A stretch of 32,000 nucleotides of DNA from Candidatus Saccharimonadota bacterium. Lineage in GTDB: Bacteria; Patescibacteriota; Gracilibacteria; UBA4473. Positions 1-32,000 of this stretch are shown here, piece after piece. A program made the translations under genes and the position numbers. The notes below the pieces were generated by a model. The model had not been told where the DNA came from. It was given only the letters and a program-made list of their open reading frames with translations, and made no database searches. Positions within the stretch are counted from its first letter, which is position 1, and each line of letters starts with the position of its first letter. The stretch lies in the NCBI GenBank assembly GCA_965228485.1, contig OZ245819.1, positions 660,001 through 692,000 on the forward strand, given 5' to 3'.

Positions 1-1674
1 TACAGCGATGGAACTTCAACCAGCATTGGAGATATTGATGGAGATGGAGAAGATGAAACTATTGATGGTTACTACGTAGACTCTCGATATGTTACCTTCG
101 GAGATCAAAGTGATCTAGAGTTCTCTTTTCCAACACGAGATCCAAACCCAGATGATGATAGAGAATTTCCTATGGGGTCTCCATTAAAGGATATGCGTCA
201 ATATTTATTCTTTACTCATCACCTAGCTTCTAAGTACGGGGGGAAATTTATGAGTTGTGGTTTGGTAAAAGTAAGTCCAACCGACGACTATGCACTTAAA
301 TCTTATGCTGGAGAAAAATCAATTCGATGGACTTATTATGGTTTCCCTCGACCTCAACAAACAAATGTTAGAACTAATGTTAAAAATCGAGGAGGAGATA
401 AATTCCGAATCGGAGATATTCGATTTATTGTCTCTGCAAAAGAAGTCGACACCGCCAATGGTGGATATCAATTCGATAATGAACTTCTAAAATACAATGT
501 TCTTATTTCTGCTTATGACAATAGAAGTAACTTCATGAATGAATTCAAGACACTCAAAATTTTTGAGGAAAACATGAATGACACCACTAACGCCACAAGT
601 TCTTTTGTTGAATCACGACTCAGTTTCTACCGAGCTCTTATCGATAAACTAAATCTTGGGATTCTAGGAAATCTTGAACTAGATGATGGGCTTGAAGAAG
701 ATTCTGTAAGTTCAATTGATCCAACACAGCTATATGCAAGTGTATTAGATGCTGGAGGATCAGACACCACTAAATCAGGCGGGCTATCAATCATGCCTGG
801 AGTAAGCTTAGAAACTTATGAGAAAGTGGAATCAATTGAAGACGAAACGACAAAAAACATGCTTCGATCCGCCCTGATTCCAGATTATGGAGGAATGATT
901 GCCGATTTTACAGAGAAGCCTGCATCAGAAATGAATGATTTTGAAAAAGCTTATAACGAATATCCTCTAACATACGAAGAACGAGTAGAAAATGTTGAAT
1001 ACATTTTGGAAAATAGTGGTGGAGAAATCGAAAATCTAACACCAGAAAACTTTGAATATAAGGACATGGTTTTCGGGGAAGCGGTTATTCCAGTGACAGA
1101 CAAAAGAATCAGAGACATCGTTTCACAAAGCTATCTAGACAACGAAATGGCCGAGTTAGAAGCTAAAAAACAAGCTGAATTAGACAAAGTTGTGGTGACT
1201 GATGATATGAGTATCACAGATCAACAGGCTGCATACCGAGCTCAAGATGAAATTGAAAGGAGATACGAAGGAGAGTTGTCAAAACTGATGACTTTTGAAG
1301 GAGAGCTTGCAAACTTCAAAGTAAAATTTGCTGACGTAGAAAATCAATTTGAACACGGTCGTATTACCGAAAGCGAATATGAAACTAAAAGAAAGGCTCT
1401 ACTTAATGACTTTAATAACACCGTCAAAACTGGACAACTAGCTGATAGTGTTTCTAGCGATAGACTAAAAGCTCTGTCTCAATCACTTACGAATCGTGTT
1501 AATAGTGTTCAAGAAAATCAATCAACGAGCACTGATGAAACTTCTTCAGGTAAAAAAGGATACAGTACTCAAACACTTATTGTTAAAGGGTCGGCTGTAG
1601 CTCTATTTATAATCGCAATAGGACTAGCTTTATTGGCTATACGAAAAATTAAAAAAAACAGTAACACAAAATAA
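1..1674 (+). CDS. Large surface protein, 3' part (5' end lies upstream of the window): acidic DxDGDG motif, coiled-coil stalk, single C-terminal transmembrane anchor
   Basis: Frame 1 is open from nt 1 (YSDGTSTSIGDIDGDGEDETIDGYY...), so the ATG at 172 in the track is internal. E/K/Q-rich heptad-like segment at about nt 1140-1450. Hydrophobic GSAVALFIIAIGLALLAI is followed by the basic tail RKIKKNSNTK. TAA stop at 1672-1674. No protein family recognised. Confidence 0.75.
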   Translation, partial: YSDGTSTSIGDIDGDGEDETIDGYYVDSRYVTFGDQSDLEFSFPTRDPNPDDDREFPMGSPLKDMRQYLFFTHHLASKYGGKFMSCGLVKVSPTDDYALKSYAGEKSIRWTYYGFPRPQQTNVRTNVKNRGGDKFRIGDIRFIVSAKEVDTANGGYQFDNELLKYNVLISAYDNRSNFMNEFKTLKIFEENMNDTTNATSSFVESRLSFYRALIDKLNLGILGNLELDDGLEEDSVSSIDPTQLYASVLDAGGSDTTKSGGLSIMPGVSLETYEKVESIEDETTKNMLRSALIPDYGGMIADFTEKPASEMNDFEKAYNEYPLTYEERVENVEYILENSGGEIENLTPENFEYKDMVFGEAVIPVTDKRIRDIVSQSYLDNEMAELEAKKQAELDKVVVTDDMSITDQQAAYRAQDEIERRYEGELSKLMTFEGELANFKVKFADVENQFEHGRITESEYETKRKALLNDFNNTVKTGQLADSVSSDRLKALSQSLTNRVNSVQENQSTSTDETSSGKKGYSTQTLIVKGSAVALFIIAIGLALLAIRKIKKNSNTK

Positions 1675-1685
1675 AAAAAATAATT

Positions 1686-4600
1686 ATGCATAAACACACA
1701 CAAAAGTTCATTGCTCTAGGCTATATCGCCATAAGTTTAGCGAGCTATGGTTCTGTGCAGGCACAATCTTTTAATTTCAGACTATCTGGAAACGTTCAGT
1801 ATAATGGAAGTCCTGCAGTAAATAGAAATTATAATGCCTCAGCAGAGCGTGGGCAGTACTTAAATAATAATCTCAACTCCATTGCCCCAACCGTAAGGAG
1901 TAATGCCATTGGTGGTAACGGAGGATTATCTACTCCAAGCCTAGCTCTTTCTGGAGCAAAGAAAGAAGGGAGAATTCCTGTTCAATTTAGCCGACAAATT
2001 GCGGTTTCTGGAGGAAGTCTTGGAAATGAATCCGTAAGAACCATCATTAAACACGATCTTACCCCTCCGCGTTGTCCAAGAAGTAACGAATGGCCACAAG
2101 GACTATCAAGCGATCCTGATGACTGGGCGCCGGGAATTATTCAATTCAGAACGGGGGATGCCACCATTTGTCATGATCAACTAACAGAAGGAGGAACCGT
2201 TAAAAACACAGGAGCTGGGTGTTTGACTCCTGGTGAACTCGTAAAAATTACTCGACATGGAGCTACTGCGACGTTCCCGCTTGAAGACCGGGTTGGGAAT
2301 AGTCGTTCTTGTACCACTCCTCCAGCAAAAATTGATTGTCGTCCACCATTGCTAAATGATCTGGAAGTACAACATGTCGGACTCTCTTTAGACAAGGAAC
2401 GTCCCGGATCTCAAGCCAATCCTAATAAATTTAAAGCTGATGATGGAGAACTAAACTTAATCATCGATGTGGAAGATAGTGACGCTTCTACTTCGTGTGG
2501 AAGATCAGGGCTTAACTGGAATGAACTTATTAATGGCTCTGAACTAGCCCAACTAGAAAGAAACTTAGCTAATGCTGCTGGTTCAAAAGAACTACTGGAA
2601 TTAGAACTTGATTCTTATAAGGCCGATGAAATTACTGCTCGAGGGAATCTTTTGAGTAACCTGATCAGTAAAGTAGCTTACGACTATCAACTGCAAATTT
2701 GGTCAGATGTACTTCAAGACATGAATAACAATAGCTCTGCCCTAAAAACAAAAACTCAAGCCCTTACCAATGAGATCAGTACTTTGGCAGGAAAAAGTCT
2801 CAACGATAACAAATGGGATCAGATTATTGCAGAACTTGAAAAACCTAAATATATAGGTCTGTCAAATAGAGATGGTTTATTAGATGATTTAAGAAGTATT
2901 AATTTAGAATTTGAGAATAACCGAATTAGAAATTATACCTCAAAAGCTGACAACCTTATTACAGGCTTAAAAATACCTCTCCCAAGTATTGTATCGTTAA
3001 ATCCAAATATAGATTCTGATGAATCTGATATCGATATTTATATGGAACAATGGAGTCGTGACATTCTTGAAGACTACGGACATATTGTAACTGGATGGAG
3101 TACATTTATTACTGATTCAGCTCAAGAAATTAACGATAAATATGAAGAATATTTAGAAGTTAAAACGGATTCAGAAGGAAGTATTGACCAAAAAATGACC
3201 TCTATCGGGAATTTCGATGCGACTGATTCATTTAAAGGTGTAGTAACAAGTCTTAAAAATGGGCTCGATACCAACAGAACTAACGCTAGTAGCGCTATCG
3301 GAAAAGTTGACAATCTTAATAGCCGTATCAATTCAGCTCTTAGTACTGTTAAAAGTAGTAGCAGTAGTACCCTAAATACTTCCGTTATTACGGGATTGAT
3401 TAATGAGGGGAATCAAGTGATTCAGACGGTTTCAACCTTAAACGCTGATGTTTCTGGAAACATCGGAGTACTTGGAAAACCAGCGAATACTTTTAACTAT
3501 TACATGGATGCTCCAACAACCGCAAAAGTAGATCAAATCGAGATTGCTTCTCAAGATTTTGGTGCGGTAGTAGAGCTCAATAAAACAACTATCCAAGATA
3601 TTCAAGATGAAACCGCTGATCTAGAAACTCAAATTGCAAACTACGAAACAGAGATGGAAGAAACGAGAGAAGAGCTTCAAGAAAAAATGGATGTTCAGCT
3701 TGAAGATATTGGGGATGAACTACAAACTCTTGGAATTTCTCATGTAGAAATCCGAAGGATTGGAACTGGGACAAAACAATTCTTCGTTAATACAGATATC
3801 AATCCTGAATATGGAACTACCTATGAATGGAATATTAACCAATATCAATTCGATGGTGAAAACTTCCCAATATTTTCTCAAGCAGGAAGATATCGAGTTG
3901 ATTTAAGGATCTACGATTACGCTAAAAATCCAATCAACCCTCATAGAACCGTCTTTATCACTATTAAGCCAGCAGAAGCTGATAAAAGCATGATCGAATC
4001 AACGATGCTTAATAACTGTAATGAAGATGGTCTATACGCAAATTTACAGGATTCTTGTCAGCTAAATATTATCGCTCAAGATCGATTTGAAAATCTGATC
4101 GCTACAAATTCTCCATTAACTATTGTTGTTGATAATCAAAATATCGATGGTTCTTACGATATCATCGAAACACTTGGAAATAATTATCCAAATGGAATTA
4201 GGCTTTATCCTAAATCAGATGTTACCAGACAGGATGGGAAAGAATTCTTTAACTGGAATAGCCCAAGCAATGGACAAAAAACTATTAGAGTGAGATCGAT
4301 TCTTCCAAGTGTAGAAGTTTTCCCAACACTAACAGGCTCTGCCATGATGAATGTGAAAACTAAAAATCTACCACTTAAATTTATCTCTCCAAAAATCGAT
4401 CCTCGAGGAAACATTACAGCGGCTAAACAAGCCTTTGATTTAACCGCTCCGTCTAAATTTAATCCATGGGTGTTCCTTTACATGAGTGATCGTCCAGACA
4501 ATCAACCACCAACAACTCCTTGGGAAGTTAAACTTAACACAAAACAATGTCTTTACACTTATTCAACAACGGAGAATGCTGTTAAAGATCTACCAACTAA

Positions 4601-6191
4601 CTTCGATGTATTCGTTAAAGCTGAAGCTGATGGTAATTTAGAGTTCTACGATGAGAATTTGAATGAAACTAGTGATGGATATAAAATTCTATTTAGAGGT
4701 GTTAATGGTGATAACGAGGAAGAAATTATATGCTTTCACGTTAGACCAGGAGGTGGGCAAACAAGTTTAGATTTTGGGTTTACTTCAAAAATTGACTACA
4801 TTCTTGAAGGTAAAAGAATCAGAATCCCTGGGAATCCACTAGGACTAAATGCGGCAGGAACTTGTATGTTCCCTACCAATCCCATTTGTTGTGGACAACC
4901 GGGAGGGCTTCCTATGACCGATCCTAAATGTACTTCTATTCCACCAACCGATCCTTGTGACGGTAAATCAGGAAAAGACCTACTCTGCTGTGAAACGCCA
5001 TCAAACCCAAGATGTAATAGCTGTCCAGATGGCAGCAATCCAAACTGTGTTACCTCTTGCTCTGGATTTACAGGAGATGATCGAGACTGCTGTCTCGATC
5101 CAACACTCAACAAGTGTAATGTAAACTGGCGATGTCCGGGCCTTACGGGAAGGGCTTTAGATTGTTGTCTCAATCCTCTAAGTGAGTACTGTGTGGATCT
5201 ACCACCAACTTGTTCTAACCAATTTTCAACTCCAATGGAAGTTCTTTGCTGCCAAGAGCCAAGCAATAGCTTCTGTAGAGATACTGTTTACCTCACAGCA
5301 GGTGCAGATATTGAGGGAGGAGTTCTCGCTGAAAATGAAGACTTCGTTTATATCACCTCTGATGACAACGATCTCAATGATCAAGCTTTATTCCTTGGAG
5401 GCGATAACAGTATTGATGTCCGAGAAGAAGCGACTCGAAATGCTTACGAACTGACACGAGGGATTAATCCTGAAAATAATGTTGGAGCTACCATGAACCT
5501 AGACTTATCAAGTTTGGATGATGGAGGTATTACCTACATTAAAGGAGGTCTAGTAAGAATTGGAGTCGGAGGAACTCCTGGTGCTCCAGTCACCATTACG
5601 GGTGGATCTCATACCGTGATTGTTGAAGATGGAAATGTTCTTATTGCTGGAGACTATGAATACGGTTTACCTGATGACATTCTTGGAGTAATGGTCATTA
5701 ATACCGATCCAAGCCCAGCTCCATCTACAGGAAACATCTTCGTACATCAAGGAATACGAAAATTTGCAGGAGTATTCTTCTCTGATGGTTCACTGACAAC
5801 GACTCAGAGCATGAACGCTCCAAGCTTTGCCGAAAACTTTGATCGAGAAACTATCAACGGGACTCTAGATCGTCAACTTATATTAACAGGAGCCCTCTTA
5901 ACAAGGAATACTCTCGGAGGTTCTGAATTACTCGATATTAGAAATCCGTGGGGACAACCAATTACGTTGGAAGAATCTCAAAAATACGACCTTCACTATG
6001 TAAGACGATATACTCCAGTGTACAATCCAAACACAGGTCTCCAAACGAACCAAAATAAATGTACACAGCTAAATGGATTAGACTGTTATGACAATAAGCG
6101 TTCATTCATTATTCGAATTGATCCAAAAATTGGATATAATCCACCGCCAGGATTCAGCGTTAATGAAAACGCAAATTTCCAAACAAGATAA
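1686..6191 (+). CDS. Giant secreted protein (1501 aa): signal peptide, Cys-containing Ig-like N-terminal region, long coiled coils, PKD/Ig-like module, Cys-rich repeat array, Gly-rich beta-solenoid-like C-terminal region
   Basis: ATG lies 11 nt after the upstream stop. N-terminus MHKHTQKFIALGYIAISLASYGSVQA-QS looks like a Sec signal peptide. Coiled-coil-like stretches at about nt 2540-2920 and 3590-3735. FSQAGRYRVDLRIYDYAKN resembles a PKD/Ig strand pattern. 22 Cys lie in aa 1060-1197. GGITYIKGGLVRIGVGGTPGAPVTITGGSHTVIVEDGNVLIAG resembles short-strand solenoid repeats. TAA stop followed by a strong hairpin. No named family recognised. Confidence 0.85.
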   Translation: MHKHTQKFIALGYIAISLASYGSVQAQSFNFRLSGNVQYNGSPAVNRNYNASAERGQYLNNNLNSIAPTVRSNAIGGNGGLSTPSLALSGAKKEGRIPVQFSRQIAVSGGSLGNESVRTIIKHDLTPPRCPRSNEWPQGLSSDPDDWAPGIIQFRTGDATICHDQLTEGGTVKNTGAGCLTPGELVKITRHGATATFPLEDRVGNSRSCTTPPAKIDCRPPLLNDLEVQHVGLSLDKERPGSQANPNKFKADDGELNLIIDVEDSDASTSCGRSGLNWNELINGSELAQLERNLANAAGSKELLELELDSYKADEITARGNLLSNLISKVAYDYQLQIWSDVLQDMNNNSSALKTKTQALTNEISTLAGKSLNDNKWDQIIAELEKPKYIGLSNRDGLLDDLRSINLEFENNRIRNYTSKADNLITGLKIPLPSIVSLNPNIDSDESDIDIYMEQWSRDILEDYGHIVTGWSTFITDSAQEINDKYEEYLEVKTDSEGSIDQKMTSIGNFDATDSFKGVVTSLKNGLDTNRTNASSAIGKVDNLNSRINSALSTVKSSSSSTLNTSVITGLINEGNQVIQTVSTLNADVSGNIGVLGKPANTFNYYMDAPTTAKVDQIEIASQDFGAVVELNKTTIQDIQDETADLETQIANYETEMEETREELQEKMDVQLEDIGDELQTLGISHVEIRRIGTGTKQFFVNTDINPEYGTTYEWNINQYQFDGENFPIFSQAGRYRVDLRIYDYAKNPINPHRTVFITIKPAEADKSMIESTMLNNCNEDGLYANLQDSCQLNIIAQDRFENLIATNSPLTIVVDNQNIDGSYDIIETLGNNYPNGIRLYPKSDVTRQDGKEFFNWNSPSNGQKTIRVRSILPSVEVFPTLTGSAMMNVKTKNLPLKFISPKIDPRGNITAAKQAFDLTAPSKFNPWVFLYMSDRPDNQPPTTPWEVKLNTKQCLYTYSTTENAVKDLPTNFDVFVKAEADGNLEFYDENLNETSDGYKILFRGVNGDNEEEIICFHVRPGGGQTSLDFGFTSKIDYILEGKRIRIPGNPLGLNAAGTCMFPTNPICCGQPGGLPMTDPKCTSIPPTDPCDGKSGKDLLCCETPSNPRCNSCPDGSNPNCVTSCSGFTGDDRDCCLDPTLNKCNVNWRCPGLTGRALDCCLNPLSEYCVDLPPTCSNQFSTPMEVLCCQEPSNSFCRDTVYLTAGADIEGGVLAENEDFVYITSDDNDLNDQALFLGGDNSIDVREEATRNAYELTRGINPENNVGATMNLDLSSLDDGGITYIKGGLVRIGVGGTPGAPVTITGGSHTVIVEDGNVLIAGDYEYGLPDDILGVMVINTDPSPAPSTGNIFVHQGIRKFAGVFFSDGSLTTTQSMNAPSFAENFDRETINGTLDRQLILTGALLTRNTLGGSELLDIRNPWGQPITLEESQKYDLHYVRRYTPVYNPNTGLQTNQNKCTQLNGLDCYDNKRSFIIRIDPKIGYNPPPGFSVNENANFQTR
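4863..5276 (+). repeat. Protein-level tandem cysteine repeat inside the 1501-aa ORF: four exact CC-x2-P-x4-C units plus one degenerate unit
   Basis: CCGQPGGLPMTDPKC / CCETPSNPRC / CCLDPTLNKC / CCLNPLSEYC / CCQEPSNSFC, with extra single Cys between units. 22 Cys in 138 residues, an even number. Confidence 0.8.
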
Positions 6192-6193
6192 CC

Positions 6194-6226
6194 AAAAAAG
6201 AGCCTCTAACGAGGCTCTTTTTTTCT
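6194..6226. terminator. Bidirectional rho-independent terminator between the convergent giant ORF and prfA
   Basis: aaaaagagcctc-taac-gaggctcttttt: GC-containing stem of 8-12 bp, 4-nt loop, A-run upstream and T-run downstream. Confidence 0.8.
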
Positions 6227-6242
6227 ATAAATTTTAGAAAGA

Positions 6243-7310
6243 TTATACAGACTTTTCCAGAAGGAATTTCTGCTCTTCTAAAGCTAGAGCTTCTACAATT
6301 TTATCTAAGCTTCCATCTAGAATCCCTGGAAGATTTGAGAAACTTTGACTGATTCGATGATCAGTCACTCTATCTTGAGGGAAGTTATAAGTTCTAATTT
6401 TATCAGAACGATCTCCCGTTCCGATTTGAGCCAATCGTTTTTCTCCCAACTCTTTTTGACGCTTTTCTTCTTCAATAGCATTCAATCGTGCTCTTAACAC
6501 CTTAAAGGCTTTATCTTTATTTTTATGTTGAGATTTTTCATCCTGACAAGTCACCACAATTCCCGTTGGAACATGAGTAAGTCTGACCGCTGAATCGGTT
6601 GTATTTACAGACTGCCCTCCACAACCAGAACTTCTAAAAACATCCACACGAACATCACTCGGTTTAATTTCGATATCATTCTCTTCAACCTCAGCCAAAA
6701 CAACGACTGAAATAGCGGATGTATGTACCCGTCCTTGAGATTCCGTTGCAGGAATACGCTGTACTCTATGGACTCCCGATTCAAATTTAAGCTTCCCATA
6801 AGCACCAAAACCTTCTATACGAAAAATTATTTCTTTAATTCCCCCTCCTTCATTCGCTGATTCTGACATCACTTCTGGTTTGAAACCCTGAGTTTCTGAA
6901 AATCGTAGAATCATTCTTGAAACTTCTTCTGCAAATAGAGCCGCTTCATCACCTCCTACTCCAGCTCGAATTTCAACAATACAGTGCCGATCATCACTTG
7001 GATCACGAGGTATTAAAGCTATTTTTAGAGCTTCCTCAGCTTCTGGAAGTCCTGATTTTGCCATTTCAAGCTCTTCTTTAGCCATTTCTATGAGTTCTGC
7101 ATCCTTTTCTGTATTGATAATCTCTTCAGCTTCAATTTTTTGATTATAAATCTTTAAATACGCCTCAGCTATTTCAAATTTTGATTCCAGAGACTTTCTT
7201 TTCTGAGATAAGGAAACGAATCTTTTTTGATCTGAAAAAACCTCTGGATTCGCTAATTCTTCCTCCAAACTTTGAAATTCACTGACAACCGCTTGAGCTT
7301 TATCTTGCAT
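6243..7310 (-). CDS. prfA: Peptide chain release factor 1
   Basis: RF1-specific PAT tripeptide ([14 protein letters not shown]) and GGQ motif (SGCGGQSVN). RF1-like sequence begins at [12 protein letters not shown] (ATG at 7310). The 37 extra N-terminal codons in the track (to 7421) cover the promoter/leader region and are not RF1-like. TAA stop. Confidence 0.93.
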
Positions 7311-7321
7311 AACTGATTGGG

Positions 7322-7349
7322 ATAGTATTTTTTTTGCATAAATGTGCAA
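7322..7349 (-). promoter_or_regulatory. Candidate sigma70-type promoter of prfA (TTGCAC-16-TACTAT), 11 nt from the ATG
   Basis: Minus strand reads cTTGCACatttatgcaaaaaaaaTACTATcccaatcagttATG. No SD motif in the short leader. Confidence 0.35.
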
Positions 7350-7373
7350 GCTCAGACAAAAATCATCAAAAAA

Positions 7374-7402
7374 TTGACAGATAAAAATCAAACCAGTAGA
7401 TT
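7374..7402 (+). promoter_or_regulatory. Promoter of the aroG leader transcript (TTGACA-17-TAGATT)
   Basis: Perfect -35 TTGACA at 7374-7379, 17-nt spacer, TAGATT at 7397-7402. The expected TSS at about 7408-7410 lies only a few nt before the leader ATG at 7413. Confidence 0.55.
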
Positions 7403-7412
7403 TAGCGATGTA

Positions 7413-7457
7413 ATGCAACAATTTTTTAGCGCTTTCTTTTATTTCTGGACGACATAG
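7413..7457 (+). CDS. Putative attenuation leader peptide [14 protein letters not shown] (7 of 14 residues aromatic: 5 Phe, 1 Tyr, 1 Trp)
   Basis: atg caa caa ttt ttt agc gct ttc ttt tat ttc tgg acg aca tag, read directly from the sequence. It lies between a consensus-like promoter and a terminator hairpin, 92 nt upstream of DAHP synthase. Confidence 0.6.
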
Positions 7458-7458
7458 C

Positions 7459-7525
7459 CGTCGGTTAATTTTAAAAGTAAAGTACTAAGAAAATTTAGAC
7501 CGGCGAATAGAAACGCTGGTTTTTT
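7459..7525 (+). promoter_or_regulatory. Attenuator: alternative antiterminator (7459-7472 with 7490-7505) and intrinsic terminator (7499-7505 with 7514-7520, plus T-run 7520-7525)
   Basis: Terminator is accggcg-aatagaaa-cgctggt followed by ttttt. The 5' arm accggcg (7499-7505) can instead pair with cgtcggt (7459-7465). That helix extends, with two 1-nt bulges, through ttaatttt/aaaattta. The two structures share 7499-7505 and are mutually exclusive. Confidence 0.55.
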
Positions 7526-7548
7526 GTATAATTAACATAAAAATTAAC

Positions 7549-8592
7549 ATGTCTTACGTTGTTGAAAAGCCGTTACCGACCAATAAAGAGGTTTTAGAAA
7601 AATTGCCTCTAGGAGATAATCTAACTCAAAAAGTTATCCAAGATCAGGAAGAAATTAAGGCTATTATTGAGGGACGAGATCCAAGGAAGATTATGATCAT
7701 TGGGCCTTGTAGTGCCTGGCCAGATGCAGCCGTATTAGAATATGCTGAAAAACTAAAGCCAATTGCTGAAAAAGTTTCAGATAAATTGAAAATTATTATG
7801 AGGGTATATCTCCAAAAACCAAGAACTACCGTTGGTTGGCTCGGGCCTGTAAATCAACCCGATCCTTTTGAAGCTCCTGATCTAGAATCTGGAACCTATT
7901 ACTGTCGATCAATGATGATTGAAGCCGTAAGAAAAGGATATGCTATTGCTGATGAAGCTTTATTTACGCATAATGATAATTATTTTGTAGACCTGCTTAG
8001 CTGGATTGCTATTGGGGCTCGATCAGCAGAAGATCAAGAACATCGGATCTTTGCTTCAATGATTCCTCATCCTGTAGGCCTAAAAAATCCAACATCAGGA
8101 AATATTGATATCGGCGTCAATTCCGTTATAGCAGCGCAACACGGACATGTTTTTGCTTTTCATGGAAAACAAATCCGCACCTCTGGAAACCCTCATGCAC
8201 ATCTCATTTTACGAGGAGGAAATGGAACTTCTAACCATGATTATCAATCACTTCTTGAAGCCAGTGAAAAACTACACGCAAAAATGGTAAAAAATCCAAG
8301 TATTATTGTAGATGCTAGCCATGATAATTCTATCTGTTCAGTTAGTGGTCAAAAAGATCCACTAAAACAACCTGAAATACTTAAAGAGATTATCGAAAGT
8401 ATGAATAGAAATGATCTTATCAAATCAACCGTTAAAGGTTTTATGGTCGAAAGTTTCTTAGTCGATGGAAAACAAAGTGCCGATAAAGCTTCTGGAAAAG
8501 AAGAACTTGAATACGGAAAGTCAATCACTGATGGGTGCCTTGGAATGCAAAGAACTGAAGAAATGCTCTTAGAAATAACTAATAAAATTTAA
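7549..8592 (+). CDS. aroG: 3-deoxy-7-phosphoheptulonate (DAHP) synthase, class I (AroG/F/H type)
   Basis: IMIIGPCSAWPD, RVYLQKPRTTVGWLGPVNQPD and a length of 347 aa closely parallel E. coli AroG (VIGPCSIHD, RVYFEKPRTTVGWKG). TAA stop. Confidence 0.88.
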   Translation: MSYVVEKPLPTNKEVLEKLPLGDNLTQKVIQDQEEIKAIIEGRDPRKIMIIGPCSAWPDAAVLEYAEKLKPIAEKVSDKLKIIMRVYLQKPRTTVGWLGPVNQPDPFEAPDLESGTYYCRSMMIEAVRKGYAIADEALFTHNDNYFVDLLSWIAIGARSAEDQEHRIFASMIPHPVGLKNPTSGNIDIGVNSVIAAQHGHVFAFHGKQIRTSGNPHAHLILRGGNGTSNHDYQSLLEASEKLHAKMVKNPSIIVDASHDNSICSVSGQKDPLKQPEILKEIIESMNRNDLIKSTVKGFMVESFLVDGKQSADKASGKEELEYGKSITDGCLGMQRTEEMLLEITNKI

Positions 8593-8620
8593 CTCTTCTA
8601 CCCGTTATAAAAACGATAAA

Positions 8621-8643
8621 AACAGTGATCCAGAATCACTGTT
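8621..8643 (+). terminator. Hairpin terminator after aroG, overlapping the stop codon of the convergent sigma gene
   Basis: aacagtgat-ccaga-atcactgtt (9-bp stem) flanked by A-rich and T-rich sequence. The T-tract is interrupted (ttatttat). Confidence 0.4.
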
Positions 8644-9232
8644 ATTTATCGTCTTCACTAAAAAACTTACGAATTTCTCTTAAAGCTCTTAGTTGCAGAA
8701 TCCGTATATTACCTTCTGTTCGGTTGAGAACTTGAGCCACTTCTTTGTTAGAAAATCCTTCTAAAAATTTTAACTCCAAAACTTCTCTATGAATAGGTTT
8801 TAACCTTTTCAAAGATGCATGAAGTTTTTCGTATTGAAAATGATTATGAACTTCTTCATCAGGCAACAAATTCATCTCATCAGGTAATGATTCCCAAAAA
8901 TCTTCAAACTCACTATCTTCTTCATTTCCAATTCCTAAAATTTCTTTCTTCTTTCGGTAATGGTCAATAACTGTATTGTGAGCAATTTTATAAATCCAAG
9001 CAGAAAAGCTCACTTTTGGCTGTGGCTGATATTTCTTCAAATTTTGAACGACCTTTAAAAACACATCTCCTACTACATCTTCACATACCTCTGAATCTAC
9101 TCGAAAAGACACATAACGAAATATTCTATCAAAATACCAGTCAAATAACTGAGTGAAACTAGCCTGATCTCCGTTCTGCGCTTTTTGCACAACAGATTCA
9201 ACAACTTCTGGAGAAAGATGTTCCTCACTCAT
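8642..9232 (-). CDS. RNA polymerase sigma-70 family factor, ECF-type (group 4)
   Basis: Region 2-like RIFRYVSFRV...AWIYKIAHNTVIDHYRK and region 4 HTH FSNKEVAQVLNRTEGNIRILQLRALREIRK. 196 aa. TAA stop. Confidence 0.8.
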   Translation of the reverse strand: MSEEHLSPEVVESVVQKAQNGDQASFTQLFDWYFDRIFRYVSFRVDSEVCEDVVGDVFLKVVQNLKKYQPQPKVSFSAWIYKIAHNTVIDHYRKKKEILGIGNEEDSEFEDFWESLPDEMNLLPDEEVHNHFQYEKLHASLKRLKPIHREVLELKFLEGFSNKEVAQVLNRTEGNIRILQLRALREIRKFFSEDDK

Positions 9233-9238
9233 GAGTTA

Positions 9239-9244
9239 ATTATA
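9239..9244 (-). promoter_or_regulatory. Perfect TATAAT box 6 nt upstream of the sigma-factor ATG (candidate leaderless transcript)
   Basis: Minus strand reads ...catttctcTATAATtaactcATG. No good -35 at 16-18 nt (TTGCTT at 14 nt). Confidence 0.35.
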
Positions 9245-9273
9245 GAGAAATGTACTTGAAGCAAAACGATAAT

Positions 9274-9717
9274 TTATGATTTCTGCGACAAGTAGTATTC
9301 CAAAATGTTAACCGCCGCAAGATCATCTACTCTATCTGTTCTATTATTTATTGTTTTTTGGGAAGAATAACGCTCATTAACAAAATCTATTTCTAGGCTA
9401 AAAATATCTACCAATTCTTTCGAAACTGATCGAATTTTTTTACAGATATGATTTTCTTCCCCCTTAATTCCTATAGGTAATCCCAGCACTAATAAATCAA
9501 CTTTCTTGGTTTTTAAAATGTCATCAATTTCACTGATGAGATTCCCTGTTTTGATGACTTTATAAGGAAGAACTGTAACTCCATCGACAGCATAGGCAAA
9601 ACCACAAAATTTCTCACCATAATCAAGCCCTAAAAGAGATTTTCCTGACAAGGGAGTAACACCAAACTCGTTTCTAGCCTGTAAATCCAAGAGGTCTCTT
9701 TGAGAAATTTTTTTCAT
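9274..9717 (-). CDS. ruvX: Holliday junction resolvase-like / pre-16S rRNA nuclease YqgF
   Basis: LLGLDYGEKFCGFAY (catalytic GxD motif) and DLLVLGLPIGIKGEE. 147 aa. Confidence 0.8.
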   Translation of the reverse strand: MKKISQRDLLDLQARNEFGVTPLSGKSLLGLDYGEKFCGFAYAVDGVTVLPYKVIKTGNLISEIDDILKTKKVDLLVLGLPIGIKGEENHICKKIRSVSKELVDIFSLEIDFVNERYSSQKTINNRTDRVDDLAAVNILEYYLSQKS

Positions 9718-9763
9718 TTATAAATTTTAAACTATAATCGATCTAAACTTACCTCTAATATAA

Positions 9764-10318
9764 ATGAAAATATTCAAAAAAGCGAAATCGAAACAAAGCC
9801 ACCTTCTTCTTGGTGTGGCCGCTATCATATTTGGAGTTAGTGCTCTCGCTTGCATCGGAAGCTATGTCCGAATGCAATATGCAACCACTATCGGATTAGG
9901 AGAAACCTACTTTGTTGATAGTGGAAAAGTCTACTACTACGATCAATGGATTTACGCTGCAGATCCGTCAAGTTTTCAGCTTTTAGGCTATGGATTTGCA
10001 AAAGACAATAAGAATATTTTTTATGATGGAAGAACCGTTGAAGGGGCTCACTATAAATCTTTCACCATTCTTTCTTATGGAATGGCTCAAGATAAAAACC
10101 AAGTATGGATTTTTGATAAACCAACAGGCATAACAACCGATAAAGAAATTATTCCTTTAGGAAATCTTTATTTCCAAAAAGGCAATAAGATTTTCTACCA
10201 AGGAACTAAAGTTGAAGAAGCAGATGCAGCAACTTTTGCAGCCATGACTGTCGACCATATGGCAAGTGATAAAAATGCTATTTACTATCGAGGTAAAAAG
10301 GCTGAACTAGAAAGGTAA
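9764..10318 (+). CDS. DKNYY-repeat family protein with N-terminal membrane anchor
   Basis: Repeated DNKNIFYDG / DKNQVWIF / GNKIFYQG / DKNAIYYRG motifs with ADxxSF spacers. N-terminal hydrophobic LLLGVAAIIFGVSALACIG. Confidence 0.6.
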   Translation: MKIFKKAKSKQSHLLLGVAAIIFGVSALACIGSYVRMQYATTIGLGETYFVDSGKVYYYDQWIYAADPSSFQLLGYGFAKDNKNIFYDGRTVEGAHYKSFTILSYGMAQDKNQVWIFDKPTGITTDKEIIPLGNLYFQKGNKIFYQGTKVEEADAATFAAMTVDHMASDKNAIYYRGKKAELER

Positions 10319-10323
10319 TAAGT

Positions 10324-12039
10324 TTAATTCTTTCCGCCGATTAACCAGTGTAGAAACTCTACAACCAACCATTTACCTTCAGCAAAATCCCAATCAAATT
10401 CTGTCTCAAAATGCCATAAATGAGCGACAGCAAATCTATGGGAAAGGCTTCTAATACCAGACCAATCTTCCAACCCTCCTTTAAGGTGGATTGACTGCAA
10501 AGCCTGGTAAGCCGGAGTCCCTAAAAATAAAGCTGGATTTAGATCATCAATCTTATCCTGTAGGGTCTGATAGTCTTGATAAGAACCCGTAAACCGTATT
10601 TCATCAATCATAAAATCAACATCATCTCGAGTAAAATTTGAAAGATTTAGCAGATCCGATTGTGACGAATGCCAAACGGATAATACATCAAAATTATCAG
10701 AGAAATTTTGACCAAATAGAACCATATCATAATCACGATTATGTAAAGCTTGGGCAAATTCTTCTGGAGGTAAAACGATCAAATCAATCTCAATATAGAG
10801 TTCGTCTTCCCAAGCATTAACCAATTTTTGAGCAAAGCGAGAATATACCGCTGGAACAGTTGATGTTAAAAGCTTTAATCTTACGGTTTCCCCTTCTTTC
10901 CCCTCTGTTCGAGCTTCTTTTTCCTTATTATAGGGGAATCCATTATCTCTTAATTGTATCCGTGCTTGAGTGTAATCCAAAAGTGGCTCATAGACCGTGA
11001 CATTTTCAATAAAAAACGGGGATTTTAGGGGCTTCCAATCTCCTTCTAAGATCTTATCACGATCAAAGGCCATTGAAAGAGCCTTTCTAAAAGTTGGAAG
11101 ACGAACAATAGAACGATCTAAGTTGAAAAAGACTCCAGAGAATCGTGGTAAAACGTAGTTTATACGCTGGTATTCAGCGTATAAATTAGGCTCTATTTGA
11201 TCTATTAACTGTTGAGACAAACGAGAAAAACTTGTTGGCCATCGATGATCATAAACTAACCGTTCTGGTGACTCATAAGCATAAAGCACTACCTGTTCCA
11301 CATAAGGTTCACCACGATGATAATTATGATTTTTATCTAGAAAAACACGATATAACCCTTCATCTTCAGGAATAATATTTTTTAGCTTAAAGGGACCAGC
11401 GCCTATAGGCCTTCTATTAAATGGATAATCAGGATCTAAAACCTCTTCAATCAAAGTGTTTTCAAAAGCCGATTGAGGCAAAATAGGTATGGTAAGCAAG
11501 CTTTTGAAAAAAACATTTTGCTCTGGAAGACGAAAGCTAATAGTTCTATCGTCCACTACATTGATTTCAATATACTCAAAAGCTTGGTAAAGATCGTTGT
11601 TTCCCAATCCTGGGTTTTTTAATAGTGTTGAATAAGTGAACAATACGTCCGCAATATCTAAATCCTTACCATCAGAGAATTTTAGATCTTCTTTTAATGT
11701 TACTTCATAAAGTTTTCCATTCTCAGAAACCGTTAAGTTTCCCAGCGCATCTTCAATTTCTTTTGTTATAGGGTTGTACTTCAATAAACCCTCAAAAATA
11801 AGAGCCTGTACGTCCTTATCAAAAAATGAGCTACTTGGTGCTAATGGATTAAGATTCTGCACCGTTCCTACGGTTGCTTCTGTGTAAATTCCCCCAGATT
11901 TTGGCACTTCTTTAGAATTATCTAAAAAGAACTCATTCCAAAGAACTTTCAAAATCACCAAAAGTGAAATCAACACCAAAACCCCTAAGGTTCTCCAGCG
12001 CGTCTTGGGGTTTTGCCACCAGCGCCTTTGACGTCTCAT
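10324..12039 (-). CDS. ABC-type substrate-binding protein, family 5 (peptide/nickel, OppA/DppA-like), membrane-anchored
   Basis: KFSDGKDLDIADVLFTYSTL and GAGPFKLK resemble SBP_bac_5 signatures. 571 aa. N-terminal basic region plus TM segment (RTLGVLVLISLLVILKVLW). Confidence 0.65.
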   Translation of the reverse strand: MRRQRRWWQNPKTRWRTLGVLVLISLLVILKVLWNEFFLDNSKEVPKSGGIYTEATVGTVQNLNPLAPSSSFFDKDVQALIFEGLLKYNPITKEIEDALGNLTVSENGKLYEVTLKEDLKFSDGKDLDIADVLFTYSTLLKNPGLGNNDLYQAFEYIEINVVDDRTISFRLPEQNVFFKSLLTIPILPQSAFENTLIEEVLDPDYPFNRRPIGAGPFKLKNIIPEDEGLYRVFLDKNHNYHRGEPYVEQVVLYAYESPERLVYDHRWPTSFSRLSQQLIDQIEPNLYAEYQRINYVLPRFSGVFFNLDRSIVRLPTFRKALSMAFDRDKILEGDWKPLKSPFFIENVTVYEPLLDYTQARIQLRDNGFPYNKEKEARTEGKEGETVRLKLLTSTVPAVYSRFAQKLVNAWEDELYIEIDLIVLPPEEFAQALHNRDYDMVLFGQNFSDNFDVLSVWHSSQSDLLNLSNFTRDDVDFMIDEIRFTGSYQDYQTLQDKIDDLNPALFLGTPAYQALQSIHLKGGLEDWSGIRSLSHRFAVAHLWHFETEFDWDFAEGKWLVVEFLHWLIGGKN

Positions 12040-12051
12040 TTAAGGGAAAAA

Positions 12052-12264
12052 CTAAAAAATCATAGCATAAATTCCAGCCCCAGCAAAAGCTAAAGATAAA
12101 GCAATTGTTGCATTGTGCAAAAACTTATCTGCTCCACGACGAGTCTGAACAAGCTCATCCCCACTATCGGCTCCCATCATAGAACCAAGTGATGAACTTT
12201 TTTGTTGTAGTAGAATCACCACTATGAGTAGAACCGAAACGGCCGTAAAGAATATATTAAACAT
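12052..12264 (-). CDS. secG: Preprotein translocase subunit SecG
   Basis: 70 aa with two hydrophobic helices flanking LLQQKSSSLGSMMGADSG, the typical SecG loop. TAG stop 12 nt before the SBP start. Confidence 0.75.
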   Translation of the reverse strand: MFNIFFTAVSVLLIVVILLQQKSSSLGSMMGADSGDELVQTRRGADKFLHNATIALSLAFAGAGIYAMIF

Positions 12265-12316
12265 TCAATTGAATTAAAACGAAGCGATTGTAGAAATTTT
12301 ATATGCCTTGGCAAAT

Positions 12317-12697
12317 TTATTCCACCCAGTGGATAATAGTATTCGTAATCCCTAAAGCAATGCCAATAATTAAATACATCAATAAACCATCGACTTCTAC
12401 CTGGGTGTTGTTTATTTCTGTAAAGTGTACAACCTGCTGAACTCCCCACAAAATAACTCCATTAAGCGCTAAACCAGCAAGCCCCAAAGTAAAGAACTGA
12501 ACTGGCAACATTAAAATCTTTAACAAAGGCTTTATAAAGGTATTCAAAACACCAAAGACAAAAGCCACTAGTCCATAACTCATCCACACCGAATCTCCAG
12601 TAATATTGAAGAAATCTTCAAATAGATAGTGATCAAATGCCCACAGCACTCCTGCTGTTGTGGTCACATGCAATAGAATCTTGATAATAAAACCCAT
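12317..12697 (-). CDS. Four-TM membrane protein, DUF360 / phage holin family IV-like
   Basis: LNTFIKPLLKILMLPVQFFTLGLAGLALNGVILWGV matches the N-x-irP-l-lP-TLGLf-NA pattern of the family. 126 aa. Confidence 0.55.
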   Translation of the reverse strand: MGFIIKILLHVTTTAGVLWAFDHYLFEDFFNITGDSVWMSYGLVAFVFGVLNTFIKPLLKILMLPVQFFTLGLAGLALNGVILWGVQQVVHFTEINNTQVEVDGLLMYLIIGIALGITNTIIHWVE

Positions 12698-12799
12698 ATA
12701 CCACTATTTTTACTGATAAGAGACTGAAGTCAAGTTTGATAATTATTTGGAAAAATACGAGAAATTAATTAAATTAATCTCAAATTTAAAAAATAAAGC

Positions 12800-13699
12800 A
12801 TGAACTTTGGTCCATATGTTTGGCGGAATGGGAACTTTGTAAAAGAAGATGAGGCAAATATATCTGTCGTTAATCATGTTCTTCACTATGGAAGTGGAGT
12901 TTTTGAAGGGATTCGTTGCTACGAAACTGCTAACGGGACCGCTATCTTTCGACTAAAAGAGCATATGGAAAGGCTTCATTATTCAGCCAGTACTCTTGAA
13001 CTCGAGATTCCATACTCAGTTCAAGACCTCTGCGAAGCCAATCTAGAACTTTTGAGAAAAAATAATCTTAAATCTGGATATATACGCCCTGTAGCATGTT
13101 TCGGAGAAGGAAAAATGGGGCTGAATCCGCACGGTGCTGAAATTGATACCTTCATCGCTGCCTGGCCTTGGGGAAAATATCTTTCGGACGACCCTATCAC
13201 GGTAGGAATCTCTCCATGGATTAGAATTCATCCAAAATCACTCCAAGCAGATGCAAAAATTAACGGACACTATGTAAATTCTATTATGTCTTCTCAATGG
13301 GCTCATAATAACGACTATCAAGAAGCTTTATTACTCGACTACGAAGGAAATCTCGCTGAAGGACCGGGAGAGAATCTTTTTATCATCAAAAATAATACGC
13401 TCTACACTCCAAAACTTGGAACAATCCTTAACGGAATCACCCGAGACACCATTATTAAACTAGCTAAAGAGGAACTTGGAATTGAAACTCAAGAAGGAGT
13501 ATTTGCTCCAGAAGAATTAAAAAATGCAGATGAAGCCTTCTTCACAGGGACGGCCGCGGAGGTAACCATTATTAAATCAGTTGATGGACAACAAATTGGA
13601 GACCAATCAAACACCATTTCAAATCAATTAAAACAGCTTTATGCAGATGTAGTAGAAGGACGAGTTGAAAAATATCACCACTGGCTCAGCTGGACCTAA
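12800..13699 (+). CDS. ilvE: Branched-chain amino acid aminotransferase (class IV)
   Basis: HVLHYGSGVFEGIRCY...FRLKEHMERLHYSA...KSGYIRP...AAWPWGKYL is near-collinear with E. coli IlvE. 299 aa. Confidence 0.9.
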   Translation: MNFGPYVWRNGNFVKEDEANISVVNHVLHYGSGVFEGIRCYETANGTAIFRLKEHMERLHYSASTLELEIPYSVQDLCEANLELLRKNNLKSGYIRPVACFGEGKMGLNPHGAEIDTFIAAWPWGKYLSDDPITVGISPWIRIHPKSLQADAKINGHYVNSIMSSQWAHNNDYQEALLLDYEGNLAEGPGENLFIIKNNTLYTPKLGTILNGITRDTIIKLAKEELGIETQEGVFAPEELKNADEAFFTGTAAEVTIIKSVDGQQIGDQSNTISNQLKQLYADVVEGRVEKYHHWLSWT

Positions 13700-13702
13700 G
13701 AA

Positions 13703-13882
13703 TTAAACGGTATAGCCTTTACCATCTAATTCACCAATGGTTTTCCTTGCTTGTTCTGCGACTTCGTCTACGGCATCATGAAGCATTTCATCAGGATCTT
13801 GCTCTGACGACCTTTCCCATCCCTCTCCAAGAACAGCCTCAACAGAAGGCCCTATGAAATCAGTCTTTTCTTTTTCCCACAT
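13703..13882 (-). CDS. Small acidic hypothetical protein (59 aa), below the ORF-track cutoff
   Basis: ATG at 13882 to TAA at 13703-13705: MWEKEKTDFIGPSVEAVLGEGWERSSEQDPDEMLHDAVDEVAEQARKTIGELDGKGYTV. It is the only long open frame in a 256-nt gap that is more GC-rich than true intergenic DNA here. Same strand as ychF and downstream of it. Confidence 0.4.
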   Translation of the reverse strand: MWEKEKTDFIGPSVEAVLGEGWERSSEQDPDEMLHDAVDEVAEQARKTIGELDGKGYTV

Positions 13883-13955
13883 AAAAAAATAAAGATTAAT
13901 TATGATTCTTTATATCAAAAAAAGACAATATTTACAAACTTCCGAGAAACTATCA

Positions 13956-15050
13956 CTAGTTGTTAAATTTGAAGTGCATCACATCTCCATCTTGAACGAT
14001 ATAGTCTTTTCCTTCGAGCCTCATTTTACCAGCATCTTTTGCTCCCGCTTCTCCTCCATTATCTATAAAATCTTGATAAGCAATAACATCTGCCTTAATG
14101 AAACCTTTTTCAAAATCGGTATGAATCGCCCCTGCAGCTCTTGGAGCCGTATCGCCTTTTTTGATAGTCCAGGCTCGCACTTCTTTTACCCCTGCCGTAA
14201 AATAACTCTGTAAACCAAGCAAATCAAAACTAGCTCGGATTAAATTCTCTAACCCAGAATGCTTCGCTCCAATTTCAGCTAAAAATTCACGTGCTTCTTC
14301 GTCCGTTAAACTTGCAAGTTCAGCTTCAATTTGAGCACAGATTGGTACTACTGGAACGCCCTTTGGGGCATTTACTTTGGCAGCAAAAGCTTTAGCATCA
14401 AAATTTGGGAATTTATCTTCTGAAGTATTGGCCACAATCAAAAACTTTTTTTGAGTGAGCAGTTGATATTGTTTTGCCAGCAAAGTTTCTTCTTCATTAA
14501 GTTCGACCGTATTTGCCAGGTCACCTGCTTCTAACACCGTCTTAAACTTAAGCATAAGATCTAAATCTTCTTTAGCCTCCTTATCCCCTGTTTTAGCTTT
14601 TCGCTCAACTCTCTCTACTTGACGCTGAATAGATTCGAGATCTGCTAAAATCAACTCTGTTAGGATAACCGAAAAGTCCTGCCCCGGATCAACCTTTCCA
14701 GCTACATGGTGAATATCGCTGCTTTCAAAATCTCTTAATACATGAGCAATAGCATTACACTCTCGGATATGACTCAAAAATTTATTTCCTAAACCTTCTC
14801 CTTTACTCGCCCCTTCCACCAATCCTGCAATGTCTACAAATTCAACCGTTGAATGCATTATTCTCTCCGGACTTACCAATTTAGCTAATTTTTCTAAACG
14901 TCCATCGGGCACCTCTACAATTCCAACATTTGGATCAATAGTACAGAAAGGAAAGTTTGCTGCTTCGGCTTTAGCGGACTTAGTTAAAGCATTAAATAGG
15001 GTAGATTTTCCAACATTTGGGAGGCCGACAATTCCAATTTTAAGATTCAT
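13956..15050 (-). CDS. ychF: Ribosome-binding / redox-regulated ATPase YchF
   Basis: MNLKIGIVGLPNVGKSTLFNALT (G1), DIAGLV (G3), and the TGS-like C-terminus ending DGDVMHFKFNN. 364 aa. TAG stop. Confidence 0.93.
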   Translation of the reverse strand: MNLKIGIVGLPNVGKSTLFNALTKSAKAEAANFPFCTIDPNVGIVEVPDGRLEKLAKLVSPERIMHSTVEFVDIAGLVEGASKGEGLGNKFLSHIRECNAIAHVLRDFESSDIHHVAGKVDPGQDFSVILTELILADLESIQRQVERVERKAKTGDKEAKEDLDLMLKFKTVLEAGDLANTVELNEEETLLAKQYQLLTQKKFLIVANTSEDKFPNFDAKAFAAKVNAPKGVPVVPICAQIEAELASLTDEEAREFLAEIGAKHSGLENLIRASFDLLGLQSYFTAGVKEVRAWTIKKGDTAPRAAGAIHTDFEKGFIKADVIAYQDFIDNGGEAGAKDAGKMRLEGKDYIVQDGDVMHFKFNN

Positions 15051-15129
15051 GTTGTCAGCATTGTGTATACATTTGTGTAAATTTCAATGAAATTAATTGG
15101 TAGACGGTAAATTCTCTCTCAGAAAAAAT

Positions 15130-15157
15130 TTGACAAACCCTTTATCAAACCTATCAT
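15130..15157 (+). promoter_or_regulatory. Promoter of rpsU (TTGACA-16-TATCAT)
   Basis: Perfect -35 at 15130-15135, 16-nt spacer, TATCAT at 15152-15157, 23 nt before the ATG at 15181. Confidence 0.5.
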
Positions 15158-15180
15158 CGGCCCACTTAAATTACTTATTT

Positions 15181-15390
15181 ATGACAGTAAAAGTTACACG
15201 AAGAGACGGTGAATCAGGAGAAAGACTTCTCAAAAGATTTAGCGGTCATATCAAATCAACACGGCTTATCCAACAATTTAGAGGGATTCGATACTGGAAA
15301 CAAAAGCCTACTCAAACGAAACAACGAGCTTCTGCTATTTCTCGAGAAAAATACCGAGCAGCAGCAAAAAAACGACAATTTCTTGGATAA
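15181..15390 (+). CDS. rpsU: 30S ribosomal protein bS21
   Basis: MTVKVTRRDGESGERLLKRFSGHIKSTRLIQQFRGIRYWKQKPTQTKQRA... is a typical basic S21 of 69 aa. The upstream extension in the track (from 15097) is unlikely because it would cover the promoter. Confidence 0.85.
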   Translation: MTVKVTRRDGESGERLLKRFSGHIKSTRLIQQFRGIRYWKQKPTQTKQRASAISREKYRAAAKKRQFLG

Positions 15391-15418
15391 GAAGTCTATA
15401 AAACGAAAATTTTTCAGA

Positions 15419-15445
15419 GAACCGATAGTTATCGGTTCTTTTTTT
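15419..15445 (+). terminator. Rho-independent terminator after rpsU
   Basis: gaaccgat-agtt-atcggttc followed by seven T. Confidence 0.8.
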
Positions 15446-15482
15446 ATCGTTATTATTTCAAGCTTCATCTATACTTAATAAG

Positions 15483-16361
15483 ATGAATATAGAATCAGCG
15501 ATCATCTTTGGAACTCAACAATTAAAAGCGCTTCCAAATGGCAAATTAGAAGCCGAGGTTTTATTGTCCGCCGTTCTAAAGAAAGATCGTATTTATTTAA
15601 AAACTAACACTAAGAAAAATTTATTTTTTTGGCAGGTAAATACCTTTAAAAAATATCTAAAAAAACGAAGTAAACATATCCCAACCGCTTACATCCTCGG
15701 ACATAAAGATTGGTATGATTTAAGAATACAGGTTAGTCGACACACTTTAATTCCCCGAGATGAAACCGAAATACTCTGTGACCACATACTCAAAAGCCTG
15801 GGAGATATCCAGGAAACCCATATAGGGGGAAATAACATTAAAACCTTGGCAGACCTAAAGATATCGCACCACTTAAAATCAATCTTGGATGTCGGAACTG
15901 GCAGTGGTTGTATTGCTATTCTTATGAAAAAATTCTTTCCGATGGCAAAGGTACAAGCTGTAGATATTTCATCAAAAGCTCTTAAAATGGCTCAAAAGAA
16001 TGCAGCTGAACATAATGCGGCTATTGATTTTTCCAAATCAGACCTGCTCGAAAACATTAAATATGGGAGTATTATTGATCTTATTATTGCAAACCTTCCC
16101 TATATTCCAGAGAATATGGTCCTTGCCGAAGAAGTTAATAAAGAACCTAGATCAGCACTATTCTCAGGCAAAGATGGATTGGATCATATTCGAAAACTGG
16201 CCAACCAGCTTAAAGAAAAAAATATTATGTTTGGAGCTTTATGGTTAGAATTTCTTCCACAGCAAAAAGACGAAATTCAGCATATATTTTTAGGTCACTC
16301 CATACAATTTTTCCCCGATGCAGGAGGCGATATATTCTTCGCCCAAATCAAACCCTTCTAA
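15483..16361 (+). CDS. prmC: Release-factor glutamine N5-methyltransferase PrmC (HemK)
   Basis: SAM-binding motif ILDVGTGSGCIAI, and a catalytic motif at the NPPY position that reads IIANLPYIPE. 292 aa. Confidence 0.8.
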   Translation: MNIESAIIFGTQQLKALPNGKLEAEVLLSAVLKKDRIYLKTNTKKNLFFWQVNTFKKYLKKRSKHIPTAYILGHKDWYDLRIQVSRHTLIPRDETEILCDHILKSLGDIQETHIGGNNIKTLADLKISHHLKSILDVGTGSGCIAILMKKFFPMAKVQAVDISSKALKMAQKNAAEHNAAIDFSKSDLLENIKYGSIIDLIIANLPYIPENMVLAEEVNKEPRSALFSGKDGLDHIRKLANQLKEKNIMFGALWLEFLPQQKDEIQHIFLGHSIQFFPDAGGDIFFAQIKPF

Positions 16362-17569
16362 TCCTCTCTGTGGGCATACTCTTCGACAAATATTGCCACA
16401 GATGCAGCAAAGGGTACTGCAAATATCATCCCTAAAATAACCATCGGCACTCCCCCGATTGAAGCACCTAAAATACCTCCAATAGATACCGCAAGAATAA
16501 CAACGACTGAAGAAAGTCCCGTTACCTTTTCCATTACCAATGGGACTAAAAAGTTCCCCTCTAAAAATTGAGCCAAGGCCATCCAAGCAAGTACCGCTAT
16601 AACCAAGAACCAAGAAATATTTATTGCAATTAAGACACATAAAAGGCCGGTAATAAATACTCCAATATAAGGGAATATTTCCATCACTCCAGCAATAAGT
16701 CCGATTGTTGCGGCATACTTCATACCAAAGAAGATTTCAAGAATCTTCATTCCCGTATACATAAAGGCCCCCATGCAAAACATAAGAATAAATTGGCCTC
16801 GAAACCATTGAGCCATTTTTGTTTGTACCGCTGTAAACTTCGTCGCAATATAGGCACGACTCTTACCAGGAAACATAAGCAGAGAAAACTGACCAATTTT
16901 TTCTCTCTCCATAAGCATGAAAAAGAGTAATACCGCTGCAAAAATAAAGTTAAATACTCCCTGGAACACACCACTTAGAATTACAAAAGTTGATCCCGCA
17001 ATACTCTGAAGATTTCCAGCCACCGTGGATAAATTCTCCGACATAAAAGACTGAATTTGTTGTGGATCAAAATTTGCGGTTTCAAAAAGCTGAGGAATTA
17101 TTGGGAGTTCGGCAAAATGTCCCTCAGTAATAAAAGCTCTCATATCATAAGCAATATCCTGCAACTGTTCAGCAATAATTGGTAAGGCCTTTAAAAACAA
17201 AAGTCCTAGAACTCCAAAAAACACCGCATACAAGATTAAAATCGCTAATGGTCTTGGAATATGATAAGACTCTATTTTATCCAAAATAGGCGAAAGTCCA
17301 ATCGCCAAGAAAAGACAAAATCCTGTAATAATAAGTACAGACTGAATCTCAATAATGATGTTTTTTAACCCCATAAAGAGGAAAAATACCAAAAGCACTT
17401 TGATAACCGTAGTGGTAGAAATTTCTAATTGTACCACTTCTTTTTTGCTCTTTGGGGCTTTTACACCACTCACTTTTTTAGGTTTCTTGTTTTTATTTTC
17501 TAAATAGGTTTCTCGAATGGCCTTCAGCTCTGTAAGTTTTGCCGATAAACGGTTAAAAGCATTTTTCAT
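16358..17569 (-). CDS. AI-2E family (PerM/UPF0118) membrane transporter
   Basis: About 8 TM helices with a Lys-rich N-terminal tail. The C-terminal VPLVMEKVTGLSSVVVILAVSIGGILGASIGGVPMVILGMIFAVPFAA fits the family signature. I prefer the ATG at 17569 over the TTG at 17587 used by the track. Confidence 0.7.
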   Translation of the reverse strand: MKNAFNRLSAKLTELKAIRETYLENKNKKPKKVSGVKAPKSKKEVVQLEISTTTVIKVLLVFFLFMGLKNIIIEIQSVLIITGFCLFLAIGLSPILDKIESYHIPRPLAILILYAVFFGVLGLLFLKALPIIAEQLQDIAYDMRAFITEGHFAELPIIPQLFETANFDPQQIQSFMSENLSTVAGNLQSIAGSTFVILSGVFQGVFNFIFAAVLLFFMLMEREKIGQFSLLMFPGKSRAYIATKFTAVQTKMAQWFRGQFILMFCMGAFMYTGMKILEIFFGMKYAATIGLIAGVMEIFPYIGVFITGLLCVLIAINISWFLVIAVLAWMALAQFLEGNFLVPLVMEKVTGLSSVVVILAVSIGGILGASIGGVPMVILGMIFAVPFAASVAIFVEEYAHRED

Positions 17570-17576
17570 CGCGCAT

Positions 17577-17606
17577 AGTGTACTCAAAAAAACGCCCTTA
17601 AGACAA
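17577..17606 (-). promoter_or_regulatory. Candidate promoter of the AI-2E gene (TTGTCT-18-TACACT), 7 nt from the ATG
   Basis: Minus strand reads TTGTCTtaagggcgtttttttgagTACACTatgcgcgATG. Confidence 0.3.
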
Positions 17607-17614
17607 GTCTATGC

Positions 17615-17644
17615 ACAAAAAAACCTCCTGTAATAGGAGGTTTT
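17615..17644 (-). terminator. Rho-independent terminator after rpmG
   Basis: Minus strand reads aacctcct-attac-aggaggtt followed by seven T, 25 nt after the rpmG stop. Confidence 0.8.
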
Positions 17645-17668
17645 CTTAAATTCAATTTAAAATTCAGA

Positions 17669-17881
17669 CTACTTGTTCTGACTTCGAGAAATTTGTCGCG
17701 CTTTGTGAATCGTATGTTTTCTCAATCTTGGACAATACTTCCGAGCTGTAAACTCTTTTGGATTAGTATTAGTAGGATTAAGCATAATTTTATAATTCTC
17801 TACTCTTTTCCCTTCATTCTCCATACATTCTGTACAGTAGAGAGCGAAGAATGCGCGTTTTTTTCTACTTGGACGAGCCAT
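17669..17881 (-). CDS. rpmG: 50S ribosomal protein bL33 (with C-terminal extension)
   Basis: ALYCTECMENEGKRVENY...KEFTARKYCPRLRKHTIHKARQ follows the L33 pattern (CxxC...NY...KYCP..rKHt.HkE). 70 aa. Confidence 0.7.
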   Translation of the reverse strand: MARPSRKKRAFFALYCTECMENEGKRVENYKIMLNPTNTNPKEFTARKYCPRLRKHTIHKARQISRSQNK

Positions 17882-17914
17882 TGTATATTTAATTTAAGTA
17901 TTAAAAGCTGGGCG

Positions 17915-17942
17915 ATCATAAAAAGAACGCTCAATCTGTCAA
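17915..17942 (-). promoter_or_regulatory. Promoter of rpmG (TTGACA-16-TATGAT)
   Basis: Minus strand reads aaaTTGACAgattgagcgttcttttTATGATcgcc..., 34 nt upstream of the ATG. Confidence 0.5.
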
Positions 17943-17969
17943 TTTTTTTATGACTTGTTACACGTTAAA

Positions 17970-18272
17970 CTATAAATTTTCAGCCGCTAAAACAATTTCC
18001 GCATCTTCTGGAGCATTAGTTTTCACTCCAGCAATACAAGAAAGCATTTCATCATCTTCAACCATAATGTGCATTGGGCCCACGGCTTCTCGGTCAACAT
18101 GTTCAAAACCTTTTTCGACCTTACATACACAAGTTCTACAAGCGCCCACACCACAAGAAATAGGGATGGCAGCTCCAACATCTTGTGCCTGAGTTGCCAA
18201 TGATTCTTCCGAATTTCCATCGAACTTAACGACTTCTCCTCCATTGGAATCTTTAATAATAACTTTTGCCAT
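17970..18272 (-). CDS. 2Fe-2S ferredoxin (plant/adrenodoxin-like fold)
   Basis: Cys ligand pattern C-x4-C-x2-C ... C (SCGVGACRTC ... LSCIA). 100 aa. Confidence 0.75.
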   Translation of the reverse strand: MAKVIIKDSNGGEVVKFDGNSEESLATQAQDVGAAIPISCGVGACRTCVCKVEKGFEHVDREAVGPMHIMVEDDEMLSCIAGVKTNAPEDAEIVLAAENL

Positions 18273-18368
18273 TCTTTAAAAAATTATTCGGTCATAGACT
18301 AGGCAAGCTCATAACTAAAATCAAATTCTCATTTGAGTTTTTCTGTGTTTTTCACTAGAAATATCCTG

Positions 18369-18845
18369 ATGTTAACGATTCTCACAGGCTCAGATAATAA
18401 GATTCTTCGGAGTACAGCGATTCCTGTAACCAAATTTGATCAAAAACTTCAAGATACAGCTGATGCTATGATAGATACTATGCTTAACCCAGAAGGGCTT
18501 AGTGTTTGTGGAATTGGCATTGCCGCTAACCAAGTTGGGATTCTTGAACAGATTATGATTGTTACTTTTAATGTTGAAACTAATAAAGAACCCAAAATTG
18601 TAGCGATGATTAATCCTGAAGTAGTTTCTTTTTCAAAAAATGAAATTGTTATGGAAGAAGGATGTTTGAGCCTACCGCAAACCTACGGCAAAGTTTCTCG
18701 ACCAGCTAAAGTCCATGTGCGTTGGCAAAACCTTGAAGGTAATTGGTGTGAAAAAAAGCTAGATAAATGGGATGCGAGAGTATTTCAACACGAATATGAT
18801 CACCTTCACGGAAAGCTTTTTATCGATTATTTACCAACAAAGTAA
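18369..18845 (+). CDS. def: Peptide deformylase
   Basis: All three motifs are present: GIGIAANQVG, EGCLS, QHEYDHLHG. The ATG at 18369 (MLTILTGSDNKILR) fits Def N-termini better than the TTG at 18333 used by the track. Confidence 0.9.
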   Translation: MLTILTGSDNKILRSTAIPVTKFDQKLQDTADAMIDTMLNPEGLSVCGIGIAANQVGILEQIMIVTFNVETNKEPKIVAMINPEVVSFSKNEIVMEEGCLSLPQTYGKVSRPAKVHVRWQNLEGNWCEKKLDKWDARVFQHEYDHLHGKLFIDYLPTK

Positions 18846-18907
18846 TCTTTTGCTTTTCACTATCAGTTTCTTACAATTCGGCCTGATTTATCCACTTTAA
18901 AATCAAA

Positions 18908-20746
18908 ATGAAAAAATTTGGACCAAAAAACCTTCCCAATCGTAATAACCCTTTTAACTATCTAATAATTATTGCCCTCATTGGAGCTACTTTTGTTTTG
19001 ATGATGCAAGATCAGTTAGGGACAAGCTATAAAAAAACTGAAGAAATTGCTATTTCTGAATTGCTTCAAAAATATAACGATGAAAATCTAAAAAGCATTG
19101 AAATCAAAGATCAAAAAATTACCGCTGAAGATAGCGAAGGAAATCGTTTTGTAACCTACAAAGAAGCGGGGGCAAATATTCGAGATCTTGGCCTCAACGA
19201 TAAATCTATCAAAACAACCGTTAAAGTAGTAGATACTTCTGGATCAAAAGCGTGGCTCAACCTTTTAATTGGGTTTGGACCTTTTGTAATTCTATTTCTA
19301 CTTATTTACCTATTTACTCGAAAAGCTGGTGGCATGGGTGGAGAAAATGGACCTTTTGGATTTGGGAAGTCTCGAGCAAAGGTTTATGACAAAACTAAAC
19401 ATCAAACCAAATTCGACGATGTGGCAGGAGCTGACGAAGCCAAAGAAGATGTTACCGAACTTGTAGACTTTCTACGTCACCCTAAAAAATATACCAAAGC
19501 GGGAGCAAAAATCCCAAAAGGAATTCTTTTGGTTGGTCCTCCTGGTACAGGAAAAACGCTTCTTGCTCGAGCTATTGCAGGCGAAGCAAATGTTCCATTC
19601 TTCTCCGTCTCTGGTTCTGAGTTTGTAGAGATGTTTGTAGGAGTTGGTGCTAGTCGAGTGAGAGACTTATTCAAAACAGCCAAGAGAAATGCCCCGGCTA
19701 TTATTTTTATCGATGAAATTGATGCCATCGGTAAACAGCGAGGAACTGGTGGTTCTGGAGGTCATGACGAACGAGAGCAAACTTTAAATCAAATCCTTAC
19801 GGAAATGGATGGATTTGAGCCCGATAGCTCTGTGATCATTATTGCAGCAACTAATAGGCCTGATATTCTTGATAAAGCGCTACTCCGACCGGGACGATTT
19901 GATAGAAGAGTTCATATCGATCTTCCTGATATGGAAGCTCGAGAAAAAATCCTCAAATTACACGCTCGAAATAAAAAGCTAAATACCAAGGTAAATCTTA
20001 AAGCCGTCGCCTCAAAAACCGTAGGATTTTCAGGAGCCGACATTGAGAACGTGATGAATGAAGGAGCTATTGCTTCTGTAAAAGAACGACGTAAAACCAT
20101 CTCTCAAGAAGATCTTGATAATGCGGTTGAAAAAGTATCACTAGGGCCCGCTCGGAAATCTCGACGGATTACTGATGAAGAACGGAAAATTATCGCTTAT
20201 CACGAGGTGGGTCATGCTATTGCCGGGCACTTCACTGAGAATTGTGAACCTGTACATAAAATCTCAATCATCTCTCGAGGAGGAGCCCTTGGAGTCACCT
20301 GGTTCTTACCAGAAGAAGACAAATACCTTCACTCTGAACAAAAAATGAAAGATGAAATGGTAAGCCTTCATGGAGGACGAATTGCTGAAAGACTTATTTT
20401 TGGACAAACTACAACTGGAGCTTCAAATGATCTGGAAAGAATTACTGGAATTGCTCGATCTATGGTGATGACTTACGGAATGGGAGATAATTCAAAAATT
20501 GGACCTGTAGTATTTCAGAAAAAATCTCGAGGTTTTGCTGGAGCTTTAAGCGATGATCAAGGAGAACACAGTGACGACACAGCACAAGCTATTGACGACG
20601 AAGTAAAACGACTTGTCGTAGAAGCTGAAAATCGATGTGAAACCATCCTTAAAAAACATCAGAAACTACTTAAAAAAATTTCTGAAGACTTGCTCGATAA
20701 AGAAAACATCTCAAGGGAAGAATTCTTGGCTTACCTAGAAAAATAA
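18908..20746 (+). CDS. ftsH: ATP-dependent zinc metalloprotease FtsH
   Basis: Two N-terminal TM segments, Walker A GPPGTGKT, Walker [32 protein letters not shown], zinc site HEVGHA. 612 aa. Confidence 0.97.
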
Positions 20747-21366
20747 TGTTTGTACTTTGGCAAAAATTGATGAATAAAAAGATGAATAAACGTGGAAAAA
20801 TTTTCTTCTTTTCTGGACCCTCTGGTGTTGGGAAAGGAACTTTGATTAACTATCTACGGGAAACTAAAACCGATTGGGTTTTCCCTCCAAGTTGCACTAC
20901 TCGAGCCCCAAGGCCAAGAGAAAAAGATGGAGAAACTTACTTTTTTATCACTAAAGAAGAATTTGAACAACGCATTGAAGCTGGAGAGTTTCTAGAATAC
21001 GCTCATGTTCATGGAGAAACTTACTATGGAACTCTAAAGGATAAAATCCTAGAACCAATAAAAGCTGGGCAAATTGTAATAAGAGAATTTGATGTACAGG
21101 GATTTTCGCAAGCGAGAGAAAGACTCGATCGAGAAGATTTTGTCTCTATCTTTCTGAGACCCGCAGATAGCATGGATACCCTTGTAAAAAGAATTAAAGA
21201 ACGAGCTCCTATAACTGAAGAAGAGTTAGAAAAAAGAATGAAATCAATGGAAAAAGAGCTTGAATTATCAGATATCTATGACTACCAAATCTTTTCTGAA
21301 GATGGCAACCTAGACAAGCTATTTAATGATGCAGAAGCTATTATTTCGCAGGAACTAGAAAGTTAA
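20746..21366 (+). CDS. gmk: Guanylate kinase
   Basis: SGPSGVGKGT P-loop and TTRAPRPREKDGETYFF. The start is uncertain. The ATG at 20746 overlaps the ftsH stop (TAATG). ATGs at 20770 or 20782 (MNKRGKIFFFSGPSG) give a more typical N-terminus. Confidence 0.88.
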   Translation: MFVLWQKLMNKKMNKRGKIFFFSGPSGVGKGTLINYLRETKTDWVFPPSCTTRAPRPREKDGETYFFITKEEFEQRIEAGEFLEYAHVHGETYYGTLKDKILEPIKAGQIVIREFDVQGFSQARERLDREDFVSIFLRPADSMDTLVKRIKERAPITEEELEKRMKSMEKELELSDIYDYQIFSEDGNLDKLFNDAEAIISQELES

Positions 21367-22889
21367 TTGTTCACCTTTGGTCGGTATTGTATAGCTTCAG
21401 CAATATGTTGTACTTCAATTTTTTCGGATACTTCTAGGTCGGCAATAGTTCGTGCTAGTTTTAATAAACGAAAATAGGCCCTCCCACTAAGGTTAAATTT
21501 TTGAACCGCCTGTTTCACCAAAGCTTCTCCCCTTTCATCCAAAGAACAAAACTGCCTTACTATACGAGAAGACATTTCTGCATTACTCGTTATATTAAAT
21601 TCTTTTAACCTCTGAATCTGGATATCTCGCGCTTTCTGAACTCTCTCCCGAACAGAGAGAGAAGATTCACTTTCTTGGACACATTTTAATTTATCAAAAT
21701 CAACCCTTGGCACATCTATGTGTAGATCTATTCTATCAAGGATAGGTCCTGATATTTTTTGTTGATAACGCTGAATTGAAAACGGAGTATCAGTGCAGTC
21801 TTTTTCTGGATCATTAAGATAACCACATGGACAAGGATTCATAGCTGCAATAAGGCTAAATTTTGCTGGATAAGTAATGGTACTGGAAGAGCGAGAAATA
21901 GTAATACGACCATCTTCCAGTGGTTGTCTCATAACTTCTAGAGTTTTTGCAGAAAACTCAGCAAATTCATCCAAAAATAAAACCCCTCTATGAGCTAGGG
22001 ATATCTCCCCTGGGCAGGGAGGATTTCCACCTCCCACAATGGCCACTCCAGAAGCTGTATGATGAACGGATCGAAAAGGTCTAGAGCACATTACCGGATG
22101 TTTTGTATTGGTATACCCAGCAATAGAATGAATTTTTGTTATTTCCAAACTCTCATCCAATGTCAGTTGAGGCAAAATAGTGCTAAAAGCTCTTGCCAGC
22201 ATTGTTTTTCCAGAACCTGGTGGTCCAACCATTAAAAGATTATGCCCTCCTGCAGCCGCAATTTCAAGAGCTCTCTTGGCCGTTTCATTGCCTTTGATCT
22301 GCTTAAAGTCAAAATCTTCATCAAATAATTGTTCTTGCCCTTCCCAAGAAGTATAGGGGGTTAAAGCCACCCCTTCATTGGTATGAAAAAAATTAACTAA
22401 TTGAGACAAAGTACCAACCCCATAAACACTTATTCCCTCCACAACCGAAGCTTCATAAACATTCTGTTCTGGGACAAATATATATTCAAATCCTAAGTCC
22501 TTAGCGGCAATAACTGTAGGCAAAATTCCTGTAACCGGTCTTAAGTCTCCACTAAAACTCAGTTCCCCTAAAAATATCGCTTTTTTAAATTCTTTAGGGA
22601 TAACAACCTGATTTCTAGATTCAAGAATGCCGAGTGCAATGGCTAAATCAAAACGCGGACCATGTTTCCGAACATCTGCAGGTGCGAGATTAACCGCTAT
22701 TTTCCCTGTTGGAAACTCAAACCCTGATTGCTTTATTGCGGTTCTGACACGCTCTCTAGACTCTTGAATAGCTGTATCGGTTAGTCCCACAATGCTAAAA
22801 CTTGGCAGACCTCTATTAGTATCAATTTCAATATTCACAACCTCTCCTTCTAACCCCGTAAGACTAATACTAGATATCTTTGATAACAT
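21363..22889 (-). CDS. comM: YifB/ComM family Mg-chelatase-like AAA+ ATPase
   Basis: Lon-protease-like N-domain, Walker A GPPGSGKTM, Walker B GVLFLDEFAEF, and a ChlI-like C-terminal domain ending HIAEAIQYR. 508 aa. Confidence 0.9.
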   Translation of the reverse strand: MLSKISSISLTGLEGEVVNIEIDTNRGLPSFSIVGLTDTAIQESRERVRTAIKQSGFEFPTGKIAVNLAPADVRKHGPRFDLAIALGILESRNQVVIPKEFKKAIFLGELSFSGDLRPVTGILPTVIAAKDLGFEYIFVPEQNVYEASVVEGISVYGVGTLSQLVNFFHTNEGVALTPYTSWEGQEQLFDEDFDFKQIKGNETAKRALEIAAAGGHNLLMVGPPGSGKTMLARAFSTILPQLTLDESLEITKIHSIAGYTNTKHPVMCSRPFRSVHHTASGVAIVGGGNPPCPGEISLAHRGVLFLDEFAEFSAKTLEVMRQPLEDGRITISRSSSTITYPAKFSLIAAMNPCPCGYLNDPEKDCTDTPFSIQRYQQKISGPILDRIDLHIDVPRVDFDKLKCVQESESSLSVRERVQKARDIQIQRLKEFNITSNAEMSSRIVRQFCSLDERGEALVKQAVQKFNLSGRAYFRLLKLARTIADLEVSEKIEVQHIAEAIQYRPKVNN

Positions 22890-22970
22890 GATTGAAATTC
22901 TCGATGAAAAAGACAGATTCTCAAGCCTTAATCCATAGTAAAACTTAATATTTTCAGATCACACAAAAGT

Positions 22971-22999
22971 TTGAAAAAATACTCTATTTATGCTAGAAT
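22971..22999 (+). promoter_or_regulatory. Promoter (TTGAAA-17-TAGAAT) for the isomerase-like/tsaB-like gene pair
   Basis: TTGAAA at 22971-22976, 17-nt spacer, TAGAAT at 22994-22999, 24 nt before the ATG at 23024. Confidence 0.5.
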
Positions 23000-23023
23000 T
23001 AGACGAATACACATAAAACAAAA

Positions 23024-23785
23024 ATGCTTTTATTTCACACAGACAATCTGGGGCATCATGGATTAGAAACCACATTCAGACTTGCCAAAGAGGCAGGATT
23101 TGATGGTATAGAGGTAGGAATTAATCATAATTTTGATACTCAGAATGTTGAATACCTAAAATCACTAGAAGAAAGATACCAAATACCAATTAAAGCATTT
23201 TCTATGGCCACGAAGGGGGAAGAAAAACTCTTAAAACCCTTTCAAGAAACGGTTAAACAGTTCCGGAATGTGACTATCAATATTCACGCTCCAGATAATC
23301 TCTCTTTCAAATACAAAAAGTGGGTAAAAGAAATCGCTCCGAAACTAGCAAAAAAATATAACCTCACTCTTTGTAGAAGAAACGTTCCCTTTGAAGCCGT
23401 TCTTGGCATTTTCCCAAAAAGATCTGAGAATACTCTCGAATCTCTTCGAGCTCAAGGTTATGTTTGTGCTGATTTGACGGCGCTGGGAAGATCAAACGTT
23501 AGAATCATGGAATCTATTAAGGTTTTAGGAACACACCTAAAGCATGTGTACCTTTCAGATGTGTACAAAGGGCAGCCGTATGCTTTCCCAGGAGTAGGAA
23601 TTCTCGAACTACGAGATTACCTAAGCAAATTGGCTCAAATTGACTATAGAGGAAACTTCACTCTATACGTTCGAGGACTACATTTAAAGGAAGGTGATGA
23701 TAAAAAAACTCTCGAAAAAATGATTGAAGCTCGAGAGTTTTACGAAAAATACTTTATCCAAGAACTAGAATCTGGATTAGAATAA
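23024..23785 (+). CDS. Xylose-isomerase-like TIM-barrel protein (sugar phosphate isomerase/epimerase family)
   Basis: LETTFRLAKEAGFDGIEVGI and HLKHVYLSD resemble the AP_endonuc_2 / TIM-barrel family. 253 aa. Substrate unknown. Confidence 0.55.
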   Translation: MLLFHTDNLGHHGLETTFRLAKEAGFDGIEVGINHNFDTQNVEYLKSLEERYQIPIKAFSMATKGEEKLLKPFQETVKQFRNVTINIHAPDNLSFKYKKWVKEIAPKLAKKYNLTLCRRNVPFEAVLGIFPKRSENTLESLRAQGYVCADLTALGRSNVRIMESIKVLGTHLKHVYLSDVYKGQPYAFPGVGILELRDYLSKLAQIDYRGNFTLYVRGLHLKEGDDKKTLEKMIEAREFYEKYFIQELESGLE

Positions 23786-23789
23786 ACAC

Positions 23790-24371
23790 GTGAAGCTTAT
23801 CATTAATACCAGTTTTCTCCCTTATTTTTGTACGCTATTTGATGGTAGCGATAACTTGATCGATTCCTGTTTCTGGGAAGATGGAAAAAGCAGCAGCACC
23901 ATAATTTGGGGTTTCTTTAGTAAACACGAAATTAAAAAACAATCTGTAGATTTTATTGGTGCGGTTACAGGCCCTGGAGGATTTAGCCATCTCAGAACTA
24001 GTAGTGTCATAATGCATGCGTTGAAATTTTATTTTCAACTTCCTATACACCAAGCAAGAGCCGATAAAATCATTTCAAACTTTTTAACTCAAAAAGGACA
24101 CTCATCGCACTTTCTTCTGAACTCCTTTGGACAAGGATTCTTTGTCCCTAAAGAAGAAAATATCATTCGCTATGAAAATTTTGAAGCCCTACCCCAAAGA
24201 ATAAAAGAAACTCCCCAGTGGATTAGTTTATTACCTGAAGAAAAACAAAAACACTTCAATAATACTATTATTTGCTCACTAGAAGGCATTGAAAAATCAA
24301 CACTCCAGGTATTGCAAAAGAAAGCACCTAAGAACAGTTTTGTTCCTGATTACGAATATCCTCCAGTTTAA
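23790..24371 (+). CDS. tsaB: TsaB (YeaZ)-like tRNA t6A biosynthesis protein, short divergent form
   Basis: GTG start 4 nt after the upstream stop. MKLIINTS (versus the usual iDTS) and FIGAVTGPGGFSHLRTSSVIMHALKFYFQLPIH match the GPGSFTGlRig..akgl core of TsaB. 193 aa. Confidence 0.5.
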   Translation: MKLIINTSFLPYFCTLFDGSDNLIDSCFWEDGKSSSTIIWGFFSKHEIKKQSVDFIGAVTGPGGFSHLRTSSVIMHALKFYFQLPIHQARADKIISNFLTQKGHSSHFLLNSFGQGFFVPKEENIIRYENFEALPQRIKETPQWISLLPEEKQKHFNNTIICSLEGIEKSTLQVLQKKAPKNSFVPDYEYPPV

Positions 24372-24928
24372 GACTGGTTGCTAAGAAAGAATTTTATGAG
24401 ATCTTCAGTTGATAGGTCTTCTGGAGCTTCTCCTAAAACAAATTTAACGGTCGATTCATCATAACCCAAACTTTTCAAAGCCTCGGTAGCTTCTTGCTTG
24501 TTTACTGAAGTCTGCACAACTTCTTCACTCAAATCAATTTTACCTTTCAGTTCCACAATTAATTTCTGAGCCATCTTCTTCCCAATTCCTGGAGTCTGCA
24601 TTACAAAGTCCACATCACCTCTATCAATCGCAGAAATAAATTCTCCTACAGGCTGACTTAAGATCTGCAAAGCCATCTTAGGCCCAACACCCGAAATCCC
24701 AATAAGCTTCTCAAAAAACTGTCGTTCCTCTAAAGTTTCAAACCCATATAAAGATATTTCTTGCTCTCTCACTAAAGTATGTACAAAACAAGTAAGCAGA
24801 CCATCAAGGTTACATTTGGAGAGCAAAGACCCTGTTGGGAATAACTCGTATCCAACTCCTGCAGTAGTAACCACAATAATTGTTTTTGGTAAAACCTGTA
24901 AAACCCGTCCCTCTAAATACCCAATCAT
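24368..24928 (-). CDS. ruvA: Holliday junction DNA helicase subunit RuvA
   Basis: Canonical MIGYLEGRV start at 24928. HhH motifs GISGVGPKMALQIL and TPGIGKKMAQKLI. The 23 extra N-terminal codons in the track run into the tRNA gene and are rejected. Confidence 0.9.
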   Translation of the reverse strand: MIGYLEGRVLQVLPKTIIVVTTAGVGYELFPTGSLLSKCNLDGLLTCFVHTLVREQEISLYGFETLEERQFFEKLIGISGVGPKMALQILSQPVGEFISAIDRGDVDFVMQTPGIGKKMAQKLIVELKGKIDLSEEVVQTSVNKQEATEALKSLGYDESTVKFVLGEAPEDLSTEDLIKFFLSNQS

Positions 24929-24948
24929 TGCGATATAATTTAAATAAA

Positions 24949-25025
<77 letters not shown>

Positions 25026-25036
25026 TGATCAAGCGC

Positions 25037-25064
25037 ATTCTAAGGCTATTTTTTATTTTAGCAA
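25037..25064 (-). promoter_or_regulatory. Promoter of the tRNA-Ala (and probably ruvA) transcript (TTGCTA-16-TAGAAT)
   Basis: Minus strand reads TTGCTAaaataaaaaatagcctTAGAATgcgcttgatca followed by the tRNA 5' end. Confidence 0.45.
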
Positions 25065-25075
25065 ATCATCAATTT

Positions 25076-25765
25076 TTATGCCGCCCCCACTTCTTCTGAA
25101 GATACCTGATAACCGAATCCTCGAACGGTCTGTATTAGGTGTTTTTGAAATGGATCGTCAACCTTAGAACGAAGAGCCCTCATATGAACATTAAGTTTAT
25201 TTGAGTTATGCTCTTTTAAGTTCCCCCAAGCAACCCGAATAAGCTCTTCTGTTGTGACGACTCTATCTTTATTTCTCAAAAGCTCAGAAAGAATAACAAA
25301 CTCTTTTTTTGTGAGTCTTATTGGTTTTCCCGCTCTCCGAACGATCATATCTGAAAGATTTAGAGTCAAATCATCACAGAAGAATAGATTTTTGCTTGCC
25401 CCTTTCGATGAACGGCGAATAAGACTTTTAATACGAGCTACTAACTCCTGTACCGCAAAATCTTTGACCATATAATCATCGGCACCAAGATTTAGAGCGG
25501 TAATTTTATCATCTAAAGAATCTCTATTGGAAATTACTAAAATAGGCGTATTATTTTTCATTGCCCGAAGAGCTTTAATAATCTCAAAACCACTCTTTTC
25601 TGGAAGGACAATATCTAAAACAATAACATCATATTTCTCTGTTCGAGCCATTTCAAAGGCCTTATTTCCATCTACCGCGTAATCAATAGCAAATTTCTCT
25701 TTCGATAAAGCTATCTGCAGAATTTCTAAAACACTCGAATTATCTTCAACAATCAAAATTTTCAT
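25076..25765 (-). CDS. OmpR/PhoB-family two-component response regulator
   Basis: Receiver domain (MKILIVEDN, DVIVLDIVLP phospho-Asp region, conserved K in DDYMVKDF). Winged-helix output (RLTKKEFVILSELL..., TVRGFGYQV). 229 aa. Confidence 0.9.
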   Translation of the reverse strand: MKILIVEDNSSVLEILQIALSKEKFAIDYAVDGNKAFEMARTEKYDVIVLDIVLPEKSGFEIIKALRAMKNNTPILVISNRDSLDDKITALNLGADDYMVKDFAVQELVARIKSLIRRSSKGASKNLFFCDDLTLNLSDMIVRRAGKPIRLTKKEFVILSELLRNKDRVVTTEELIRVAWGNLKEHNSNKLNVHMRALRSKVDDPFQKHLIQTVRGFGYQVSSEEVGAA

Positions 25766-25895
25766 AAAGTATATTTAATCAATACCAACCACAAAAATAA
25801 GCAAAAAATTAGGAATGAAAATCAATAAACTTAATTTTTTCTTAATATTTATACAAAAAACTTTTAGAAAAGGCTTGGAAGGAATGCAAATAAAT

Positions 25896-25923
25896 TTGCT
25901 TAAAACTCAAAAGCTTTTATATT
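25896..25923 (+). promoter_or_regulatory. Candidate secY promoter (TTGCTT-16-TATATT)
   Basis: TTGCTT at 25896-25901, TATATT at 25918-25923, 25 nt before the ATG at 25949. Confidence 0.35.
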
Positions 25924-25948
25924 CTCTTAGGTTATTTTTAAACACAGT

Positions 25949-27241
25949 ATGGGAAAAATTCAATCAACACTATTACACATTTTTCAAACAAAATCTCTGA
26001 GAGATAAGATTTTTTTCACTATCGGAGTTTTAGTTTTATTTCGGGTTCTCGCTCATATCACTATTCCTGGTGCAAACGTGGACGCAATCAAGTCTCTTAT
26101 TGAAAACCAAGGAGAAAGTGCTCTTGGAGTCTTTTCTCTCCTTACGGGAGGGGCAATGGAGAACTTCTCTGTAGTTCTTATGGGACTAACACCTTACATC
26201 AATGCATCGATCATTATGCAGCTACTCTGCGTAATCGTTCCGACACTAGAAAATATTAAAAAAGAAGGAGAAGCCGGGCAGCAAAAGATCAACCAGTATA
26301 CTCGACGACTAACGGTTCCGTTAGCCTTCTTTCAGAGTTACGGGATGATGGCCCTAATCAACCGATTTTCCCCAGCTGGAAACATTGTAGACACTTCTGA
26401 TCTCACCATGATGGTTCCAATGATGTTAACTGTAACTGCTGGGACAATGCTTCTTGTATGGCTTGGAGAGCTCATTTCTGAAAAAGGAATTGGAAACGGA
26501 ATCTCTCTACTCATCTTTGCAGGGATCGTTTCAACCGTACCTCAACAAATTGCTGGATCGTTTCAATCAGCTTCACTTCCGATTCTTCTACTACTAATCG
26601 CTGGAACAATCGCTCTTACTATTTTTGTGGTATATGTTACAGAAGCCGAACGACGAGTCTCTGTTATCTATGCTTCAAAACGAAGTAGCCAACAACAAAA
26701 ATCATTTCTTCCTCTCAAGATCAATCAGGCTGGAATGATTCCAATTATTTTCGCTATTTCATTGATTTCATTCCCATCAATTATGGCTCAGTTCGCACAG
26801 AACACTGACAATGCTACAGCAAAAATGATTGCTGATTGGGTAGGAACAAACCTAAATCCGGCGAGCCCATCTGCTGTTTATAATGTAGCGTATGCACTAC
26901 TGATTATCGGATTTACATACTTCTATGTTTCCATTGTTTTTGATCCGAAGAAAATTGCTGAAAATATTCAAAAACGAAGTGGTTTTGTGCCAGGTTACAG
27001 ACCTGGGCAAGAAACGGAGAATTTCCTAGAGACTACTATGGGACGACTTTGCTTCTGGGGAGGTTTATTCTTAGCTTTTGTGGCCATTGCTCCACTGCTA
27101 CTACAACAACAACTTGGTGGAGGTTCTGGAGTAGCCCTTTTCATCTCTGGAGCAGGAATTATCATCGTAGTATCGGTAGTTCTAGACCTTATCAAAAGAA
27201 TAAATACTCAGCTTGTAATGCACGATTACGACAAGCTTTAA
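25949..27241 (+). CDS. secY: Preprotein translocase subunit SecY
   Basis: 430 aa, 10 predicted TM helices. Typical N-terminus (LRDKIFFTIGVLVLFRVLAHITIPG). GNGISLLIFAGI and cytoplasmic loop PGYRPGQETENFL. Confidence 0.93.
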   Translation: MGKIQSTLLHIFQTKSLRDKIFFTIGVLVLFRVLAHITIPGANVDAIKSLIENQGESALGVFSLLTGGAMENFSVVLMGLTPYINASIIMQLLCVIVPTLENIKKEGEAGQQKINQYTRRLTVPLAFFQSYGMMALINRFSPAGNIVDTSDLTMMVPMMLTVTAGTMLLVWLGELISEKGIGNGISLLIFAGIVSTVPQQIAGSFQSASLPILLLLIAGTIALTIFVVYVTEAERRVSVIYASKRSSQQQKSFLPLKINQAGMIPIIFAISLISFPSIMAQFAQNTDNATAKMIADWVGTNLNPASPSAVYNVAYALLIIGFTYFYVSIVFDPKKIAENIQKRSGFVPGYRPGQETENFLETTMGRLCFWGGLFLAFVAIAPLLLQQQLGGGSGVALFISGAGIIIVVSVVLDLIKRINTQLVMHDYDKL

Positions 27242-27263
27242 TAAAGATTTAAAATATGAACAT

Positions 27264-27291
27264 AAAAAAAATCGCCAATGGCGGTTTTTTT
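27264..27291. terminator. Bidirectional terminator between convergent secY and the Crp/Fnr gene
   Basis: Seven A, then atcgcc-aat-ggcggt, then seven T. The stem is short (5-6 bp) but the flanks are symmetric. Confidence 0.5.
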
Positions 27292-27949
27292 AATTTACAG
27301 TTATAACGCCTGTCCTTTCCTCTATAACAACTAAACCATCCCTGCGCAGCTCTCCCATAAGTTTTGTAACTGTCACACGATTAAGCCCTGTTTTTTCTGC
27401 TATTTTCTGATGTGAAATTCTTAGAGGCATTCTAAACATTTTCCCAAACAAACTTTGGTTGTGTTTCTTTTGTAAATGTCGTAAAAAATCCAAGAGTTGA
27501 TCTTTGGCTGGGCGAGACAAAGAAGTAATTCTATTCTCGTAGTCCTGATTTCTTTGGGCCATAACCTGCATCAAACGAAGCGCAATTTCAGGGTGTGCTC
27601 GAACAATACTTAAGAATTCTCCTGTTGGAGTTTTGCATATATAAGCATTTCTTGCCGCTTTCGCGGCATGATTTGTATTTCCTAGACCAAAATCGCCAAA
27701 TACATCACCTGGAAGTAACGTTTCTAAAACCACTTTTTTTTCGCCATCCTTACGGTAAAGCTCTACTTCTCCTTGTTTAATAACATAAACATGTTCAGCT
27801 GGTGAATCTGGATCATAAAACAAAGTTCCTGCTGGCACTGATTCCTCAATAGCTTCTGGAGCTGTATGAATAAGATCTTTTTCGGAAATACCTTCATAGA
27901 GATCCAAGTTTCGTAAACAAAAGACGGTGTTATCAAGATTTTTCTTCAT
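27290..27949 (-). CDS. Crp/Fnr-family transcriptional regulator (cNMP-binding domain plus HTH)
   Basis: Beta-barrel region FYDPDSPAEHVYVIKQGEVELYR...GDVFGDFGL and C-terminal HTH SHQKIAEKTGLNRVTVTKLMGELRRDGLV. 219 aa. The start lies 18 nt after the upstream stop. Confidence 0.8.
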   Translation of the reverse strand: MKKNLDNTVFCLRNLDLYEGISEKDLIHTAPEAIEESVPAGTLFYDPDSPAEHVYVIKQGEVELYRKDGEKKVVLETLLPGDVFGDFGLGNTNHAAKAARNAYICKTPTGEFLSIVRAHPEIALRLMQVMAQRNQDYENRITSLSRPAKDQLLDFLRHLQKKHNQSLFGKMFRMPLRISHQKIAEKTGLNRVTVTKLMGELRRDGLVVIEERTGVITVN

Positions 27950-27967
27950 ACCATCAATACCTTAAAG

Positions 27968-30370
27968 CTAATCTTTAAAAGTTTCAACCAGTATTTTTGC
28001 TGCTTCAGCCCTATTTAAAGAATTAAAAGGCTTAAAAGTTCCATCTTCATAGCCTTTAACAATTCCTTTATTAAAAGCTCCTAAAACCCATGGTATTTCC
28101 CATGAGTCTAGGTCTGAAAATGGCGGTTTGTCACCAAGAAAATAATCTTCTGATTTTGGTTCGTAACCGTGAATAGCCAGTAAAACTTTTACAGCTTCTG
28201 CACGCAAGAGTAGAGAATCTGGACGAACACTTCCATCTAAAAACCCTTCTAGAATATTTTTATCGTGTAATAGTGTTAAACTTTTTACTAAATCTTCTTC
28301 TCGTTGATTGATATCGTTAAAAACTAATTCTGATTCCAAAATCACATTCTTTACTTCTTCTGGATAAAGATAATGAGCGACCCAAATAAAAAATTCTCCT
28401 CTAGAAATAGCCTTATCTAAAACTATTTCTCCACTGACTGGAACTTCCACAATATTTTTTTGAGCTAACTCCATTAAATATTTATCAGCCCAATGAGTTC
28501 CGAAAGATCTGTTCCAAAATAATCGATGAGAAAAATTAAAAAGGTTATCTCCATTTTCAACTACTTCGACACAACGATAGGAGACACAAAAGGCAACATT
28601 ATCTTGCCAGGAAAATGGCTCTCCCACTAAACCTGAATAATCCTCATACAATTTAAAGTAAGCCTCTGAATAAGGTTTTACACGAATTAAACTTCTCCCT
28701 TCTGTCGTATAATCAAACGGTGATAATACTTTTTCACCATAGAGTGGTACTCCTTTATAAAGAGATAAAAAATTAGGATTATATATTGATTCTAACGCTT
28801 GAATATAATGCACTTTTTCAAAGTAGTCTAAATGATTAAAATTCGATAAATAGTTTAATGACAAATCAATTCCAAAGTACTCTAAAATAGAAGGCAATGC
28901 GGCTTCAGCTCCATCTAAAAAAGCTTCATTCTCTAAGTATGTTTTAAGATGAAAAGCCACTTGAAATTGCCCCCACCACTGAGATAAAAAACCTAAGCGT
29001 TGATAATCTAAAACGACTTCCTCCTGAGGAACTCTCTCAACATAAACTAGGCTATTTTTATACTGATTAATTTGTACAGGACGCACCTCTGATAATTCAT
29101 TAACAGACGTTAAGTTTTCAGCTTTATAAATATTTCCGAGATGATTCCAAAGAGACTGAAATTCATCTAATTCATAAAAATCATAACCAGAAGAAAAGAG
29201 ACTTATATAACTTCCATTAAAAAGCTGTGTCCAATTTGAAATTTTCACATTTTTACCAAAATCCAAAAACATGATTGGTTTAGAATATTGTTTCCAAAAA
29301 TCTATATTTTCAGGCACTTTAAAGTCAGAAAACTCTCCCAAAACCAAAATATAATCAACGCGTTCTGAATCATTTAAATTTCGAATAAATTCTCTCCAAA
29401 AATCCCAATCAGACTTACCAGTAGGAGTCGTTTCTGAAACGAATTCCCTCCAGTTTTTTTGATGCGACAACGTATTAGGCTCAAACTCTTCTGTAAGAAA
29501 AAAGAACTCTTCATCAAACAAACCTATTTTAATTCGATTATTACCAATTTCTCTTAAAACATCTGGTAATATTGTTTTGACCTTTGCCCACCTTTCTCCA
29601 TACATAGAACCAGACTGATCAATAAGGAGTAAGATATTTTTATCCTTTAAATCTGCTCTAAAAGGTCTTATGAAATGAGCGTGATAAATAAAATTATCTC
29701 GAGAATGTGAAAGCTTTGCCTCTGATTTATTAGTAATAAAGAAATTAAAATCGCCCTCAGAAAATGTATTCCCACTCCAGTGCCATACCAATGTATTATC
29801 CTCAAATAAGAAGTCTTTAGACGGATAGTTAGGTGAAAAAAAGTGAGTGGAATTCCCATGAAAAACAAGATCTATTTTTACTTCTTCATCAAAAACTTTC
29901 TCATGCAAAAAAACTGTAAGACTAGAAAAATCATGAATGGAAACTAATGGCTCAGACCATTCATACTTAATCGTATTTTCTTCTTCCTCCAATAAGAGTG
30001 GTTCACTTATTAAAAGATTTTTGAAAGGCTCTTTTCCTAGGGAAAAATACGAAGAATCATTGGTTGATCTCACAAGATCCAATAGATATTTTTTTTTATT
30101 CTCTCCCTGCAAAACCTGCTTAGAAACTCCTTTTGAATTAAGGTATAAATTTAAATTATTAGCATTGGGTGGTAATGGCTGTCGAACAATTAATGTCTCA
30201 TTATCTGAGAGGTGCTTCCAAGTCTCGACTACCTCTATGTTTGCACTGCCTCCCTGAATATCAATACGAATTGATTTTGACGATGGTCCTGACGCAAAAA
30301 CACTTCCAAAACTGGTCATCAAAATTAGAGACAAGATAGTACGAAACCAAAAATGAGATGACATAGCCAT
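27968..30370 (-). CDS. Secreted VIT-like / von Willebrand factor A / SLH-domain cell-wall-anchored protein
   Basis: Signal peptide (FRTILSLILMTSFGSVFA-SG). vWA MIDAS motif in KNILLLIDQSGSMYGERW (aa 245-260). C-terminal SLH repeats (FNDINQ...LLRAEAVKVLLAIHG; FSDLDSWEIPWVLGAFNKGIVKGYEDGTFKPFNSLNRAEAAKILVETF). The N-terminal VIT-like assignment is tentative. 800 aa. Confidence 0.8.
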   Translation of the reverse strand: MAMSSHFWFRTILSLILMTSFGSVFASGPSSKSIRIDIQGGSANIEVVETWKHLSDNETLIVRQPLPPNANNLNLYLNSKGVSKQVLQGENKKKYLLDLVRSTNDSSYFSLGKEPFKNLLISEPLLLEEEENTIKYEWSEPLVSIHDFSSLTVFLHEKVFDEEVKIDLVFHGNSTHFFSPNYPSKDFLFEDNTLVWHWSGNTFSEGDFNFFITNKSEAKLSHSRDNFIYHAHFIRPFRADLKDKNILLLIDQSGSMYGERWAKVKTILPDVLREIGNNRIKIGLFDEEFFFLTEEFEPNTLSHQKNWREFVSETTPTGKSDWDFWREFIRNLNDSERVDYILVLGEFSDFKVPENIDFWKQYSKPIMFLDFGKNVKISNWTQLFNGSYISLFSSGYDFYELDEFQSLWNHLGNIYKAENLTSVNELSEVRPVQINQYKNSLVYVERVPQEEVVLDYQRLGFLSQWWGQFQVAFHLKTYLENEAFLDGAEAALPSILEYFGIDLSLNYLSNFNHLDYFEKVHYIQALESIYNPNFLSLYKGVPLYGEKVLSPFDYTTEGRSLIRVKPYSEAYFKLYEDYSGLVGEPFSWQDNVAFCVSYRCVEVVENGDNLFNFSHRLFWNRSFGTHWADKYLMELAQKNIVEVPVSGEIVLDKAISRGEFFIWVAHYLYPEEVKNVILESELVFNDINQREEDLVKSLTLLHDKNILEGFLDGSVRPDSLLLRAEAVKVLLAIHGYEPKSEDYFLGDKPPFSDLDSWEIPWVLGAFNKGIVKGYEDGTFKPFNSLNRAEAAKILVETFKD

Positions 30371-30373
30371 CTC

Positions 30374-30401
30374 ATTTTAGAGTAAATTTTGTGTTCGACA
30401 A
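30374..30401 (-). promoter_or_regulatory. Candidate internal promoter (TTGTCG-16-TAAAAT) abutting the vWA/SLH gene start
   Basis: Minus strand reads aacTTGTCGaacacaaaatttactcTAAAATgagATGgctATG. The -10 box ends 3 nt before the first ATG and 9 nt before the second. Confidence 0.3.
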
Positions 30402-30404
30402 GTT

Positions 30405-32000
30405 TTAACGAACCGTAATTGTTTTAGATTGCTCTGAAATAATCCCGTTCTGATCAACCAATCTCATCTTTAGGATATATTCACCTGGATCAATATAAGT
30501 ATGCCTTTGTGGATCCGGTCTGAAAACTCTATATGGTTCACTTCCATCTCCAAAATCCCAAACATATTCCCGAATAATTCCTTTAGGAATAAATGGAGTA
30601 GCTTTAACTTCCAATGGTGCTGGCCCGGCACTCGGAACAACTTCAAAGTCAGCTTTAACTACTGGAGCACGGGCCGAAACAATAATCTCATCAGTGGAAG
30701 TTTTTCCTTCTGAAGTAAGCACTGTCATACGAACCACATAATTTCCTACTTTTTCAAATAAGTAATCAATCTGTGCTCCATAATTAAGCGGTTCTTGTCC
30801 TGGAAATTCCCAAATATAATTTACGATTTCGCCTTCATCAGCAGAAGAACCGGAACCATCAAATGTTATTGTAATTGGAGCCGGACCTGCTGGAGGATCC
30901 GCTACGATTTTTGCAACCACCCCTGAACGATCAACCTGTATTGGAAACAGTTTTTCATGTTCTACATTATCTGAATCTACAATTACAAGCTTTACTTCAT
31001 AGTTACCTGGATCGCGAAAAATATGCTGAACCACTTCTCCATACTGATCCTCAATTCCATCTGATTGGAAGTCCCATCTCCATTCTAATGGATCTTTAAT
31101 TTTTGACTGACTAGAATCAAAAGTTACCTCGAATGGTACCACTCCCTTGAGTATTTTATCATTCTTCTTCAGTTCTGGAGTTGTCTTAATTACTACCTCA
31201 GCATTCAAATCTGCCTTCTCCACAACAATAGTCTTTTCCGTTCTTTGTCGTTCTCCTAAATCATTTTGGACCGTCAAAGTAACTTTATAGGCTCCTGCTT
31301 CTCGAAAAACTCTCTGCAACTTTCGTCCTAAAACAGGTTCTTCTTCTCCTTCTACAAACCACTCATAACGAGTGATAAGCCCTTCTTTAACAAAGGACTG
31401 AGAACCATCAAGTAAAACTTTTAATGGAGCAAATCCTTCTAAAGGATCTTTACTACTAATCACAGCCTTCAGATCACTTTCTGGCGTTTGAACCGTAATA
31501 ATTTGCTCCGCCACATTTGTATCATTATTTCTCCCTGTCACTCGTAATCTTATTTTATACTCACCGACCTTAGTAAAAGTCTCCAAAACTGTTGGTGTTT
31601 CCTGCCTAATTTCAAATTCACCATCACCATCCAAATCCCACTCATATAACACAATTTCACCATCTGGATCTTTGGATTCTGCGGCATTAAATTCGACTTC
31701 TAGAGGGAAGGCTCCAGACTCTGGAATAGCGGTTACTTTAGCTACTACAGCTTCATTATTAATAATTACTTCCTTCTGTGACTTAAATGAAATTTCTCGT
31801 CCTTCTACACTCGAAAAATAAAAAATCTCAGCCGTCACAGGATAACGTCCATTATTTTGTCCTCTATCTAAAAATCGATGAGAAACCTTATCTCCAGAAG
31901 CATCATATTGTCCATCTCCATCAAAATCCCAGTTAATCTGCCGAATAACTGAACGATTAATCTGTGGATAAAGTCTTTCTCCAATATCAAAGTTTACGGT
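30405..32000 (-). CDS. Multi-PKD-repeat surface protein, 3' part (5' end lies beyond the window)
   Basis: The frame stays open to nt 32000 (…NWDFDGDGQYDASGDKVSHRF…), so the GTG at 31838 in the track is internal. There are 5 complete and 1 partial repeats of about 90 aa, with PKD signatures (YEWDLDGDGEFE, WRWDFQSDG, YVWDFGDGS, G-Y-V-L-V). Confidence 0.88.
   Translation of the reverse strand, partial: TVNFDIGERLYPQINRSVIRQINWDFDGDGQYDASGDKVSHRFLDRGQNNGRYPVTAEIFYFSSVEGREISFKSQKEVIINNEAVVAKVTAIPESGAFPLEVEFNAAESKDPDGEIVLYEWDLDGDGEFEIRQETPTVLETFTKVGEYKIRLRVTGRNNDTNVAEQIITVQTPESDLKAVISSKDPLEGFAPLKVLLDGSQSFVKEGLITRYEWFVEGEEEPVLGRKLQRVFREAGAYKVTLTVQNDLGERQRTEKTIVVEKADLNAEVVIKTTPELKKNDKILKGVVPFEVTFDSSQSKIKDPLEWRWDFQSDGIEDQYGEVVQHIFRDPGNYEVKLVIVDSDNVEHEKLFPIQVDRSGVVAKIVADPPAGPAPITITFDGSGSSADEGEIVNYIWEFPGQEPLNYGAQIDYLFEKVGNYVVRMTVLTSEGKTSTDEIIVSARAPVVKADFEVVPSAGPAPLEVKATPFIPKGIIREYVWDFGDGSEPYRVFRPDPQRHTYIDPGEYILKMRLVDQNGIISEQSKTITVR

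Follow-up and report, generated by a model that had tools for sequence, protein, structure and literature searches.

The aroG locus

The 32,000-nucleotide stretch of DNA analysed here (the window) comes from a member of the Patescibacteria (CPR) with a genome of ~1.3 Mb and 37% G+C. The host and its relatives are uncultured MAGs. The window encodes a 347-residue class-I DAHP synthase of the AroF/G/H family, referred to here as aroG, and the gene is monocistronic. The ATG at 7549, described in a preliminary description of this DNA as the start of an aroG-type gene, does open this enzyme: the product scored 288.6 bits with TIGR00034 and 353.8 bits with NF009395 (cut-off 343), and its homologues carry Pfam PF00793.

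Upstream of aroG, on the minus strand, is prfA. Its predicted open reading frame (6243-7421, TTG start) is over-long, as the preliminary description had proposed, and the RF1 profile and the alignment of relatives place the true start at the ATG at 7310. Downstream, a hairpin with terminator-like features on both strands ends the aroG transcript and precedes a convergent gene for an ECF sigma factor. Terminator-like sites are more frequent in the scanned region than expected (6 versus 1.7), and they include sites at the ends of neighbouring genes. The features of the locus are listed in Table 1.

Table 1. Features of the aroG leader region and transcript, in window positions.
Feature	Position	Strand	Basis or remark
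-35 hexamer TTGACA, leader promoter	7374..7379	+	sequence reading and promoter scan
-10 hexamer TAGATT, leader promoter	7397..7402	+	ends 10 nt before leader ATG
Leader mini-ORF, 14 codons and TAG stop	7413..7457	+	sequence reading; F/Y/W-rich counterparts in 22 relatives
Segment 1, 5' arm of protector (1:2) hairpin, inside Phe/Tyr codons	7423..7441	+	MFE fold, pair list
Control codons F9-Y10-F11-W12 (UUU UAU UUC UGG)	7437..7448	+	codon-by-codon constrained partition functions
Small hairpin CGAC-AUAGCC-GUCG across stop codon	7450..7463	+	fold, pair list; -3.1 kcal/mol
Segment 2, antiterminator 5' arm	7459..7472	+	begins 2 nt past stop codon
Protector hairpin 3' arm, partner of segment 1	7472..7491	+	MFE fold, pair list
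Segment 3, antiterminator 3' arm	7490..7505	+	pair list; 7498-7505 also terminator 5' arm
Segment 4, terminator 3' arm (7514-7521) and U-run (7520-7525)	7514..7525	+	terminator scan, pair list
TATAAT-like hexamer right behind U-run	7527..7532	+	possibly a weak secondary promoter, or just AT-rich sequence
aroG, class-I (AroF/G/H family) DAHP synthase, 347 aa, monocistronic	7549..8592	+	profile search
Bidirectional terminator hairpin ending aroG transcript	8621..8643	.	terminator-like site, both strands

Leader promoter and leader reading frame

The promoter claimed for the leader (TTGACA-17-TAGATT) is present exactly as described, with a 17-nt spacer, and is the top sigma-70-like match (10/12) in a scan of positions 6000-9500. 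Promoter-like matches as such are not in excess in the scanned region (7 versus 10.3 expected from shuffled sequence). The spacing is conserved: TTGAC lies 36-41 nt upstream of the leader ATG in 17/21 leaders scanned (window included), and its chance occurrence at that spacing is ~0.004 per locus in the background. In the relatives, TTGAC is followed after 16-18 nt by a TAnnnT hexamer whose end lies 9-12 nt upstream of the leader ATG. Thus, judging from promoter position and conserved spacing, the leader mRNA is predicted to have a 5' UTR of only ~2-6 nt and not to be strictly leaderless.

The perfect TATAAT hexamer behind the U-run lies 16 nt upstream of the aroG ATG, and several relatives also have a TAT(T/A)(A/C)T-like sequence after the U-run. 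A matching -35 element was looked for and not found. The hexamer is a possible second promoter, which could provide attenuator-independent transcription of aroG.

The leader reads ATG CAA CAA TTT TTT AGC GCT TTC TTT TAT TTC TGG ACG ACA TAG. This confirms the 14-codon aromatic leader of the preliminary description, in which half of the residues (7/14) are aromatic (5 F, 1 Y and 1 W). F makes up 29%, Y 9% and W 4.5% of leader residues, compared with 4.9, 3.2 and 1.0% in the proteins of the window. The mixing of codons for all three aromatic amino acids, also pointed out previously, is widespread among the leaders: both F and Y occur in all 21 tabulated leaders and W in 17 of them (P = 6e-8 versus background mini-ORFs). 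A longer in-frame version of the leader, a GTG-started ORF of 37 codons (7344-7457), was rejected because the conserved promoter falls inside it.

An ATG-TAA start-stop pair at 7408-7413 overlaps the leader ATG, as had been noted, but it is not conserved in relatives (only locus L008 has a similar arrangement, ATG-TGT-TAA) and is therefore probably incidental. The impression that the host does not use Shine-Dalgarno sites agrees with our count, in which an SD-like motif precedes 0/25 window genes. The leader ORF itself also lacks a Shine-Dalgarno sequence, and we assume that it is translated without one from the 2-6 nt 5' UTR. We considered whether the genome is largely leaderless and rejected this, as -10 hexamers 6-8 nt before starts were found in too few genes for such a claim.

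Alternative RNA structures and the folding model

Both hairpins proposed for the switch were recovered. The predicted antiterminator (7459-7472 with 7490-7505) forms 14 pairs, with -13.6 kcal/mol including the small inner hairpin, and the intrinsic terminator has a stem of 7498-7505 with 7514-7521 (-11.9 kcal/mol) and a T-run extending to 7525. The two structures are mutually exclusive because bases 7498-7505 are common to both. The small hairpin across the stop codon takes up part of the antiterminator 5' arm. Given that segment 2 begins 2 nt past the stop codon, a ribosome at the stop would cover it.

We also identified a protector (1:2) hairpin that the preliminary description had overlooked. 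It pairs 7423-7441 with 7472-7491, at -18.5 kcal/mol for 7422-7492. The protector engages the Phe codons with the spacer, so that untranslated RNA is expected to terminate. The fold of 7405-7530 has a z score of -3.43, and its MFE structure consists of the protector and the terminator.

The ribosome was modelled codon by codon as a constraint on the partition function, under three footprint assumptions. The terminator probability was 0.99 on free RNA and 0.99 with the ribosome on T14 or on the stop codon, and fell to 0.00-0.14, depending on the footprint assumed, with the ribosome on F9-T13. Within this thermodynamic model, the antiterminator forms when the ribosome stalls and the terminator forms when it is at the stop, as the preliminary description had anticipated. 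Its broader statement that stalling on the F/Y/W codons relieves termination holds for about F9-W12 (and for T13 with the shortest footprint) but not for F4, F5 and F8. Dinucleotide-preserving shuffles of the spacer (7458-7496) reproduced the three-state switch in 2/300 cases. As modelled, the leader has all structural parts of an attenuator: the ORF, the terminator, the antiterminator, the geometry that relates them and the protector.

Conservation in relatives

The preliminary description had suggested comparison with regions upstream of aroG orthologues. We found an F/Y/W-rich mini-ORF together with a hairpin and U-run at 22 loci, all from Gracilibacteria/Peribacteria-type Patescibacteria. 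The mini-ORFs, of 13-24 codons, are found 122-202 nt ahead of aroG. In 275 kb of background sequence, 17 aromatic-rich mini-ORFs were counted, compared with 17/17 loci that have one at -122 to -202 of aroG. The leader was absent from L004, L007, L015 and L016, where aroG is 57-64% identical, and from all more distant Patescibacteria loci.

A hairpin and U-run follow the leader stop by 20-42 nt in all relatives analysed, and an antiterminator arm is located at the stop codon in most of the 22. The hairpin sequences diverge among relatives while the architecture is retained. In a MAFFT alignment of 12 leaders the ORF and U-run were aligned, but the hairpin arms were completely diverged, so per-sequence folding with shuffle controls was used instead. 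In 16/17 loci analysed, the sequence that pairs with the terminator left arm is located between -19 and +14 nt relative to the stop codon. When the terminator right arm was removed from the calculation, the mean probability that the left arm was paired came to 0.80 for a stalled ribosome; it was 0.30 for a ribosome at the stop and 0.50 when the upstream region was shuffled. The terminators of L018, L020, L021 and L022 are too stable and never opened in the equilibrium model; only a kinetic, co-transcriptional argument works for these loci. Those of L010, L011 and L014 are weak or ambiguous.

The element accompanies aroG even where the upstream neighbour changes. This neighbour is prfA in most loci, but aspS (L010), ribosomal protein genes (L020) or a gene for a PLP enzyme (L161) in others.

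Proposed mechanism

We conclude that the element is very probably a ribosome-mediated (leader-peptide) transcription attenuator that controls the single-gene aroG transcript, a reading that is strongly supported in silico. The anatomy of the element, the mutual exclusivity of its hairpins, their thermodynamic behaviour and their conservation are shown by the analysis; we infer where transcription starts, that the leader is translated and how the switch responds to amino acid supply.

Judging from the conserved spacing, the TTGACA/TAGATT promoter would initiate transcription a few nucleotides ahead of the leader ATG, and a ribosome would translate the 14-codon leader as RNA polymerase advances. 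With ample Phe-, Tyr- and Trp-tRNA, the ribosome would reach the TAG at 7455 and cover 7459-7472. Bases 7498-7505 would then pair with 7514-7521, and the hairpin and U-run would release a transcript of ~115 nt before aroG. If any of the aromatic aminoacyl-tRNAs is scarce, the ribosome is predicted to stall on F9-Y10-F11-W12, melting the protector hairpin. This would free 7459-7472 to pair with 7490-7505, sequestering the terminator left arm, and polymerase would continue into aroG. In RNA that is not translated, the protector (7423-7441/7472-7491) would form and lead to termination.

Alternative explanations

It is unlikely that the promoter, mini-ORF and terminator constitute an independent short gene, for a small hydrophobic peptide or an sRNA, with aroG transcribed from the TATAAT at 7527-7532. 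Such an arrangement would account for the perfect hexamer between the U-run and aroG and for the similar sequences at the same place in relatives, and attenuator RNAs are able to act in trans in other bacteria. However, the TATAAT lacks a -35 element, and the conserved pairing of the stop-codon region with the terminator left arm would be purposeless in a plain terminator. What is kept among relatives is the aromatic composition rather than the peptide sequence, in ORFs that vary from 13 to 24 codons, and the element is always found with aroG while the other neighbours change.

We consider it very improbable that the switch is real but set by a trans-acting factor (a TRAP-type protein, or uncharged tRNA as in a T-box), with the mini-ORF incidental. 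Aromatic genes of Firmicutes are often under T-box or TRAP control, and it is an assumption that a leader lacking an SD and with so short a 5' UTR is translated. Against this, no T-box or other riboswitch family matched at E <= 10, the leader RNA is only ~115 nt long, and the position of the antiterminator arm follows that of the stop codon. Nor would a bound factor explain why F, Y and W codons are enriched in one frame, at constant spacing from the promoter, in 22 relatives. A chance combination of a T-rich, and hence Phe-rich, ORF with a hairpin in an AT-rich intergenic region is hardly credible. The genome has 37% G+C, TTT, TTC and TAT are AT-rich codons, and promoter-like matches are no more frequent than in shuffled sequence (7 versus 10.3). 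Yet mini-ORFs that number 17 per 275 kb in the background are present at the same place in 17/17 loci, the promoter spacing is conserved, and W occurs in 17/21 leaders (P = 6e-8). The shuffle controls also argue against chance, which the comparative data effectively refute.

Comparison with known attenuators

The best Rfam match of the element is to Phe_leader (RF01859; positions 7407-7529, 25.8 bits, E = 0.069). This is below the 55-bit gathering threshold, and the element is thus not a member of that family. The likeness to the pheA and pheST leaders noted in the preliminary description therefore holds for composition but not for family membership. Besides this match, no T-box or other cis-regulatory Rfam family was found in 7000-7900 at E <= 10, and a scan of the whole window at gathering score returned one tRNA only. 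The Rfam search of the window gave no match to Trp_leader. T-box, riboswitch, Trp leader and His leader readings were rejected, as no Rfam family reached threshold. No family reached threshold in eight related loci, and none of these had a Phe_leader match at E <= 1.

Escherichia coli pheL and pheM resemble the window element in having a Phe-rich leader of 14-15 codons followed by protector, antiterminator and terminator hairpins. They differ in being Phe-only, SD-led and gammaproteobacterial, and in their targets, which are chorismate mutase/prephenate dehydratase (pheA) or Phe-tRNA synthetase (pheST), not DAHP synthase. The E. coli trpL leader has 14 codons, with control codons 10-11 three codons before the stop, and forms 1:2, 2:3 and 3:4 hairpins. 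The window element follows the same three-hairpin scheme, with control codons 9-12 two codons before the stop. However, trpL senses Trp alone and serves the trp operon, not the common pathway, and the two leaders are not similar in sequence. Multivalent attenuators are known in E. coli, where ilvGMEDA senses Leu/Val/Ile and the thr operon Thr/Ile, and shortage of any one of these results in read-through. The window leader is comparable in that it combines F, Y and W codons, but the E. coli leaders serve other pathways and are unrelated in sequence.

An experimental precedent is aroR-aroF of Corynebacterium glutamicum, in which an aromatic leader lies directly upstream of a DAHP synthase gene and ribosome stalling increases downstream transcription (Neshat et al. 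2014, as described in PMC11802643, PMC4046766 and PMC7356990). A review describes aroR as having a Phe-Tyr-Phe motif, with no mention of Trp, and as responding to Phe and not to Tyr. The regulated step and the logic are the same, and the F-Y-F motif before DAHP synthase has a counterpart in FFYFW of the window. However, C. glutamicum is an actinobacterium, whereas the window-type leaders, with F, Y and usually one W, are from Patescibacteria. Compared by description, aroR appears to be a functional analogue; given the phylogenetic distance and the turnover of leaders, detectable homology in sequence or structure is unlikely.

Deinococcus deserti has 14 predicted attenuator leader peptides that are SD-less, with the transcription start at the start codon or 1 nt before it (PMC4007540). 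They set a precedent for leaders that lack an SD and have hardly any 5' UTR, although the D. deserti mRNAs are leaderless and a UTR of 2-6 nt is predicted in the window.

In Legionella species, an F/Y-rich mini-ORF ending ...FACFFYFSFFSPELGG is located upstream of an aroG-type gene, with a terminator (AACCCCCAGC...GCUGGGGGUU and a U-run) 16-20 nt past its stop. In one Legionella locus (L069), the final CUGGGUGGU codons can pair with the terminator left arm, as judged by eye. The Legionella DAHP synthase is ~53% identical to that of the window. Its leader differs in having 35-37 codons and no Trp, in its distance of 180-290 nt from the gene and in its gammaproteobacterial host. The likeness may reflect common origin or convergence. 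A full-text literature search returned no report of aromatic leader-peptide attenuation in Legionella.

Significance

The attenuation mechanism itself is not new, because leader-peptide attenuation is textbook knowledge and a DAHP synthase leader is documented in C. glutamicum. Literature searches returned no report of leader-peptide attenuators in CPR bacteria, and a search that combined Peregrinibacteria with shikimate found nothing. Somewhat more likely than not, the element is the first example of a leader family that has yet to be catalogued, lacking an Rfam model and conserved across a Gracilibacteria/Peribacteria-type clade. It would then be the first leader-peptide attenuator described in CPR, carried by an SD-less, nearly leaderless mRNA and integrating three aromatic amino acids via adjacent Tyr, Phe and Trp codons. 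For annotation, the ~23 leaders can serve as the seed of a new RNA family, and the prfA ORF call, which extends too far, is corrected.

The attenuator would work only if ribosomes translate the leader without a Shine-Dalgarno sequence and do so quickly enough for coupling to RNA polymerase. It offers a compact, testable reporter for translation start in SD-less CPR bacteria. CPR bacteria are usually described as host-dependent for amino acids. A conserved switch tuned to F, Y and W at the committed shikimate step points, indirectly but specifically, to synthesis of aromatic amino acids in these organisms, and suggests that flux through the pathway is adjusted to tRNA charging. If the reading as a new CPR leader family is true, organisms with 1.3-Mb genomes would make and fine-tune chorismate and aromatic amino acids de novo, with transcription and translation tightly coupled.

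A probable leader-peptide attenuator upstream of aroG

Sequence, thermodynamic modelling and conservation support the proposal that the DAHP synthase gene is controlled by ribosome-mediated attenuation. The element appears to be a real, conserved leader-peptide attenuator sensing Phe, Tyr and Trp on aroG, and on the same grounds we infer its start site, translation of the leader and the response to starvation. All coordinates in the preliminary description were borne out on reading 7200-7700. The aroG product is a DAHP synthase, as described earlier, with profile scores of 288.6 bits (TIGR00034) and 353.8 bits (NF009395, cut-off 343). The gene is monocistronic and is followed by a bidirectional terminator.

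The N-terminal extension of prfA previously suspected of hiding the element is indeed spurious. The mechanical ORF starts from a TTG, 111 nt 5' of the true ATG from which RF1 profiles and orthologues align; thus, 7311-7548 is a divergent intergenic spacer. The over-extended ORF covers the leader promoter and first leader codons, and is an annotation trap. Elsewhere, the mechanical ruvA ORF is overlapped at its 5' end by tRNA-Ala, and profile alignment places the real ruvA start ~23 codons downstream. No NCBIfam profile matches three large ORF products at E <= 1e-5; the largest of them (1501 aa) has a C-terminal part that is conserved beside prfA in three related loci (L002, L005, L006).

Features of the aroG leader region and of other annotated parts of the window
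Feature	Position	Strand	Remarks
-35 TTGACA	7374-7379	+	sequence reading
-10 TAGATT	7397-7402	+	17-nt spacer from TTGACA
ATG-TAA start-stop	7408-7413		overlaps leader ATG
Leader ORF	7413-7457	+	TAG stop; 14-residue aromatic-rich peptide
Protector (1:2)	7423-7441 / 7472-7491		-18.5 kcal/mol, folded separately
Hairpin over stop codon	7450-7453 / 7460-7463		small; unconstrained fold
Antiterminator (2:3)	7459-7472 / 7490-7505		-13.6 kcal/mol, folded separately
Terminator (3:4)	7498-7505 / 7514-7521		-11.9 kcal/mol, folded separately
Hairpin and T-run	7497-7525		terminator-type scan
TATAAT	7527-7532		directly after U-run
aroG	7549 (ATG) onward	+	347 aa, class-I (AroF/G/H family) DAHP synthase
Bidirectional terminator	8621-8643		then convergent ECF sigma-factor gene
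prfA, over-extended ORF	6243-7421	-	mechanical, from TTG
prfA (RF1)	6243-7310	-	true ATG 7310
Unmatched ORF	172-1674	+	500 aa
Unmatched ORF	1686-6191	+	1501 aa
Unmatched ORF	27968-30370	-	800 aa
ruvA, mechanical ORF	24368-24997		
tRNA-Ala (GGC)	24949-25025	-	

The consensus-like promoter reported earlier is present, and TTGACA-17-TAGATT is the top sigma-70-like match (10/12) in a scan of 6000-9500. Of the 21 leaders scanned, the window among them, 17 have a TTGAC starting 36-41 nt 5' of their ATG, a placement with a background expectation of ~0.004 per locus. In relatives, a TAnnnT hexamer lies 16-18 nt 3' of TTGAC, with its end 9-12 nt from the leader ATG. Such conserved spacing speaks for the promoter and predicts a 5' UTR of roughly 2-6 nt. 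Attenuator leader peptides translated from leaderless mRNAs in Deinococcus deserti provide a precedent (PMC4007540). The ATG-TAA pair noted earlier (ATGTAATG) is present in the window and is not conserved; among relatives, only L008 has something similar, an ATG-TGT-TAA that starts ~9 nt upstream of the leader ATG and overlaps it. If transcription starts at A7408, the mRNA would open with a 5'-terminal AUG-UAA.

RNA structures and ribosome position

The layout is the classical 1:2 / 2:3 / 3:4 scheme. Without constraints, 7405-7530 folds at -33.2 kcal/mol (z = -3.43; matched by 1 of 200 shuffles) into the terminator and a long protector hairpin, the latter absent from the preliminary description. 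The protector 5' arm consists of Phe/Tyr codons. Folded separately, the antiterminator and terminator share 7498-7505, in agreement with the reuse of terminator bases proposed before. The protector and antiterminator overlap at 7460-7463, 7472 and 7490-7491, and would otherwise form a pseudoknot.

We masked the ribosome footprint at each codon (reaching 9, 12 or 15 nt beyond the A site) and computed the terminator-stem probability. The folding model gives 0.99 for free RNA, 0.73-0.99 when codons 2-8 occupy the A site, 0.00-0.14 when F9-T13 do (the exact codons vary with footprint) and 0.99 at T14 or the stop codon for all three footprints. From this drop, the effective control codons are predicted to be about F9-Y10-F11-W12, with at least one codon per aromatic amino acid. 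Folding with and without masking switches between exclusive structures in the model, and reproduces the suggested logic in which a stalled ribosome permits the antiterminator and one at the stop codon permits the terminator. When only the spacer 7458-7496 was shuffled, preserving dinucleotides (n = 300), the full three-state behaviour occurred in 2 shuffles and a stop-minus-stall difference of >= 0.85 in 5.

Conservation among relatives

aroG loci were taken from species-representative genomes and metagenomes, plus two exact look-ups. The nearest DAHP synthases (57-76% identity) are from MAGs labelled Candidatus Altimarinota, Gracilibacteria and Peribacteria (Patescibacteria). A mini-ORF starting with ATG, 13-24 codons long and including 5-10 aromatic residues, occurs 122-202 nt 5' of aroG at 22 loci (L001, L002, L005, L006, L008-L014, L017, L018, L020-L022, L081, L083, L084, L086, L161, L162), with peptides such as MQKFFYGFFYFWFNRGLA, MKIFAFDFFYFWFRASEQN, MQRYFYGFYFWTGSRR, MIFNTFFFWLFAYFYQK and MQNFFYTFFYFFWNA. 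Only 17 other aromatic-rich mini-ORFs were found on both strands of 275 kb from 17 of these loci. Phe and Tyr are present in all 21 leaders tabulated and Trp in 17 (P = 6e-8 versus background mini-ORFs); relative to window proteins, the leaders are enriched ~6-fold in Phe, ~3-fold in Tyr and ~4.5-fold in Trp. Every leader analysed has a hairpin and U-run 20-42 nt past its stop codon, so the expected combination of F/Y/W mini-ORF and terminator upstream of aroG orthologues is found in relatives. The leader is absent from L004, L007, L015, L016 and L089, and from more distant Patescibacteria loci whose aroG product has <= 54% identity.

Thirteen of the 21 leaders modelled switch between stall and stop at equilibrium (window, L001, L005, L006, L008, L009, L012, L013, L017, L081, L083, L084, L086), and L002 does so partially. 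For L018, L020, L021 and L022, the folding model predicts no opening at equilibrium because of excessive terminator stability; if the terminator right arm is omitted to imitate co-transcriptional folding, the left arm finds a pairing partner that overlaps the stop codon. Across 17 loci, the terminator left arm has a mean paired probability of 0.80 during stalling; the value is 0.30 when the ribosome has reached the stop and 0.50 when the upstream region is shuffled. At 16 of these loci, the partner of the left arm is located between -19 and +14 nt relative to the stop codon. The architecture is kept, but the hairpin sequences have diverged almost completely, and thus could not be aligned by MAFFT.

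Alternative explanations

The comparative data exclude a chance origin, the probability of which is close to nil. An independent gene for a peptide or sRNA, with the TATAAT serving as the aroG promoter, is unlikely. TAT(T/A)(A/C)T-like hexamers do follow the U-run in relatives too, but the conserved antiterminator would be left unexplained and the window TATAAT lacks a -35 element. TATAAT or TAT(T/A)(A/C)T directly follows the U-run in the window, L001, L002, L006, L008, L011, L013, L081 and L083; its distance to the aroG ATG is 11-17 nt, in most cases 14-17. This hexamer could be a weak internal promoter for basal aroG expression, or mere AT-rich sequence, and the attenuator would be compatible with a weak constitutive promoter.

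Slightly less probable still is a factor-mediated switch of the T-box or TRAP type, which would not explain the in-frame aromatic codons and gained no sequence support from Rfam. No family matched the window element at threshold; the top match, Phe_leader (25.8 versus 55 bits, E = 0.069), spans the whole element. A search of eight related loci returned no relevant match at E <= 1, and in the whole window the only match at gathering score was one tRNA.

Translation signals and genetic code

The window has a G+C content of 37%. As proposed earlier, Shine-Dalgarno sites appear to be lacking: none of 25 confident window genes has an SD-like motif (AGGA, GGAG or GAGG) at -22 to -4. TATAAT-like hexamers end 6-7 nt before the ATG of four genes (8642-9232, 9274-9717, 15483-16361, 23790-24371), hinting that some window mRNAs are leaderless.

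The 25 genes end in TAA (22) or TAG (3), never TGA, and have no in-frame TGA, which is common in out-of-frame ORFs. RF1 is the only release factor seen in the window. TGA looks avoided or unassigned in the host, which is notable given its relatedness to Gracilibacteria, in which UGA encodes Gly. The L018 leader ORF ends in TGA. In L020, there is no table-11 ORF of >= 90 aa over 2236-2910, directly 5' of the leader, consistent with TGA being read as sense (code 25). If this also applies to L018, its leader ORF boundary needs re-reading.

Comparison with known attenuators

The element would work in the same way as the enterobacterial pheL, pheM and trpL leaders, but lies outside those families. 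In Corynebacterium glutamicum, the aroR leader (Phe-Tyr-Phe) attenuates the DAHP synthase gene aroF, and the aroF operon responds to Phe limitation (PMC11802643, PMC4046766, PMC7356990). Older work, as represented in a citing paper, suggested attenuation of Escherichia coli aroF. Literature searches, whose incomplete coverage makes this weak evidence, turned up neither a report of leader-peptide attenuation in CPR bacteria nor one joining Peregrinibacteria with the shikimate pathway.

Legionella spp. (L033, L037, L039, L051, L059, L069, L074, L075, L079) and a gammaproteobacterial MAG (L050) have a 35-37-codon mini-ORF 180-350 nt 5' of an aroG-type gene, ending in ...FACFFYFSFFSPELGG(R). Most Legionella loci have a terminator (AACCCCCAGC...GCUGGGGGUU and U-run) 16-20 nt past the mini-ORF stop; a scripted search found none in L069 or L050. 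By eye, the last CUGGGUGGU codons in the L069 sequence can pair with the terminator left arm. This element, which has no Rfam match, is probably an unannotated Phe/Tyr attenuator.

Linkage to aroG and pathway context

The order prfA(-) / leader / aroG / ECF sigma(-) / ruvX(-) is kept in most near relatives. The leader stays with aroG where the upstream gene is instead aspS (L010), ribosomal protein genes (L020) or a gene for a PLP-dependent enzyme (L161), which points to an element tied to aroG rather than prfA. Downstream of aroG in L020 is a gene for anthranilate/aminodeoxychorismate synthase component II (trpG/pabA type, 4116-4739), and L010 has a dihydropteroate synthase gene (4787-5608) nearby. 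Thus, chorismate may also be a precursor for Trp and/or folate in these bacteria. The attenuator is of a well-known kind, in an unusual lineage, and the step that it would regulate is catalysed by the enzyme that opens the common aromatic pathway.
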